Of a stretch of 64,000 nt of DNA, positions 1 to 64,000 are shown piece after piece. Source of the DNA: Gammaproteobacteria bacterium (lineage in GTDB: Bacteria; Pseudomonadota; Gammaproteobacteria; Eutrophobiales; Eutrophobiaceae); assembly GCA_947480335.1 (NCBI GenBank), contig CANKCB010000005.1:8018-72017 (forward strand), written 5' to 3'. The stretch's first letter is position 1, and each line of letters begins with the position of its first letter. Both the position numbers and the translations under genes were made by a program. Under the pieces are notes generated by a model. It made no database searches. It was not told the DNA's origin and saw only the letters and a list, made by a program, of their open reading frames with translations.

Positions 1-657
1 GAATAGTTGGTCTGGCCAAACTGGCCTTTCTGACCATTTACCGATGAGATATTGATAATGCGACCATATTTGTTTTTGAGCATGCCGTTGATGAAGTTGC
101 GGGTGACATTAAACACACTGTCCAGGTTGGTCTTGATCACGGCGTGCCAGTTGTCTGGTTCCATTTTACGTAGCATAGAATCTCGCGTAATTCCGGCCGC
201 ATTGACCAACACCTCAATCTGCCCATATTGATTTTCAATCTGGGTTGCAAACTTCTTGCAGGATTCAAAATCAGACACATCACATTCATAGATGTCCACT
301 TCAAAACCTTCGCTTTCAAATTGTTGTTTCCACGCCAGCGCCTTTTCCTTTTCTACGCCTATATAAGTGGCAATAACCAGATTGCCATCGGAAGCCAGCC
401 GCTTGCAGATTTCCGTGCCAATACCGCCAATACCGCCGGTCACAATCGCAGTACCGATTTTGATGCGCTTTCCAGACTTCAGGTCAGACTTCTGAGAATC
501 TTTTGATTTAGAAGAGGCGTGACCGCCATTTTTAATTATGTCGTTTACCATATCAAAGGTGTTATTGGCCGTACGAATAGCGGTATCGATGGATGAATAC
601 CATTGATTCAACATTTGCAGTTGCAGGGATGTGACATTGCTCAATATCGGGGCCATG
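1..657 (-). CDS. phaB: Acetoacetyl-CoA reductase / SDR family (PhaB-like), C-terminus runs off the window; unusual ~65 aa N-terminal extension before the TGGIGGIG Rossmann motif
   Basis: Minus-strand translation from ATG at 657 reads MAPILSN...KIGTAIVTGGIGGIGTEICKRLASDG...NAAGITRD, a classic SDR/acetoacetyl-CoA reductase. It lies downstream of phaR. Confidence 0.8.
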
Positions 658-719
658 AGTAAATTCCTTTGTAGTTATTGTTCTATATAAGTTGTAACCA
701 ATTTGCAATTATTGCTGCC

Positions 720-1184
720 TTAGTTATCTTCCTTCTTTTTATCAGGGGTCATTCCGGACGCCTTGAAAAAATTACCCTGAAGCTGTTGCCACATCTCGAT
801 ATTCTTTTTGGTCATGTTTTGCAGGGCTTCAAGCGGATTGGTTGAGATGGTCTGGTTCAGACGTTCCTGGAATTCACGTTGTTGGGCAGTGAATATATCC
901 AGGCTTTTTTCCAGATAGCTTGAGAACACATTCTGGTAGGCATTGCCGTAAAAGCGGATTAACTGGGTAAGCGATTCAGTTGATAGCAGTGGTTCGCCAT
1001 TGTGTTCCTGTTCAGAGATAATTTGTAACAGGATACTGCGGGTCAGATCTTCTTCGGTCTTGACGTCCTTGACACAGAACGCTACACCTTCAAGCACCAG
1101 CTTTTGTACATCCTCCAGCGTTATGTATTTGCTGATTTCAGTATCATACAACCGTCGATTCGGGTATTTTTTGATGATTCGCAT
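720..1184 (-). CDS. phaR: Polyhydroxyalkanoate synthesis repressor PhaR
   Basis: N-terminus MRIIKKYPNRRLYDTEISKYITLEDV is the PhaR signature; 154 aa. Confidence 0.9.
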   Translation of the reverse strand: MRIIKKYPNRRLYDTEISKYITLEDVQKLVLEGVAFCVKDVKTEEDLTRSILLQIISEQEHNGEPLLSTESLTQLIRFYGNAYQNVFSSYLEKSLDIFTAQQREFQERLNQTISTNPLEALQNMTKKNIEMWQQLQGNFFKASGMTPDKKKEDN

Positions 1185-1226
1185 ATCTAGTTCCTTAGTA
1201 GTCTTCAGGGATCACAGATTCAAAAC

Positions 1227-1949
1227 TTAATGCATGTACTGCCCACCATTAATCGCAATGTCGGTACCATTAATATAGGCCGCCTTTTCCGAACAGAGAA
1301 AATCGACCAGGCTGGCAATCTCATCTGCCTTGCCTGCGCGCGCAGCCGGTATTGTTGCCGGTACTTCCTGTTCTACCAACGGGAAATAGCCGGGTGAGAT
1401 GGTATTCACTGTAACGCCTTTGCGGGCCAGTTCCTGTGCCAGTGCCATGGTAAAACCATGTAATCCGGCTTTCGCGGCCGCATGATGGGTATGTCCGGCC
1501 TGTCCCATGCGACTGATGATAGATGAAATATTAATGATTCTGCCAAAGCCACGGTTACTCATTTTTTCAGCAAGGTTGCGGCAGACATTGAATATGGTAT
1601 CGATATGGGTAGAGAGGGAATCATCCCACTGGCTCTTATCCATCAGGTGGAAAGGTTGGGGTTCACCGACCAGTTCCGGGCTGTTGACGATTATATCGAT
1701 CTGTCCGACTGTTTCTTCTATGGTAGCCACCAGCTTGATACAGGAATCGAAATCGGTAATGTCTGCCTTGAACGCGGTCACTTCCACTCCGGATTGTTTC
1801 AGGTCATTTTGCCATTGTTCGATATTGTCAGTCTGGTAATCCGTGACGACTTTCGCGCCGGAGCTGGAAAGTTGTTTGCAGATGGCTGTGCCGACAGGTC
1901 CTGTGCCACCTAATACCAGTGCTACCTTGTTCTGCAGATTAATATTCAT
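1227..1949 (-). CDS. SDR-family reductase, second PhaB-like acetoacetyl-CoA reductase paralog; probable start at internal Met (MNINLQNKVALVLGGTG)
   Basis: Rossmann motif VALVLGGTGPVGTAI and an SDR catalytic region. The ORF-track start at 1988 overlaps phaA, so the internal ATG at 1949 is more plausible. Confidence 0.75.
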   Translation of the reverse strand: MNINLQNKVALVLGGTGPVGTAICKQLSSSGAKVVTDYQTDNIEQWQNDLKQSGVEVTAFKADITDFDSCIKLVATIEETVGQIDIIVNSPELVGEPQPFHLMDKSQWDDSLSTHIDTIFNVCRNLAEKMSNRGFGRIINISSIISRMGQAGHTHHAAAKAGLHGFTMALAQELARKGVTVNTISPGYFPLVEQEVPATIPAARAGKADEIASLVDFLCSEKAAYINGTDIAINGGQYMH

Positions 1950-1950
1950 A

Positions 1951-3129
1951 TTATCTCTCCACCGCCAGTGCCACACCCTGACCTCCACCTATACACAAGG
2001 TGGCCAGTCCTTTATGCGCACTTCGGCGTTTCATTTCAAATAATAGCGATACGAGTATTCGACAGCCGGATGCGCCAATCGGGTGTCCCAGTGAAATGGC
2101 GCCGCCATTCACATTGACCTTGTCCGTGTCCCAGCCGAGTTCCCGATTTACCGAAATGGCCTGTGCGGCAAAGGCTTCATTCGCTTCGATCAAATCCAGA
2201 TCCTGCACTGACCAGCCCGCCTTTTGCAGACAGTTGCGGGTGGCGGGTATTGGTCCCGTACCCATGATCTCTGGATTCACACCGGCACTGGCATAAGCCT
2301 TGATACTGGCAAGTGGTTCCAGGCCGAGCTTTTTGGCCATGGTTTCCGACATTAGCATGACAGCGGCTGCACCATCGTTAATCCCCGAGGCATTACCGGC
2401 GGTAACGGTACCGGCTTTATCAAAGGCCGGATTCAGTTTGGCCAGTGCTTCTGCGGTTACACCTGCACGCGGAAATTCATCCTTATCAAACTTGATCGGA
2501 TCTCCCTTGCGTTGTGGAATAAATACCGGAACGATTTCCTCGTTGAACACGCCCTTGCCTTGAGCCGCTTCAGTTTTTTGTTGGGAGCGGGCGGCAAATT
2601 CGTCCTGTTCCTTGCGACTGATATTGAATTTTTTAGCAACGTTTTCTGCTGTGATGCCCATATGGTAATCATTGAAAGCATCCCATAAGCCATCGACGAT
2701 CATCGAATCGACGAGTTTCCAGTCTCCCATACGGGTACCGTTGCGCGATTGCGGCAGTACATGCGGTGCCTGATTCATGTTTTCCTGACCACCGGCAATT
2801 ATGATGTCGGCATCACCGCAGCGGATGGCCTGACTGGCAAGATGAATGGCTTTCAATCCACTGCCACATACTTTATTGATAGTCATGCAGGGAATAGTGT
2901 CAGGCAGGCCGGCAAAAATGGCAGATTGACGGGCAGGGTTCTGACCACTACCGGCTGTTAGTACCTGACCCAGTATGACTTCATCAATGGTACTGGCATC
3001 AATACCGGTTTTTTCCAGCAGGGCTTTGATTACGGTAGCGCCCAGACGTGGAGCGCTGACAGAAGCAAGTGAACCTCCAAAGCTACCTATGGCTGTTCGA
3101 GCGGCGGCAACAATAACGACCTTATCCAT
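1951..3129 (-). CDS. phaA: Acetyl-CoA acetyltransferase (beta-ketothiolase) PhaA
   Basis: [21 protein letters not shown]... plus thiolase active-site regions ([23 protein letters not shown]-terminus). Start chosen at ATG 3129 (MDKVVIV). Confidence 0.9.
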
Positions 3130-3363
3130 TTTTTTATATCCTCTGATAAAAGTCATGAGATGCAAATAGAAAACCGAATGGATTTATGCAATATCAACAA
3201 CGTTGCAGTGCATCATATATGCTGCATAGTAACAAAATGATTAAGCGCTTGCCAGCAAAAGCAATGAAGACAAGATAGCCAGAATTAGTGGCGTAGAATT
3301 ATGAATTTAAAGGATTATTATCGAAAGGAAATAAAAGGCTGGTACTAAAGTACCAGCCAGAGT

Positions 3364-6074
<2,711 letters not shown>

Positions 6075-6107
6075 AAACTTCTCCTCATAATCAGACCTGC
6101 GGTTTAA

Positions 6108-8972
6108 TTAACTAAGTGCTCTTTTATGTGTGGTTACCTCGAGCTTGTCCAGCTGCAAGGCATCTTCTATCAGTCGTTTTTGCTGGGCAAGATGTAGTTT
6201 CATCGAGCCTGTAGCCGGTGATGCTGAGTAGAAGCGTCCAGCATAACCAAAATTGTGTTTCTCACTCAGACAGCCAATCATCGTTCCGCGCGATTGCATA
6301 TAATACCAGCTACCCTGGTTTTTGGGTTCTTCCTGAACCCAAACAACTTCCTGAAGATTTGGATAGCTGTCTATCATCGCCTTGACTTCAGGTGAAGGGA
6401 ACGGGAACAACTGTTCAATTCTGGCAATGGCGATGTTGTTCAGTTTATGTTCGCGTCTGGCCTCCACTAATTCAAAGTAAACCTTGCCAGAGCAGAACAG
6501 CAGGCGTTTAACGGCAGATTTATCAATATTGTCTACCTCGTCTATGACCAGACGGAATTCACTATTGGTCAGTTCATCGACCGGTGAGGCCGACAACTTA
6601 TGTCGTAACAGACTCTTTGGACTCATCACAATCAGCGGCTTGCGATACGGACGCAATACCTGTCGGCACAGCATGTGGAACATTTGTGCCGGTGTGCTCG
6701 GTACACAAACCTGCATGTTTTCCCTGGCACATAGTTGCAGGAACCTTTCCAGTCTGGCCGAGGAATGTTCAGGACCGGCGCCGTCATAACCGTGCGGCAG
6801 TAATACCGCGAGACCACAATAACGTCCCCACTTGGATTCGCACGAGCTGATGAACTGGTCAAATACCACCTGGGCACCATTGGCAAAATCACCAAATTGG
6901 GCTTCCCAGATTACCAGTGCTTTCGGTTCGGAACTGCTGTAACCATATTCAAAACCGAGCACGGCTTCTTCTGACAGTATCGAATTTATCACCAGGAAAT
7001 TGGCCTGGTCCTTGCTGATATGTTGCAGCGGCAGATAGGTGTCACCATCATCCTGATTATGGATGACCGAATGGCGATGGAAAAATGTACCACGTGCACT
7101 GTCCTGTCCTGAAATTCTGACCGGATAGCCAGCATCAACCAGCGTTGCATAGGCCATGTTTTCAGCATAACCCCAGTCCATGGCTGTCTCACCCTTACCC
7201 ATCTGGATTCTGCCATCAATTATTTTCTGCACCGTCGGATGCAGTTTGTAGTGTTTCGGTATGGTGGTCAGATTACGAGTATAGCGTTCAACCTTTTCCT
7301 TGCTGATGCGGGTATCTGCTTTTTGTCTCCACGGCGTGTCCTTGTAGGGGCCAAAATTGATCAGATGGGTCATGTTGACATTGGTCGCCCTGGGACCGGC
7401 AACCGATTCATTTGAATCCAGTGACTGAATATATGCGCCGGCCATTTCCGACAAGGTATCCGGGTTGATGACTCCCTGGTTGACCAGTTTCGACGCATAG
7501 GTTTTTTTTGCCTCAACATGTGTACGAATCTGTTTGTACATTAACGGCTGAGTCGCGGCCGGCTCGTCTGTTTCACTATGTCCTTGCTTGCGATAACAAA
7601 CCATGTCAATGACCACATCTTTCTTGAATTCCATGCGGTAGTCCAGCGCCAGCTTGGCGATGAATACCACTGACTCCGGGTCGTCTCCGTTGACATGGAA
7701 TATTGGGGCCTGAACCATTTTAGCCACATCGGTGCAATACAGGGTTGAACGTGAGTCCAGTGGGTCACTGGTAGTGAAGCCAATCTGGTTGTTAATAACG
7801 ATGTGCACTGTGCCACCCGTGGAATAACCGCGGGTCTGTGATAATTGCAGGGTTTCCATGACCACACCCTGTCCGGCAAATGAGGCATCACCATGAATGA
7901 CAATCGGTAATACCTGATCCCTGTATTTATCGTTGCGTCTGTCCTGTCTGGCACGTACCGATCCTTCCACGACAGGATTAATGATTTCCAGATGCGAGGG
8001 ATTGAACGCCAGTGTCATGTGTACGGGGCCGGAATCTGTCTGGATGTCTGAAGAGTAACCCAGATGATATTTGACGTCTCCGGACTGGATATCGTCAATG
8101 TCCTTGATAACGTTGTAGGCCTTGCCTTCAAATTCGCCAAACAGTTCAGCTGGCATTTTGCCGATGATATTAATCAGTACATTCAGTCGGCCACGATGGG
8201 CCATGCCGATCACAATTTCAGCAATTGAAGCCTTGCCACTTTCCTGTACCAGTTCATCGAGTAGTGGAATCAGGCCTTCACCCCCTTCGAGCGAGAACCG
8301 TTTCTGTCCGGCGTATTTGGTGTGCAGGTATTCTTCCAGTTCCTGCGCGGCAATCAGTCTGTTTAATATTCGATGTTTCTTGCTGGCAGAAAAATCCGGT
8401 GTGGCCAGTGGCTCTTCCAGACGTTGTTGTATCCAGCGCTTCTGTTCGGTCTCATTGATGTGCATATATTCTGCACCAATATTACCGCAATAAGTTGTAT
8501 GTACCCGTCGCAGTATTTCACGCAAGTTGATACCCGCCGGTGCTACCAGAGAGCCGGTATTAAATACCGTGTCCATGTCCGCTTCAGTCAGGTGATGGAA
8601 GGAAGGATCCAGTTCCGCTACTGGGGGTCGATCATTCTGGTTAAGTGGATCCAGATTCGCCTGTTGGTGTCCGCGAAAGCGATAGGCATTGATTAATTGT
8701 AGTACGGACACCTGTTTTTGATGATCTTCTGCCGAGCTGGCAGCAGATGCGCCCACCGTTTTTCTGTGCTGACCGTTACCCAGGGCCAGAAATGTATTGC
8801 GTACAGGAGTGTGTGCACGATCAGCCCCTGATCCCGATCCAGCTTGCAGGGATTTAAAATAATCACGCCATTCAGCTGAGACTGAAGCGGAGTCGCTCAA
8901 ATAACTTTCGTATAGGTCTTCAATAAAATCGGCATTGCCGCTATACAACCAGGATGGTGTGGTGTTGCTCAT
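6108..8972 (-). CDS. sucA: 2-oxoglutarate dehydrogenase E1 component
   Basis: 954 aa; MSNTTPSWLYSGNADFIEDLYESYL N-terminus typical of SucA; ThDP-binding region; operon sucA-sucB-lpdA. Confidence 0.95.
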   Translation of the reverse strand: MSNTTPSWLYSGNADFIEDLYESYLSDSASVSAEWRDYFKSLQAGSGSGADRAHTPVRNTFLALGNGQHRKTVGASAASSAEDHQKQVSVLQLINAYRFRGHQQANLDPLNQNDRPPVAELDPSFHHLTEADMDTVFNTGSLVAPAGINLREILRRVHTTYCGNIGAEYMHINETEQKRWIQQRLEEPLATPDFSASKKHRILNRLIAAQELEEYLHTKYAGQKRFSLEGGEGLIPLLDELVQESGKASIAEIVIGMAHRGRLNVLINIIGKMPAELFGEFEGKAYNVIKDIDDIQSGDVKYHLGYSSDIQTDSGPVHMTLAFNPSHLEIINPVVEGSVRARQDRRNDKYRDQVLPIVIHGDASFAGQGVVMETLQLSQTRGYSTGGTVHIVINNQIGFTTSDPLDSRSTLYCTDVAKMVQAPIFHVNGDDPESVVFIAKLALDYRMEFKKDVVIDMVCYRKQGHSETDEPAATQPLMYKQIRTHVEAKKTYASKLVNQGVINPDTLSEMAGAYIQSLDSNESVAGPRATNVNMTHLINFGPYKDTPWRQKADTRISKEKVERYTRNLTTIPKHYKLHPTVQKIIDGRIQMGKGETAMDWGYAENMAYATLVDAGYPVRISGQDSARGTFFHRHSVIHNQDDGDTYLPLQHISKDQANFLVINSILSEEAVLGFEYGYSSSEPKALVIWEAQFGDFANGAQVVFDQFISSCESKWGRYCGLAVLLPHGYDGAGPEHSSARLERFLQLCARENMQVCVPSTPAQMFHMLCRQVLRPYRKPLIVMSPKSLLRHKLSASPVDELTNSEFRLVIDEVDNIDKSAVKRLLFCSGKVYFELVEARREHKLNNIAIARIEQLFPFPSPEVKAMIDSYPNLQEVVWVQEEPKNQGSWYYMQSRGTMIGCLSEKHNFGYAGRFYSASPATGSMKLHLAQQKRLIEDALQLDKLEVTTHKRALS

Positions 8973-9494
8973 ATGTATTTTTACCTTAAAAAAAAGCGGG
9001 TATCTCCCGCTGCTAAAAGTTAGTGTAATTTTCCCTGTTTAATGATATTTCTCAAGAGGTAATTGCCGTTATTTTAAGTACTTATACATCAGATGCCTAC
9101 CCGATCAGGCAATCATCCGAGAATTACAGCCGATCCTACCGGATTACTGCCTAAATGTCTTGGTTTAACGGGTATTTATGCGTTTTTCCCCGGTGATTTT
9201 CCGCTAGTGATACCAGACTGTCGCCGGATTCTGTGCTTGCTGTCCCGTTTTGTCACTGTTTACCGTATGATGCGCAGCCTGTATTGGCCGCTGCTTGCTT
9301 ATGGTCGCTACTTGCTATTATATAGCGGAAGATCTTTCCGGATAGTAGGTCTGACTTCGGGGAACCAGAAAAATTATGCATTCAATGGCCGGCCAGTGAA
9401 ATATTCGGCATGGCGGATTGTTTTTTGAGTAAAATTCAAACCAGGTAAAACCTCAATAGCAGAAAACAAACTACATTCAGGAGAAATACGCTGT

Positions 9495-10472
9495 ATGAAA
9501 TCACCAGTAAGAATCGCAGTCACCGGCGCCGCAGGGCAGATTGGTTATGCCTTGTTATTCAGACTTGCCGCGGGTGAAATGCTTGGTAAGGATCAACCGG
9601 TCATACTTCAGTTACTTGAGGTCAATGCGGCCTTGAAAGCACTCGAAGGTGTGGTCATGGAATTGCAGGACTGTGCATTTTCAACCTTGGCCGGCGTTGA
9701 AACGACGGATAATCCCGATGTTGCATTCAAGGATGCCGACTATGCCTATCTGGTCGGAGCCAGACCCCGCGGTCCGGGCATGGAACGCAAGGACTTGCTG
9801 GAGGCTAATGCTGCCATTTTTGGCGTACAAGGCAAGGCGCTGAACAAGAGTGCCAGCCGTAATGTGCGGGTACTGGTCGTGGGTAACCCCGCCAATACCA
9901 ATGCATTGATTACGCTGAGTCATACTCCGGATCTGAACCCACGTAATATTACGGCGATGATGCGTCTGGATCATAACCGCGCTGTTGCCCAGCTGGCGGC
10001 CAAAACCGGTAAAACCGTGGATGATGTACGCAAACTGGTTGTTTGGGGAAATCATTCGACAACACAGTATCCGGATATTCATCATACGACAGTCGCCGGA
10101 AAAGCAGCTATGTCACTGGTGGATCAGGCCTGGTATGAAACAGCCTATATTCCGCGTGTTGCCAAGCGTGGCGCAGAAATTATCAATGCCAGAGGCGCAT
10201 CCAGCGCGGCTTCAGCCGCTAATGCTGCGATCGAGCATATGCGTGACTGGGTCAAAGGTACCGGTGACAACTGGGTCAGTATGGGAATCCAGAGTGATGG
10301 ATCGTATGGAATTCCAAAAGGTCTGGTGTATTCGTTCCCGGTCACCTGTGCAGGCAGTGAATACAAGATTGTGCAGGGTTTGGAAATCAATGCTTTCAGC
10401 CGTTCCAGAATGGATGCGACACAAAAGGAACTGGAAGAAGAACGTGATGCTATCAAGAGCTTGCTAGGCTAA
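9495..10472 (+). CDS. mdh: Malate dehydrogenase (LDH-like MDH family)
   Basis: [25 protein letters not shown]... NAD-binding N-terminus; 325 aa; RBS-like AGGAGAAA upstream. Confidence 0.9.
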
Positions 10473-10491
10473 TGCAGGTTAAACCGGACAA

Positions 10492-11010
10492 TTGTTACTG
10501 AGACAAACCGTGCTGGAACAGACTGACTTTTCCAATTCGAGTATTGATGCCGAGGGCTTCCGCGCCAACGTCGGTATTGTACTGGCGAATGGTGCCGGTC
10601 AGCTGTTCTGGGCGAAACGGATAGGAATGGATGCCTGGCAATTCCCTCAGGGTGGTATTCGTCCACGCGAACCATTGGAAAAGGCAATGTACCGTGAATT
10701 ACGCGAGGAAGTCGGTCTGTTACCTGAACATGTACAAATTATCGGTTGTACACGGGACTGGTTGCGTTACGAGTTACCGGAGCGGTTTATCCGTAAAAAA
10801 TCCAGACCCGTTTGTCGTGGTCAGAAACAACGCTGGTATCTGTTACGGTTACTCGGGGATGAGAAAGCCGTCAGACTGGATGTCAGCTCGACTCCGGAAT
10901 TTGACAGTTGGCGCTGGATTGATTTCTGGGAACCGGTGAACGAGGTAATCGAGTTTAAACGGGATGTTTACTCATCAGTGTTGTCTGAACTTGAGCAGTT
11001 ATTAAAATAA
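10492..11010 (+). CDS. rppH: RNA pyrophosphohydrolase RppH (Nudix); true start likely downstream of the annotated Met
   Basis: [22 protein letters not shown]...[28 protein letters not shown] matches the Nudix box and RppH N-terminal region (E. coli MIDDDGYRPNVGIV). Confidence 0.85.
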
Positions 11011-11261
11011 TACGGCCGGATCGGGTCAATCAGACCCGGTTCGGCTACATTTATAGTTGTTACCCCTCCAGCAAGCTACGTAACATCCAGGCATTTTTTC
11101 CATGAATCTGCATGTGTTGTGTCAATATGTCAGCCAGTCATCTTTATTTATTAATTCAATTTAAAAAAACCAATCGTCATGGGTAGAGCAGGGATGAGTG
11201 TCAATCATCAACGGGAAAAAATACCGGTCAGTCTGGCTGTGTCCGGTTTATAATTTTATAC

Positions 11262-11795
11262 ATGACTAGCGCACTGAAAGTTTTATTCAAGGAATTTTTC
11301 CAGATGTGTCTGTTGCAGAAGCGACCACAGGATCTGCCGGCATCGACCCCGTTGTTCTCGCTGACTTTGCTGGCTTATGCACTAATCAGTTCCGTGCTGG
11401 CCTTTCCGACCCAGCGAGGTATCGCAGCACTGATGTCCGGGATACTTGAGACGCTGCTGTTACTGGGTATAACCTGGATTTTTCTCTATTTGCGCAGCGT
11501 ACCGGAGCGGTTATTGCAAACCTGTACAGCATTGGCCGGGACCGGCTTTATGTTTAGCCTGTTTGCCCTGCCGATGTTCTACTGGGGACTGTTCCTGCCT
11601 GACGGGCCGGACACACAGGCCACCATCAGTCTGTTGGTACTGATACTGGTGATCTGGAACATTTCGGTAATGACCCACATACTTCGTAATGCCCTTTCGT
11701 CCTCCTATTTACTCGGGGTGACTGGATCGGTGGCCTATATCGCACTGATTACCTTTGTGTTACAAACAGTCTTTCCGGTAGAAGGTGGAATGTGA
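11262..11795 (+). CDS. Hypothetical polytopic inner-membrane protein
   Basis: 177 aa with about 5 predicted hydrophobic helices; no family recognised by eye; overlaps mpl start by 4 nt. Confidence 0.5.
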   Translation: MTSALKVLFKEFFQMCLLQKRPQDLPASTPLFSLTLLAYALISSVLAFPTQRGIAALMSGILETLLLLGITWIFLYLRSVPERLLQTCTALAGTGFMFSLFALPMFYWGLFLPDGPDTQATISLLVLILVIWNISVMTHILRNALSSSYLLGVTGSVAYIALITFVLQTVFPVEGGM

Positions 11796-13153
11796 AAATT
11801 CACATACTGGGTATTTGTGGCACTTTTATGGGTGGAATCGCGTTGCTGGCACGCGAGCTGGGACATGAAGTTTCCGGTTCCGATGCAAATGTTTACCCTC
11901 CAATGAGTACACAGTTGCAACAGTCCGGTATCCAGTTGCATGAAGGTTACTCTGACTTACCACTGCAGAATCAGCCTGATTTGGTCATTATCGGTAACGC
12001 TCTGTCCCGAGGTAACCCGGCCGTTGAGTATGTTTTGAATTCCGGCCTCAGGTATATCTCAGGACCACAATGGTTACTCGAATTTGTACTCGCGGGCAGA
12101 CATGTTTTTGCAGTGTCCGGTACTCATGGTAAAACCACGACTACAGCGATGCTGGCCTGGGTGCTGGATTACGCAGGCAAACAGCCGGGCTTTCTGATTG
12201 GCGGTGTAGCCGAAAATTTCGGTATTTCATCAAGATTGGGAGGCAATACCTGTTTTGTCGTCGAAGCGGATGAGTACGATACGGCATTTTTTGACAAGCG
12301 CTCCAAATTCATCCATTACCGACCTAATACGTTGATTATCAATAATATCGAGTTCGATCATGCGGATATATTCGGCAATATTGACGATATAATACGAGAA
12401 TTTCGTCGATTGATACGAGTAGTCCCTTCATCGGGGCAAATTATCTATAAACAGGGTGACGCGAATATCGCCACTGTGCTGGAATCAGCAAACTGGACCC
12501 CCGCCGTCAGTTTTGGTTCGGCCACAGCCAACTGGCACATGCGGACGAACAAGTCTGATTTTTCTGAATTTGAAGTGCTCTATCAAGGTAGCGTAGTCAG
12601 TACTGTAAAGTGGAAGCTGATTGGACAACATAACGCTGAAAATGCGCTGGCCGTTTTTGCAGCAGCATCCCAGATTGGTGTTGATCCTGTCAGGACGGCG
12701 AGCGCCTTGGCGCAGTTTAAAAGTGTGAAGCGGCGATTGGAGTTGCTTGCTAATGTCGGTGGTATCAGTGTGTATGATGATTTTGCCCATCATCCAACGG
12801 CCATACGGGTAACCTTGAGTGCTTTGCGGGCCAGTGTGGGTAAACAGCGGATTTTTGCTGTATTTGAACCACGGTCGAGCACGATGAAAATGGGCACACA
12901 TAAGGACACACTGGCGGACAGTTTGATAGAGGCAGACGTTGTAGTGGCCTTACAACCTGCTGGTATACACTGGGATTTACAACAGGCATTAAGAGCGCTG
13001 AAGCCAAAATATCGAATCTTTGCGGATGTTGACGGGATTATTGAGTATCTGTTGGCTGAATTACGTGCGGGTGATCAAGTGTTGATTATGAGCAACGGTG
13101 GATTTGGTGCGATTCATACCCGTTTGATTCAGCAGCTGGAAGCGAGACGTTAG
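11792..13153 (+). CDS. mpl: UDP-N-acetylmuramate:L-alanyl-gamma-D-glutamyl-meso-diaminopimelate ligase (murein peptide ligase)
   Basis: GTG start; MKIHILGICGTFMGGIALLARELGHEVSGSD and the Mur ligase P-loop region GTHGKTTTTAM. Confidence 0.9.
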   Translation: MKIHILGICGTFMGGIALLARELGHEVSGSDANVYPPMSTQLQQSGIQLHEGYSDLPLQNQPDLVIIGNALSRGNPAVEYVLNSGLRYISGPQWLLEFVLAGRHVFAVSGTHGKTTTTAMLAWVLDYAGKQPGFLIGGVAENFGISSRLGGNTCFVVEADEYDTAFFDKRSKFIHYRPNTLIINNIEFDHADIFGNIDDIIREFRRLIRVVPSSGQIIYKQGDANIATVLESANWTPAVSFGSATANWHMRTNKSDFSEFEVLYQGSVVSTVKWKLIGQHNAENALAVFAAASQIGVDPVRTASALAQFKSVKRRLELLANVGGISVYDDFAHHPTAIRVTLSALRASVGKQRIFAVFEPRSSTMKMGTHKDTLADSLIEADVVVALQPAGIHWDLQQALRALKPKYRIFADVDGIIEYLLAELRAGDQVLIMSNGGFGAIHTRLIQQLEARR

Positions 13154-13198
13154 GCCCATGCTTACTGCTCATCTCTATGTTGCCGGCAAGCCAAGTCC

Positions 13199-13810
13199 AT
13201 GAGTCCGCAGAGGAACATAATCAGCTATTTACAAATGCATCCAGCCATTCTTTCGGCAATAGGTCTGGCCCCACTGGTAATAAAGAGTAACAGCGTGGTG
13301 TCCGGTCTGATGATTAGTCTGGGATTTACCCTCGTGCTGTTATTGAGTGCTCTGACAGTTTCGCTATTGCGTCATCTGGTTGCCCGACAGTTGCGCGTGC
13401 CATTTCTTTTGTTAACCAGCTCGGTATGGACGACCGTGCTGGATTTGTTATTGTTGACCTGGTTTTATGAATATCGTCTAGCACTCGATGTCTATATACC
13501 GCTCCTGGCAATGAATAGTCTGCTCTTGTTGGTGCTGGAAAAGGATGCGCTGACAATGTCAATGATGAACCTGTTCGTCCAGACGTTGCAGACTTCATCC
13601 GTTGTGTTATTTCTCTGTATCCTGAATGGTTTATTGCGGGAATGGCTGACAACCAACTCCGGCCGAGGCGCTCACTCGGTTTTTGTTTTGCCATTATTTA
13701 ATACCGCGGCTGGCGCTTTTATAGTGACTGGATGTTTGCTGGCAATGATTAATTATCTCAATGCGGCCAATCAGGATAGCTCCCGGACCGTAAACGACAA
13801 GGGCGAGTAG
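13199..13810 (+). CDS. RnfE/RsxE-like membrane protein (divergent, lacks the conserved cysteines), orphan
   Basis: Aligns by eye with E. coli RsxE (LGLCPLLAVTS / TLRH..EIRIPIY / GLYQSLGIFIPLIVTNC / GSLREI). Here LCP is LAP and TNC is MNS. It sits directly upstream of nth as in the rsxABCDGE-nth operon, but no other rnf/rsx genes are present. Confidence 0.6.
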   Translation: MSPQRNIISYLQMHPAILSAIGLAPLVIKSNSVVSGLMISLGFTLVLLLSALTVSLLRHLVARQLRVPFLLLTSSVWTTVLDLLLLTWFYEYRLALDVYIPLLAMNSLLLLVLEKDALTMSMMNLFVQTLQTSSVVLFLCILNGLLREWLTTNSGRGAHSVFVLPLFNTAAGAFIVTGCLLAMINYLNAANQDSSRTVNDKGE

Positions 13811-13815
13811 CCAGC

Positions 13816-14460
13816 TTGAACACACTCAAACGAACCCGAATTTTCGAAATATTTGCTACCCAAAATTCCACGCCCACTACAGAACTGGTTTATTCTTCGG
13901 TGTTTGAACTGTTGGTGGCAGTGATACTTTCTGCACAGGCGACGGATGTCAGTGTCAACAAGGCCACAGCCGGACTATTCCGTATCGCCAATACACCGGA
14001 AGCAATCTATAAACTTGGTGTGACCCGATTAAAGCAGTGGATCAAGTCTATCGGGCTGTATAACACCAAGGCCGAAAATATCATCAAGACTTGCAGGATA
14101 CTGGTTGAGGAACATGATAGTGTCGTGCCTGACAACCGGGAATTACTGGAAAAGCTGCCCGGGGTAGGCAGAAAAACGGCGAATGTGATATTGAATACGG
14201 CATTTGGGCAACCGACCATCGCCGTTGATACGCATATTTTTCGTGTAGCGAACCGTACCGGGCTTGCTGTTGGTATAAATCCGCTGGAAGTGGAGAAAAA
14301 GCTGCTGCGATTTGTTCCTGTGTCCTATCGGCAGCATGCACACCACTGGTTGATCCTGCACGGCAGATATACTTGTATTGCCAGAAATCCGAAATGTGCT
14401 GATTGCAGTATTTATGATTACTGCGAATGGAAAGAAAAAAGCGTTAACCGGCCACACTGA
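13816..14460 (+). CDS. nth: Endonuclease III
   Basis: HhH-GPD motif LPGVGRKTANVIL and the [4Fe-4S] cluster loop CIARNPKCADCSIYDYC at the C-terminus. Confidence 0.95.
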   Translation: MNTLKRTRIFEIFATQNSTPTTELVYSSVFELLVAVILSAQATDVSVNKATAGLFRIANTPEAIYKLGVTRLKQWIKSIGLYNTKAENIIKTCRILVEEHDSVVPDNRELLEKLPGVGRKTANVILNTAFGQPTIAVDTHIFRVANRTGLAVGINPLEVEKKLLRFVPVSYRQHAHHWLILHGRYTCIARNPKCADCSIYDYCEWKEKSVNRPH

Positions 14461-14461
14461 A

Positions 14462-14585
14462 CACAGAGAACACAGAGGGAAGATATATAAAAATCAGAAA
14501 ATATAATTCTTCTGGCGAGAATAATTTTGGTAAATAGTAATAATTATATGATCCTCTTTTCTCCGTGCTCTCTGTGTTCTCTGTG
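14462..14585. repeat. Long inverted repeat: 16 bp perfect arms CACAGAGAACACAGAG / CTCTGTGTTCTCTGTG around a ~90 bp AT-rich spacer
   Basis: Arms at 14462-14477 and 14570-14585 are exact reverse complements. Sits between nth and the DUF1841 gene. Confidence 0.8.
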
Positions 14586-14617
14586 GCAAAATATCAATCC
14601 TTTAATGTAGACGAACG

Positions 14618-15040
14618 ATGATAGTCCAGGATCGAGATACAAGTAGACGGGTATTTGTTCAGGCATGGGCGAAGTCACGTACCGGTGAAATATTAACAGC
14701 ACTGGAGAAGCTGGTGCTGGCCGTGATCCTGGAACATCCTGAATATCATGTCTGGCTGGATAACAAATCAGTTTTGCAGCAGGAATTTAGCCCCGATGCG
14801 GGTGTAGATAACCCGTTTTTGCATATGGGTATGCATATTGCAGTTCGCGAACAAATCAGTACAGACCGTCCGCCCGGCACGCGCTCGTGTTATCAAATCC
14901 TGTTGGGGAAATATCAGGATGAGCATAAACTGCAGCATACGATGATGGAATGTCTGGGCCAGTGTCTGTGGCAGGCACAAACAAACCGTACCCTGCCCGA
15001 TGAAATGGCTTACCTGGAATCCCTGAGGAAACTGGTTTAA
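14618..15040 (+). CDS. DUF1841 family protein
   Basis: 140 aa; EHPEYHVWL region resembles DUF1841 proteins; the assignment is from memory and tentative. Confidence 0.5.
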   Translation: MIVQDRDTSRRVFVQAWAKSRTGEILTALEKLVLAVILEHPEYHVWLDNKSVLQQEFSPDAGVDNPFLHMGMHIAVREQISTDRPPGTRSCYQILLGKYQDEHKLQHTMMECLGQCLWQAQTNRTLPDEMAYLESLRKLV

Positions 15041-16314
15041 TGCAAAACAGCAATGTTTACAGTCTTTTCGGTAATGCTGCTGGTCATAGCCTTGATGACC
15101 AGCTTGCACTGCTTGCAGAAGTTGTGCAGTCATTTGCCTCGTCTCTGGATGTCGATGAAACTTTGCATAATGCCATTGAAAAATTTATCCAGTACCTGAG
15201 TGCTGAAGCGGCTTCCATTTTTCTATTAAGTGAGGATAAATCTGAACTGGTTTGCCGTGCCTGTGCCGGTCCAGTAGACATTACCGGACTGCGATTACCC
15301 GCCACGGCAGGTATCGTCGGAAAAACAGTGATGACCCGTTCCAGTCAGTTTGTCAGGGATGTGAGACTGGATCCGGCATTTGCACAGAATGTAGACAAGG
15401 ATACCGGCTTTGAAACACGCTCTATCCTGTGCGCACCGTTAATGGTGCAGGAAAATTGCATCGGGGCGCTGGAGTTGATTAATAAAAAGATTGATGACGG
15501 TTTGTTTGATAAGCGGGATGAGAATATCCTGGTTGCATTGGCATCGACAGCGGCGCTGGCAATTCACAATGCGCGTATGGCTAATCGCTTGATTATTCAG
15601 GAACGCATGCAAAAGGAGTTGGAACTGGCTCGCGAAATTCAGGAAGGTTTATTGCCGGCCAAACCCATGGAGGACTATCCGGTACAAGGGATGAATATTC
15701 CGGCACGGGAAGTGTCAGGCGATTTTTATGATTTTTTTACCCGTAATGACGGGTTGATTTATTTCAATCTCGCTGATGTATCCGGCAAGGGTATGAATGC
15801 CGCCCTGTTAATGGCAAAAGTCAGTAGTTTATTGCATCTGCTGGCGAGGGATGTAACTGATCCCGGATTGTTGCTGGCAAGGGTGAATGAGGAAGTTTGT
15901 GAAACGGTTTCTCACGGAATGTTCGTCACCCTGGTGTCAGGGTTTGTGGATCCGGTAACACAGACAGTCAGTTATGCCAATGCCGGGCATCAGCCACCGT
16001 TATTCCGGCACAAGGATGGGCATTTTGAGGAAATTGAGGCGATGGCACCGCCAGTAGGAATTATGTCTGGCACCGAATTTCCGGTGACGACACTGTCACT
16101 ACAAGGTGGCAGTCTATATCTGTTTACCGATGGCGTTACCGAAAGCGCAGACACCAATGGCGACGAAGTTGGTGTCGAGGGTCTCAAACGACTGATTGTG
16201 ACCAATCAGTCGTTAAATGGTCTGTCCAGATTGGAAGCCATAGTCGGCAAAATTCGCAATCCACTTGTCAGTCAGCATGATGATATAACGATAGTGATGA
16301 TCGAATGCAAATAG
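15040..16314 (+). CDS. GAF-domain sensor fused to PP2C/SpoIIE-type serine phosphatase (RsbU-like partner-switching phosphatase)
   Basis: N-terminal GAF (residues ~20-190), C-terminal PP2C_SIG motifs (AREVSGDFYDF, ADVSGKGMNAALLMA, DGVTE); start overlaps the DUF1841 stop. Confidence 0.85.
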   Translation: MQNSNVYSLFGNAAGHSLDDQLALLAEVVQSFASSLDVDETLHNAIEKFIQYLSAEAASIFLLSEDKSELVCRACAGPVDITGLRLPATAGIVGKTVMTRSSQFVRDVRLDPAFAQNVDKDTGFETRSILCAPLMVQENCIGALELINKKIDDGLFDKRDENILVALASTAALAIHNARMANRLIIQERMQKELELAREIQEGLLPAKPMEDYPVQGMNIPAREVSGDFYDFFTRNDGLIYFNLADVSGKGMNAALLMAKVSSLLHLLARDVTDPGLLLARVNEEVCETVSHGMFVTLVSGFVDPVTQTVSYANAGHQPPLFRHKDGHFEEIEAMAPPVGIMSGTEFPVTTLSLQGGSLYLFTDGVTESADTNGDEVGVEGLKRLIVTNQSLNGLSRLEAIVGKIRNPLVSQHDDITIVMIECK

Positions 16315-16733
16315 ACCAGCATACAGAACTGCTTTTCAGACTGAATTTACCGGCAAGACCAGAACGTCTTGCTCTGGTCAGGGCTGTTACACTACGTATG
16401 GCAGAGCAGGTTGGTTGCAGCACTGAAACCGCGCAAAAACTGGTAATTGCCATAAATGAAGTCTGTATGAATATTATCCAGCATGCCTATCAGGGTGATG
16501 TAAATGGCCTGTATGTGATGGAAGTAAAACGGAATGCACAGGCACTCTATTTTCGTTTTGAGGATTCTGCGCACCCTGTTGATTTGGACAAGGTGAAGCC
16601 CAGAGAATTGGAGGATATACGTCCGGGTGGACTGGGGGTGTATTTTATCCGTGAAATCATGGACAGTTTCGAGATGGGGCACCTGCAAGGTGGTAAGGGG
16701 AATTATCTCGAAATGATGAAAAATATTGAGTAA
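16305..16733 (+). CDS. Anti-sigma regulatory factor / serine-protein kinase (RsbW/SpoIIAB-like HATPase_c_2)
   Basis: 142 aa; N-box INEVCMNIIQHAY and G-box RPGGLGVYFIREIMD; overlaps the phosphatase gene by 10 nt. Confidence 0.8.
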   Translation: MQIDQHTELLFRLNLPARPERLALVRAVTLRMAEQVGCSTETAQKLVIAINEVCMNIIQHAYQGDVNGLYVMEVKRNAQALYFRFEDSAHPVDLDKVKPRELEDIRPGGLGVYFIREIMDSFEMGHLQGGKGNYLEMMKNIE

Positions 16734-16792
16734 GCTGTTCATTGTGGTAAGGCCGATGTTATCCCTGAAAAATAGAATAACAGGAAACAGGT

Positions 16793-17125
16793 ATGAAATA
16801 TAACGTGAGAGAGGAAGCCGGGTATACCGTTGTAGAGTTGGCCGGGGACGTGGATTTATCGTGTTCACCTGATGCAAGGAAGCAGATTTTGCAATGTCTC
16901 GATGGCAAGAATAACCTTTTGGTTGATCTTGCCAGTGTCAGTTATATCGATAGTTCGGGGGTGGCCAGTCTGGTTGAAGGTTTTCAGACAGCGAAAAAGA
17001 AAAACCTGAAATTCGGGCTGATAGGTGTCAGCGCAGCAGCGATGAGTGTGTTGCAACTGGCCCGCCTCGACAAGGTATTTCCGATACATGCAACTATTGC
17101 CGATCGTATCCAGGCTGACAATTAA
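16793..17125 (+). CDS. STAS-domain anti-sigma factor antagonist (RsbV/SpoIIAA-like)
   Basis: 110 aa; the conserved phosphorylatable serine sits in the context VSYIDSSGVASLVE. Confidence 0.85.
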   Translation: MKYNVREEAGYTVVELAGDVDLSCSPDARKQILQCLDGKNNLLVDLASVSYIDSSGVASLVEGFQTAKKKNLKFGLIGVSAAAMSVLQLARLDKVFPIHATIADRIQADN

Positions 17126-17150
17126 AGCTTACCTCAGTCATGTGATAAAT

Positions 17151-17177
17151 AAAAAACCGCCTTTCGGCGGTTTTTTT
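17151..17177. terminator. Bidirectional Rho-independent terminator between convergent operons
   Basis: AAAAAACCGCC-TTTC-GGCGGTTTTTTT: a GC stem flanked by an A-tract and a T-tract, usable on both strands. Confidence 0.85.
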
Positions 17178-17203
17178 ATTTATTAAACTGGTATGACCTA
17201 GCC

Positions 17204-17977
17204 TTAGCGAGCCAAAGTAAACTCCATCTTGATACCGGCCAATTCAATCATATCACTGTCCTTTAACTGATAGGCTTTGGCGCCAATCGGCTCTCCGTTA
17301 ACGGTTGGATAGCGCTTTCCATCACCATCGCTTTCGATGTGTGTCAGGAAATAGCCCTGTGGACGGCGTGAAATAACCGCTACCTGGGTACCTGGTTTGC
17401 CTAGCGTGATTAAGGCCTTGGTCAATTCCAGTTCTTTACCGGCAATTGGTCCGTTTAATACAGTTAATCGGCCCAAAGGCATTCCAATGGGAGCCGCCGC
17501 TATAGCAGCGGCAGGCGCTGCCTTTGCCATACCTCCAGCAACAGGTGGTGGGGCCATTGCTGGTCTGATTGGGGCTGACGCTGCCGCACCGGCAGCTTCA
17601 GCTGCTTTTGCCGCAGCAACAGCTGCACTGGCTGAACCCGGTTTGATGATCATAGTTTTTTCAAACTCATCATCATCATTGGTGGCGAGTTCATTCAGGT
17701 ATTTCAGTTCATGTTTGCCGATGGCAACTACATCGCCATCCTTAAGAGCATGTTTTTTAATCAGTTTGCCGTTAACGTAGGTGCCATTGGTGCTGCCGAG
17801 ATCTTCCAGGAAAGAATCGTCAAGGATGGTAATGATCAGTGCATGCTTGCCGCTGACAGCAAGATTATCAATCGGAATTTCATTTTCCGGTTTGCGTCCT
17901 ATAGTAATACGTTCTTGATTCAGTTCGTATTCACCCTGAACGACACCATGGTTATGTCCCAATTTCCCTGACATCAA
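17204..17977 (-). CDS. Double FHA-domain protein with Ala/Pro-rich low-complexity linker
   Basis: The N-terminal FHA (ITIGRKPENEIPID...GSTNGTYVNG) and C-terminal FHA (ITLGKPGTQ...TVNGEPI) are separated by AAVAAAKAAEAAGAAASAPIRPAMAPPP. Confidence 0.8.
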   Translation of the reverse strand: MMSGKLGHNHGVVQGEYELNQERITIGRKPENEIPIDNLAVSGKHALIITILDDSFLEDLGSTNGTYVNGKLIKKHALKDGDVVAIGKHELKYLNELATNDDDEFEKTMIIKPGSASAAVAAAKAAEAAGAAASAPIRPAMAPPPVAGGMAKAAPAAAIAAAPIGMPLGRLTVLNGPIAGKELELTKALITLGKPGTQVAVISRRPQGYFLTHIESDGDGKRYPTVNGEPIGAKAYQLKDSDMIELAGIKMEFTLAR

Positions 17978-18801
17978 AAGATGCTATTTTTTAGTTTTTG
18001 TATCAGATTTTCACTGGTCACCGAAAAGTCACCGAGAATTCTGATCAGTACGACAGAAATATTGTCCTTGCCACCTTTTTGGTTTGCCAATCGTACTAAC
18101 TCATTGGCAGCTTGTCCAAGATTAGCACTATATTTACTTAGGGTTAAGTGAATTTCTTCATCATCTACCATATCATTTAATCCATCCGAGCACAGCATGT
18201 AAATATCACCCGGATACACCGTTTCATCCGCCACATCAACTATCACCTCGGGTTCGATACCGACTGCCCGGGTTACCAGATTTTTAGGTGTATTTTTAAG
18301 AACTTCTTCCCGGGTATAAATACCACGGTCTATAAGCTCTTGAATTAACGAATGATCTTTGGTTACCTGACTAAACACATTCTGGCGAATCCGATATAGT
18401 CGTGAATCACCGACATGGGCGATTGTCGCAATATTATTATGAAAAAGCACCACTACCAGCGTGGTTCCCATGCCCTGACATTGAGGATCGGTTTGTGCGG
18501 CTTTGTAAATCTCTGAATTGACATGAATTACCGCATTTTTTACGGCAATTGCTTCGGGACTCAGCTGGGCGTCGCTAGCTGTTGGTTGTTGTATGGGTTT
18601 GGCCAAGCCCTCCAGAATCTTTTTATGGGTAGTGGTTACGGCAATAGCACTGGCCACTTCGCCAGCCTTATATCCCCCCATGCCATCAGCCAGTATTACT
18701 ACGCCATTTGTGAGATCACATAATGTGCTGTCTTCATTATGAGGACGCCGTTTTCCTACATCGGAGACATTAATTATCTCGATTTTGCCAGCAAGGTACA
18801 T
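17974..18801 (-). CDS. PP2C-family Ser/Thr protein phosphatase (Stp/PrpC-like)
   Basis: VSDVGKRRPHNEDS, ILADGMGGYKAGEVAS, HVGDSRLY and GGKDNISVV motifs; the stop overlaps the FHA gene start. Confidence 0.85.
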   Translation of the reverse strand: MYLAGKIEIINVSDVGKRRPHNEDSTLCDLTNGVVILADGMGGYKAGEVASAIAVTTTHKKILEGLAKPIQQPTASDAQLSPEAIAVKNAVIHVNSEIYKAAQTDPQCQGMGTTLVVVLFHNNIATIAHVGDSRLYRIRQNVFSQVTKDHSLIQELIDRGIYTREEVLKNTPKNLVTRAVGIEPEVIVDVADETVYPGDIYMLCSDGLNDMVDDEEIHLTLSKYSANLGQAANELVRLANQKGGKDNISVVLIRILGDFSVTSENLIQKLKNSIF

Positions 18802-19000
18802 TGTCGTATGCAGGATTTCAATGGGATCAGAGGTGGATTATTAGAAACGTGGTTATCTAGTATTTGTGTTCGCCGGCGAATTTAGTTGTCTTTTAATACA
18901 GTAGTTTGATCGGTCGTCATACAGATTGTAAACAATTGTATACGAATCCCCTAAAGTGATAATAGCCTGATTTTATTAGAATTGTCCATGTGTTCATTAA

Positions 19001-19030
19001 AAATAAACCCGGATTTCTCCGGGTTTATTA
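19001..19030 (-). terminator. Rho-independent terminator downstream of fdxA
   Basis: On the minus strand, AAACCCGGAGAAATCCGGGTTT hairpin followed by TTTATTTTT. Confidence 0.75.
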
Positions 19031-19033
19031 CGC

Positions 19034-19357
19034 TTATTTTTCCAGATACTGGATTTTATCTTTAACCGTTTTCCACTCATCTGCATCTGCAGGAGCATCC
19101 TTGATTTCATTGATGACTGGCCAGATTTTTGACATTTCAGTATTGATAGCGATGAATTGTTTCAAATTATCAGGTACATCATCCTCGGACATGATCGCAT
19201 TTACGGGACATTCCGGTTCACACAGGGTGCAATCGATACATTCATCCGGGTCAATTACCAGCATATTAGGCCCTTCATGGAAGCAATCAACCGGGCAGAC
19301 CTCCACACAGTCGGTAAACTTACATCGGATACAGGAATCGGTCACTATAAACGGCAT
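19034..19357 (-). CDS. fdxA: 7Fe ferredoxin I (Azotobacter type)
   Basis: [29 protein letters not shown]...[12 protein letters not shown] cysteine pattern; 107 aa; adjacent to mutS as in Pseudomonas. Confidence 0.9.
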
Positions 19358-19453
19358 TATTGGCTCCTCACTTATTACTGTTAAATCACTTTAAATCCGG
19401 GCATTTATATCTGCAATATCGACTTGTTGCTGGTTTACATAACCCATGAAAAT

Positions 19454-22006
19454 TCAGTATTGCAGCTTTTTTAACTTGTACAATATTTCCAGCGCATGCT
19501 GTGGTGTAATCAGGTCCGGGTTGATCGAGTTCAATGCATCGACCAAAGGATGTTCATGATAAACCGGTATCAATTGCGGAACAGGAACAAGGGCAGCAGT
19601 ATTACCGGATTCAATCGTTTCCAGACGTTTTCTGGCGTTTACTATAACTGATTTCGGTATACCTGCAAGTTGTGCTACCTGTAGTCCATAACTGCGGTTT
19701 GCCGGTCCTGGTTTAACATGGTGCATAAACACGATTTTGTCTCCATGCTCAACCGCATCAAAATGCAGGTTTACTGTACCCTCCAGTACGTTGGCCAGTC
19801 CTGTCAATTCAAAATAATGTGTGGCAAACAACGTATAGGCCCTGACTGTATTGGCCAGACAAGTGGCACAGGCCCACGCCAGAGCCAGACCATCAGAAGT
19901 GCTGGTACCGCGGCCAATTTCATCCATCAGCACCAGGCTGTGATGAGTGGCATTATTCAAAATATTGGCTGTCTCTACCATTTCCACCATAAATGTTGAC
20001 TGACCGCTGGCCAGATCATCGCTGGCACCGATACGGGTGAAGATACGGTCCACCGGACCGATGACAGCGGTATCGGCTGGAACAAAACAGCCGATATGAG
20101 CAAGAATGACAATCAGTGCCGTCTGCCGCATATAGGTACTTTTTCCACCCATATTCGGGCCAGTGATGATGAGTAATCGTTGTTGCTCGTTAATTAGCAA
20201 ATCATTGCCGATAAATGGATCGGACTGGATTTGTTCAACCACCGGGTGACGACCGTTTTTGATGGAAAGCCCCGGTACCGTTGAAAATGACGGACGATGA
20301 TAATGCAATAAATCTGCGCGTTCTGCGAAAGTGGCGAGCACGTCAAGTTCGGCCAGTGCAGAGGCAGTGGTTTGTATCTGGCCCAGGTTGGTCGTAATAC
20401 GCTGTAATATGGTTTCATACAGCATTTTTTCTCTTGCCAGTGATTTTTCACGGGCACTGAGTACCATCTCTTCAAATTGTTTCAGCTCATCAGTAATGAA
20501 CCGTTCCGTGGCTTTCAAGGTCTGGCGACGATGGTAGTCCGCAGGTACGGTGTCGCTGTGGATACGGCTGATTTCGATGTAGTAACCATGAACACGGTTA
20601 TAGCCGACCTTAAGAGTGGCTAATCCGGTGCGTTGTTTTTCGCGTTGTTCAAGATCCAGCAGGTAGGCGCTGACATCTGAGCTAAGTCGACGCAGTTCAT
20701 CCAGATGTGCATCGAAGCCGTCGGCAATCACGCCTCCATCGCGCAGCGTAACCGGTGGTTCAGTAACCAGTGCCGCATCAAGATAGGACTTAAGTGCGGG
20801 CAATGGATCAACTTGCAGTGTGAGTTCACTGATACGTCGATCTTTCAGCGAAGACAGATAATTTATAACGTCAGGCAATAAACAAAGTGTGTTGCGCAGT
20901 TGTATCAGGTCACGTGGCCGGGCCGTATGCAGTGCGACACGGCTAACAATACGTTCGATATCACCGAGTAAACGTAACAACGAGCGCAGATTGTTATAAT
21001 TCTGGTTGGACAATAGTAACTCAACCGCATCATGACGCAGGCTCAAGGACTTGTGATCGCGTATCGGTTGCAGCAGCCACCGCCTCAACAATCGGCTGCC
21101 CATCATGTTGCTGGTGGTATCCAGTATATTAAGCAAACCATGTTGTTTACGACCGTATAAATCCTGGGTCAATTCGAGATTACGGCGACTAATTGTATCG
21201 AGTATGATCCAGTCCTGTCGATGCTCGACACTGATAGCTTGCAGATGTTGCAAGTCCTGGCACTGGGTTTCACGCGCATAATGCAGTGCTGCGCCGGCCG
21301 CACAGATAGCCAGATCCAGATGTTCATAATCCAGTCCTGCCAATGACTGCAGTTGATATTGTTGCAACAGGATTTGTTTTGCAGGATTGTATTCAAAAAA
21401 CCAGGCAGGTCGTGTGCTAATCCTGCAAGGAGCACCCGCAAGTTCTTCCGTTCGCTGGTCACTTATCAGGATTTCAGAAGGTGCGATACGTTTCAGTTCG
21501 GAGGCAATCTGATCAGAATTGTCGAGTTGGAGTAAACGGAATTTACCACTGGCCAGGTCCAGACAGGCCAATCCAGCACCCCGTTTGTCGATATGGATTG
21601 CCAGCAGAATACAATCCTGATTTTGCTCAAGCAAAGCCTCGTCCGTGACGGTGCCGGGTGTGACAATGCGGGCGATGCGTCGTTCCACCGGTCCTTTTGA
21701 TGTTGCCGGGTCACCAATCTGTTCACAGATAACCACCGACTCTCCCAGACGAATCAGTCTGCCCAGATAGTTTTCTGCGGCATGATAGGGCACGCCGGCC
21801 ATCGGTATCGGTTCTCCAGCAGATTGGCCACGTTTGGTCAGGGTGATATCAAGTAAACTTGCGGCCTTACGTGCATCTTCGAAAAACAACTCATAGAAAT
21901 CACCCATCCGGAAAAACAGCAATTTGTCTGGATGTTGTTGCTTGAAACCCAGATACTGCAAAATAACCGGAGTGTGTTGGGGTTCGTTTGCGGGCAGGGA
22001 AGACAT
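19454..22006 (-). CDS. mutS: DNA mismatch repair protein MutS
   Basis: 850 aa; Walker [14 protein letters not shown] and the conserved MutS C-terminal HTH region. Confidence 0.95.
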
Positions 22007-22068
22007 GTTGAGGATTTTAACGATATTTCAGCCCAAGCGCTAACCGGTATTTGCTTTGCTGTGAAGGC

Positions 22069-22521
22069 TTATTCAGATGTGTCCAGTGGCATCAGTTCGA
22101 GTATTCCCTGCAATATTTTTTTGCCCTGCTCACCGGTTTCCATGCCTTTACTGTTATGCAATTGCAACTGGCCAAAACTGTAGGTGGCCTGTTTCAATTG
22201 AACCATACCCAGATTAAACCATGCCTCCGCCAGTTCCGGGTCTTGCCGCAACGCTTCGCGATAGGCTACCACGGCGGCATCCGGTCGGTTGGTAAATGCA
22301 TAGATATTGCCAAGGCGATACCAGTATCCGGGTTTATGCCCGGGGCTTGTAACCAGCTGGGTATAATACTTTTCACTCTCTAGCCAGTTTGAGCTGGCAT
22401 ATGCCGTAATTGCCATGCTTTCTGCTTGCTGCCAGTTGGCGACAGGGACTTGTTTAACTGCGCCATTGGTGGCACAGCCAGTCAGTAGCATCATCAGCAT
22501 CATTATTCCGGTTTTATTCAT
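22069..22521 (-). CDS. TPR-repeat lipoprotein
   Basis: Lipobox MMLMMLLTGCATNG; TPR-like helices (YWYRLGNIYAF..., AEAWFNLGMVQL). Confidence 0.6.
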   Translation of the reverse strand: MNKTGIMMLMMLLTGCATNGAVKQVPVANWQQAESMAITAYASSNWLESEKYYTQLVTSPGHKPGYWYRLGNIYAFTNRPDAAVVAYREALRQDPELAEAWFNLGMVQLKQATYSFGQLQLHNSKGMETGEQGKKILQGILELMPLDTSE

Positions 22522-22628
22522 GAAGAGTATCCGCCTGAATCAGGTTTGGTTCCGTTAAAAATATTCATTGATAATAGACCACTTAATGGCATGGCGATCA
22601 AATATTCAAATTGAAATCAGACACAGCC

Positions 22629-22660
22629 CTTGAAAAAATATTGTAAAGTCACCACATAGT
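22629..22660 (+). promoter_or_regulatory. Sigma-32 (RpoH) heat-shock promoter candidate for htpG
   Basis: CTTGAAA (22629-22635), a 14 bp spacer, then CACCACATAG. This is close to the sigma-32 consensus CTTGAAA-N13-15-CCCCATNT and lies ~45 bp upstream of the htpG ATG. Confidence 0.55.
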
Positions 22661-22700
22661 TCATCTGCATGAATAGTTAACATAGTGAGGTCCTGTAGCA

Positions 22701-24593
22701 ATGAGTATGGAAAATAACAAGCAAACACTGGGATTCCAGACAGAAGTACAGCAGTTACTTAATCTGATGATACATTCCTTGTATAGCAACAAGGAAATCT
22801 TCCTGCGTGAGCTGATATCGAATGCGTCGGATGCGGCTGACAAGTTACGCTTTGAAGCTATAAAAAACGACAGTTTGCTGGAACAGGATCCGGATCTATC
22901 TATCCGGATAGAATTTAACCCTGATCAAAAAACCATTACCGTTACTGATAATGGTATCGGTATGTCCCGTGAGGAAGTCATCGATAATCTGGGTACCATT
23001 GCCAAATCCGGAACCCGGCAGTTTTTTGAGAAACTGACAGGTGATCAGGGTAAGGACAGTCAGTTGATAGGCCAGTTTGGGGTCGGTTTTTATTCATCCT
23101 TTATTGTGGCCAACAAGGTTGAGGTATTGACTCGACGTGCCGGACTGCCTGCCGCAGAAGGCGTCCGGTGGATATCTTCCGGAGAAAGTGACTATACCAT
23201 TGAGTATGTTGAACATGCGCAACGTGGTACCAGTGTGATCCTGCATTTGCGTGAGGAGTCCAGTGAGTTTCTGGATGATTACCGGTTGCGTTCAATAATC
23301 AAACGTTATTCAGACCATATCTCTTTGCCTATCGTGATGCCTGGCGAAGGCGAGGATAAGGGGGATGAAACTGTCAACAGTGCCAGAGCCTTGTGGACCA
23401 GAAACCGGAAAGAAGTCACCGAGCAGGAATACCATGAGTTTTACAAGCATGTGGCCCATGACTATGAGGATCCGCTGGCCTGGTTACATAACAAGGTAGA
23501 GGGCAAGCTCGAATATTCCAGTCTGTTGTTCATTCCGGCGCGAGCACCCTTTGATTTATGGGATCGTGACCAGCGTCACGGGGTCAAGCTGTATGTACGC
23601 CGCGTCTTTATCATGGATGATGCCGAACAGTTGCTGCCGTCCTGGTTACGCTTCGTGCGTGGCGTAGTGGATTGTGGCGATTTGCCTCTGAATATATCCC
23701 GAGAGATCCTGCAACAGAATAAAACCATTGATTCTATCCGTTCCGGACTGACCCGAAAGATAGTTGAGTTGCTGTCGGGTATTGCCAGCAAGGAACCAGA
23801 GAAATATGCCAAATTCTGGAAAGTATTTGGCAAGGTCATTAAGGAAGGCGTGATTGATGATCCGACAGACAAGGATAAACGCGAAGAGCTGGCCGGTTTG
23901 TTCCGGTTTAGTTCGACCCAGGCGGAAACAGAGGAGCAAACTGTTTCCTTGCAGGACTATCTGTCCAGAATGAAACCAGGACAACAGGATATTTATTATA
24001 TCACTGCCGAGAACCTGAACACGGCCAGGAACAGCCCGCATCTGGAGGTGTTCAGGGACAAGGGTATCGAAGTCCTGCTGCTGACTGATCCGATCGATGA
24101 ATGGGTCACAAGTCATCTGTCCGAATTTAATGGCAAATCGCTAAAATCGGTAATGAAAGGTGAGCTTGATCTGGGAGAAATTGAAGCAGATAAAAAGGAT
24201 GACAAGGATAAAAAAGACGCGACTCTGGATGACAAGTTTGTTACCCGGCTCAAGGAAACCCTCGGCGAACGGGTCAAGGAGGTGCGTGTAACCAATCGCC
24301 TTACTTCTTCGCCGGCCTGTCTGGTGGCCGCTGACCATGAAATCGGCAGGCACTTGCAACAAATACTGAAAGCTTCAGGTCAGACCATGCCGGAATACAG
24401 ACCAATTCTGGAAATTAATCCGGGGCATCCGTTGGTGAAAATGTTGCAGACTAAACTGGATGACAGCCGGTTCACAGACTGGTCACACATCCTGTTTGAT
24501 CAGGCCTTGTTGAGTGAAGGTGGCAAACTGGATGATCCGGCGGGATTTGTCAAACGACTGAATGCAATCTTTATGGAGCTTGGAGCCGCTTGA
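22701..24593 (+). CDS. htpG: Chaperone HtpG (Hsp90)
   Basis: [36 protein letters not shown] is the Hsp90 N-terminal ATPase signature; 630 aa. Confidence 0.95.
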
Positions 24594-24677
24594 GTTAAAA
24601 TTAATTTACTGTATTTCTGTTGCTCAAATCGACTAGAATTGACGCAAGTTTCATAGATAGACACTTGCCGATTTTCT

Positions 24678-26309
24678 ATGCCGATTACTAAAATTGATTT
24701 CTCCAAGCTGCTGAAAGAAATCACCGATATAGGCATAGCCTTGTCCGGTGAAAAAGATCATACCCGTCTACTGGAAATGATCTTGCTGAAAGCCCAGCAG
24801 TTTACCCGGGCTGACGGAGGCAGTTTGTATATCAAAACTGACGATAACAAGCTCAAGTTTGAAATCATCCTGAATGAATCACTGGGTATCCACATGGGCG
24901 GTACCAGTGGCAAGCCTATCGATTTTTACCCTGTGTCACTCTACGATGCAGAAGGCAAGCCGAATACCAATATGGTGGCGGCATGGGCCGCTGTCAGCCG
25001 TCGCACCATCAATATCGAGGATGCCTATACCAACAAGGAATTCGATTTTTCAGGGACCCGCAGTTTTGATCAGAAAACCGGATATCGCTCCCGTTCCTTT
25101 CTGACGGTGCCGATGACGAATCATGAAAATGAACTGATTGGTGTCTTGCAGTTACTGAACGCAATTGATGGTGAAACCGGTCAGGTCACCAGTTTTGATG
25201 AACTGGATCAGCAGTTGGTTGAGTCGCTGGCGTCACAGGCGGCGGTGACGATTACCAATCGCAATCTGATTGATGCCCAGAAAAAGCTGTTTGATGCCTT
25301 TATCCAGCTGATTGCCGGAGCCATCGACGAGAAATCACCCTATACAGGCGGACATTGTCGCCGGGTACCGGTTATCACTACCATGCTGGCCAATGCGGCC
25401 AGCAGTATTGAAATTGGCCCATTAAGGAATTTCAGTATGACCGAAGAGCAGAAGTATGAGCTTGAGGTAGCGGCCTGGTTGCATGATTGCGGCAAGATAA
25501 CGACACCTGAGTATGTGGTGGACAAGGGGACCAAACTGGAGACGATTTTTGATCGTATCCATCTGATTGATACCCGCTTTGAAATTGTACGGCGTGATGC
25601 CATCATCCGGGCGATACGCAATAAACTGCAACTGGACGGCATCCATCTCGAAACAGCGCTTGAACAGGATGAACAACTACAACAAGAGCTGGCTCAAATC
25701 GAGGCTGATCGGGAACATGTGCGTAAGTGCAATATCGGTGGTGAACAAATATCCGCTGAGCATATAGACAGAATCAATCTAATCGCTGGCAGGACCTGGC
25801 AGCATACTTCAGGCAAAAACGAGAAACTGTTGCAGGATGAGGAAGTGCATAATCTGCAGATTGGTCGTGGCACACTCACTGTGCGCGAACGGGAAATTAT
25901 CAACAATCATGTCAGCGTCACCATCAAGATGCTTGAATCCCTGCCTTATCCCAAACATCTGCAACGCGTGCCGGAGTACGCCGGTGGACACCATGAGCGT
26001 ATGGACGGTACCGGATACCCGCATGGTCTGACCAAGGAAGAGATGTCCATCCCTGCACGTATGGTCGCTATAGCAGATGTATTTGAAGCATTGACAGCAA
26101 GTGACCGACCCTACAAGAAAGCCATGGGACTGTCCCAGTCGCTGACGATACTGGGCAAGATGAAACTGGAAGGCCATGTGGATCCGGATTTGTTTGATGT
26201 GTTTATCCATAAACAGGTTTATCTCGATTACGCCAGACAATATCTGAATCCGGAACAAATCGATGTCGTCGATATCAAGTCGATACCGGGTTATCGGCCA
26301 TTAACATAG
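24678..26309 (+). CDS. GAF-domain sensor fused to HD-GYP phosphohydrolase (c-di-GMP phosphodiesterase type)
   Basis: N-terminal GAF; HD motif AAWLHDCGK; a ~130 aa insertion; then HHERMDGTGYP GYP motif. Confidence 0.8.
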   Translation: MPITKIDFSKLLKEITDIGIALSGEKDHTRLLEMILLKAQQFTRADGGSLYIKTDDNKLKFEIILNESLGIHMGGTSGKPIDFYPVSLYDAEGKPNTNMVAAWAAVSRRTINIEDAYTNKEFDFSGTRSFDQKTGYRSRSFLTVPMTNHENELIGVLQLLNAIDGETGQVTSFDELDQQLVESLASQAAVTITNRNLIDAQKKLFDAFIQLIAGAIDEKSPYTGGHCRRVPVITTMLANAASSIEIGPLRNFSMTEEQKYELEVAAWLHDCGKITTPEYVVDKGTKLETIFDRIHLIDTRFEIVRRDAIIRAIRNKLQLDGIHLETALEQDEQLQQELAQIEADREHVRKCNIGGEQISAEHIDRINLIAGRTWQHTSGKNEKLLQDEEVHNLQIGRGTLTVREREIINNHVSVTIKMLESLPYPKHLQRVPEYAGGHHERMDGTGYPHGLTKEEMSIPARMVAIADVFEALTASDRPYKKAMGLSQSLTILGKMKLEGHVDPDLFDVFIHKQVYLDYARQYLNPEQIDVVDIKSIPGYRPLT

Positions 26310-26390
26310 TCGACAATCGCGACAGATCAGTGAGTTCCTTGCTGGTCTGGTTCAAAGATAGCGCAAACAGAGTGAGTACAGACCGAGTAG

Positions 26391-27290
26391 ATGTCCACTT
26401 CCATCGATAAATCGCCAAGCCTGCGCAAACTGATAATGGATATTGCCCATTTTTTCCGGCAAGCCGATATCTATTACGGGCATGGCACAGACAGTCCGGA
26501 TAATGAAGCTTTTTATCTGGTGCTGGCCAGTCTGGATTTGCCATTTGAGCTGACGGATAAACAGTTGCAGCAAAAACTGGCGCCGGAAGAGACCATGATG
26601 ATCTGGAAGCTGGCGACGCGGCGTGTAGAGGAACGAATCCCTGTCGCCTATCTGGTCAACAAGGCCTGGTTTGCCGGACTGCCCTTTTATGTTAATGAAA
26701 AGGTGTTGATTCCACGTTCTCCGATTGCTGAATTGATTGAAGAAAGTTTTGCACCCTGGGTGAGTGAATCCCGGGTTAAACGGGTACTGGATATCGGTAC
26801 CGGCAGCGCCTGTATAGCCATTGCCTGCGCGGCAGCCTTTCCTGAGGCCATTATCGATGCCGTTGATATTGATCCGGCCGCACTCGATGTCGCAAGAATC
26901 AATGTTGAGGCCTACCAGCTTGCTGATCGGGTCAGGCTGATACAATCTGATCTCTATGAAGCACTTGCAGACAATAACTATGATTTAATCATTGCCAATC
27001 CGCCTTATGTCGATGCGGACGATATGCAGTCACTGCCGATGGAGTTTCGTCATGAGCCGGCGCTTGCGCTCGCGGCAGGTGTGGATGGTCTGGATATCGT
27101 CCGCAGAATCATCAGGGAGTCGGGCAGGCATATGAACCAGGATGCTGTATTAATCGTCGAAGTCGGTAACAGCCAGCAGGCGATGGAATCGGCCTTTCCT
27201 GAGTTGCCGCTGATCTGGCTCGATTTTGAACGCGGTGGTGACGGGGTGTTTTTGCTCCATGCGGAAGATTTGGCTGACAATGATAAGTAG
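26391..27290 (+). CDS. prmB: Ribosomal protein L3 glutamine N5-methyltransferase
   Basis: HemK-like methyltransferase with VLDIGTGSACIAIA and NPPY motifs; immediately upstream of aroC as in E. coli. Confidence 0.85.
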   Translation: MSTSIDKSPSLRKLIMDIAHFFRQADIYYGHGTDSPDNEAFYLVLASLDLPFELTDKQLQQKLAPEETMMIWKLATRRVEERIPVAYLVNKAWFAGLPFYVNEKVLIPRSPIAELIEESFAPWVSESRVKRVLDIGTGSACIAIACAAAFPEAIIDAVDIDPAALDVARINVEAYQLADRVRLIQSDLYEALADNNYDLIIANPPYVDADDMQSLPMEFRHEPALALAAGVDGLDIVRRIIRESGRHMNQDAVLIVEVGNSQQAMESAFPELPLIWLDFERGGDGVFLLHAEDLADNDK

Positions 27291-27374
27291 AATTGAGTGT
27301 TAACTGGAAAACAGGATGACCTGGTTCAATGCTTGTATTTCTGTATGCATCTGCGCGACACATTAAGTCACCTT

Positions 27375-27394
27375 TCACCCCTCACGCCTCACAC
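27375..27394. repeat. Short inverted copy of GTGAGGR heptamer repeat (CACCCCTCACGCCTCACAC)
   Basis: Reverse complement is GTGTGAGGCGTGAGGGGTG, the same units as the arrays at 51.0 kb and 56.4 kb. Confidence 0.7.
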
Positions 27395-27418
27395 ATATAT
27401 CTGCTAGAATATTGAGCC

Positions 27419-28519
27419 ATGTCAGGCAATACTTTTGGAAAATTATTTACAGTCACAACCTGTGGTGAAAGCCACGGTTTGTCCTATCTTTGTATCGTCG
27501 ATGGTTGTCCTCCCGGAATCGAATTGACCGAGGCAGATATCCAGCAGGATCTGGATCGTCGTAAACCAGGAAAATCACGTCACGTAACCCAGCGCCAGGA
27601 ATCAGATACGGTACGTATCGTTTCCGGCGTATTTGAAGGTAAAACTACCGGAACCCCGATTGGTCTGGTCATCGACAATGAGGATCAGCGTTCGAAAGAC
27701 TATGCAAAGATCAAGGACAGATTTCGTCCTGGTCATGCGGACTACACTTATCTGCAAAAATATGGCATTCATGACTATCGTGGTGGTGGGCGTGCTTCGG
27801 CCCGTGAAACCTGTATGCGGGTAGCGGCTGGCGCCATTGCCAAAAAATACCTGAAAGAAAAAGCCGGGATCGTGGTAAAGGGTTATCTGGCTCAAATCGG
27901 TCCGTTGCATATTGAAATCAAGGACTGGTCAGAGGTGGAAAACAATCCGTTTTTCTGTCCTGATCCGGCACGGGTTGAGGAACTGGAAGCCTATATGGAT
28001 GCGTTGCGCAAGGAAGGTAATTCCATTGGTGCACGTATCAATGTGATCGCAGAAAATATTCCGGTTGGACTGGGTGAGCCGATTTTTGATCGGTTGGATG
28101 CGGATATTGCCAAAGCCTTGATGAGTATCAATGCGGTCAAGGGTGTCGAGATTGGTGCAGGCTTTGCTGCAATTGAACAGAAAGGTACAGTGCATCGTGA
28201 TGAAATGACCCCGCAAGGATTTCTGGGTAATAATTCTGGTGGCATACTCGGTGGCATTTCCAGCGGTCAGGATATTGTGGCCAGTATTGCGCTGAAGCCG
28301 ACTTCCAGTATTCGTCTGCCCGGACAGACAGTTGATATACATGGTGAGGCAGTTGAGGTGGTTACCACTGGACGGCATGATCCCTGTGTCGGAATCCGGG
28401 CTGTGCCCATTGCTGAAGCGATGCTGGCACTGGTCTTGATGGATCACTATTTACGCCATCGCGCACAGAACGCGGATGTTATTCCGCCGGTGCCGGTAGT
28501 ACCCCGCCGTATTGATTAA
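27419..28519 (+). CDS. aroC: Chorismate synthase
   Basis: [21 protein letters not shown]-terminus; 366 aa. Confidence 0.95.
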
Positions 28520-28526
28520 CCGGGTG

Positions 28527-28904
28527 TCAGGTGGGTTTCGTCCCTGATTCGGGTAATTGAACTCGCAATAACAGCCCAGCCAGTAAATATCCCAGGTTGC
28601 TCAGACCGACCCAGCGTATCCAGTAAGGTACACCAATCAAATACAGTCCCACTGGCAAAAAAGCGACCACAAACAGGACCAGCAGCATGGTACTGTTTGC
28701 CTTGATTGAGGCAATTACTACCACCGCACCGATAAGCAGCATCAACAATACCACAGCAAAACTGGCTGTAGATAATGTAAATCCGGCAGCTGGGTCCCAG
28801 ATGGCGGCCGTCCATAACAGGCAGGAAACAATACCGGAGATCATGCCGATGATACGACCTGAGGTATGCAGCAATTTGATAGTCTGTTCCGGTAAATGGC
28901 TCAT
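28527..28904 (-). CDS. Small hypothetical membrane protein (3-4 TM helices)
   Basis: Hydrophobic 125-132 aa ORF; start ambiguous (Met at 28925 or 28904). Confidence 0.45.
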   Translation of the reverse strand: MSHLPEQTIKLLHTSGRIIGMISGIVSCLLWTAAIWDPAAGFTLSTASFAVVLLMLLIGAVVVIASIKANSTMLLVLFVVAFLPVGLYLIGVPYWIRWVGLSNLGYLLAGLLLRVQLPESGTKPT

Positions 28905-29080
28905 GTAACAGAGTATAGCAACCACTTGCCCGTGACGGCTATCCGGAAACTGTGTCTACAGGTAACCTTACAGATAGGGAGTGTCACCCGGCTGCCAGCA
29001 ATAGTAGAATGTCCCGCAATAACTGATGCGCAGGCATCAGCCCGTCATGTCCGACCCGGAACAGGCCAGGAGAGTAAACT

Positions 29081-30529
29081 ATGGACATTGCCAGCAAACA
29101 ATTGCAACACCAGGAAACCCTGGAAACCACGGCGCATGAGATCGCGGCGCTACTTGGCAAACAACAACTCATCCAGGACCTGTCACGTCGGCAATCCTCC
29201 AGTCCAAAACAGGAAGTACTCGATACCCTGTTGACTCGACAGCATGATGCTGAACTGAAAGCCCGATTGCACAAATTACATCCGGCTGACATAGCCTACG
29301 TACTTGAAAGCTTACCACCGGAAGAGCGTGATCGTTTATGGAACCTGATAGATAACCGAGAACGTGGGGCTGTCATTATGGAACTTGCAGACAGTGTACG
29401 CAGTTCGTTGCTGGATGCGATGGATGCCAGTCAGATTGTGCAGATTGCTGAAACTCTGGATGCGGCGCAGGTTCCCGAATTTCTTTCAACCCTTTCCGAT
29501 GAAGTAGCAGACATTATCACATCCGGGTTGAAGCAGGATCGGGTGGCGGATATCCATAGCACATCAGGTTTTCCGGAAGACAGCGTGGGTTCGTTGATGG
29601 ATCAGAATATGATTCGTATCCGCGAGGATATGAGTCTTGCCAGCGTGATGCTGCTGTTAAGGGAAAAACAGGATTTGTATCAGAGCTTTGATCAGGTATA
29701 TGTGGTGGGTGAAAATAATGTGTATAAAGGATGTGTCGATCTGAAGCATCTGTTATTCAATCCTCCTGAAACCAGTATTCGGGAAATTGTGGAGCAGGAT
29801 CGGCTGGCATTCTTTACCAACGATCCAGCCGTCAATGCCGTCAGTGCGTTTGAACGCTATGACATGTTGGCTGCACCGGTGCTGAATATCCATAATCAGG
29901 TGGTGGGTAATATCTCGGTCAACAGTGTTATGGACTTTATGGATGAGTCGCGTGAAATCCAGCAGTTGAAGTCGGTTGGTTTGAGTGAAGAAGAAGAAAT
30001 ATTTACACCGGTCTGGAAAAGTGCCAGAAATCGCTGGGTCTGGTTGGGACTGAATCTGCTGACTGCATTTTTTGCTTCCCGCGTTATCGGTGCTTTCGAA
30101 GGCACTATCAGCCAGCTGGTAGCTCTGGCGACACTGATGCCGATTGTTGCCAGTGTGGGTGGTAATACCGGTAACCAGACGGTCGCCATCATGATTCGCG
30201 GTTTGACCCTGAAACAAATTAACCGGGACAATGTTGTCCGGTTTTTTATCAAGGAAGCCAATGTGGGTATGGTAAATGGACTGCTCTGGGGAATTGCAGT
30301 GGCGATCTTTGCCTATATGTTTTACGGCAGCTATGCGCTGTCACTGGTGTTGTTGATGGCAATGGTGGCCTGTTTGTTGATATCAGCTGCCGCAGGTGTT
30401 TTCATTCCATACTTATTGAGTCGCTACGGCAGGGATCCGATTATGGGTAGCAGTGTGTTGTTGACGGCTGTTACAGACAGTATGGGCTTCTTTATCTTTT
30501 TGGGGCTGGCGAGCTTGTATCTTATCTAG
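29081..30529 (+). CDS. mgtE: Magnesium transporter MgtE
   Basis: N-terminal MgtE_N domain, tandem CBS domains, C-terminal membrane domain with GNTGNQ motif. Confidence 0.9.
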   Translation: MDIASKQLQHQETLETTAHEIAALLGKQQLIQDLSRRQSSSPKQEVLDTLLTRQHDAELKARLHKLHPADIAYVLESLPPEERDRLWNLIDNRERGAVIMELADSVRSSLLDAMDASQIVQIAETLDAAQVPEFLSTLSDEVADIITSGLKQDRVADIHSTSGFPEDSVGSLMDQNMIRIREDMSLASVMLLLREKQDLYQSFDQVYVVGENNVYKGCVDLKHLLFNPPETSIREIVEQDRLAFFTNDPAVNAVSAFERYDMLAAPVLNIHNQVVGNISVNSVMDFMDESREIQQLKSVGLSEEEEIFTPVWKSARNRWVWLGLNLLTAFFASRVIGAFEGTISQLVALATLMPIVASVGGNTGNQTVAIMIRGLTLKQINRDNVVRFFIKEANVGMVNGLLWGIAVAIFAYMFYGSYALSLVLLMAMVACLLISAAAGVFIPYLLSRYGRDPIMGSSVLLTAVTDSMGFFIFLGLASLYLI

Positions 30530-31247
30530 ATCTGCGCTGGACAGACACGGGACGCAGCTTGTCATTTATACAGGATTCAATCCTGTCAGCGACATCCTCA
30601 ACTGAATCAGAAATAAGATCCGGCGGTACGTCACCTTGTTTGATGAGACGTTCACGGTTATCAAAACCGTAACTGGCCATGATTATATTGTCGTAACCGG
30701 TATCACTGGCGGCACGATAATCCCCAATTTCATCAGCCCCAAACAGCGTGGTCTGATAGCGATTTGAATTCATGCCTTCCAGCACTTCATGTTTTTTACC
30801 GCCAACCGGGATCGGAATAACAAAGTCGAGATCCTTTTCATTTACATTACTGTTTCGCAACACTCGTCGGATGGTAATACCCGGGTTGTGAGTGAAATTA
30901 CGACTGATAATGCCGACATGACAATTGGGTTTTTCAATCAGCCTGTTGAGCAACGCCGTAAATTGGGGGTAGATTTTGCCTTCATCCATGTAGATATCAG
31001 TCAGCTTTTTTCTTATTTTCTGTTTTTTGGGTAACGTGTACGACACCAGATTGCCAAGAAATTCCTTGCCACCGCCCATATATTTCAGGAATTTACGACG
31101 GTGACGGAATCGTTCCACATCACCAAGATCCAGCCCGAATTCGATAAAGGTGGTTTTCATCAACTGGTATGAATCAACCAGAAATCCGTCAAAGTCCAGA
31201 ACAGTCAGAATCCGTTTTTGTCCAGACAGGGCAATTTGTTTACGCAT
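30522..31247 (-). CDS. HAD-IA family hydrolase (phosphatase)
   Basis: LDFDGFLVDS is HAD motif I (DxDGxLxDS); 241 aa; last gene of the ligase-GT-HAD operon. Confidence 0.7.
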   Translation of the reverse strand: MRKQIALSGQKRILTVLDFDGFLVDSYQLMKTTFIEFGLDLGDVERFRHRRKFLKYMGGGKEFLGNLVSYTLPKKQKIRKKLTDIYMDEGKIYPQFTALLNRLIEKPNCHVGIISRNFTHNPGITIRRVLRNSNVNEKDLDFVIPIPVGGKKHEVLEGMNSNRYQTTLFGADEIGDYRAASDTGYDNIIMASYGFDNRERLIKQGDVPPDLISDSVEDVADRIESCINDKLRPVSVQRRSR

Positions 31248-31252
31248 CGGAA

Positions 31253-32416
31253 TCAGTGCCTGCTGGCCTGGCGGATAGTATCCGCATAAAAATTAACAGC
31301 TTTTTCTGCAAAGGCTCGTGCTGACCAACTGGTCGAATATGCATACGCTTCAGCTGAAACCCGCGCATGAAATTCATTATCCTGTAACAGGCTTCTTACC
31401 TTGCCAGCAAATTCGTGTTTATCCTCGCGTGATATCAGTGCACCCTTGTTGGCGCGCAAGATATCACGTGTCCCAAGTTCGGCGATGGAAACGACCGGTA
31501 TGGCCTGAGCCATTGCTTCCAGCAATACCAGTCCCTGGGTTTCAGTACGGGAACCGAATACAAATACATTACCGGCTCGATAGCAATCCAGCAGTTCAGT
31601 GGATCGTTCCAGATAGCCTACAAACAATACATGGTGGATCAGATTAAGTCTGGTAACCAGTTGCCGCAAATGATTTTCTGCAGGACCCTCACCGGCAATG
31701 ATTAACAACACATCCGGTATGCTATGCCGCAATACATCCAGCATGTGCAACAGGAAGTCGATATTCTTTTCATGCGCAACCCGACCAATGTGTACCAGTA
31801 CCGGACGAGCTGGGTCAATATTGTGTTTTTGACGAAAAGATTTGCCATTCCCTGGTGTGAACAGCTGCTGGTCGATACCCGTGGCAATAACTTCAACTGG
31901 TCGTTTGATTCCGTAATTCTGTAATATCTCCAGCATGGCCAGTGATGGCACTATCACGGCATCGACATCATTACATTGGAGTCGATTGATTAAGCGTGAT
32001 CCGTGCCGCAGGATTGAACGAGGTACCCAGGGCAGATAATGATGGAAGTATTCTTCAAAATGCGTGTGGTAGGTAACAACCCTGGGCAACTTAAGCGCCT
32101 TGGACAAGGCTATACCGGCATAATGAGCCATGAACGGCGTCTGGATATGCAGTAAATCAAACTTGCGATCGGACAGAACAGAAGTCAGTGTCGAAATAAA
32201 TTTATATTTCATAATTCTGTCTTCCGGATCCAGAGGAACTGTCCACGCTGGAATCCGGATTATCCAGTCTTCCTGACAATCATTGTTCAGGTATTGCGGT
32301 GCGATCAGGGTGATCTGGTGACCGAGATTAATGAGTTCGTTACGAAAAGTTCTGATGGAGGTAGATACGCCGTTTATGCGGGGAAAGTACACATCCGATA
32401 TCATCAAGATATGCAT
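31253..32416 (-). CDS. Family 1/GT4 glycosyltransferase
   Basis: MHILMISDVYFPRINGVS N-terminus and C-terminal EX7E region (GSRTETQGLVLLEAMAQAIPVV); start set at the internal Met 32416. Confidence 0.8.
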   Translation of the reverse strand: MHILMISDVYFPRINGVSTSIRTFRNELINLGHQITLIAPQYLNNDCQEDWIIRIPAWTVPLDPEDRIMKYKFISTLTSVLSDRKFDLLHIQTPFMAHYAGIALSKALKLPRVVTYHTHFEEYFHHYLPWVPRSILRHGSRLINRLQCNDVDAVIVPSLAMLEILQNYGIKRPVEVIATGIDQQLFTPGNGKSFRQKHNIDPARPVLVHIGRVAHEKNIDFLLHMLDVLRHSIPDVLLIIAGEGPAENHLRQLVTRLNLIHHVLFVGYLERSTELLDCYRAGNVFVFGSRTETQGLVLLEAMAQAIPVVSIAELGTRDILRANKGALISREDKHEFAGKVRSLLQDNEFHARVSAEAYAYSTSWSARAFAEKAVNFYADTIRQASRH

Positions 32417-32579
32417 GATAATTGACCTTTCAACTCGTGCGCCTGCATAGTGGCGCTGACTGTGCATTTTTAATATGACAGCTTGATGAAAGATTATGAC
32501 GGTTCAGTTCAGACTAGGTACTCTGAACTGACGCAAGATTCAAATGTAGATCCTGGTCAGTTGAAAGGGGTGACGTCGA

Positions 32580-34076
32580 TTATGCCGACAGGAGTTTTTT
32601 CAGATCAGGTTTGGTTACTTTGCCCATCGCGTTGCGTGGCAGTGTTTCCCGTATCACCATTCGTTTCGGGATTTTGTAAGGTGACATTCTGGTTTCGCAC
32701 CAGACTTTCAAACCTTCATACTCCAGATTGTCGCCAGATTTTAATACTATAAAAGCGGTGACTGCTTCACCCCAGGTATCGTCTTCCACTCCGACAACAG
32801 CACATTCGGCAATTGCATCATGCGTCAATAGTGTGCCTTCGATTTCCAGTGCAGACAGTTTGTAACCACCCGACTTGATGATGTCTACGGATGAACGACC
32901 CATGATGCGGTAATAACCGGACTCGAGTACCGCCACATCGCCAGTGCAGAACCAGCCCTCGTGGAAACTGTTTGTTGTCGCCTCCTGGTTTTGCCAGTAT
33001 TCAATAAAGACATTGTCACCCTGGATGCGGATTTCTCCCGGTGTATCCTCTCGGGTGATTTGACGGTGATCCTCATCAAACAGGGCAACACGGACACCCG
33101 GTAACGGTATGCCAACCGCCCCCGCACGTCGTTCACCGTTATACGGATTGGCAATCGCCATGCCGATTTCAGTCATACCATAACGCTCCAGCAGCGTTTG
33201 TCCGGTCAGGTCCAGCCAGTCGTTATACACCTTCACCGGGCAGGCGGCCGAGCCGGAGACATTCAGTCGCATCGCAGCAAAGCCGGAGCAAATCAATTCG
33301 CGTTGTTCTGCATCGAGCGTATCCAGATACATGATGATTTTGACATAGATAGTTGGTACCGCCATGAAGACACTGTAGCGATGTTGACTGATCTGTTGCA
33401 GGAGGGGTTCCATGTCGAATTTTGGAAACAGGGTGATGGTCGCCCCTGCCCATAGTCCACAACAGAGTACATTGATAATTCCATGGATATGGTGTAATGG
33501 CAGGAACAGGGGAATAGTATCGTCCGCTTCCCAGGCCCAGGCTGCGGTCAGCGTGCGTACTTGAGCGCGTATCGTTTTATGTGCACTAACGACACCTTTC
33601 GGTTTGCTGGTAGTGCCACTGGTAAACAAAATCATGGCACGCCTATCCGGCTGTGGCAGCGGAGGTAGCTGCAGTGCCGCCGGCTGAGGTTGTTCCAGTG
33701 TCAGAATCTCAATCTGGAGCGAGGTGCAAAGATCGACCAGTCTTGGCAGGTATTCTTTTACGGTCAACAAGCGGGTTACCCCCGCCGTGGCGAGCGCGTG
33801 TTCAAGTTCTGGCAAGGCTGCACTTACGTTCAGTGGCACGGCTATCCCGCCGGCACGCCAGATGGCGAAAAGGGCTGTTACATAATGCAGGCTGGCCGGG
33901 ACAAAAAAAGCAATGCGTTCCTCGTTTAAATCTGCCCTGTTAATTAACAAACTGCTGACCAGTTCTTCTATACACCGATTCAGCGTGGCATAACTGATGG
34001 ATATGCTGCCGTCAATCAGCGCTGTTTTGTTGTTGTTATTATTTAGATGAGGGAACCACATCGTATTGTCAGTCAT
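32580..34076 (-). CDS. AMP-dependent acyl-CoA synthetase/ligase (MatB/long-chain-fatty-acid-CoA-ligase-like)
   Basis: AMP-binding motif ILFTSGTTSKPKGV, plus the GWFCTGD and GYKLSALEIE motifs; poly-Asn run near the N-terminus. Confidence 0.85.
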   Translation of the reverse strand: MTDNTMWFPHLNNNNNKTALIDGSISISYATLNRCIEELVSSLLINRADLNEERIAFFVPASLHYVTALFAIWRAGGIAVPLNVSAALPELEHALATAGVTRLLTVKEYLPRLVDLCTSLQIEILTLEQPQPAALQLPPLPQPDRRAMILFTSGTTSKPKGVVSAHKTIRAQVRTLTAAWAWEADDTIPLFLPLHHIHGIINVLCCGLWAGATITLFPKFDMEPLLQQISQHRYSVFMAVPTIYVKIIMYLDTLDAEQRELICSGFAAMRLNVSGSAACPVKVYNDWLDLTGQTLLERYGMTEIGMAIANPYNGERRAGAVGIPLPGVRVALFDEDHRQITREDTPGEIRIQGDNVFIEYWQNQEATTNSFHEGWFCTGDVAVLESGYYRIMGRSSVDIIKSGGYKLSALEIEGTLLTHDAIAECAVVGVEDDTWGEAVTAFIVLKSGDNLEYEGLKVWCETRMSPYKIPKRMVIRETLPRNAMGKVTKPDLKKLLSA

Positions 34077-34221
34077 AATTTAAATTGTCTATCCAGAATC
34101 GTTATCCAGGCAACTGACAGTATAGTCGTGTCAGTGCTGCAATAATACCGGTCAGTGTAACCTGAAGCATCCTCGTTGAAGTGGATAAATTGTGATTGCA
34201 GGATTCTGTACAGCTCACTAT

Positions 34222-34279
34222 TCTTGAACAGGGAGAAATCTGTAAACCGGTCTTGAACAGGGAGAAATCTGTAAACCGG
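34222..34279 (+). repeat. Perfect 29 bp tandem direct repeat x2 (TCTTGAACAGGGAGAAATCTGTAAACCGG) followed by a G8 homopolymer, 15 bp upstream of the amidohydrolase ATG
   Basis: Units at 34222-34250 and 34251-34279 are identical; each contains TTGAAC and TAAACC promoter-like hexamers; G8 at 34278-34285. Confidence 0.9.
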
Positions 34280-34293
34280 GGGGGGCTAACGAT

Positions 34294-36174
34294 ATGATCC
34301 GAATTCTATTTGCTGTGGGTTTAACATGGTTTTGTATCACGTTGTCAGCACAGACCAGTGATGTGCCTGCAGAACTGATACATTATCCGGAGTTTGTATT
34401 CTACAACGGCCAGGTACTGACGGCAGATAAGGACCAGGATTTTACGATAGCCGAGGCGGTTGCGGTTCGTGGAAATAAAATACTGGCCGTGGGCAGCAGC
34501 CAGCAAATGCAACGTCTGATTGGACCAACGACACGCTCCATCGATTTGAAAGGTCGTTCATTGACACCTGGATTTATCTATAACGATGGAGATAACTCCG
34601 TTCCAGCAGGCGATATTCTTAAGGACAGTATGTGGGGTGGAAGGATCCAGGCTCATCTGGGCGGCAAGACACTGGATGAGGCATTGGCCACACTCGCAAA
34701 AATTGTCGAAACTGAAGGCAAGCCGGGAGAGCCACTGTTCATCAAGTTACAGGATCAGTGGGCAGGTAAGGCCATGCAGGACTGGAATAGGGCGACACTG
34801 GATGAGGTCGCACCGAATAATCCAGTCATCGTTTATATGGATGCAAATCTGGCGCTGGCCAACAAGGCGATGATCGAACTGGCGATCAAAAAAGGTTTGC
34901 CGGAAAATCACTTTCATCTCGACCGTACTGACAGTGGTGACTATACCGGCTGGACAGGTGCACAGGTGAGCGGATTTATCGGCCGTGAACTCAGACCATG
35001 GCCAGATCCTGAATGGTTTGACGAAGTGGCCATACCGATGGCGGTTGAGTCTCTGGCCAATTATGCGCGCCATGGTGTGACGGTGGCCACCGGTCATATG
35101 AGTGCACCCACAATGACAATTCTGAATCGTCTGTTCCACGAGCAACCACAGGACCTGAAAGTACGCGTTTATCCCGGTCTGGATTTTTTGCGTCAGACTC
35201 CAAATGCCGAAATTTATCTGAAGCGCATCGGCAATCTGGTTGATTTTTCACTGGTGGATGAACGTGGTCCGATGGTCACGATTGTTGGCGCCTCAGTAGG
35301 CCCACATACAGGGGCGCCGGATGGCCCTATTAGTCTGTTGACGATAGAACCAAAGACAAATGTTATTCCTGATTTGAGTCCAAACACTCACGGATTTAAC
35401 AGTTGGACTGCGCAGTCTTTTACCGGCATGAAACAGGAAGCGCTCACGCCGGAACAACTGCGGCAGACTGACTATTACAATATCATCCTCGCACGCCAGC
35501 ACGGCTGGAATGTGACTGGTATCCACAATATGGGCAGTGAGGGAATCCGTCTGGCAATGCAAAGTGTGGTCGATGCTGAGCAACAAGATAAACTGTATGT
35601 GAAGAAACTCTGGAGACCGCAAAGCTTTGATCACAATATTGACTGGATGAACGAGGTATACGAATTCTATAGTTCGCATCCTGTGCTGAAAGATATTCTG
35701 CGTTTTGGCGTAAACCTGCGCATCGTTATCAAGCAACGTGATGCGGCACCACTTGGTATCAAGGATGTGATTGAAGCGCAGTGGGGTATGGCGGGGCTGG
35801 AGCGATTGGCGCCGCTACGTACTCTGTTGCAGAAGGGTATACCATTCCATATTGAAGGAACCGAGCCGGGTGACAAGGATTCCAGCCCAACCTGGTATAT
35901 GCAAAAAGCGGTAACACGTATCGATCAACATGGGCGTGTCATAGCGGCAAATGAAACGCTGGATCGGAAGACGGCTTTCCTCGCATTGACTCGCTGGCCC
36001 GCCAGGTTTATTGGATCTGAAAAGGATCTCGGTTCAATCCAACCAGGAATGCTCGCCGATCTGGTTGTATTCGACGGGAATCTGCTGGACGTACCGATTG
36101 AACAACTGGCCGAACTGCGGCCACTACTGACGCTGGTTGGTGGCAAGGTCGCCTATGAAGATGCCGGGTTATGA
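34294..36174 (+). CDS. Secreted metal-dependent amidohydrolase (Amidohydro_3 family)
   Basis: Signal peptide [21 protein letters not shown]; 626 aa; C-terminal region typical of Amidohydro_3 ([19 protein letters not shown]). Confidence 0.75.
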
Positions 36175-36626
36175 TGGCCGGTTGACTGCCTGGACAATAC
36201 TCTGTCCAGACTGTCTGCAAAAGCCTTGCGATCGCTCTGATTCAGCGCTGCTGGCCCGCCAGTATGAATGCCACTTGCCCGTAGCGTGTCCATAAAGTCG
36301 CGCATATTCAATCTCGCCCTGATCGAGTCGGTCGTATAGAGCTCACCGCGTGGATTGAGCGCCTGTCCACCCTTGCTGATGACTTCGGCAGCTAGCGGGA
36401 TGTCCGCGGTGATGACCAGATCTCCTGCGCTGAGCCGTTTGACAATTTCATTGTCGGCCACATCAAAACCGGCTGCGACCTGTATGGATTTGATATACGG
36501 TGAGGCAGGAGTACGGATCAATTGATTGGCGACCAGCATCAGTTCAACACCGGTGCGGTCCGCTGCACGAAACAGTATTTCCTTGATAACGCCTGGACAG
36601 GCATCTGCATCCACCCAGATTTTCAT
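36153..36626 (-). CDS. yaiI: UPF0178 protein YaiI (DUF188)
   Basis: [22 protein letters not shown]...[13 protein letters not shown]...[22 protein letters not shown] closely matches E. coli YaiI. Start set at the internal ATG 36626. Confidence 0.85.
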
Positions 36627-36846
36627 AATAAATTCAGTTTTGTGGTCAAGGTCATCGTCATACGGTATGTCAGGCAGGATACTGTTTTCTGATGTCGGCA
36701 TCCAGTCTGTGATCACCCGTGCCCGCAACCGTAGCAAATTGGCCTGACCGAATTAACGTTAGGGTACAGTCAGCAATCATGATTTAATGAGATTCTGTCC
36801 ATCGACAGTCGTCCGCTGGCACGTTTCCCAGCCACAGGAGAATGAT

Positions 36847-37347
36847 ATGTCTGTTGAAATCTATTTGAAGCTGGATGGTATTGCCGGTGGTTCACGAAAT
36901 TTTGCCTTCAAGGGCTGCACCGACATTACTTCCTGGGGTTGGGAATTGGATAGCAACCGCAACACTGCCGATCTGTCCGAAAATGACAAAACGTCATGCA
37001 GACAGATTTCTGTGGTCAAGCGTATTGGTATGGACAGTCCCGATATCATGGCGCATTACATGAAAGGTAAAATCATACCCTTTGCCAACCTGACAGCCAT
37101 TCCACTGGTGAGCAAACGCGAGGCCAGACAGAAATACCTGTCCATACATATGGAAGATGTGCTGATTAAATCGATTATGACCGGCGGCAATGCGACAGAT
37201 GAATTTTTTAATGAGACGCTGGTGTTGTTATTTAGCCGGGTGAGAACCGAGGTGACGATTAACCCGGTAGTTGGATCAGATGTAGCCACGGCTGTGGATT
37301 ACAACTTTGCCTGGGACATTGCCCATAATCGTGACTGGCCACAGTAA
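36847..37347 (+). CDS. hcp: Type VI secretion system tube protein Hcp (TssD), orphan copy
   Basis: MSVEIYLKLDGIAGGS...TDITSWGWE...IGMDSPDIMAHYMKGKIIPFANLT...YLSIHMEDVLIKSIMTGGNATDE...FAWDI follows the Hcp1 pattern block by block. AGGAG RBS 7 nt upstream of ATG 36847. Confidence 0.85.
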   Translation: MSVEIYLKLDGIAGGSRNFAFKGCTDITSWGWELDSNRNTADLSENDKTSCRQISVVKRIGMDSPDIMAHYMKGKIIPFANLTAIPLVSKREARQKYLSIHMEDVLIKSIMTGGNATDEFFNETLVLLFSRVRTEVTINPVVGSDVATAVDYNFAWDIAHNRDWPQ

Positions 37348-37466
37348 TAGTCTGCACTCTGAAACCGGCAAGGTAAATCAAGCAGCTCACTGTATGTAAA
37401 ATAACGCTAAAGTTTTTTTCAAGCTGGTCGATTATCCGTGTGTATGACCACAACTGCTAATAGTCT

Positions 37467-38513
37467 ATGTTGACAAAAGTTACGATGGAATTGTCGTCGG
37501 AATATCTCCGGCTTGCCTTGCCTTATATGTCACGATATCGCGTCCCTATCACACCGCAAAATTATGCGGTCTGGTATGAGTATGTGGCTGGTGCCAATCA
37601 GCCACTGAAAGCGGCGCTGGATACACTGGTTGAAAATGAACAATCCATTGATGAAGAGATAACAGCAAGCCTGTATCAAAAATATGTTGATCCAACTGAT
37701 TTGGGCAAGATTGAATCCGCCCAGCAGTTGCTGCATACATTGGCCGATACGCTGACGACGTCTCTGGATACAGCCAATGGTGAAGTTAGCCGTTACGAAA
37801 AATCATTAAAGGATTGCGCCACTAATTTACAGACCAATATCGATCCGGATGAATTTAAAGCGCTGGTCCAGAGTCTGGAACAAAGCACGCGACAGATGAG
37901 TTCTGGTAGTCAGCAACTTCAACAACATCTGGCAGACAGCCAGCGTGAGGCGGATCAGTTACGCAGCGAACTGGTGAAAACACGCAATGAAGCCAAAAAA
38001 GATGCAATGACGGGTCTGGCTAATCGCAAGGGGCTGGAAGAAATGGTACAGCGCTTATCAGGGGAAAACCGGCTGGGTAGCACCTGCGTGCTGATTTGTG
38101 ATATTGATAACTTCAAAAGTGTTAATGATTCCTATGGCCACCTTATTGGAGACAAGGTAATTCGTATGGTGGCTGATGTGTTGAAAAATCAAATCAAGGG
38201 CAGGGACACGCCGGCACGCTTCGGTGGTGAAGAATTTATCATCCTGCTTCCGGATACTGAACTGCGCGGTGCCCGATCAGTTGCAGAATCCATTCGTCGA
38301 GCAGTGGAAGGATGCAAGATTGTCCGACCCCGAACCGGTGAAGCAATACGTCAGGTCACGATTTCAATTGGTATAACACAGTGTCTGGTCAAGGAAGACT
38401 TCCAGGAAACTGTGTCCAGGGCAGATCAGGCATTGTATGCTGCAAAACAAGCCGGTCGTAACCGGGTTGAAGTGAATACTCCGCTGCATGAAATGAAAGT
38501 AATGGTCTGTTAG
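37467..38513 (+). CDS. Diguanylate cyclase (GGDEF) with N-terminal coiled-coil domain
   Basis: RFGGEEFIILLPDT active-site motif; the N-terminal ~170 aa are helical/coiled-coil with no TM segments. Confidence 0.85.
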   Translation: MLTKVTMELSSEYLRLALPYMSRYRVPITPQNYAVWYEYVAGANQPLKAALDTLVENEQSIDEEITASLYQKYVDPTDLGKIESAQQLLHTLADTLTTSLDTANGEVSRYEKSLKDCATNLQTNIDPDEFKALVQSLEQSTRQMSSGSQQLQQHLADSQREADQLRSELVKTRNEAKKDAMTGLANRKGLEEMVQRLSGENRLGSTCVLICDIDNFKSVNDSYGHLIGDKVIRMVADVLKNQIKGRDTPARFGGEEFIILLPDTELRGARSVAESIRRAVEGCKIVRPRTGEAIRQVTISIGITQCLVKEDFQETVSRADQALYAAKQAGRNRVEVNTPLHEMKVMVC

Positions 38514-38548
38514 CTGCCCTGAACACAGCTGCAATAATCAGGATCAGA

Positions 38549-39013
38549 TTATTTCTTTTTCCTTACTGACTTCTTTGTCACCGGTTTTTTCTTCGCAGGT
38601 GTCCTGACCGGCTTTTTGGTAGCAGTTTTTTTGGTGCTCTTGCGTGCGGTCACCTGGATTTCAATCTTGATTCTCGGATCGGCCAGACCGGCTGAATACA
38701 TAATTACCGCAGGACGTACCTTGCCGAAATATTTACGCAACGCCGGAAAGCACTTTTCAAATTCGGATGCGTCTGTTAATACATAGGTTGCCTTGACGAC
38801 ATCATTCATCGAGGCATTCGCCTGTTTCAATGCGGCGGCAATGTTTTTCAGACATTGTTCGGTCTGCTCGACTAAGTCGTCCGATATGGTCATGTTGGCA
38901 TAATTGAATCCTGTCGTGCCGGATACAAACACCCATTTGCCGTCAACCACGGCGCGTGAATATCCGATTTCGGCCTCAAATTTCGAGCCGGAGCTGATGA
39001 GCTTGCGTGCCAT
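38549..39013 (-). CDS. RidA/YjgF/L-PSP family protein fused to a C-terminal Lys/Pro/Thr-rich histone-H1-like tail
   Basis: RidA core (AVVDGKWVFVSGTTGF...VKATYVLTDASEF...IEIQVTA), then RKSTKKTATKKPVRTPAKKKPVTKKSVRKKK. Confidence 0.75.
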   Translation of the reverse strand: MARKLISSGSKFEAEIGYSRAVVDGKWVFVSGTTGFNYANMTISDDLVEQTEQCLKNIAAALKQANASMNDVVKATYVLTDASEFEKCFPALRKYFGKVRPAVIMYSAGLADPRIKIEIQVTARKSTKKTATKKPVRTPAKKKPVTKKSVRKKK

Positions 39014-39119
39014 TTTATTCTCCCTGTTTTAATTAATCTTAAAAGAGCCAAATATAAATGATTGGCAGTTGTTATGAAACTGTAATTATCCGTTCTGCCT
39101 CACCCTGGTAAGACAAGCT

Positions 39120-39875
39120 TCAGAGCGCTTGCCACAGCAGTGAAATGGCGCCTGCTACGACCATCGCCTCCATCACCCAGACATGGATTTTAAGAGGGAT
39201 ATGCGCAAGCAATTTGCGTGCGATAAAGGCACCGGGTGAGGTACATAATCCTACCATCAGGCCAACCAATGCCAGCTCAGGCGTCAGTCTGGCCATGCTG
39301 CCAAATAACAGTATCTTGGTGATGGCCATGACCACACCAATAATACCGTCAGTGGCTATCAGGGCCATCCCTTGCAGGCCAGCTGACATCATGATCGATA
39401 TCAGTATGACACCGGTGCCCGCCATGCCACCGTTAATAAACCCAAACACGCCGCCGGCAAAACAAAGTGACACCGGGGAAATCCGGAAATGTGAACGGTG
39501 CAATACACGCCGTAACGGTACACTGCACAGCAGGAACAGTCCCAGTAACAGGGCAACCCACCGGCTCGACAACAAGGTGTAGCTCCAGGCGCCGAGCAGG
39601 CAACCCGGGATCCCCAGACACAGGATAAGTCCGGCAGGTTTCCATTCGATGTTTTGCCGGAATGCCAGTACGCGACTGAAATTGTTCAATAGAATGACCA
39701 TCGACATCATCGGGATAACATTAGTGACACCAACCAGAGGTGCCAGAAACACCGGCAATATCAGGCCGGCGCCATAACCTGCGATACCACTCATGACGGA
39801 TGCGAGAAAAGCAACCGTGCAGGCCAGAGCCAGTTGTATCAGGTCAATATCAACAAGATGAAATACCGTGTCCAT
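39120..39875 (-). CDS. TauE/SafE family sulfite/anion exporter
   Basis: 251 aa, 7-8 TM helices with duplicated halves and a GYGAG-like motif (IAGYGAGLILPVFL). Confidence 0.75.
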   Translation of the reverse strand: MDTVFHLVDIDLIQLALACTVAFLASVMSGIAGYGAGLILPVFLAPLVGVTNVIPMMSMVILLNNFSRVLAFRQNIEWKPAGLILCLGIPGCLLGAWSYTLLSSRWVALLLGLFLLCSVPLRRVLHRSHFRISPVSLCFAGGVFGFINGGMAGTGVILISIMMSAGLQGMALIATDGIIGVVMAITKILLFGSMARLTPELALVGLMVGLCTSPGAFIARKLLAHIPLKIHVWVMEAMVVAGAISLLWQAL

Positions 39876-40053
39876 AGCCGGTGATCGGGACGGGTCCAGA
39901 TTGGATTAACAGAAAAAGGTCAGGGCAATTCTAGCGCGGATTGTCTGTCCGAGTCTTTGAAAATCCTGTGATGGAAAACAGCCACCTGTATTTCCCAAAA
40001 ACGGGTTCTGTATTCAAAACATACAACAGGAACCACCCTGTTACCGAAATTTA

Positions 40054-40939
<886 letters not shown>

Positions 40940-41019
40940 TTAGCAATACTGGCAGGGTAACAAAACTTTTATCCCGGGTTAATCGACTTTGGAGATATTC
41001 ACGTTTGCGTGCTAACCGC

Positions 41020-41946
41020 TCAAAGCGGAGCTGACTGGTATCCCCCGGTATGCAGAAATAGTAGTTTGCTGCCACGAGCAAGGTATCCGCACTGCACCAT
41101 ATGCTCCAGTTGCAACAGTACCTTGCCAGTATAGACATAATCCAGTGGCAACGATGTTGCAGCTTGCAGTGTACGCATACGTTGCATCACCGCTTCAGTC
41201 GGTTTGCCATATCGACCCCACGGAGCACTGCCTTCAAACTGGAGATGACGGGCAAGTATCTGTGCCGCCAGCTTTGATCCAACCTTGTCTACCAGCGCAG
41301 TTTGTCCCTGAGCGGGCAAAGCGTCATAGCCTCGCAGTGTGGATATGGCCAGCACTTTGGGTAAGGTCTTCTCCGGACGTTGTGATAATCCCCATGCCAG
41401 ACCCGCAGCAGTACCCCCGGTACCAACAGCACAAACTATCCAGTGATAGGAATCAAGCTCGGTAATCTCCTCGATGATCTGTGCCACACCATCGAGCGCC
41501 ACTGACGAGGTGCCTCCTTCCGGGAGCAGATAGGGAATCATATCCAGGCCAAGATTGGCCGCCAGCTCCGCTGCGTTCAGTTGTAGTAAAGCATCATACT
41601 GATTGGGGTTCACGGCGATAATATTCATTTGCAGTCTGCGACATTCATCGAGCACAACAGAATGGCCCAACTTATCAGTGCCACGGACGATACCTGTTGT
41701 GGACAAACCGGTTTGCTGACCGGCTTGCGCTATTGCCAGCAAGTGATTGGAGAAACGTCCACCAAAAGTAACCAGTGACGAATGACCAGACTGAAGACAG
41801 ACTTGTATATGCGGCAAGGATTTACGTAACTTGTTACCAATGATTTGTGGATGAATCAGATCATCCCTTTTCACCAGCAGCATAATGCCTGCCTGCTCAA
41901 AAGCCTGCAAGTTGACAGTCTGGATCGGCGTGGGTACGTCCAGCAT
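41020..41946 (-). CDS. PLP-dependent 1-aminocyclopropane-1-carboxylate deaminase / D-cysteine desulfhydrase family protein
   Basis: KRDDL...GNKLRK lysine region and GGxxSNH-like motif (GGRFSNHLLAIA); start likely the internal Met (MLDVPTPIQ). Confidence 0.7.
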   Translation of the reverse strand: MLDVPTPIQTVNLQAFEQAGIMLLVKRDDLIHPQIIGNKLRKSLPHIQVCLQSGHSSLVTFGGRFSNHLLAIAQAGQQTGLSTTGIVRGTDKLGHSVVLDECRRLQMNIIAVNPNQYDALLQLNAAELAANLGLDMIPYLLPEGGTSSVALDGVAQIIEEITELDSYHWIVCAVGTGGTAAGLAWGLSQRPEKTLPKVLAISTLRGYDALPAQGQTALVDKVGSKLAAQILARHLQFEGSAPWGRYGKPTEAVMQRMRTLQAATSLPLDYVYTGKVLLQLEHMVQCGYLARGSKLLFLHTGGYQSAPL

Positions 41947-42147
41947 TGACCTGGGCAACGTGGTACCCATTAACTATTATGAAACATACAGATTCATTAA
42001 CACTGTTTTTTCAAACACCGCGATGTAAATGAGCACGCCGTCCTGTTTTAAGGCAGGCCTCTTATAATGTAATGGAAGGGGCCAGTCGTATCTGTTCCAG
42101 AAAGACTGGCCCGGCTGATTGCGTTGCCCGATGGGGGCAAGCACAAG

Positions 42148-42369
42148 TTACTGTCTGACGTAGGTAATCTTCATCTTGCCGGCATCACAGGCGCCAACAA
42201 TTTTCTTGTCTGTTTCCTGTTCTACCGGGACGATTTCGAGCACATAATTTTTAACGCCCTTGCCATCCAGTTTTGCAGAAATTTCACCCTTGAGTTCTTC
42301 ACAAGGCTTGGCCGCCTGTGCCTGGGCAACCACGACAAATGACAACAACATAAACAACACTTTGTTCAT
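42148..42369 (-). CDS. DUF1161 small periplasmic protein
   Basis: Signal peptide MNKVLFMLLSFVVVAQAQA, two cysteines, 73 aa. The DUF1161 assignment is from memory and tentative. Confidence 0.5.
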   Translation of the reverse strand: MNKVLFMLLSFVVVAQAQAAKPCEELKGEISAKLDGKGVKNYVLEIVPVEQETDKKIVGACDAGKMKITYVRQ

Positions 42370-42482
42370 AAAGGCTTCCCCTGATTATTCTGTTTTATCA
42401 TATACAGTACTACCCCCGAGACAGAGAATAGCAAAATGATGCCGTTGATTAAAGTCGGCTCTTACTCCGGTTACCTGTCAGC

Positions 42483-42665
42483 TCAGCAGCAACGGTTCAC
42501 GCCGCGTGACTTCAACTCAAGCCGATACAGGTAAAATTTCTGACGTGTGAGTACTGGTTCTGACGTATGTGCGCACTGGCGATGTGCCAGATAGTGTTCA
42601 TAGGCATCATCACCAGTCAACTGACGCAGAAATCTCCATATATACAACAAGCGTTTATGCAGCAT
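42483..42665 (-). CDS. ybdD: YbdD/YjiX family small protein (DUF466), CstA partner
   Basis: 60 aa ending ...RCC with YEHYLAH motif; immediately downstream of cstA as in E. coli cstA-ybdD. Confidence 0.8.
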   Translation of the reverse strand: MLHKRLLYIWRFLRQLTGDDAYEHYLAHRQCAHTSEPVLTRQKFYLYRLELKSRGVNRCC

Positions 42666-42683
42666 CGTTATCTACCTTGGTAT

Positions 42684-44747
42684 TTATTTCACTGCGTAGG
42701 CTTCACAGGAGACATAGGCAGACTCGGACAGTGGCAAGACCGCCTTGCCGTTAACAAAACGATAACTGATCCGGCACATGTCGAGAATGACGATCCAGAG
42801 CATGGAAGCAAATAATACTGTCAACACCGCATCGATACGTTGACCGACAATCAGCTGTGGTGCCACGTTTGCCAGTTCCGGTGCCAGCGTTCCGGCGGCA
42901 AGCTTGCTGGCCATATCCGTCGCACCGGCGAGAAATCCGATTTGCGGATTGCTGCTAAACACCTTTTCAAAGGAAGCCCAGGTACAAATAATGGCAATCC
43001 AGGCCAGCGGCAATGCCGTCACCCATACATGGCGTTGCTTGCCCATCTTGATCAATATGCCGGTTGCAACCGACAGCGCAATCCCGGCGAGCAGCTGATT
43101 GGCGATACCAAATAATGGCCACAGGATGTTGACGCCACCCAGCGGATCCATCACGCCCTGGATCAGGAAATATCCCCAGGCCGCAACAAACAGTGCGCTG
43201 GACAAGATAGTGACGGGATAGGACGAAATATCGCCCATTGGTTTCCAGACAGTCTTCAAACAATCCTGCAGGATAAACCGTCCTACGCGGGTACCGGCAT
43301 CGAGTGTGGTCAGAATAAACAACACTTCAAACATGATGGCGAAGTGGTACCACATGGCCATCAGGTTCTTGCCAAAACTGCTGCTGAAAATGGCGGCCAT
43401 GCCAACCGCCAGCGAAGGCGCACCACCGGTACGTGCAAACAGGGTTTTCTCACCCATCTGTGTTGCCAGTGCCTGCATCTGTTCTACAGTGACCATAAAT
43501 CCCCAGGAATTGATCATATTGACCGCCTCACCGGCAACCTTGCCAACAACTCCACCCGGACTATTGATTGCAAAGTAAACTCCCGGCTCCAGCGTACAGG
43601 CTGCCACCATGGCCATGATGGCAACAAACGATTCCAGTGCCATACTGCCATAGCCGATCATACGGACATCGGCCTCGTTGCTAAGCAGTTTCGGTGTCGT
43701 GCCAGAAGCGATTAAGGAATGGAAACCGGATATCGCACCGCAAGCAATGGTAATAAACACAAACGGGAAGACATCGCCCTTGAAGATGGGGCCGGTACCG
43801 TCAATAAATTGTGTCAATGCCGGCATTTTAATGGCCGGTGCATAGAGCATGATGGAAAAGGCCAGCAGGATAACCACTCCGATTTTCAGAAACGCGGACA
43901 GATAATCACGCGGTGCCAGTAACAGCCAGATGGGTAATACCGCAGCAATAAAGCCATAAATAATCACAAACCAGGCACAGGTCATGGCATTCCAGTCAAA
44001 CAACGGTGCAAGCGTACTGTTGCCATGAACCCAGCCACCACCCACGACACACATCAACAGCAGCACAAGACCGATGATCGAACCTTCCAGAATCCGTCCC
44101 GGACGTATATTACTCAGGTAAATTCCGACCAGCATCGCGGCCGGTATCGTACCCAACACCGTGGTTGTGGCCCAGGGACTGTTTTTCATTGCATTGACTA
44201 CGACCAGACCGAGCACGGCCACGATTACCGTGATAATCATCATCGTACCGAAAATCGCTGCCCAGCCACCGACCGGTCCAAGCTCGTCTTTTGCCATCTG
44301 TCCCAGACTGCGCCCATCCCGCCGGAGTGAACAGAACAGCACTACCAGATCCTGCACACAGCCGCCCAGTACCGATCCAATCAGGATCCACAGCGTACCG
44401 GGCAGATAGCCAAACTGTGCCGCCAGCGTAGGCCCGATTAATGGACCGGGTCCGGCAATCGCCGCAAAGTGGTGTCCGAAGACTATCCATTTATTGGTAG
44501 GGATATAGTCGCGGTTATTATTCAGTCGCACCGCTGGAGTGGCACGGGTGGCATCCAGTGTCAGTACCCGCGCACAAATCCATGCGCTGTAAAACCGGTA
44601 TGCCAGCAGGTAGACACAAATGGCTGCAACAATAAACCAGACGGCATTGATTGACTCATCGCGGAAGATAGCAATATTGGCCAGTGCCCAGGCACCTACC
44701 AGTGCAATGGCTGACCACAATATTATCGATGGCCCTGTACGTTTCAT
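42684..44747 (-). CDS. cstA: Carbon starvation protein A (peptide/pyruvate transporter)
   Basis: 687 aa polytopic membrane protein; the N-terminal region (MKRTGPSIILW...DYIPTNKWIVFGHHFAAIAGPGPLIGP) is characteristic of CstA. Confidence 0.9.
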   Translation of the reverse strand: MKRTGPSIILWSAIALVGAWALANIAIFRDESINAVWFIVAAICVYLLAYRFYSAWICARVLTLDATRATPAVRLNNNRDYIPTNKWIVFGHHFAAIAGPGPLIGPTLAAQFGYLPGTLWILIGSVLGGCVQDLVVLFCSLRRDGRSLGQMAKDELGPVGGWAAIFGTMMIITVIVAVLGLVVVNAMKNSPWATTTVLGTIPAAMLVGIYLSNIRPGRILEGSIIGLVLLLMCVVGGGWVHGNSTLAPLFDWNAMTCAWFVIIYGFIAAVLPIWLLLAPRDYLSAFLKIGVVILLAFSIMLYAPAIKMPALTQFIDGTGPIFKGDVFPFVFITIACGAISGFHSLIASGTTPKLLSNEADVRMIGYGSMALESFVAIMAMVAACTLEPGVYFAINSPGGVVGKVAGEAVNMINSWGFMVTVEQMQALATQMGEKTLFARTGGAPSLAVGMAAIFSSSFGKNLMAMWYHFAIMFEVLFILTTLDAGTRVGRFILQDCLKTVWKPMGDISSYPVTILSSALFVAAWGYFLIQGVMDPLGGVNILWPLFGIANQLLAGIALSVATGILIKMGKQRHVWVTALPLAWIAIICTWASFEKVFSSNPQIGFLAGATDMASKLAAGTLAPELANVAPQLIVGQRIDAVLTVLFASMLWIVILDMCRISYRFVNGKAVLPLSESAYVSCEAYAVK

Positions 44748-45177
44748 GGTCCCCCCCCTAGTAAGAGACGTGCCCCGTCATACCATGACGGGATCATTAA
44801 TCGTGAATGACCGGATTATAACCTAATAAAATTTGATGCAGTAACTGCACTACAGTCGAACTGTTTATGCAGCAGTGCACCAATATTCCTGATGAGCATG
44901 TCCCGACAATGGATACTGCAGTGCCGGCATGTGGTTTTATTTCTTTTCGAAAGGCAGAAAGCCGGGTTTATTGTCCTTCTTATCCTTTTTGGCTGCACGC
45001 TTTTCCTTCAGGGACAAGGCCGGTTTTTTCTGGGTTTCGCGGGTATTGTTTCGTTCTTTTGACATGGTGGCACTCCTGCTCAGTAGGTGGGTATGGACAT
45101 CTGTATCTTGTACCTCACTCTACTCCTGCAACGTGCCGATGTATCCCTGTTTATCCTTTTACCTGTAAACTTTAACC

Positions 45178-45630
45178 ATGAATGTAAAACTCGCAAAACT
45201 GGTATTACAGACACTCGCCGTGATGCATATTATCGCCGGCCTTGCATTACCCTGGCTGGTCGACTTACCGCAGTTTGCTTTCTACAACCGGCACTTGCTC
45301 GCTGCATTCAATACCGACGTCAGTGAGGCACTGGCTATGGGAAAATTCATGGTCGGCCTGTTAGGACCCACCATTGCCAGTTGGGGAGTCTTGTTCCTGT
45401 TTGTGGTCACAGTTTCGTTCCAGACCCGATCAAAAACAGGCTGGTATATCATGCTCATCGCCATCACCGGCTGGACACTGTCTGATATGTACCTTTCGTT
45501 CGTGGCTGGCGTCTACCTGAATCTCGTTATCGATTTGATCGTTTCGGGACTGTTACTGACACCGCTGCTAAAAACCCGTCGCTGGTTTTTTCCCCATCTC
45601 GTTAACACGGAACACGGACAAGCTATTTGA
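45178..45630 (+). CDS. Hypothetical membrane protein (4 TM)
   Basis: 150 aa hydrophobic ORF divergent from cstA; no family recognised. Confidence 0.45.
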   Translation: MNVKLAKLVLQTLAVMHIIAGLALPWLVDLPQFAFYNRHLLAAFNTDVSEALAMGKFMVGLLGPTIASWGVLFLFVVTVSFQTRSKTGWYIMLIAITGWTLSDMYLSFVAGVYLNLVIDLIVSGLLLTPLLKTRRWFFPHLVNTEHGQAI

Positions 45631-45974
45631 GCTTATGATGGTATGTCTAATGAAACACAACTACGGGATATGAAAGGACTGGGTCCAAAATCCTGTGAAA
45701 TGCTGACTGAGGCTTTGGAAATCTTGCGCCCCAGTTCTGCTGCCTCGAACATTTCAATCTCCCCTGATAGTTAATTTCCGCAATGATGGGATAACAGCGG
45801 TCTCTGGTTTCAATCTACTCCAAGGGGGCGCAGTGTAGAAGCAGTTCCGGCTTAAAATAGCGGCTTAGCGACAGAATTCTGACGATTTTATGACATGGAT
45901 CAATTGTCCCTGTCTGTATCGCTGCTGGCGGTTAAAAGCCGGGGCGTTTGCAAGAACAACATGATTGGTGGCGA

Positions 45975-47420
45975 CTAACTGGCTGCAGTACCGCCGACGG
46001 TCAGATTATCGATGCGTATCGTTGGTTGACCCACACCGACCGGCACAGATTGTCCGTCCTTGCCACACACGCCGACGCCAGTATCCAGTTGCAGATCGTT
46101 ACCGACCATCGAAACGCGAGTCAGCACGTCCGGTCCATTGCCAATCAAGGTAGCACCGCGGATCGGCGCGGTGATTTTGCCATTTTCAATTAACCAGGCC
46201 GAGCTGGCACTGAAGACAAATTTGCCATTGGTAATATCAACCTGACCACCACCAAACTGGGTGGCGTAGATACCCTTGCTAACCGAGGCGATGATTTCAT
46301 TCGGGTCCATATTACCTGCCAGCATGTATGTGTTGGTCATGCGCGGCATGGGCAGGTGCGAGTAGGATTCCCTGCGTCCATTGCCGGTCGGTGACATGCC
46401 CATCAAGCGGGCGTTGTGCTTGTCCTGAATATAGTTTTTCAGTATGCCATTTTCAATCAGCGTGGTGCAGCGGGTTGGTGTACCTTCATCGTCAATCGAC
46501 AAGGAACCACGCCGTCCCGGCAAGGTGCCGTCATCGACAACAGTCACATGTTCGGTAGCAATACGTTCGCCGATGCGTCCTGAGAAAGCCGAGGTACCCT
46601 TGCGATTAAAATCACCTTCAAGCCCGTGGCCTATGGCTTCATGTAGCAAGATGCCTGGCCAACCTGGTCCGAGTACTACCGTGGTAGAACCTGCCGGCGC
46701 TGCAATCGCATCCAGATTGGTGACAGCCTGGGTGACTGCTTCATCGACAAAGTCGGACAGCAATTCATCGTTCATAAAATGATCATAACCGTAACGACCG
46801 CCGCCACCGGCGCTGCCACGTTCACGCTTGCCGTTTTGTTCAACCAGTACACTGATATTAAGCCGCACCAGCGGTCTGACATCGGCCGCATAGGTACCAT
46901 CTATACCGGCAATCAGTACCGTGGTGAATTCTCCCGACAAGGAAACATTGACCTGCTGCACGCGAGGATCTTTTTTACGTGCCATTGCATCCATTTTTTT
47001 CAGCAAGGCTACTTTCTGTTCTGAGGTAATCGAATCGATCGGGTCTACTGGTTGGTACAGCGCCACCGGGTTTTGTTGTTTCCAGGACTGCACACTGCCG
47101 GACTGACCACCACCGGCAATCGCACGTGCCGCCATGGCCGCGCTCGTCAATGCAGGCAGGATAATTTCGTCCGAGTAGGCAAAACCGGTTTTCTCACCAC
47201 TGATCGCACGTACACCCACACCCTGTTCAATATTGTGTGAGGCTTCCTTGATGATGCCTTCTTCAAGAGACCATGCCTCGGAGCGGGTAGATTCAAAATA
47301 CAGATCGGCCTGATCAATACTGCGTATCGATAATTGATCCAGTGTTTTTTGTAAGTCCGTGATCTCAAGGCCTACCGGGGTCAACAGATGTTGCTGTGCT
47401 ATTTGCAGATACTGATTCAT
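45975..47420 (-). CDS. tldD: Metalloprotease TldD
   Basis: 481 aa; TldD/PmbA family regions ([20 protein letters not shown]...[11 protein letters not shown]). Confidence 0.9.
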
Positions 47421-47427
47421 AGAGTCT

Positions 47428-48240
47428 CTATAGTTTCCTGTGTTGTAGTGCCGGAAATGAATTTCGTAAAGCAGTCAGTTTTTCCAGATCCAGATCCGCG
47501 CAGGCAACCCCTGCGCCCTGTTCCACACTGGCCAGAACTTCACCCCAGGGATCAATGATCATGCTGTGGCCCCAGGTTTTGCGTTTGGCCGTATTTTGTC
47601 CACCCTGGTTCGATGCTATCACATAACAGAGGTTTTCAACTGCCCGGGCGCGGAGCAATAGTTCCCAGTGTCGTTGCCCTGTTGTCCAGGTAAAGGCCGA
47701 AGGCACAGTTATGATCGAAATACCCTGGTCCAGCATTTGACGATACAGCTCCGGGAATCGCAAATCATAACAGATCGACATGCCTATCTGTGCAAACGGT
47801 GTACTGGCCACAACCACCTTGTTACCCGGTGCAATGGTGGTTGATTCCTTGTAGGCTTCCTTGCCAGACGAATCTACCAACACATCAAACAGGTGAATCT
47901 TTTCATAACGGGCCACAACCTGACCATCCGGATTATAGAGCAAACTGCTGTTAAACACGCGAGTGGGGTCCCCACTGTCGAGTGGAATACTGCCCGCCAT
48001 CAACCAGAGTTTGTGTTGACTGGCCGCGGTGGCCAGCATGTGCTGAATTGGACCGTTACCAAACGTTTCCTTGCAGGCGAACTTGTCCCGTTCATTGTCA
48101 CTGATCAGCGGAAAATACTCTGGTAATACGGCCAGCGTCGCACCTTCACTTGCCGCCTGATGAATCAGGCGCGTGGCCGTTGCCAGATTTTCTGCCAGAT
48201 CCGGACCTGAAACCATCTGAATTGTTGCTACACGCGTCAT
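47428..48240 (-). CDS. Carbon-nitrogen hydrolase family protein (nitrilase superfamily)
   Basis: Catalytic-triad context (LPEYF... ; KIHLFD ; ICYDLRFPE); start probably MTRVATIQM; adjacent to tldD. Confidence 0.75.
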
Positions 48241-48349
48241 TTTGCCAGTATACGGTAAAGCCCGTATCCGTAGCACTGCCACTGTCCAGTTTGGCCATAT
48301 TCCCTTATACTTCTTTCATTTTTGCGACTGACATTAATATACGGACACT

Positions 48350-49528
48350 ATGAACGAAGATTTCCCAAGAATTTCGCGGTTACCGCCCTATGTATTCAGT
48401 ATCGTCAACGATCTGAAAATGCAGGAACGTCATCGTGGTGAGGACATAATTGATTTCGGGATGGGTAATCCCGACCAGCCGGCACCGAAACATGTGGTGG
48501 CCAAACTGATTGAAGCCTCACAGCGCGACGATGTACACCGTTATTCGGTCTCGCGTGGCATACCTCGCCTGCGCCGTGCGATCTGTAACTGGTACAAGTC
48601 AAAATACAATGTGGATCTGGATCCGGAAACCGAGGCAATTGTGACACTGGGATCAAAGGAAGGGCTTGCCCATCTAGCTATGGCGATTGTGGATCGTGGC
48701 GATGCGGTACTGGTACCCAATCCGTCCTATCCGATCCATCCTTATGGATTCATCCTCGCCGGCGCAGATGTGCGTCATGTACCCATCGGCCCGGGTGTTG
48801 ATTTCTTTGCTGAACTGGAAAGTGCTGTGAAAAACAGTTGGCCCAAACCTAAACTGTTATTGCTGAATTTTCCCAGTAACCCGACCACGCAATGTGTGGA
48901 TCTGGCCTTCTTTGAAAAAGTGATCGAGTTTGCCCGCGAACACCAGATCTGGATCGTACAGGATCTGGCTTATGCCGAAATTGTGTTTGATGGGTATGTC
49001 GCACCCTCGATTCTGCAGGTGCCTGGTGCGAAAGAAGTGGCTGTTGAATTCTATACACTGTCGAAGACCTACAATATGCCAGGCTGGCGAGTCGGCTTCA
49101 TGGTCGGCAATCCGGTGCTGGTAAAAGCACTGGCAAAATTAAAGTCGTATCTTGATTACGGTATGTTCACCCCGATACAGGTGGCTTCCATCCTTGCGCT
49201 GGAAGGACCTCAGGATTGTGTGGAGGAAATTCGCATGACCTATCAGAACCGACGTGATGTGTTGTGCGAAGGCTTAAATGCGGCCGGCTGGAAAGTGGAG
49301 AAGCCTCAGGGAACCATGTTTGTGTGGGCACCAATACCGGAGCCGTTTGTTGGCATGGGTTCGCTGGAGTTTTCCAAGCAGATGCTGTTGCAGGCAAAGG
49401 TCGCTGTTTCACCCGGAATTGGTTTTGGTGAGTACGGTGACAAGCATGTACGTTTTGGTCTGATTGAAAATGAACACCGCACCCGTCAGGCGGTGCGTGG
49501 CATACGGGCGATGATGAAGAAATCGTAA
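48350..49528 (+). CDS. alaC: Class I/II aminotransferase, AlaC (YfdZ)-like glutamate-pyruvate aminotransferase
   Basis: Near-collinear match to E. coli AlaC (ISRLPPYVF...[13 protein letters not shown]...[11 protein letters not shown]...[14 protein letters not shown]...HVRFGLIEN). Confidence 0.85.
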
Positions 49529-49553
49529 GGTGTGAAGTGACAGGTGTGAGGAG
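49529..49553 (+). repeat. Degenerate GTGAGG-type heptamer copy directly after the alaC stop
   Basis: GGTGTGAAGTGACAGGTGTGAGGAGT. Confidence 0.5.
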
Positions 49554-49695
49554 TTTGACCACGTCATTCCAGTAACAGCAAGTATCCAGTTGAATTAAAC
49601 TCGCTGATAGCAAGCCTTGATGTCATCTGACAGGTGATTTTACTTTACTGGCTTCCTGCTTTTGCAGGAGTGACGAATAAGGAGCAATAATAAAG

Positions 49696-51006
49696 ATGAA
49701 ACCAGTAAAAATCGGATTATTAGGTCTGGGTACCGTCGGTGGTGGCACAGTCAGTGTCTTGACACGCAATGCCGAAGAAATTGCCCGTCGTGCAGGTCGT
49801 GGCATTATCATCAGTCATGCGGCGGCCAAAGATTACAATCGTGGACTGAAAGGGCTCGACCAGATTGCCCGGATTACAGATGATGCCTACGGTGTAGTAA
49901 ATGATCCGGAAGTGGAAATCGTCGTTGAGCTGATTGGTGGTTACAAGCCGGCATTGGATCTGGTCATGACCGCGATTGCCAATGGCAAGCATGTGGTCAC
50001 CGCCAACAAGGCGTTGATTGCCACCCATGGAAATGAAATTTTTGCAGCGGCACAAAAGCAGGGCGTGACGGTGGCATTTGAGGCGGCGGTAGCCGGTGGC
50101 ATACCGATTATCAAGGCCTTGCGTGAAGGTTTGGCGGCAAATCAGATCGAATGGGCTGCCGGTATCATCAATGGTACCAGTAACTTTATTCTGACCGAGA
50201 TGAAGGATAAGGGTCGGGATTTCGATGATGTGCTCAAGGAAGCACAGGCACGTGGCTATGCTGAGGCCGATCCGACGTTTGATATTGAAGGCGTTGATGC
50301 GGCACACAAGCTGACTATTCTGGCCTCAATTGCGTTTGGTATACCTTTGCAGTTTGACAAGGTATACAAGGAAGGCATCACCGCGATTGAGCGACAGGAT
50401 GTGTCCTATGCAGCCGAGCTCGGCTACAACATCAAATTGCTGGGCATCACCCGCAAGACCGCCAACGGAATTGAATTACGTGTGCATCCTACATTGATCC
50501 CGGAACACCGCTTGATTGCGAATGTGGATGGTGTGATGAATGCAGTACTGGTCAAGGGCGATGCGGTCGGACCGACACTCTATTATGGAGCGGGCGCGGG
50601 TGCTGAACCCACCGCATCTGCTGTGATTGCCGATATCATCGATGTGGTACGTGCTTTAACCACCGATCCGGGCAACCGTGTTCCTCATCTGGCGTTTCAG
50701 CCCAAGTCGATGTCAAACATTGCCATTCTGCCGATGGACGAAGTGCAGACCGGGTACTATCTGCGGGTACATGCGGTAGACAAGCCGGGCGTATTGTCGG
50801 ATGTGACAACCATACTGGGTGATCTCGGTATCAGTATCGAAGCGATTATCCAGAAACAGCCGGACGAAGATGCAACACTGGTCCCCGTTATCTTGTTGAC
50901 ACAGAAAGTGACAGAAAAAAACATGAACGAGGCCATACGCAAGATTGAGGCGCTCGATTCAGTCAGTGGCAAAGTGCGACGGATACGGGTTGAAACATTG
51001 GCGTGA
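49696..51006 (+). CDS. hom: Homoserine dehydrogenase
   Basis: MKPVKIGLLGLGTVGGGT NAD-binding N-terminus; C-terminal ACT domain; followed by thrC. Confidence 0.95.
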   Translation: MKPVKIGLLGLGTVGGGTVSVLTRNAEEIARRAGRGIIISHAAAKDYNRGLKGLDQIARITDDAYGVVNDPEVEIVVELIGGYKPALDLVMTAIANGKHVVTANKALIATHGNEIFAAAQKQGVTVAFEAAVAGGIPIIKALREGLAANQIEWAAGIINGTSNFILTEMKDKGRDFDDVLKEAQARGYAEADPTFDIEGVDAAHKLTILASIAFGIPLQFDKVYKEGITAIERQDVSYAAELGYNIKLLGITRKTANGIELRVHPTLIPEHRLIANVDGVMNAVLVKGDAVGPTLYYGAGAGAEPTASAVIADIIDVVRALTTDPGNRVPHLAFQPKSMSNIAILPMDEVQTGYYLRVHAVDKPGVLSDVTTILGDLGISIEAIIQKQPDEDATLVPVILLTQKVTEKNMNEAIRKIEALDSVSGKVRRIRVETLA

Positions 51007-51013
51007 TTTTAAG

Positions 51014-51086
51014 GAGTGAGGGGTGAGGCGTGAGGGGTGGAAGTAGATGTGAAGAGTGAGGAGTGAGGAGTGAGGGGTGAGGAGTA
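51014..51086 (+). repeat. Tandem heptamer array (GTGAGGR) about 10 units, beginning 8 nt after the hom stop
   Basis: GGAGTGAG GGGTGAG GCGTGAG GGGTGGA ... GTGAGGA GTGAGGA GTGAGGG GTGAGGA. Confidence 0.9.
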
Positions 51087-51134
51087 AAATTCGTCATGAC
51101 CGCAATTTAACAAAGAGCAACTGGCGACAAGATA

Positions 51135-52259
51135 ATGACTACACATTATAAAGGATTGATAGACCGGTACCGCAGCCGCTTGCCGGTGAAAAATGACACG
51201 CGCGTCATCACATTGCACGAAGGCAATACGCCGCTGATACCGTTGGAAAATATTCCCTCAATCCTGCGCAAGGACGTAAAAATCCTTGTGAAGTTTGAAG
51301 GGTTGAACCCGACAGGGTCTTTCAAGGATCGTGGTATGACCATGGCGGTAACGCAGGCGGTTTCGGAAGGATCAAAGGCCATCATCTGTGCGTCGACAGG
51401 TAATACGTCGGCGGCAGCCGCTGCCTATGCCAGCCGTGCCGGCATCCGTTGTTTCGTGCTGATACCTGATGGCAAGATTGCCCAGGGTAAACTGGCTCAA
51501 GCGATGATCAAGGGATCAGTGGTCATCCAGATACTGGGAAATTTTGATGATGGCATGCGACTGGTGAAGGAAGTCGGTGATTCGGCGCCGGTTACGATAG
51601 TCAACTCAATCAATCCTTACCGGATTCATGGACAGAAGACGATTGCATTCGAGATTATCGATGCACTTGGTCGCGCACCCGACTATCACTGTTTGCCGGT
51701 AGGTAATGCCGGCAATATTACCGCGCACTGGCTGGGATATTGTGAGTATGCAGGTATCGCCGCGTATGCAGACAGTTTCCAGACAGAGCAGGGGCCGTAC
51801 AACAAGGACAAGGTGACCACTAAAACCCCTATCATGTGTGGTTATCAGGCCAGTGGTTCAGCGCCGTTCCTGCGAGGGCATCCGATTGATAATCCTGAAA
51901 CGGTGGCCACAGCCATACGTATCGGCAATCCCCAATCCTGGGATCAAGCCTGGACTGCCAGCCGTGATTCAAAAGGCTGGTTTGATGAATTCACTGATGC
52001 CGAAATTCTGGCGACTCAGAAACTGCTGGCCGAGAAAGAAGGAATCTTCTGTGAACCGGCTTCTGCCATTTCAGTGGCTGGTGCGATGAAAGACATCCGC
52101 TCCGGCAAAATTCCGGAAGGCAGTACCGTCGTGTGTACGCTGACCGGGCACGGTTTGAAAGATCCGGACACGGCCATCAAGCAAAGCAGCTCACCGGTCA
52201 TCCGCGTTGAAGCAAATCTCGCGCAGGTGCAGAAGGCGATATTGGATAATCTCAAGTGA
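51135..52259 (+). CDS. thrC: Threonine synthase
   Basis: 374 aa; PLP-lysine context FEGLNPTGSFKDRGM. Confidence 0.95.
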   Translation: MTTHYKGLIDRYRSRLPVKNDTRVITLHEGNTPLIPLENIPSILRKDVKILVKFEGLNPTGSFKDRGMTMAVTQAVSEGSKAIICASTGNTSAAAAAYASRAGIRCFVLIPDGKIAQGKLAQAMIKGSVVIQILGNFDDGMRLVKEVGDSAPVTIVNSINPYRIHGQKTIAFEIIDALGRAPDYHCLPVGNAGNITAHWLGYCEYAGIAAYADSFQTEQGPYNKDKVTTKTPIMCGYQASGSAPFLRGHPIDNPETVATAIRIGNPQSWDQAWTASRDSKGWFDEFTDAEILATQKLLAEKEGIFCEPASAISVAGAMKDIRSGKIPEGSTVVCTLTGHGLKDPDTAIKQSSSPVIRVEANLAQVQKAILDNLK

Positions 52260-52279
52260 GCAGTGAGGGGTGAGCAGTA
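52258..52279 (+). repeat. Short GTGAGG-type heptamer copy overlapping the thrC stop
   Basis: GTGAGCAGTGAGGGGTGAGCAG. Confidence 0.6.
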
Positions 52280-52382
52280 GTATTACTGGATTAATAGGAC
52301 GAAAATGCAAAAATCATGAAATTATTTTTAGATTCAAATACTGGTATTGTTCGAATCAGTACATGAGCGTTATCACAGTTTA

Positions 52383-52406
52383 CCCCTCACTCTTCACGCC
52401 TCGCGC
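52383..52406. repeat. Inverted GTGAGG-type heptamer copy (CCCCTCACTCTTCACGCCTCGCG)
   Basis: Reverse complement of a GTGAGG-type unit array; lies just upstream of the probable start of the next gene. Confidence 0.6.
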
Positions 52407-52418
52407 TTAGTTCACTCC

Positions 52419-53444
52419 ATGCGCAATCTGACCCTGTTCATCCCCGGATTACTCGGGCCCGACACCTATTACTCAGACGATTTTTCCCCGAAGCTGGACG
52501 CAATCGAATCGCTGCTGGCACGTTCGAATCACACACAGCTGAATACACTTTCAATATTTCGGGCGTTGACAGATTTGTCACCTATCCCAGTTGATCCGTT
52601 ACAGGACGTTCCAGTTGCCGCTATTACCCGTCTGTTGGACGATAATGAACGGCCCCAGGGTGTGTGGATGCGTGCCGACCCGGTGCATCTGCGTCCTGAT
52701 CGTGACGGATTGATTCTGATGGATTCATTTATTCTGGGTCTCTCCCAGCATGATGCGCTGGCCATTGCGACCGAAGTAAACAAAGTGTTGTCGCATTATG
52801 GCTGGGTACTCGAAGTACCCTACGAGGATCGCTGGTATATCCGGATGGACAAGGCACCGGAACTGACTACCACAGAACTGCCCGCCATGATCAGCAAGGA
52901 CATCCGTCACCACTTGCCTCAAGGTAAGGATGCCGCGCTGTTTCATAATTTGCTTAATGAAATCCAGATGCAGTTGTTCGACTGTGATGTAAACCAGTTG
53001 CGAGAGAGCAAGGGTGAGTTGCCGGTAAACAGTGTGTGGTTCTGGGGACTGGGTAGCCTGCCCGAACATGTGCGTTGGGACTGGTCTGTGGTGTACAGTG
53101 ATGATGCTTTTGTACGTGGAATGGCCGCCCTGGCCGGCACGCCATGCCATGCTGTACCACCTGATTTTGACACCGTCTTTGCCAATACCCATGAGCAGGA
53201 AAACGTGCTGGTGGTATTGCAGCACTGTCAGGCCCCTGCGCAATACCAGAATATGATGTTATGGCATCAGGCGTTGGAGTTGCTGGAAAATGGCTGGTTT
53301 AAATCAATCCAGGAACATTTGCGCTGGCAGAAGTTACACAATGTGCATATCGTCACCGAAGGGCACCGGTTTAGCACCAGTTGGCTGGGCAAGAAACGGT
53401 TCTGGCGCAAACTCCAGTCTCCAGGCCATTACCGCAATACATGA
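52419..53444 (+). CDS. Conserved hypothetical protein (hom-thrC-X-recJ linked)
   Basis: ~341 aa from MRNLTLFIPGLLGP; no family confidently recognised; its stop overlaps the recJ start (ATGA). Confidence 0.5.
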   Translation: MRNLTLFIPGLLGPDTYYSDDFSPKLDAIESLLARSNHTQLNTLSIFRALTDLSPIPVDPLQDVPVAAITRLLDDNERPQGVWMRADPVHLRPDRDGLILMDSFILGLSQHDALAIATEVNKVLSHYGWVLEVPYEDRWYIRMDKAPELTTTELPAMISKDIRHHLPQGKDAALFHNLLNEIQMQLFDCDVNQLRESKGELPVNSVWFWGLGSLPEHVRWDWSVVYSDDAFVRGMAALAGTPCHAVPPDFDTVFANTHEQENVLVVLQHCQAPAQYQNMMLWHQALELLENGWFKSIQEHLRWQKLHNVHIVTEGHRFSTSWLGKKRFWRKLQSPGHYRNT

Positions 53445-55183
53445 ACGGCACAGGCAGGATCATCCGTCGGCGTTCCGGCAGTTCCGATATCATCTGGCCA
53501 GACCAGATGCATCCGGTTTTACGCCGTGTCTTTGGAGCAAGAAGTGTGGCAACCGCCAACGAGCTCGAATATGGACTGGGTCGATTGCACGGTTTTGACA
53601 GTCTGGAAAATATTTACAGCACCGCCGCCTTACTGGCAGACAGAATCGAGCAGCAAAAATATATACTTATCGTATCCGATTACGATGCCGATGGCGCCAC
53701 AGCCTGTGCGCTTGCCATACGCGGGTTGATCAGTATGGGTGCGGGACGAGTCGAGTATCTGGTTCCGGATCGTTTCAAGCATGGTTACGGACTGAGTCCA
53801 GCCGTGGTCGAGATGGCGATGGATCTGGGACCGGATGTGATTATCACGGTCGACAACGGCATTTCCAGTATAGAAGGAGTGGCGCTGGCACGTTCCAACG
53901 GAGTGGAAGTGATCATCACCGATCACCATCTGCCCGGTAAACGTTTGCCGGATGCCAATGCCATTGTGAATCCAAATCTTCCCGGTGACCGTTTCCCCAG
54001 CAAATGTATTGCTGGAGTAGGCGTAATGTTTTATGTGCTGGCTGCACTGCGTGCTGAATTGAAAAAACGGGACTGGTTTGCCCGGCGCAATCTGGCGGAA
54101 CCCAATCTGGCCGCGATGATGGATCTGGTTGCACTCGGTACCGTTGCTGACGTGGTAGCGCTGGATCATAACAACCGGATCATGGTCGCACACGGTTTGT
54201 CACTGATACGCAGTGGTCGTTGTATACCCGGTATACGGGCCTTGTTTGAAGTAGCGGGCAAGGAACTGAAAAATGTCTGCGCGACCGATATCGGTTTTGC
54301 CGCCGGGCCGAGATTGAACTCGGCAGGCAGACTGACTGATATGAGCCTGGGAATAGAGTGCCTGATCAGTAATGATTTCGAGGCCAGTTACAGTATGGCA
54401 AAGCAACTGGATACGCTGAACAAACAGCGTCGCGAAATCCAGGATGACATGCAGCAGCAGGCCTTGCAGGAAGTCAACCGTATGCATATTGCAATCGACC
54501 GTGACTTGCCGTCCGGCGTCTGTTTGTACAAGGCAAACTGGCATCAGGGTGTAATCGGGATACTGGCCTCCAAAATCAAGGACAGGTTGCAACGTCCGGT
54601 CATTGCGTTTGCACGCGATGAAGAAGGCTTGTTCAAGGGATCTGCACGATCGATTCCCGGTATACACATACGCGATGTGATCGATCGTATCGCCACGGAA
54701 CAGCCGGATTGGATAATAACCTTTGGCGGTCATGCGATGGCTGCCGGTTTGACGATACCCGAACAAGCTTATGGTGGATTTTCGCGCATGTTCGATCTGC
54801 TGGTAGCCGAGCTGATGCGTATCAATGGCTTTGATTCCGATATCTATTCAGACGGTGAGCTCAGTATGGAAGAGTTTACCCTTGAAGTGGCCGAACTGCT
54901 GCGCGATGCTGGTCCCTGGGGACAGGGTTTTCCTGAACCGGTATTCGATGGACGATTTGAAGTGGTGGACAAACGGATCGTGGGAGAAAACCATCTGAAA
55001 TTGAAAGTCCGTGCCGCCGGCGGCAAGCGTGAGATCGATGCGATCGCGTTTAATACAACCAACCGTTCCTGGCCTAAAGGGACAACGTTTATTCATGCCG
55101 CTTATCGACTCGACATCAACGAGTATATGGGCAGACGTACACCACAACTGATCGTTGAATATCTGGAGCCGGTGGTAATGTAA
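53441..55183 (+). CDS. recJ: Single-stranded-DNA-specific exonuclease RecJ
   Basis: DHH motifs (ILIVSDYDADGATA, ITDHH) and the DHHA1 domain; start at MNGTGRII (53441). Confidence 0.9.
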   Translation: MNGTGRIIRRRSGSSDIIWPDQMHPVLRRVFGARSVATANELEYGLGRLHGFDSLENIYSTAALLADRIEQQKYILIVSDYDADGATACALAIRGLISMGAGRVEYLVPDRFKHGYGLSPAVVEMAMDLGPDVIITVDNGISSIEGVALARSNGVEVIITDHHLPGKRLPDANAIVNPNLPGDRFPSKCIAGVGVMFYVLAALRAELKKRDWFARRNLAEPNLAAMMDLVALGTVADVVALDHNNRIMVAHGLSLIRSGRCIPGIRALFEVAGKELKNVCATDIGFAAGPRLNSAGRLTDMSLGIECLISNDFEASYSMAKQLDTLNKQRREIQDDMQQQALQEVNRMHIAIDRDLPSGVCLYKANWHQGVIGILASKIKDRLQRPVIAFARDEEGLFKGSARSIPGIHIRDVIDRIATEQPDWIITFGGHAMAAGLTIPEQAYGGFSRMFDLLVAELMRINGFDSDIYSDGELSMEEFTLEVAELLRDAGPWGQGFPEPVFDGRFEVVDKRIVGENHLKLKVRAAGGKREIDAIAFNTTNRSWPKGTTFIHAAYRLDINEYMGRRTPQLIVEYLEPVVM

Positions 55184-55295
55184 GGGCACAGCATGCTATG
55201 CCCCTACAATACCTACAGTCGTCATTATATTTCTGTATCGCCCTCCCGCCCTGTAGTAGAATTCGCCGCAACCTATTTGTTACTGGAATCAACTC

Positions 55296-56394
55296 ATGCT
55301 GGAAATTACCTCTGTCATTGCGCATATAAAGGATATCAAGGGAAGGACTGAAGCCCTGAGGAGGTATCTTTGAATACGATCTCAAATCGGAACGACTGGT
55401 AGAAGTCACTCGCGAACTGGAATTACCCAACGTCTGGGATGAACCGGAACGGGCACAGGCACTGGGCAAGGAAAGGGCCACGCTGGAAAAAATCGTCAAA
55501 ACCCTCACCGACCTGAACGCCGGTATCGAGGATGCCGAACAGCTGCTGGCAATGGCCAAAGAAGAAAACGATGCGGAAACGGTCGCTGGTGTCGATCGCG
55601 ATCTGGATCAACTGCAAAAGCATCTCGAAGATCTGGAATTTCGCCGCATGTTTTCCGGCGAGATGGACCCGAACAGCGCCTTTCTGGATATTCAGTCCGG
55701 CTCCGGTGGCACTGAAGCTCAGGATTGGGCGGAAATGTTGCTCCGCATGTACACCCGTTGGGGTGAAGCGCACGGCTTTGGCATCGAATTGGTCGAAGTC
55801 TCTCCGGGTGAGGTTGCCGGTATCAAGAGTGCGACCATCAAATATAACGGTGAGTATGCCTATGGCTGGCTGCGGACCGAAACCGGAGTGCATCGACTGG
55901 TGCGTAAATCCCCGTTTGATTCCGGTAATCGTCGTCATACCTCGTTTGCTTCAGTATTTGTGTCTCCGGAAATTGATGACGATATCAATATCGATATCAA
56001 TCCGGCCGACCTGCGTATTGATACCTATCGTGCCAGCGGTGCCGGTGGTCAGCACGTGAACAAAACCGATTCCGCCATCCGTATTACACATATCCCGAGC
56101 GGGATTGTGGTGCAATGTCAGTCGGATCGATCCCAACACAAGAATCGCGACAGCGCCCACAAGCAGTTACGTGCGAAGCTATATGAAATGGAAATGCAAA
56201 AGCGTATGGTCGCGCAGCAAAAACTGGAGGATACCAAGTCTGATATAGGCTGGGGTAGCCAGATCCGCTCGTATGTGCTCGACCAGTCGCGTATCAAGGA
56301 TTTACGCACCGGTATTGAAAACACCAATACCCAGTCGGTGCTGGACGGTAATCTCGACAAGTTTATGGAAGCGAGTTTGAAGGCGGGGTTATAG
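55296..56394 (+). CDS. prfB: Peptide chain release factor 2, with programmed +1 ribosomal frameshift at CTT TGA A (55368-55374)
   Basis: Frame-0 start [25 protein letters not shown] stops at TGA (55371-55373). The +1 frame continues [34 protein letters not shown]..., collinear with E. coli RF2. Internal SD-like AGGAGG lies 3 nt upstream of the shift site. SPF and GGQ motifs are present. Confidence 0.9.
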
Positions 56395-56395
56395 A

Positions 56396-56530
56396 GTGTG
56401 AGGGGTGAGGAGTAAGGGGTGAGGAGAGGAAGGTGAGGGGGGCGAGGAGAGGAAGGTGAGGGGTGAGGCGTGAGGGGAGAAGTGAGGAGTGAGGCGTGAG
56501 GGGAGAAGTGAGGAGTGAGGGGTGAGGAGT
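56396..56530 (+). repeat. Tandem heptamer array (GTGAGGR and variants), about 19 units, starting 2 nt after the prfB stop
   Basis: GTGTGAGGGGTGAGGAGTAAGGGGTGAGGAGAGGAAGGTGAGGGGGGCGAGG...GTGAGGCGTGAGGGGAGAAGTGAGGAGTGAGGGGTGAGGAGT. Confidence 0.9.
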
Positions 56531-56565
56531 CTGGAAGATAAGTTAGAGTCCACAAAAATTGAAAC

Positions 56566-56645
56566 CGTCATTCCCGCGAAGGCGGGAATCCAGTAGACTC
56601 AATCCTGTTCTCCTGTGGGTCACTTTCACCCGTAGGACGAAAGTG
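56566..56645. repeat. REP-like paired hairpins upstream of lysS (ATTCCCGC-GAAG-GCGGGAAT and CACTTTC-N10-GAAAGTG)
   Basis: A 15-nt core of the first hairpin recurs in inverted orientation at 63256-63270. Confidence 0.6.
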
Positions 56646-56690
56646 TTTATGCGATAATCCATTACATTAATCCAATATTAAAATTGAAAC

Positions 56691-58187
56691 ATGACTGACG
56701 AACATCACAGTACCGAAGACGAACTGATAGCCCAGCGCCGTGATCATCTACAACGATTACGTGATGGTGGTATCGCCTATCCGAATGATTTTAGCCCCGA
56801 CAGTCTGGCGGCCGAGTTGCATCACCAGTTTGATAACAGTGATAAGGATGAACTGCTCGCCAAACAGCTTCGGGTCAAACTGGCCGGACGTATGATGAGC
56901 CGCCGGATCATGGGCAAGGCCTCATTTGCGGACTTGCAGGACCGGTCCGGCAGGATTCAGCTGTTTGTCAAAAAGGACGAATTATCTGAACAGGGTTATG
57001 ACACATTTAAAGAATTCGATCTCGGCGACATCATCGCAGCGGAAGGGTATTTGTTTATCACCAAAACCGGCGAGTTGTCTATCCATGTAGAGTCACTGCG
57101 CTTATTGACCAAGTCATTGCGGCCCTTGCCGGAAAAATTCCATGGCTTGACCGATCAGGAAACCCGCTATCGCCAGCGTTATCTGGATCTGCTGACCAAT
57201 GAAGATACTCGCCGCGTATTTATGATACGTACCCGGGTGATTAATTTTATCCGTGCGTTCCTGAATCAGCACGGGTTTACCGAAGTGGAAACGCCGATGA
57301 TGCATCCGGTACCCGGCGGCGCCACGGCCAGACCTTTCAAGACACATCATAATGCACTCGACATGGAACTGTTCCTGCGCATCGCACCCGAGCTGTATCT
57401 GAAACGCTTGCTGGTCGGTGGTATGGATCGGGTGTTCGAGATCAACCGCAGTTTCCGCAATGAAGGTTTGTCGACTCGCCACAATCCGGAATTCACCATG
57501 CTGGAATTCTATCAGGCGTATGCGAACTATCATCATTTGATGGATCTTACCGAAACCATGTTGCGATCACTGGTGATGGAATTGTTTAACAGCACCACGC
57601 TCAGTTCACAAGGAGAAACCTATGAACTGTCCCGGCCGTTCCGGCGTATGACGGTGGTCGAATCCATCCTGCAGTTCAATCCGGGCGTCACTGAAGCAGA
57701 ATTGCGCGAATTAAACTCTGCCCGTGCACTGGCGGAAAAGCTGAAGATCCATGTCGAGCCGAAATACGGCTTAGGCAAGGTGCAAATCGAGATATTTGAA
57801 AAAACGGTTGAATCTAGATTGATCCAGCCGACGTTCATCACGGCCTATCCAACCGAAGTTTCCCCGTTGGCACGCTGTAATGATGTTGATCCATCCGTGA
57901 CAGACCGGTTTGAATTTTTCATTGGTGGGCGGGAAATCGCCAACGGCTTTTCCGAGCTTAACGATCCGGACGATCAGGCTGCACGCTTTCACAAACAGGC
58001 CGATGAAAAGGCGGCCGGTGATCAGGAAGCGATGCATTATGATGCGGACTATATCACCGCACTCGAGTACGGCATGCCACCCGCGGCGGGCGAGGGTATT
58101 GGTATCGACAGGCTGGTAATGCTGCTGACCGATTCACCGACAATACGCGATGTGATCCTGTTCCCGCATATGCGGTTAAAGGAATAA
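56691..58187 (+). CDS. lysS: Lysine--tRNA ligase
   Basis: 498 aa class II aaRS with OB anticodon-binding domain; conserved prfB-lysS linkage. Confidence 0.95.
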
Positions 58188-58245
58188 CAACGGGAATTGC
58201 GTTAGTCCCTCGGGACTTGCGTAACTAGCCTTCGGCCCTCTTAAA

Positions 58246-58270
58246 TTTTGTAAATGCCCTAAGTTTACAA
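58246..58270 (+). promoter_or_regulatory. Perfect palindrome TTTGTAAA-N9-TTTACAAA (GacA/UvrY-box-like upstream activating sequence candidate)
   Basis: Half-sites TGTAAA/TTTACA resemble the TGTAAG-N6-CTTACA GacA box but with a 9 bp spacer; ~30 bp upstream of the GTGCACTTG motif. Confidence 0.35.
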
Positions 58271-58295
58271 AACCACTGCAACATTTTAACAGGGT

Positions 58296-58580
58296 GGTGC
58301 ACTTGTTTTGTGAACTTAGGTTATCCACGAATAAACAAAATCCCGCCGTATGAGTCTCTGCTCACGCAGCCCAGGAATGACGGAATAATCATCGTGGCAC
58401 TTATGCCCCAGCCGTCATTTTTGCGAACGCGACCCACAGGATGTGGGAAATGTCGCGAGAGGACATCGATGTCCGGAGCGACCAGAATCCAGCAATAAAA
58501 AAAAATTCAGCCGCACAAGGCTTTGCTAACGCGGCCCGGAATGTCAAATGCCGGAGAACTACCTTATTCGCAGACAAAAA
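58296..58580 (+). ncRNA. Candidate Csr/Rsm-family (CsrB/RsmY/RsmZ-like) GGA-rich sRNA; boundaries approximate
   Basis: About 11 GGA motifs in ~285 nt on the plus strand, including CCCACA-GGA-UGUGGG (58433-58447), which matches the CsrA SELEX ligand ACARGGAUGU in a hairpin loop. Non-coding (stops in all frames). Ends near a strong hairpin (58588-58615). Confidence 0.3.
58414..58490 (+). repeat. Dispersed ~75 bp repeat element R (copy 1) carrying the ACAGGAUGU hairpin and a GGACATCGATGTCC palindrome
   Basis: Near-identical to 61134-61210. Partial copies at 59654-59680, 60568-60590 and (inverted) 61362-61403. Confidence 0.85.
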
Positions 58581-58584
58581 AACA

Positions 58585-58615
58585 GGTGGCGCCCGTCAAG
58601 GCACCACCTGTCAGT
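58585..58615 (-). terminator. Rho-independent terminator of the OmpA-family gene
   Basis: On the minus strand, CAGGTGGTGCC-TTGACG-GGCGCCACCTG hairpin followed by TTTTTTT. Confidence 0.75.
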
Positions 58616-58627
58616 ACTATAGGACGA

Positions 58628-59494
58628 TTAGTTCTGTATTCTGAAATCTACTCGTCTGTTTTGCGCACGGCCTGCATCGGTATCGTTGCTGGCCACAGGT
58701 GAACCTTCACCCATACCCGATGCTGAAAGGCGATTGGCAGCAATTCCATGATTGACAAGGAAGTTCACCACCGTTTCCGCACGACGTTGTGACAAAGCCA
58801 TGTTGTAAGCGTCAGAGCCACGGCTGTCAGTATGGCCTTCAATCTTGACGATGATTCCGGCATTATCCTTCAGCATCTTCACGGCCTCATTCAGCTTGCC
58901 TGTCGCAGTTGAGGTCAAGTCAGACTTGTCATAGGCAAAATTCACCCCTTCCAGGCTGAAGATTACATGACAACCGCGTTCGTTAACGGCCTGTCCCATC
59001 GGTGTATTCGGGCAATCATCGCTGCCATCAATCACACCATCCCCGTCAGTGTCCAGCGGGCAACCCGTGCTATTCACGGCTACACCACGCGGCGTATTCG
59101 GGCAACGGTCATTGTTGTCGGTTACGCCATCGCCATCACTGTCGAGCGGACAACCGGAAGCATTCACTGGCGTACCACGCGGAGTATTCGGACAGTTGTC
59201 CATATCATCCATCACACCATCGCCATCGCTGTCCATCATCTTCTTTTGTGCAACCGGTGTTGTCTTTTCATCCTGACACAAGTAGTAGCCAACGAGCCCA
59301 CCGAGTATGGCACCACCACCTATCGCTGCCTTGTTATTCGAAGCCAGAGCACCGGCACCGGCACCCGTTGCCGACATAGCCAAAAAGCATATCCCTTCTT
59401 TGGTAATTGAGCTGTCGCTACCGCCCGTGGTCGCACACCCTGACATAAAACTTGTGATACAAATCAATGCTATTAAAGTGAATTTACTCTTCAT
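58628..59494 (-). CDS. OmpA-family lipoprotein with thrombospondin type-3 (Ca-binding) repeats
   Basis: Lipobox FMSGCATTG and a Gly-zipper segment; three DxDxDGxxDxxDxCPNTP repeats; C-terminal OmpA domain (TDSRGSDAYNMALSQRRAETV). Confidence 0.85.
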   Translation of the reverse strand: MKSKFTLIALICITSFMSGCATTGGSDSSITKEGICFLAMSATGAGAGALASNNKAAIGGGAILGGLVGYYLCQDEKTTPVAQKKMMDSDGDGVMDDMDNCPNTPRGTPVNASGCPLDSDGDGVTDNNDRCPNTPRGVAVNSTGCPLDTDGDGVIDGSDDCPNTPMGQAVNERGCHVIFSLEGVNFAYDKSDLTSTATGKLNEAVKMLKDNAGIIVKIEGHTDSRGSDAYNMALSQRRAETVVNFLVNHGIAANRLSASGMGEGSPVASNDTDAGRAQNRRVDFRIQN

Positions 59495-59816
59495 AAGTTG
59501 TCTCCTGATTTTGACGGTTAGTCCAAATCTAGACTCAACCCATATACCTGGCTGTAACCTAAACCTGAATCCGAGACCTTATTAACATTGTTCGAGTAGG
59601 TTCGTATGTGCGTTGACATACAGAAGGCGAATTTGGCAAAAAACCACATCGTGTTTTCTCCTTCTGTCATTCTGGCGAATGCGACCAGCCTCCATTTCCC
59701 AGTCGTCATCCCGGGGCCGCGCATGCGGAACCCGGGATCAAGTAAAATAACACCGCCGCATGGCAGTTATGAGTGTCGTCATACGAATTCCTATGCACTG
59801 TATCCGAACTACGACC

Positions 59817-60158
59817 TTATTCTTCGTTATGTAACTTGTTAACTTCACTTAACAGAACTGGTAATTTACTTTGTAATAAATCCCAAACCAGATAATCGTC
59901 AATCTCGGCATAACCATGGATTAAAATATTCCGGAAATTAACAAGCTTGCGATAATCGGAAATATGGATGACAACTGCAGGATCAAGCTTTGCTAATTTA
60001 CTGATAGCTTCTCCAATAATTTCAAACTGTCGTTCTATGGCAGACCTGAGCAGTGGATCGTTGAGATAGTCATTTTGAGTCTTGCCGCCTGAGAAGCGGT
60101 CAAGGTAGGTGGCTGCACGCTTTATATCGAACAGATATTTCCGGACTTCAAGCTGCAT
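59817..60158 (-). CDS. hepT: HepT-like (DUF86) toxin of a type VII HepT/MntA toxin-antitoxin pair
   Basis: RxxxHxY-type motif context (FRNILIHGYAEID) at the C-terminus; overlaps the upstream nucleotidyltransferase gene. Confidence 0.75.
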   Translation of the reverse strand: MQLEVRKYLFDIKRAATYLDRFSGGKTQNDYLNDPLLRSAIERQFEIIGEAISKLAKLDPAVVIHISDYRKLVNFRNILIHGYAEIDDYLVWDLLQSKLPVLLSEVNKLHNEE

Positions 60159-60456
60159 AGAGCAATTCTCGCGACTGCTCAAGTTTTTCCAGGAAATAGG
60201 GGTTTTTTAGTGCCCGTGTGACGACGAGGTCAACCTTCCGATTGAGCAAAGACTCGAGGTCTTCATACAAACCAAAATAATGGTCTGTGTATTCACCCTG
60301 TTTCAGTTGCTCAAAATCCACGAGAAAGTCGATATCACTGTTGACATTATCGAATTTTCCACTCGCAGCAGAACCAAACAATTCCAGCCTGCTGACATGA
60401 TGCTTGCGGCAGAGGGCAACGATTTGCGGACGGAAATTATCAAGTATCTGGATCAT
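60148..60456 (-). CDS. mntA: MntA-like nucleotidyltransferase antitoxin
   Basis: GSAASGKFDNVNSDIDFLVDF is the minimal nucleotidyltransferase motif (GSxxRG...DxD); 102 aa. Confidence 0.75.
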   Translation of the reverse strand: MIQILDNFRPQIVALCRKHHVSRLELFGSAASGKFDNVNSDIDFLVDFEQLKQGEYTDHYFGLYEDLESLLNRKVDLVVTRALKNPYFLEKLEQSRELLYAA

Positions 60457-60769
60457 GATTCGAATTTTAGCTTGTATACAGCAATAATCACAAATTTATT
60501 CCCCGTGCTTTGCAGGAAGGCTTTTTCCGAGTAGAAAATGCCTGCCCTGCGGGCAGTGCATAATTAGCACCGTCATACTGGCGAACGGCAGTATCCAGTA
60601 GTGCAAGCGCCAGAGTCTCCCGCCCATAAATGTCTGCCTTCCAGGCAGTGACCGAAAATGTCTTATACAATCTGTCGTAACAACCACTTGACATAAGTAA
60701 CCTATAAGTTACCATAACGCATGATTACACGGACTGTGATTGAATATATAGACGAGAGAGCTGATTAAC

Positions 60770-61099
60770 TTGGCATTAACCAGACATTTTAAAGATACGG
60801 TTACTGCACGTGTGCAAAACGACCCGGCATTTCGCCGTGCCTTGCTGGTTGAAGCAATAGAAACATTTCTAAATGGCGATATCGATACAGGCAAAGCGGT
60901 ACTGCGCGACTATATCAATGCGACTATCGGTTTTGAGAACCTGGCAAAAAAACTGGGTAAAGACAGTAAAAGCATCCACCGAATGCTGGGACCACAAGGC
61001 AACCCACGCGCAGACAATATCTTTACCATATTCAAAATCCTCCAGGACGGAGACCATTTATCGCTACAGGTCAGGGTAGATAGAAGAAGAGCCGCCTGA
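60770..61099 (+). CDS. Addiction-module antidote protein (HTH, HigA-family), orphan; TTG start
   Basis: 109 aa; the C-terminal ...SKSIHRMLGPQGNPRADNIFTIFKIL... resembles the probable addiction module antidote family. A GTAACctataaGTTAC palindrome and TTGACA lie upstream. No cognate RelE/ParE-like killer gene is adjacent. Confidence 0.6.
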   Translation: MALTRHFKDTVTARVQNDPAFRRALLVEAIETFLNGDIDTGKAVLRDYINATIGFENLAKKLGKDSKSIHRMLGPQGNPRADNIFTIFKILQDGDHLSLQVRVDRRRAA

Positions 61100-61133
61100 T
61101 AATGCCTGCCCTCCGGGCAGTGCATCAAATGTG

Positions 61134-61210
61134 TCGTCATACTGGCGAACGCGACCCACAGGATGTGGGAAATGTCGCGAGAGGACATGGATGTCCGGAG
61201 CGACCAGTAT
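61134..61210 (+). repeat. Dispersed ~75 bp repeat element R (copy 2)
   Basis: GTCATACTGGCGAACGCGACCCACAGGATGTGGGAAATGTCGCGAGAGGACATGGATGTCCGGAGCGACCAG; differs from copy 1 at a few positions. Confidence 0.85.
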
Positions 61211-61283
61211 CTAATCAAATAACCGCCGAATGGCGGTAGAAAAACAACTTAACAGTAGGGTGTTGCACTTGTTTCGTGAACTT

Positions 61284-61481
61284 AAGGAAGGATTGTTCAC
61301 TGGCCGCTCGTCCTTTGACTCCAATAGTCACCCTTGGTCTCCGTTCCGGACTCGACTCTACGACATTTTCCACGTCCTGTGGGTCGCATTCGCCAGTATG
61401 ACGAAGGAAGGATTGTTCACTGGCCGCTCGTCCTTTGACTCCAATAGTCATCCTTGGTCTCCGTTCCGGACTCGACTCTAC
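61284..61481 (+). repeat. 120 bp-period tandem duplication: two 78 bp units (1 mismatch) separated by a 42 bp inverted fragment of element R
   Basis: Units at 61284-61361 and 61404-61481 (AAGGAAGGATTGTTCACTGGCCGCTCGTCCTTTGACTCCAATAGTCA[C/T]CCTTGGTCTCCGTTCCGGACTCGACTCTAC). The minus-strand RNA of each unit has 5 GGA motifs. Confidence 0.85.
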
Positions 61482-61632
61482 CGATTCCATCCATGGAATC
61501 GTACCGCTTAAATCAATGTAAACGCCTCACACATCCAAGTGCTTCGCGGCATTATTTATTCCGAAATGTGTATACTAAAGAAAAGGTATTATCTAATCTC
61601 ACTAATCTATTGATTGCACGTTGGCTTGAATA

Positions 61633-62907
61633 TTGAAAGTAGCAAATACCCCTGATAAAAAATACGATGTCGTTGTGTTAGGTGCAGGTGCGGCCGGCCT
61701 TATGTGCGCACTGACCGCCGCTGGGAGGGGCAGGCGGGTGTTGGTGCTCGAAAAATCGAACAAAGTGGGAAAGAAAATCCTCATGTCCGGTGGGGGGCGC
61801 TGTAACTTTACCAATCGAATCGTTGAGCCTGAAAACTTTATCTCTGAAAACCCGCATTTTTGTATTGCCGCGTTAAATCGTTACACGCCGTCTGATTTTA
61901 TCGTTATGGTTGAACGTTACGGGATTCACTATGAAGAACGTAAGCATCATCAGTTATTTTGTCAGGACACGGCCAAAGATATAGTAAATATGTTGTTACA
62001 GGAGTGTGAGGCAGGTGGCGTCGAGATATTTGACCATTGCGATGTAAAGGCAATCGCTACGTTGGAACTCGACCCCGAGGAAGTCGACGCTATCGCCCAA
62101 GATTCAATCCCCCGCTACTCACTAAGTGGAGAATGTGGTGTTGATAAGGATGAAGTAATGTTCAACGTAAGCTGCCATTCTCTGGTCATCGCCACCGGCG
62201 CATTATCAATTCCTAAACTGGGTGGTAGTGGTTTTGGTTATGAGGTGGCAAAACAATTTTCTTTGCCATTGACTGAGCGCCGGGCTGGATTGGTGCCGTT
62301 TATGTTTAGTGATTTTATGAAACCAATCTGCGAACGATTATCAGGCATCGCCATTGAGGTGGATGTGCACTGCAATGGACATCTATTTACGGAAAACATT
62401 CTGTTTACGCATCGTGGGATGAGTGGCCCTGTTATTTTACAGATCTCAAATTACTGGCGACCAGGTGATGAGATAACCATTGATCTCTTGCCTAATGTGG
62501 ATGCCAGTAAACTGTTACTGGATTTTAAATACCAACACGGAAGTAGTTTATTAAGAACGCTACTCGCTAAACAATTACCCAGGGCACTGGCGGTGGAATT
62601 ACAGGGTCTATGGTGGCAAGACTATGCCGAATGTCCATTAACGGAATTTAGTGATAAACAATTAATCGAAATAGGCAAGAAAGTGAATCACTGGGCAGTC
62701 AAGCCCTCGGCAACAGAAGGTTATCGAACCGCTGAGGTGACCCTTGGGGGAATTGATACCAATGGCATCAGCTCTAAAACGATGGAATCAAAAAAACAGC
62801 CGGGGTTATATTTTGTCGGTGAAGTGCTGGACGTTAGCGGTCATCTGGGTGGCTTTAATTTTCAATGGGCATGGGCCTCCGGCTACAGTGCAGGCCTGGT
62901 TGTTTAA
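61633..62907 (+). CDS. HI0933/YhiN (BaiN-like) family FAD-dependent flavoprotein; TTG start
   Basis: YDVVVLGAGAAGLMCALTAAGRGRRVLVLEK...GGGRCNFTN; 424 aa; C-terminal GEVLDVSGHLGGFNFQWAWASG typical of the family. Confidence 0.8.
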   Translation: MKVANTPDKKYDVVVLGAGAAGLMCALTAAGRGRRVLVLEKSNKVGKKILMSGGGRCNFTNRIVEPENFISENPHFCIAALNRYTPSDFIVMVERYGIHYEERKHHQLFCQDTAKDIVNMLLQECEAGGVEIFDHCDVKAIATLELDPEEVDAIAQDSIPRYSLSGECGVDKDEVMFNVSCHSLVIATGALSIPKLGGSGFGYEVAKQFSLPLTERRAGLVPFMFSDFMKPICERLSGIAIEVDVHCNGHLFTENILFTHRGMSGPVILQISNYWRPGDEITIDLLPNVDASKLLLDFKYQHGSSLLRTLLAKQLPRALAVELQGLWWQDYAECPLTEFSDKQLIEIGKKVNHWAVKPSATEGYRTAEVTLGGIDTNGISSKTMESKKQPGLYFVGEVLDVSGHLGGFNFQWAWASGYSAGLVV

Positions 62908-63358
62908 CAAAGGTTAAATAGGGTCATGTTAAAAGGGATCGGAGACAATGAAGAATAATTCCCGGGTGACTCCGACCAATTTTCCTATGGGAAGGTGTCA
63001 GAGCTTTTAATATTGAGTCTGATGAGGAATGGCTAAAGAATGGTTCTGATAATAAACAGGCAAGAATACCGGGCCTGGCTGATATCCTTGGTTTGAGTGT
63101 GAATAATATTTTACCCATCCGCTACCAGTTAATTCACCGGACGGCATCTGCGTTACTGGGGGCGGAAAGGTTTTGCATTATTACCGCCATTCGGCGGTAT
63201 TATCTGACTAGATTCCGGGCACCGCATACGCGGCCCCGGAATGATGAATTAGCGCCTTCGCGGGAATAACGGCGTGAGTAATGCCGCATCAACTAGAAGA
63301 ACAAAATCAAGACGAAAGGTTTAGAATACCCTCTCCAGAATAACCATAAGAGGCAACC

Positions 63359-64000
63359 ATGCTGACGCTCGGGCAAACCTACACCTTGCAGGTATTAAAA
63401 ATGACTGATCAGGGTGCCTATGTGGATGGGGAGGAGCTGGGCGAAATCCTGTTGCCAAACAAGTTTTGTCCCCCTGATCTTGCAGTAGGCAGTGAACTAT
63501 CTGTTTTCCTGTATCAGGATTCTGAAACCCGGCTTATTGTCACGACGCAAATACCCAAAGTGCAGGTTGGGGAATTCGCTTATCTTAAGGTTGTTGCGGA
63601 CTCAGATTACGGTTCTTTTATGGACTGGGGTCTGGACAAGGACTTGCTGGCACCTTTTGGCGAGCAACACGTGCCGATGGAGGTAGACCGCTCCTATCTG
63701 GTGTATGTCTATTTGAATAATGCGGATGGTAGAATCACCGCTTCATCCAAAATCGATAAGTTTCTGAATGATCAAGCGCCACACGACTTCACCCCAGGCC
63801 AACCGGTTGACCTGATCATCGCGAACAGCACGGATCTGGGGTTTAAGGCGATTATCAATCACAGCCATTGGGGATTACTGTACAAAGATGAGGTGTATGA
63901 ACGGCTGAGCTTTGGACAATCGAGGCGTGGTTATATTAAATTTGTGAGACCCGATGGCAAGATAGATCTGGCCCTCAGGATGGAACAAGAGACACGAGAC
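63359..64000 (+). CDS. CvfB/YitL-family S1-like RNA-binding protein (partial, continues past window end)
   Basis: ATG 63359 with RBS AAGAGG; MLTLGQTYTLQVLKMTDQGAYVDGEELGEILLPNK... tandem S1-like segments. No stop before the window end, hence absent from the ORF track. Confidence 0.6.
   Translation, partial: MLTLGQTYTLQVLKMTDQGAYVDGEELGEILLPNKFCPPDLAVGSELSVFLYQDSETRLIVTTQIPKVQVGEFAYLKVVADSDYGSFMDWGLDKDLLAPFGEQHVPMEVDRSYLVYVYLNNADGRITASSKIDKFLNDQAPHDFTPGQPVDLIIANSTDLGFKAIINHSHWGLLYKDEVYERLSFGQSRRGYIKFVRPDGKIDLALRMEQETRD

Follow-up and report, generated by a model that had tools for sequence, protein, structure and literature searches.

The region of interest spans positions 15040-17125 of the window, by which we mean the whole 64-kb stretch of gammaproteobacterial DNA analysed here. 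It comprises three genes on the + strand, coding for a GAF-PP2C phosphatase, an RsbW-like kinase and a STAS protein, none of which has lost a catalytic or phospho-acceptor motif. The first gene (15040..16314, +) encodes a SpoIIE-type serine phosphatase of 424 aa, in which a GAF domain (aa 37-175; 15148-15564, +; Pfam GAF, 4e-15) precedes a PP2C domain (aa 238-423; 15751-16308, +; Pfam SpoIIE, 5e-41). It overlaps by 10 nt the second gene (16305..16733, +), which encodes a 142-aa RsbW-like serine kinase of the GHKL type (HATPase_c_2; Pfam, 3e-25). Finally, the third gene (16793..17125, +) encodes a single-domain STAS protein of 110 aa (Pfam STAS, 2e-16). A sequence-only reading of this DNA had already proposed a tightly linked, partly overlapping trio of this kind, including the 142-aa HATPase_c_2 kinase and a STAS antagonist carrying a DSSG serine. 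Our ORF check agreed exactly with its gene positions, all on the + strand, and the domain searches, which had been set beforehand as a test, confirmed the PP2C, GAF, HATPase_c_2 and STAS assignments in Pfam. The gammaproteobacterial affiliation proposed in that reading was likewise correct.

Downstream of the STAS gene, a bidirectional intrinsic terminator occupies positions 17151..17176; its 11-bp stem (AAAAAACCGCC-TTTC-GGCGGTTTTTT) is bordered by runs of T and A. The element sits in the 78-bp gap between the stop codon of the STAS gene and that of a convergent FHA gene and, being a strong terminator, marks the end of the operon directly 3' of the STAS gene. An Rfam scan of the window gave no match. 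Upstream, and co-oriented as previously noted, lies a DUF1841 gene (14618..15040, +; Pfam, 1e-51). Because it overlaps the phosphatase start by 1 nt, the two are probably co-transcribed. Functionally, DUF1841 is nevertheless a probable companion of nth rather than of the module: the nth-DUF1841 pair occurs in Sedimenticola thiotaurini, which is devoid of the module, and DUF1841 is missing at 33 of 80 module loci, among them all the alphaproteobacterial ones. On these grounds we rejected it as a module component. Its AlphaFold model (pLDDT 90) matched no fold in the PDB and hence offered no functional clue.

The metal-binding motifs SGDFYD, DVSGKG, TDG and DD of the PP2C domain are unchanged in every one of the 78 orthologues, which identifies the protein, by its motifs, as a PP2C/SpoIIE phosphatase with intact metal-binding aspartates. 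Its sensor closely resembles the GAF domains of cyclic nucleotide phosphodiesterases and cyclases. The best PDB matches were PDE2A GAF-B (1.8e-23) and Anabaena CyaB2 (3e-23), with PDE5 also among them; solved cyclic-nucleotide-binding GAF domains spanned 1e-21 to 1e-23, whereas the GAF domain of PtsP, which is not of this kind, reached only 7e-5. Furthermore, the NKFDE signature of cyclic-nucleotide-binding GAF domains is complete (N148-K149...F156...D160-E161; 15481..15522, +; NKKIDDGLFDKRDE), and its N-K-F-D core is kept in nearly all 78 orthologues. Motif and nearest structures thus place the domain in the cyclic-nucleotide-binding (PDE/CyaB) type, with ligand binding predicted, which narrows the GAF assignment made earlier. 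Circumstantial support for a cyclic nucleotide input comes from 25 related loci in which a co-oriented CHASE2 class III cyclase gene, with adenylate-type Lys and Thr residues in its product, is located 3' of the operon.

Other signaling genes are found close by. FHA and Stp1 genes adjoin the module in 49 of the 80 related loci, and a CHASE2 Ser/Thr kinase gene does so in 28. Such a neighborhood would fit a single signaling unit, formed by the module and the convergent FHA/Stp1 genes together with the CHASE2 kinase and cyclase of the relatives, in which the systems cross-phosphorylate each other and the cyclase could supply the ligand of the GAF domain. However, FHA and Stp1 lie on the opposite strand with the terminator in between, and they are missing from all Rhodospirillales loci that carry the module and the transporter genes described below. 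In addition, the residue that FHA domains recognize is phospho-threonine, and the STAS protein has a serine at its site. We consider a combined unit of this kind very improbable.

The nearest solved structure to the kinase is that of B. subtilis RsbW (PDB, 7e-17). The N-box E..N..H, the Asp of the G1 box (DxAxP) and the G2 box RPGGLG show no variation across all 81 sequences, and on the strength of its N-box and G-boxes we assign the protein as a HATPase_c_2 (GHKL) serine kinase. The G1 box reads DxAxP and not DxGxG, which might suggest a pseudo-kinase; we rejected this possibility since the Asp is invariant and RsbW itself, which reads DEGDS at this position, has no second Gly. In NCBIfam the best matches were the RsbW and SpoIIAB models, all of them below the equivalog cut-off (59, 54 and 35 bits on NF003144, TIGR01924 and TIGR01925, with cut-offs of 145, 155 and 135, respectively), leaving the kinase outside both families as these models define them. 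In 15 of the 80 related loci the kinase is fused to the phosphatase, which argues that the STAS protein, and not the kinase, passes the signal onward.

The predicted phospho-acceptor of the STAS protein is Ser54 (codon 16952-16954, +), embedded in the site D53-S54-S55-G56. Both this site and the longer motif YIDSSG.A are invariant in all 81 of the 81 orthologues, a pattern that fits a stand-alone STAS domain whose phosphorylatable Ser/Thr is conserved, and phosphorylation is accordingly predicted. Ser54 aligns with S58 of SpoIIAA and S56 of RsbV. The protein passes the anti-sigma-factor-antagonist superfamily model of NCBIfam (TIGR00377; 66 bits, cut-off 53), and its PDB match to TM1442 (4e-11) is far better than those to the MlaB chains (E 0.2 to 0.6). 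A domain-model search returned a weak match to MlaB (1.6e-5), and the NCBIfam MlaB model NF033618 scored 25 bits against a cut-off of 90. By sequence, the protein is therefore of the anti-sigma-antagonist type, with marginal similarity to MlaB.

These similarities raise the question of a sigma factor. Using phmmer with four sigma-70-family probes, whose sequences were validated as sigma factors, we searched all ORFs of at least 100 aa in the window and in 1.3 Mb of related loci. There was no sigma-70-family gene in the 64-kb window or within ~10 kb beyond either edge (~84 kb in total), and at the 80 related loci none lay closer to the module than ~10 kb. The single marginal match turned out to be a DUF4124 protein, and we rejected a sigma factor near the module. 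The operon thus has no sigma factor target, just as the sequence-only reading had described it, and this holds both for ORFs adjacent to those scored in that reading and for the relatives; the cognate sigma gene that marks a module of the RsbU/RsbW/RsbV type is missing throughout these loci. In a classical anti-sigma partner switch, the kinase would sequester a sigma-70-family factor, here one encoded elsewhere, and the unphosphorylated STAS protein would free it. The kinship of the kinase with the anti-sigma factor RsbW, both its nearest solved homologue and the subject of its top NCBIfam models, and the TIGR00377 score of the STAS protein are in line with such a switch, as is the fact that no other target adjoins the module in this genome. 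Against it stand the absence of sigma genes, the score of the kinase far below the RsbW equivalog cut-off and the covalent joining of kinase and phosphatase in some relatives. We regard this explanation as improbable, also in view of the gene neighborhoods considered next.

The gene neighborhood was informative at 77 related loci. At 49 of these, genes for MlaE, MlaF, a long protein of the MCE/MlaD type and a lipoprotein resembling PqiC come next after the STAS gene. At the junction, the STAS and MlaE genes typically overlap by 8 nt or are separated by no more than 24 nt. Pfam supports the four identities; the MCE protein measures ~330 aa and carries a long helical tail. By this domain content, the four genes encode a Mla-Pqi chimeric ("Mpc-like") lipid transporter. 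The linkage is present in both Gammaproteobacteria and Rhodospirillales, while all other neighbors differ between the two groups. From the loci compared, the transporter genes are the only functional partner genes conserved across classes, which further weakens the case for a sigma factor as the target. We propose that the family started from, and most often still shows, a seven-gene operon encoding phosphatase, kinase, STAS protein, MlaE, MlaF, long MlaD and PqiC-like lipoprotein. The window itself has neither the MlaF, MlaE and MlaD genes that accompany the STAS gene of the relatives nor the complete Mpc-like set. The output of the module, left open in the earlier reading, is thus no longer entirely so for the family, where a transporter, a target that reading had not considered, is usually linked in the operon. 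In the open-access literature text, we found no paper linking Mla/MCE transporters to RsbW/RsbV-type modules.

The explanation that we favor overall, with a confidence slightly short of even, is a phospho-switch whose STAS output acts on a transporter as an MlaB-like subunit, the transporter having been deleted here so that the STAS protein works in trans. The RsbW-like kinase would phosphorylate Ser54 of the STAS protein, and the GAF-PP2C phosphatase would remove this phosphate upon binding of a cyclic nucleotide, most probably cAMP, to its GAF domain. In the seven-gene operon, the output would be the STAS protein rather than the kinase: when unphosphorylated, it would bind the MlaF-type ATPase in the manner of MlaB and enable the envelope-spanning Mpc-like lipid transporter, and phosphorylation of Ser54 would disrupt this contact. 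The linkage to the transporter rests on gene neighborhood, from which we infer the physical interaction between STAS protein and MlaF. The ancestral role is most likely that of a cAMP-responsive phospho-switch on an MlaB-like transporter subunit. More tentatively still, we suggest that the family as a whole may be a cAMP-gated serine phospho-switch, turning an MCE lipid transporter on and off via a phosphorylatable MlaB-like STAS subunit.

In the window's lineage, the four transporter genes and the neighboring CHASE2 adenylate cyclase gene would have been deleted, leaving an operon that halts at the terminator after the STAS gene. Homologues of MlaE, MlaF, MlaD, the PqiC-like lipoprotein and the cyclase were absent from the 64-kb window and from ~10 kb past each of its edges. 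Furthermore, none of the best 120 MlaE homologues (at least 68% identity to the nearest transporter-bearing relative) lies on the 291,669-bp contig of this organism or on the 2.76-Mb contig of a sister genome, so that the cognate transporter has probably been lost from the genome rather than moved. A relocated transporter was thus matched neither in the window and its ~10-kb extensions nor in the list of best 120 MlaE homologues, which suggests loss but is not conclusive.

At least five separate clades have lost the transporter at this locus, each retaining an intact module. Across 28 to 32 transporter-less loci from several clades, the catalytic and phospho-site motifs are invariant, and column-by-column conservation is alike in transporter-less and transporter-linked loci (Spearman 0.90), with identical motifs. 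The rate of the STAS protein relative to kinase and phosphatase was 0.98 in transporter-less versus 0.85 in linked loci, a comparison of non-independent pairs for which no significance is claimed; slightly faster evolution of the STAS protein without the transporter would fit the loss of one partner. Relaxed selection on the STAS protein, considered as a separate possibility, would be reflected in this modest shift only, and the column pattern is unchanged. Identical module proteins were also found repeatedly in many independent metagenome assemblies. As read from these comparisons, the window's clade keeps the module under strong constraint after losing the transporter and cyclase genes. The missing transporter and the slightly faster STAS protein might also be expected of a decaying, functionless remnant, but with all ORFs intact, motifs invariant across clades and the same proteins recurring in independent assemblies, we give this possibility hardly any credence.

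Since the trio is still fully conserved, the STAS protein in this genome may now work in trans, its likeliest partner being another MlaF-type ATPase or transporter encoded elsewhere. Alternatively, the module could have been retained for a target that is neither a sigma factor nor Mla-related, for instance a c-di-GMP enzyme as in the HsbA/HsbD pair, a further binding partner of the STAS protein or an additional kinase substrate. The repeated loss of the transporter with the module intact suggests a role that does not depend on a transporter encoded in cis, and no MlaE orthologue of this organism figures among the best 120 homologues; non-sigma outputs of STAS proteins are, moreover, well established for HsbA, SypA and BtrV. 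However, transporter-less loci display no alternative conserved neighbor, as the FHA, Stp1, Fdx and MutS genes near them reflect lineage synteny common to transporter-bearing loci, and the conservation pattern of the STAS protein is nearly the same with or without the transporter. We judge a different target of this kind to be unlikely, though less so than a sigma factor.

The favored phospho-switch bears on the post-translational regulation of Mla/MCE lipid transporters, which is acknowledged to be an unsettled matter: whether T52 of MlaB gets phosphorylated, and in what way, was an explicit question in Kolich et al. 2020 (PMC7367683). The operons of the relatives, which combine an invariant phospho-serine STAS protein, its own kinase and a phosphatase with a cyclic-nucleotide-type sensor, all translationally coupled to the transporter, make this question testable with defined components, and the module family may reveal how lipid ABC transporters are switched by phosphorylation. 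If the proposal is true, it would give a direct answer on the phospho-regulation of MlaB-type proteins, the kinase/phosphatase pair would be the first one dedicated to the STAS subunit of a bacterial ABC transporter, and an ABC lipid transporter would join the short list of non-sigma outputs of partner switching. The window lineage, having kept the switch and deleted the transporter, would in that case indicate a second target for this switch, its transporter-less copy being a natural experiment on such additional targets.

We then compared the module with known systems. The RsbU/RsbW/RsbV and SpoIIE/SpoIIAB/SpoIIAA modules of Bacillus consist of the same three families, including the D-S-x-G site of the STAS protein; their genes are likewise adjacent and overlapping, and RsbW is the nearest solved homologue of the kinase. 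Unlike these modules, none of the 81 loci has a sigma gene nearby, the sensor is a GAF domain of the cyclic-nucleotide type, some relatives have kinase and phosphatase in a single chain, transporter genes are conserved partners and the kinase stays below the RsbW/SpoIIAB cut-offs. The GAF domain shares its best structure matches and complete NKFDE motif with those of PDE2/5/6/10 and Anabaena CyaB1/2. The output of those proteins is a phosphodiesterase or cyclase, whereas here it is a PP2C phosphatase, with ligand binding predicted.

In E. coli MlaFEDB, MlaB is the STAS subunit of an MCE lipid ABC transporter, and the STAS gene of the relatives shares its operon with homologues of MlaE, MlaF and MlaD. 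T52 of E. coli MlaB, which occupies the STAS phospho-site position at the center of the MlaF interface, corresponds to Ser54 of the window protein in an alignment that follows the STAS family and published work (PMC7367683), and the phosphomimetic T52E substitution weakens MlaF binding (PMC7367683). However, MlaB has no known kinase or phosphatase, while the module encodes a dedicated pair along with its STAS protein; the similarity between the two STAS proteins is marginal, and the window locus has no transporter genes. The four downstream genes of the relatives also share the architecture of the Brucella abortus Mpc system, MpcEFDA, a Mla-Pqi chimera with an MpcD of 331 aa, a PqiC-like MpcA and an MpcE that consists of MlaE with an N-terminal MlaB-like STAS domain (PMC12436622). 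The fused STAS domain of MpcE takes the place of the separate STAS gene. No kinase or phosphatase has been described for the Brucella system, whereas the STAS protein of the module is separate, predicted to be phosphorylatable and preceded by its own phosphatase and kinase.

Finally, the module resembles HsbR/HsbA of Pseudomonas, SypE/SypA of Vibrio fischeri and BtrU/V/W of Bordetella in that the likely effector is the STAS protein and not a sigma factor. SypE and HsbR each contain both a kinase and a phosphatase domain, a parallel to the fused relatives of the window module. Pfam detected no receiver domain in the sensor, and there are no type III secretion genes in the window, which sets the module apart from HsbR and BtrU/V/W. 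The Hsb, Syp and Btr systems receive their input through receiver domains and act on biofilm formation, flagella or type III secretion, whereas the module described here has a GAF domain of the cyclic-nucleotide type and is linked, in its relatives, to a lipid transporter.

The three module genes and the DUF1841 gene preceding them all lie on the + strand, at the same coordinates in our ORF call as in the sequence-only reading. The 424-residue phosphatase (15040-16314) combines a GAF domain (aa 37-175; Pfam, 4e-15) with a SpoIIE/PP2C domain (aa 238-423; 5e-41) and is followed by a 142-residue RsbW-like kinase (16305-16733; HATPase_c_2, 3e-25) and a 110-residue STAS protein (16793-17125; STAS, 2e-16). 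Pfam thus recovered every domain proposed earlier, including DUF1841 (14618-15040; 1e-51). The nearest NCBIfam models of the kinase are those of RsbW, yet it scores far below the RsbW equivalog cut-offs, while the STAS protein exceeds the cut-off of the anti-sigma-antagonist superfamily model. Among solved structures, the kinase is closest to B. subtilis RsbW (7e-17) and the STAS protein to the Thermotoga anti-sigma antagonist TM1442 (4e-11). Start/stop codon overlaps join the DUF1841, phosphatase and kinase genes. The 78-bp stop-side gap between the STAS gene and a convergent FHA gene is filled by a GC-rich 11-bp hairpin with A and T runs on its flanks (17151-17176), which indicates that the operon ends directly after STAS.

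The proposed lack of a sigma factor gene in the operon held over a wider search. None emerged from a crude call of genes over the entire window, complemented by Pfam scans of the unassigned ORFs, and the ~10 kb past either window edge contained nothing relevant. Four sigma-70-family probes, their identity confirmed by Pfam, were compared with every ORF of at least 100 aa in the window and 80 related loci (1.3 Mb); the single marginal match was a DUF4124 protein, not a sigma factor. We consider it improbable that the module has a classical anti-sigma role in this genome, with the sigma factor gene at a distance. The observation is real, and its cautious initial interpretation stands.

Members of the kinase family are frequent in uncultured Gammaproteobacteria and are also present in Rhodospirillales. 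We labelled 80 genome loci by tblastn, 77 of them informative for the genes after STAS. The gammaproteobacterial loci share a highly conserved gene order: Mdh, RppH, Mpl, (LonN), (RnfE-like), Nth, (DUF1841), GAF-PP2C, kinase, STAS, then FHA, Stp1, Fdx and MutS on the opposite strand. Directly 3' of STAS, 49 of the 77 loci carry four co-oriented genes; the STAS gene typically overlaps the first of them by 8 nt and is never more than 24 nt away from it. By Pfam the first two encode an MlaE permease and an ABC ATPase, the third an MlaD/MCE protein of ~330 aa that has a long helical tail, and the last an ABC_trans_aux lipoprotein. As the Rhodospirillales loci keep the identical seven-gene unit without any other gammaproteobacterial neighbour, module and transporter form a conserved core rather than a by-product of lineage synteny. 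This is a widespread and apparently undescribed operon type, in which a cyclic nucleotide (cNMP)-type GAF-PP2C/kinase/STAS switch is coupled to a Mla-Pqi-type lipid transporter. Phosphatase and kinase form a single GAF-PP2C-HATPase_c_2 fusion polypeptide in 15 of the 80 loci (for example L053, 3294-5039, and L077, 8305-9990), and HDOD replaces the GAF sensor in two (L077 and L074). Three Rhodospirillales loci have a PhaC polyhydroxyalkanoate synthase gene immediately 5' of the module (including L053, 1358-3220, and L055, 6744-8588); the window carries phaR-phaB-phaA (720-3165) ~12 kb from the module, a parallel that may be coincidence.

The DUF1841 gene was confirmed to be co-oriented with the phosphatase gene, whose start it overlaps, and the two are probably co-transcribed. 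Nevertheless, DUF1841 belongs with nth (endonuclease III) and not with the module, because Sedimenticola thiotaurini has the nth-DUF1841 pair without any module, and DUF1841 is missing from the alphaproteobacterial and several gammaproteobacterial loci; a role as a module part was rejected on these grounds. Module and transporter were evidently inserted 3' of this pair, which recurs consistently, in module-less genomes too. The DUF1841 protein may bind metal, judging by its invariant His-rich motifs (HPEYH, HMGMH and H107); AlphaFold models it confidently (pLDDT 90) as all-alpha, and no PDB fold matches the model significantly. Immediately 5' of nth lies a gene for a 203-residue RnfE-like membrane protein of the Rnf-Nqr family (13199-13810), with no other rnf genes nearby. 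This pairing, kept in many related loci, resembles the E. coli rsxABCDGE-nth operon pared down to its end, the last subunit gene alone remaining before nth. Elsewhere in the window, prfB (release factor 2; ~55296-56394) carries its ordinary +1 programmed frameshift site (~55368; SD-like AGGAGG, then TAT CTT TGA A), an orphan type VI secretion Hcp gene adjoins a GGDEF diguanylate cyclase gene (36787-38513), and a nucleotidyltransferase/HepT-like (MNT/HEPN) toxin-antitoxin-type pair occupies 59817-60456.

The best solved-structure matches of the phosphatase GAF domain all bind cNMPs (PDE2A GAF-B, 1.8e-23; Anabaena CyaB2, 3e-23; PDE5, ~1e-21), whereas GAF domains of other types, such as that of PtsP, reached just 7e-5. 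Its NKFDE signature is complete (N148, K149, F156, D160, E161), and the N-K-F-D core is kept in almost all orthologues. Just 3' of the operon, on the same strand, 25 related loci encode a CHASE2 class III cyclase whose catalytic domain best matches adenylate cyclases, with both the Lys (IDKYMGD) and the Thr (YTVLG) of the adenine type. From these features, a chain from CHASE2 cyclase through cAMP to GAF-PP2C is a reasonable inference. A GAF-HD-GYP (HD_5) protein next to htpG (24678-26309), a neighbour kept in related loci, has a GAF domain distantly similar to that of the phosphatase (26% identity, 7e-7). The FHA protein and Stp1-type PP2C phosphatase are encoded on the - strand, convergent with the module (17204-18801); relatives also encode a CHASE2 Ser/Thr kinase of 840 aa and the CHASE2 class III adenylate cyclase of 748 aa (the two genes occupy 10865-13111 and 14995-17517 in L011). 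Both are absent from the window, so the FHA/Stp1 pair, too, has lost its kinase at this locus. Cross-talk of the module with this pair has a smaller probability still than the anti-sigma role.

At the family level, the unphosphorylated STAS protein is probably an MlaB-like subunit or activator of an Mpc-like (Mla-Pqi chimeric) transporter; phosphorylation of Ser54 by the kinase would turn it off, and the cNMP-sensing phosphatase would turn it on again. The module in the window is a transporter-less copy of this operon type, as it is in its nearest relatives (L001, L002, L004, L006, L008, L009, L011 and L014). In a tree of kinase and STAS, loci without the transporter fall into at least five separate clades, whereas linked loci are basal and occur in both classes, which makes repeated loss from the locus the likely history. 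With MlaE of the nearest transporter-bearing relative as query, none of the best 120 matches (all at least 68% identical, linked organisms recognisable among them) lay on the organism's 291,669-bp contig or the 2.76-Mb contig of the sister locus L011; this suggests, short of proof, a genuine loss of the cognate transporter.

The module itself shows no sign of decay. The phospho-site YIDSSG.A, the N-box, G1 Asp and RPGGLG of the kinase and every metal-binding motif of the PP2C domain show no variation, whether or not the transporter is linked, and the column-by-column conservation pattern of STAS is the same in both kinds of locus (Spearman 0.90). Relative to its partners, STAS evolves only slightly faster where the transporter is missing (0.98 versus 0.85). 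The module is therefore still used in this genome, and a non-functional relic, too, is less probable than the anti-sigma role. We tentatively favour action of STAS in trans on another MlaF-type ATPase; a different non-sigma target is less likely. Interest is moderate to high for the family, while this copy is without the informative half, the transporter genes.

Our search of open-access literature found no paper in which RsbW/RsbV-type kinases or PP2C phosphatases are connected to Mla/MCE systems. Kolich et al. present the phospho-regulation of MlaB as a question still to be answered (PMC7367683). In E. coli, MlaB T52 sits at the centre of the MlaF interface, at the position that corresponds to the phospho-serine in SpoIIAA and RsbV, and MlaF is bound more weakly by the T52E phosphomimetic (PMC7367683). 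The Mpc system of Brucella abortus (MpcE, MpcF, the 331-residue MpcD and the PqiC-like MpcA), in which an MlaB-homologous STAS domain forms the N-terminal part of MpcE (PMC12436622), shares the architecture of the four-gene set 3' of STAS. In Brucella, STAS is fused to the MlaE N-terminus, whereas in relatives of the window a separate STAS gene overlaps the MlaE start, and this gene-fusion evidence argues that the STAS and MlaE proteins work together.

Follow-up and report, generated by a model that had tools for sequence, protein, structure and literature searches.

REP elements are imperfect palindromes of 20-40 nt with a conserved sequence and a GTAG head that are spread by a RAYT (Y1) transposase. 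Tandem intergenic arrays of heptamers are found in heterocystous cyanobacteria (Calothrix), in which several families of STRR units share a genome, and to our knowledge no stop-codon rule has been reported for them. G-rich heptameric simple sequence repeats have been described as GGGAATC in Xanthomonas and as GGGGA(C/T)T in Nostoc (Rehm et al. 2015, PMC4692102), where they occur singly or in convergent inverted pairs, are placed as the arrays reported here and differ in length among relatives. Repeats with units of 5-11 nt (LSSR5-11) were surveyed by Mrazek, Guo and Shah in 2007; in the account of that survey given in PMC4679880, heptanucleotides are the commonest in prokaryotes, the repeats are scattered over phyla and mostly non-coding, and the proposed cause is slippage of the polymerase, by which such repeats would generally tend to expand, and not a specific role. 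TAACTGA heptamer direct repeats occur in marine Beggiatoaceae, some cyanobacteria and Bacteroidetes, and a role in translation initiation has been proposed for them (MacGregor 2015, PMC4679880).

Here, we report arrays of the heptamer GTGAGGN that lie against the stop codons of four genes in an uncultured lineage whose relatives are labelled Gammaproteobacteria by NCBI. The initial annotation had held that such arrays belong to no named class known in Proteobacteria; this proved incorrect, given the G-rich heptameric repeats with matching placement published for Xanthomonas and Nostoc (PMC4692102). The arrays share with the G-rich heptameric SSR and LSSR5-11 class its tandem iteration, intergenic position, placement, occurrence singly or in pairs and copy-number variation, and we conclude with high confidence that they are long simple sequence repeats built from heptanucleotides, GTGAGGN being a new unit of the described G-rich heptameric class. 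A literature search on the exact unit words GTGAGGA and GTGAGGG and their complements returned nothing relevant.

The window, by which we mean the whole 64-kb stretch of DNA analysed, contains the following copies (gene identities per NCBIfam: alanine transaminase, homoserine dehydrogenase (hom), threonine synthase (thrC), RF2 (prfB) and aroC):

27375-27394, minus strand: short inverted C-rich copy with 2 exact units, in the prmB-aroC intergenic region
49529-49553, plus strand: degenerate GTGAGGN-type array of ~3 units, starting at the base after the alanine transaminase stop (TAA 49526-49528)
51014-51086, plus strand: hom array of ~10 GTGAGGN units, starting 7 nt past the hom stop (TGA 51004-51006)
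52256-52279, plus strand: thrC G-arm, GTGAGCA GTGAGGG GTGAGCA GTA, a short array at the end of thrC
52383-52406, minus strand: inverted copy, C-rich on the plus strand, ending ~13 nt 5' of the ATG at 52419
56396-56530, plus strand: prfB array of ~19 units, the longest in the window, starting 1-3 nt past the prfB stop (TAG 56392-56394)

The array at 49529-49553 consists of one exact hexamer and two near-matches, and the hom array of two blocks with a degenerate stretch between them and no inverted partner. At thrC the stop codon (TGA 52257-52259) is itself part of the first unit of the array, and the gene that follows, starting at 52419, is a conserved 341-aa gene of unknown function. The prfB array is also unpaired and is organised in higher-order blocks of 23 and 26 nt. 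Tandem Repeats Finder placed the hom array at 51012-51085 (period 7, 10.9 copies), the thrC array at 52255-52278 (3.4 copies) and the prfB array at 56398-56527 (18.9 copies, with higher-order periods of 14, 23 and 26). The double unit GTGAGGNGTGAGG, allowing at most one mismatch, occurs 19 times in the window against 0.24 expected from shuffles, and 17 of these occurrences are on the plus strand. At their seventh base the units carry 13 A, 11 G, 3 C and 1 T, and a GGGG run is produced by only ~40% of units, not every 7 nt as had been claimed. Four of the five or six copies in the window are clustered within 7 kb.

The arrays abut four plus-strand stops in gene orientation, as the initial annotation had it, with offsets from the stop codon of 0 (aminotransferase), 7 (hom), -3 (thrC) and 1-3 nt (prfB). 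Against a null of uniform placement inside each intergenic region, the combined probability for the window is 7.6e-5 (Fisher), and the placement in the window is non-random. All copies in the window are intergenic or overlap a stop codon only. Both inverted C-rich copies had likewise been noted before and are real; they precede starts, not 3' ends, one 13 nt before the post-thrC gene and the other ~25 nt (~25-45 nt over its length) upstream of the aroC ATG (27419). The G-rich sense orientation in the window is confounded with positive GC skew, the window strand being the probable leading strand. That an ORF ends at an array was rejected as evidence and is partly automatic, given that a TGA in every unit combined with a period of 7 closes all three frames, and we replaced it by called genes, independent stops and a comparison with convergent genes. 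For the hom and prfB arrays, TGA is present in all three frames within 18 nt of array. A 60-aa reverse-strand ORF across the prfB array (56389-56571) was dismissed as the low-complexity product of a stop-free strand and is uncalled in every related contig.

Among near-identical strains, which are 99.5-100% identical elsewhere, the arrays are the fastest-changing sites. Unit number had been seen to vary between sites, and we find that it varies between strains as well. The prfB array is 26 nt shorter in two contigs (L001 and L003), which is all that separates them from the window in 21.3 and 14.0 kb, and 23 nt shorter in two others (L002 and L004). A further contig (L008) has one unit (7 nt) fewer in the hom array together with 4 substitutions there, so that 4 of its 11 substitutions and its only indel fall within ~80 nt. 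The degenerate array at 49529-49553 is identical across 8 strain-level contigs. The differences between strains are indels of unit blocks, not gain or loss of a whole element. The hom, thrC and prfB arrays are missing from the closest relatives, which share 94% identity in hom, and the corresponding junctions consist of -1 to 32 nt or carry REP-like hairpins in their place; one of these relatives, L135, has a degenerate ~12-unit array at the alanine transaminase junction. Arrays are present again at thrC, prfB and lysS in relatives at 82-83% identity. The thrC junction of the relative L130 has the same G-arm/C-arm arrangement as the window. The hom array itself was not found in the relatives L129, L135, L130, L132, L134 and L136. 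We also considered an origin of the array from an ancestral GTGAG...CTTCAC terminator with a T5 run after thrC, as seen in the array-free L134 and L136, but folding does not support it: the z-scores there are -1.4 and -0.9, and that pairing is not used.

The thrC pair is the only array in the window that is predicted to fold. In both the minimum-energy and the centroid fold the G-arm pairs with 52375-52404 (inverted repeat I6), forming a hairpin of -50.5 kcal/mol (z = -3.33) whose stability was reached by none of 200 shuffles and which begins at the stop codon and ends ~17 nt short of the next start, in the window and in L130 alike; the orthologous pair in L130 folds at z = -6.0. The hom and prfB arrays show no fold beyond shuffles (z = +0.36 and -0.38). 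G-quadruplex formation by the arrays had been suggested on the basis of their G runs; G4Hunter scores are 1.19 for hom and 1.43 for prfB, rising to 1.65 within a 52-nt stretch of the latter. However, the units hold only GG or GGGG and hence provide no canonical four-tract G3+ motif, which was not found in the arrays with loops of N1-7 or N1-12; only two-tetrad motifs occur. The predicted G-quadruplex potential of the hom and prfB arrays is moderate. The reported lack of a canonical terminator was borne out, with no hairpin-plus-T terminator on the plus strand after hom, thrC or prfB, which speaks against the arrays being intrinsic terminators, and no T run beyond the 3' arm of the thrC hairpin. 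No promoter elements were recognised flanking the arrays, an Rfam scan of the whole window gave no family match, and the arrays in the window share no loop, flank or target duplication, having only their units in common.

To place the window in a wider frame we used a ~1-Mb sample from many phyla, whose loci were picked for containing GTGAGGN in a scan of species-representative genomes. Among the matches listed, the unit is found in many phyla. Period 7 predominates in the sample (249 of 527 Tandem Repeats Finder rows), and 120 of the 249 are other units. In the sampled loci, GTGAGGN arrays are closer to their 5' neighbour in 51 cases versus 14 (p ~4e-6), and other G>C-skewed heptamers, stop-free units included, in 53 versus 15 (p ~4e-6). 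Where arrays are paired, the G-arm precedes the C-arm in 36 pairs and follows it in 2 (p = 5e-9). These statistics use a crude gene caller with a sensitivity of ~92% and ~13% extra calls, which over-extends start codons on the stop-free C-rich strand. The heptamers GTGGAGT, AGGCGGG and AGTGGCG, which contain neither a stop nor a Shine-Dalgarno-like sequence, follow the placement rule, and we therefore rejected the TGA or Shine-Dalgarno-like content of the unit as the cause of placement. Several loci of Sulfuricella MAGs have paired arrays, in either orientation, around the conserved loop core AAGTCAAAACCCGC, and these pairs form very stable predicted hairpins. The hairpin GTCATTCC...GGAATCCAG was discarded as a lineage marker, being present in Ignavibacteria and Desulfohalobiaceae loci too.

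The reading that we consider somewhat better than even is that the arrays are born by slippage and filtered by selection to the positions where they are tolerated. Slipped-strand mispairing during replication would create and resize the arrays in blocks of 7, 14, 23 or 26 nt, and selection would purge these non-essential elements from harmful positions. Arrays inside genes would be excluded, as 7-nt steps disrupt the reading frame and the GTGAGGN unit brings in a TGA. So would G-rich RNA that covers a ribosome-binding site or promoter located downstream, and unpaired C-rich RNA after a stop would be disfavoured. The survivors would then be arrays with the G-rich sense strand flush with a stop, or with the C-rich strand just 5' of a start, and an intergenic region that keeps both arms, such as that between thrC and the next gene, would give a long hairpin. 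In the mRNA, the thrC hairpin would probably serve as a structural barrier or insulator of the REP type. For hom and prfB, the long arrays would give 3' tracts that are rich in purines, poor in C and unpaired, with stops in all three frames; such arrays are likely tolerated and may give the upstream mRNA slight protection, but are not required. Decay measurements on G-quadruplex-type tracts in E. coli 5' UTRs (PMC11541907) lend this reading indirect support. However, a pure tolerance filter does not obviously explain why the arrays begin within a few bases of a stop and not at any point in the 5' half of an intergenic region, and their clustering, together with the arrays that the hom-lysS cluster bears in two relatives at 82-83% identity as well, could mean that selection has long maintained the arrays. 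The strong excess of G-arm-first pairs (36:2) also demands a reason, for which stops in all frames and the avoidance of exposed C-rich RNA are the candidates that we infer.

The placement flush with stops on the sense strand could instead mark a selected RNA boundary element, in which a G-quadruplex, or a hairpin with the C-arm, blocks 3'-to-5' exonucleases or RNase and stabilises the upstream cistron in a REP-like manner. We regard this as unlikely, although a serious candidate: the hairpins at thrC (window and L130) and in Sulfuricella are very stable, G4Hunter scores reach 1.2-1.65, intrinsic terminators are lacking at the hom, thrC and prfB ends, and arrays recur at thrC and prfB in the 82-83% relatives. 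In E. coli, moreover, mRNA was shielded from decay by G-quadruplex-type tracts but not by C-rich i-motif tracts, albeit in 5' UTRs (PMC11541907). Yet the closest relatives have no arrays at the corresponding junctions, nothing differs more between strains than the copy number and sequence of the arrays, the canonical G3+ motif is absent, no secondary structure is predicted for the hom and prfB arrays, and unrelated heptamers are placed likewise. A REP less than ~15 nt from a stop is also said, by Liang, Rudd and Deutscher in 2015, to reduce expression of the upstream gene in E. coli and not to help it. The same absence from the closest relatives and the same hypervariability weaken the related proposals of a 3'-end stabiliser and of a terminator substitute. 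In the latter, a G-rich non-template strand would make the polymerase pause or terminate through a G-quadruplex or R-loop, or the C-rich antisense strand would load Rho against antisense transcription. Rho loading sites are C-rich and G-poor, and the antisense strand of the prfB array (~60% C and ~2% G over 135 nt) fits that composition, as the absence of intrinsic terminators after hom, thrC and prfB fits the proposal in general. However, the genes share one orientation and a tightly conserved order, and lie only -1 to 8 nt apart in relatives, so that termination between them is not ancestral and would be polar; C-rich sense copies also lie just 5' of starts, where a Rho site would do harm. 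A terminator substitute appears very unlikely.

The content of the unit suggests a further possibility, namely a ribosome-handling module in which the TGA, a GTG that overlaps it and a run of purines able to pair with the 3' end of 16S rRNA act as a translational backstop that holds or passes on terminating ribosomes, and which in its paired form brings the stop beside the following start for coupling. Stops lie in every frame within 18 nt, a Shine-Dalgarno sequence is missing at 7 of 8 checked gene starts, and the thrC hairpin reaches from the stop to ~17 nt before the next AUG in the window and in L130. The arrays also have the densest anti-Shine-Dalgarno complementarity in the window (mean -9 to -10 versus a window mean of -2.6 kcal/mol), calculated with an assumed 16S tail, as the rRNA gene is absent from the window. 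Set against this are the stop-free and Shine-Dalgarno-free units GTGGAGT, AGGCGGG and AGTGGCG and the published GGGAATC (PMC4692102), all of which obey the same placement rule, the downstream starts, which lie 48-160 nt past the unpaired arrays, and the dispensability of the arrays in close relatives; we consider such a module decidedly improbable. Only slightly more credible is the broader proposal that GTGAGGN arrays, and purine-rich, G-arm-first heptamer arrays in general, are a selected post-stop module across bacteria and no mutational debris, which manages terminating ribosomes and keeps Rho off the untranslated spacer, with structural translational coupling arising from the paired form, whose folded spacer would set a stop beside the start that follows. 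If this were true, the 36:2 polarity and the placement flush with stops in more than ten phyla, among the matches listed, would be signatures of function. Mobility was considered as well, given that the initial annotation had named a REP/MITE family with terminal inverted repeats as the finding that would speak against its reading. The window holds no such family, although the Sulfuricella elements, with paired arrays around a conserved loop core, come partly close to one, and pairs of G-arm and C-arm are common over phyla in the sampled loci. The arrays in the window lack a common internal sequence, loop, flank or target duplication, which argues against a MITE; both long arrays lack a partner arm and self-complementarity (z near 0) and share nothing beyond their units, which argues against REP/BIME, and strains differ by unit-block indels and not by presence or absence of whole elements. 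A mobile REP/MITE-like element with heptamer arrays as its termini is very doubtful, a shade more so than a terminator substitute. Least credible, and in our view close to untenable, are phase-variable contingency loci in which unit number switches expression. Unit number does differ among strains, but the arrays follow the stops of housekeeping genes, and the idea, raised in the initial annotation, fails because changes of 7 to 26 nt after a stop shift neither a reading frame nor any recognisable promoter spacing. Rehm et al. likewise judged a role in phase variation unlikely for their repeats (PMC4692102).

Slippage filtered by tolerance remains our preferred reading, and what the window adds to a repeat class described in 2015 is one more unit and one more host lineage. 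In the sample a general rule emerges: arrays meet an ORF boundary with the 5' end of their G-rich strand, and paired arrays nearly always have the G-arm in front. This generality, and the fact that stop-free units behave alike, narrow the possible explanations. Why the units are heptamers, why pairs are polar and why arrays lie flush with stops have become testable questions. In practice, the arrays interrupt short-read assemblies and give rise to assembly errors, and since they are the most variable sites among otherwise identical strains they can serve as strain markers.

Compared with the REP/BIME elements of enterobacteria and pseudomonads, the arrays are likewise extragenic and, as REPs often are, placed just 3' of stops in operons, where REPs form mRNA hairpins; the thrC paired element and the Sulfuricella elements resemble them structurally. 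In contrast to REPs, the arms of GTGAGGN pairs are tandem heptamers, the long arrays are non-palindromic and the window holds no dispersed consensus. STRR heptamers have the same tandem intergenic heptanucleotide format with different units. TAACTGA and GTGAGGN are both abundant intergenic heptamers that contain stop codons, occur patchily in distant lineages and are positioned by translation signals, but TAACTGA is present in 2-6 copies directly 5' of start codons and is not G-rich. The 2007 survey of LSSR5-11, in the account available in PMC4679880, describes neither placement at stop codons nor GTGAGGN. The repeats of Rehm et al. differ in that G-quadruplex formation in the class calls for at least 4 G3 tracts, with four units preferred, whereas GTGAGGN is found here in 3, 10 or 19 units with no canonical G3 quadruplex motif, and in that GTGAGGN holds TGA, GTG and a Shine-Dalgarno-like GAGG, whereas GGGAATC is stop-free. 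Even so, the two have a 7-nt unit with a G run, an intergenic position mostly between co-oriented ORFs, convergent inverted pairs able to form stem-loops, copy numbers that change among close relatives and no tie to surface or virulence genes in common, with GTGAGGN carried by a different, uncultured lineage from Xanthomonas and Nostoc.

Tandem arrays of the heptamer GTGAGGN occur at four sites in the window, and both direct reading of the sequence and Tandem Repeats Finder bear out the initial annotation, which had placed such arrays at the stop codons of four genes:

49529-49553, + strand, degenerate GTGAGGN copy after the alanine transaminase gene (sequence reading)
51012-51085, + strand, GTGAGGN array after hom (Tandem Repeats Finder, 10.9 copies)
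52255-52278, + strand, GTGAGGN array at thrC (Tandem Repeats Finder, 3.4 copies)
56398-56527, + strand, GTGAGGN array after prfB (Tandem Repeats Finder, 18.9 copies, with higher-order periods of 14, 23 and 26)

With at most one mismatch, the double unit is found 19 times against an expectation of 0.24 from dinucleotide shuffles, and 17 of the 19 are on the + strand. The upstream genes encode alanine transaminase, homoserine dehydrogenase, threonine synthase and RF2, as identified by NCBIfam and by gene calls on identical metagenomic contigs. A standard +1 frameshift site at 55359-55373 (SD-like AGGAGG, then TAT CTT TGA; frame-0 ATG at 55296) confirms the identity of prfB. The arrays do abut the stop codons, at offsets of 0, 7, -3 and 1-3 nt, respectively (the thrC TGA lies within the first array unit), which has a combined probability of 7.6e-5 under free placement within each intergenic region. 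In the window taken alone, having the G-rich strand as sense strand cannot be told apart from an effect of positive GC skew. The inverted copies are real as well, one approximately 25-45 nt before the aroC start at 27419 and one approximately 13 nt before the start at 52419 of the gene after thrC; both sit just upstream of start codons, not at 3' ends. As the initial annotation had also stated, no hairpin-plus-T terminator was found on the + strand after hom, thrC or prfB. An Rfam search of the whole window gave no match. The initial annotation's GGGG runs do not recur every 7 nt, because position 7 varies (A, G, C and T in 13, 11, 3 and 1 units). Elsewhere in the window, Tandem Repeats Finder detects a repeat of 90-nt period at 59026-59235 (2.3 copies, 71% matches) and a perfect 29-nt tandem duplication at 34222-34279.

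Each unit carries a TGA, and the period of 7 places a TGA in all three frames within three units. A frame that enters an array on its G-rich strand is thus bound to terminate there, which makes an ORF ending at an array partly automatic as evidence. Hence, the analysis rests on real gene calls, on stop codons outside the arrays and on comparisons in which each neighbouring gene contributes a stop codon. The reverse, C-rich strand has no stops at all and thus gives spurious long ORFs, which are likely a source of false ‘hypothetical proteins’ wherever arrays occur. A 60-aa ATG ORF over the prfB array (56389-56571, - strand) was rejected, being of low complexity (rich in P, S, L, T and H) and uncalled in related contigs.

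Searching one genome per species for runs of three GTGAGGN units gave at least 120 loci, and the matches listed come from Betaproteobacteria (Sulfuricella, Thiobacillus and others), other Gammaproteobacteria, Planctomycetota, Cyanobacteria, Bacteroidota, Firmicutes, Chloroflexota, Acidobacteriota, Gemmatimonadota and others. Genes were predicted with a crude caller, which recovered approximately 92% of stops with approximately 13% extra calls when validated on the collection's own calls. Among the matches listed, arrays that are sense to the upstream gene on their G-rich strand begin at or within the stop codon of that gene. Where two genes converge, 11 of the 15 listed intergenic arrays are within 15 nt of the sense gene's stop and none comes that close to the stop of the other gene (p = 0.001). 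A frequent layout among these matches is stop codon, (GTGAGGN)3-4, spacer, (NCCTCAC)3-4 and start codon, in which the arrays are the arms of an inverted repeat. Such a pair reads G-rich arm first on both strands, and its gene orientation is therefore automatic; the non-trivial fact is the polarity of the pairs, with 36 listed in the order G-arm then C-arm and 2 in reverse (p = 5e-9). Contig ends hold 19 of the 148 listed arrays, which thus break short-read assemblies. About a third of the listed arrays lie ‘inside’ a called ORF; for most of them (25 of 39), the stop-free strand offers its first possible start at most 150 nt away, consistent with start calls that reach too far upstream.

Period 7 is predominant among tandem repeats in approximately 1 Mb of GTGAGGN-carrying loci (249 of 527 Tandem Repeats Finder rows among the matches listed, plus 67 at period 14). 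The listed period-7 arrays include 120 with other units, and dozens of unrelated units are represented (for example CTTCGAC x25, TTCACGC x29 and GAGCCAC x14.6). Orienting arrays by their G-richer strand and comparing the distances to both neighbouring genes gave the following among the matches listed (p ~4e-6 for each class):

GTGAGGN arrays: 51 nearer the 5' neighbour and 14 nearer the 3' neighbour, median distance 6 versus 69 nt
Other G>C-skewed heptamers: 53 nearer the 5' neighbour and 15 nearer the 3' neighbour, median distance 14 versus 106 nt

The second class includes units without a stop codon or SD-like sequence (GTGGAGT, AGGCGGG, AGTGGCG and GAGGAGG), and since this class is placed alike, the TGA, GTG and SD content of the unit does not account for GTGAGGN placement.

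Eight of at least 24 public contigs that encode the hom protein were compared. Their flanks are identical and the arrays differ by whole blocks: the hom array is 7 nt shorter in L008, and the prfB array is 26 nt shorter in L001 and L003 and 23 nt shorter in L002 and L004 (all strain-level contigs). Unit number, which the initial annotation had proposed to compare between strains, is therefore variable. The 26-nt block is the sole difference from the window in L001 (21.3 kb) and L003 (14.0 kb), and over 8.1 kb of L008 the ~80-nt hom array accounts for the only indel and for 4 of 11 substitutions; the arrays are thus the fastest-evolving positions of the region. Orthologous loci of relatives keep the gene order (aminotransferase, hom, thrC, unknown gene, recJ, prfB, lysS) and differ sharply at the junctions:

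L129, L135 (hom identity 94%): hom, thrC and prfB junctions without arrays
L130, L132 (hom identity 83% and 82%): GTGAGG-type arrays 0-10 nt past the thrC and prfB stops
L134, L136 (hom identity 79% and 80%): without arrays, hom-thrC junction of 6-8 nt

The hom-thrC junction of L129 is -1 nt. L135 carries REP-like hairpins in place of arrays and a degenerate array of ~12 units flush with the aminotransferase stop, and L130 has additional GTGAGG-type arrays at lysS and at the following gene. From this pattern of presence and absence it follows that junctions are repeatedly colonised and cleared by arrays, and that the arrays are dispensable. In L132, a perfect (GAGCCAC) x14.6 array at 9861-9962 lies ~40 nt upstream of the hom start with its G-richer strand antisense to hom, fitting the GTGAGGN placement rule with an unrelated unit. 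A conserved 341-aa ORF between thrC and recJ (52419-53444) is syntenic in all relatives examined and has no match in Pfam or NCBIfam; its stop and the recJ start share 4 nt (ATGA), and upstream it has the C-rich inverted copy and no Shine-Dalgarno sequence.

Other repeat families were met at the same loci. In two Sulfuricella MAGs, the heptamer arms enclose a common loop core, AAGTCAAAACCCGC, in either orientation, hence what looks like a dispersed, REP/MITE-like element with heptamer arrays as inverted termini (scan loci L106, 1628-1722 and 2503-2596; L084, 5858-5948; L110, 1059-1128). These elements extend from stop to start codon across successive intergenic regions and have a folding z of -6.4; no such common loop or core was found among the window's own arrays. 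A second intergenic family consists of hairpins GTCATTCC...GGAATCCAG, with a window copy at 56567-56592, 37 nt past the prfB array, and copies in L135 at 7876-7914, 9326-9352 and 14541-14579, which take the place of the window's heptamer arrays at the aminotransferase, hom and prfB junctions. Further copies are in scan loci L056 (2032-2058) and L077 (6144-6170), and the hairpin is not lineage-specific, because it occurs in Ignavibacteria and Desulfohalobiaceae loci. A third inverted-repeat family, GACAGGATTAACAAGATTTACA ... TGTAAATCTTGTTAATCTTGT, is intergenic in the 82-83% relatives, sometimes beside heptamer arrays (L130, 9776-10000 and 11312-11494; L132, 11312-11426 and 12558-12745).

Only the thrC junction, among the window's arrays, folds better than shuffles (-50.5 kcal/mol, z = -3.33, 0/200 shuffles), the G-arm at the stop codon pairing in the predicted RNA fold with the C-rich copy that precedes the following start. 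The orthologous L130 junction has the same geometry (z = -6.0), and in L132 the partner arm has decayed (z = -1.4). The hom and prfB arrays have no partner arm and no structure by RNA folding (z = +0.36 and -0.38). The suggested G-quadruplexes receive G4Hunter scores of 1.19 (hom) and 1.43 (prfB), with a maximum of 1.65 over a 52-nt stretch; since the arrays hold no four-tract G3+ motif, even allowing 12-nt loops, quadruplex formation is possible from the sequence and not strongly predicted. The arrays are also the window's densest complementarity to the conserved 16S 3' tail (mean -9 to -10 versus -2.6 kcal/mol for the window), whose sequence was assumed because no rRNA gene lies in the window. 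Complementarity to this assumed tail is weak or absent (-0.9 to -4.8 kcal/mol) at seven of eight checked gene starts (48350, 51135, 52419, 53441, 56691, 27419 and 26391), and hom alone has a clear SD (AAGGAG). The window's strongest SD-like sequences lie past stop codons, not ahead of starts.

The arrays are hypervariable, dispensable heptanucleotide simple sequence repeats, one pair of which forms a strong predicted hairpin. We lean, with slightly better than even confidence, towards arrays born by slippage and filtered by selection to harmless positions: slipped-strand mispairing would create and resize them, and selection would leave them only immediately past a stop with the G-rich strand as sense, or immediately ahead of a start with the C-rich strand as sense. 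In E. coli, G-quadruplex-type tracts, and not C-rich tracts, protected mRNA from decay, although as measured in 5' UTRs (PMC11541907), which lends this reading indirect support. A purely replication-strand effect is argued against because the cross-genome rule is tied to ORF boundaries. The main rival, a REP-type element under selection as a 3' boundary or stabiliser, would suit the clustering of arrays between hom and lysS in three lineages and their exactly flush fit with stops, but the arrays are hypervariable and lost in the closest relatives, and we consider it unlikely. It strikes us as quite improbable that purine-rich heptamer arrays with the G-arm first serve bacteria in general as a selected module where cistrons meet, and each of the remaining readings (a ribosome-handling module, a terminator substitute, a mobile element or phase variation) receives still less credence.

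While the observation in the initial annotation stands and its interpretation is partly supported, its statement that no such repeat class is known in Proteobacteria is contradicted by Xanthomonas. Rehm et al. 2015 (PMC4692102) described transcribed G-rich heptameric repeats, GGGAATC in Xanthomonas and GGGGA(C/T)T in Nostoc, which are over-represented in non-coding DNA between co-oriented ORFs and “almost exclusively” closer to the 5' neighbouring ORF, regardless of ORF orientation. Convergent inverted pairs number 70-75 per Xanthomonas genome, and repeat length differs between Xcc and Xac (PMC4692102). As cited by MacGregor 2015 (PMC4679880), Mrazek et al. 2007 found heptanucleotides to be the commonest long simple sequence repeats of prokaryotes and proposed polymerase slippage as the cause of long repeats. 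The GTGAGG unit is absent from Rehm et al. (PMC4692102) and from the literature found by exact-word search. The window's arrays obey the placement rule published for the Xanthomonas and Nostoc heptamers, and GTGAGGN is therefore a new unit, in a new host, of an already described class of G-rich heptamers.
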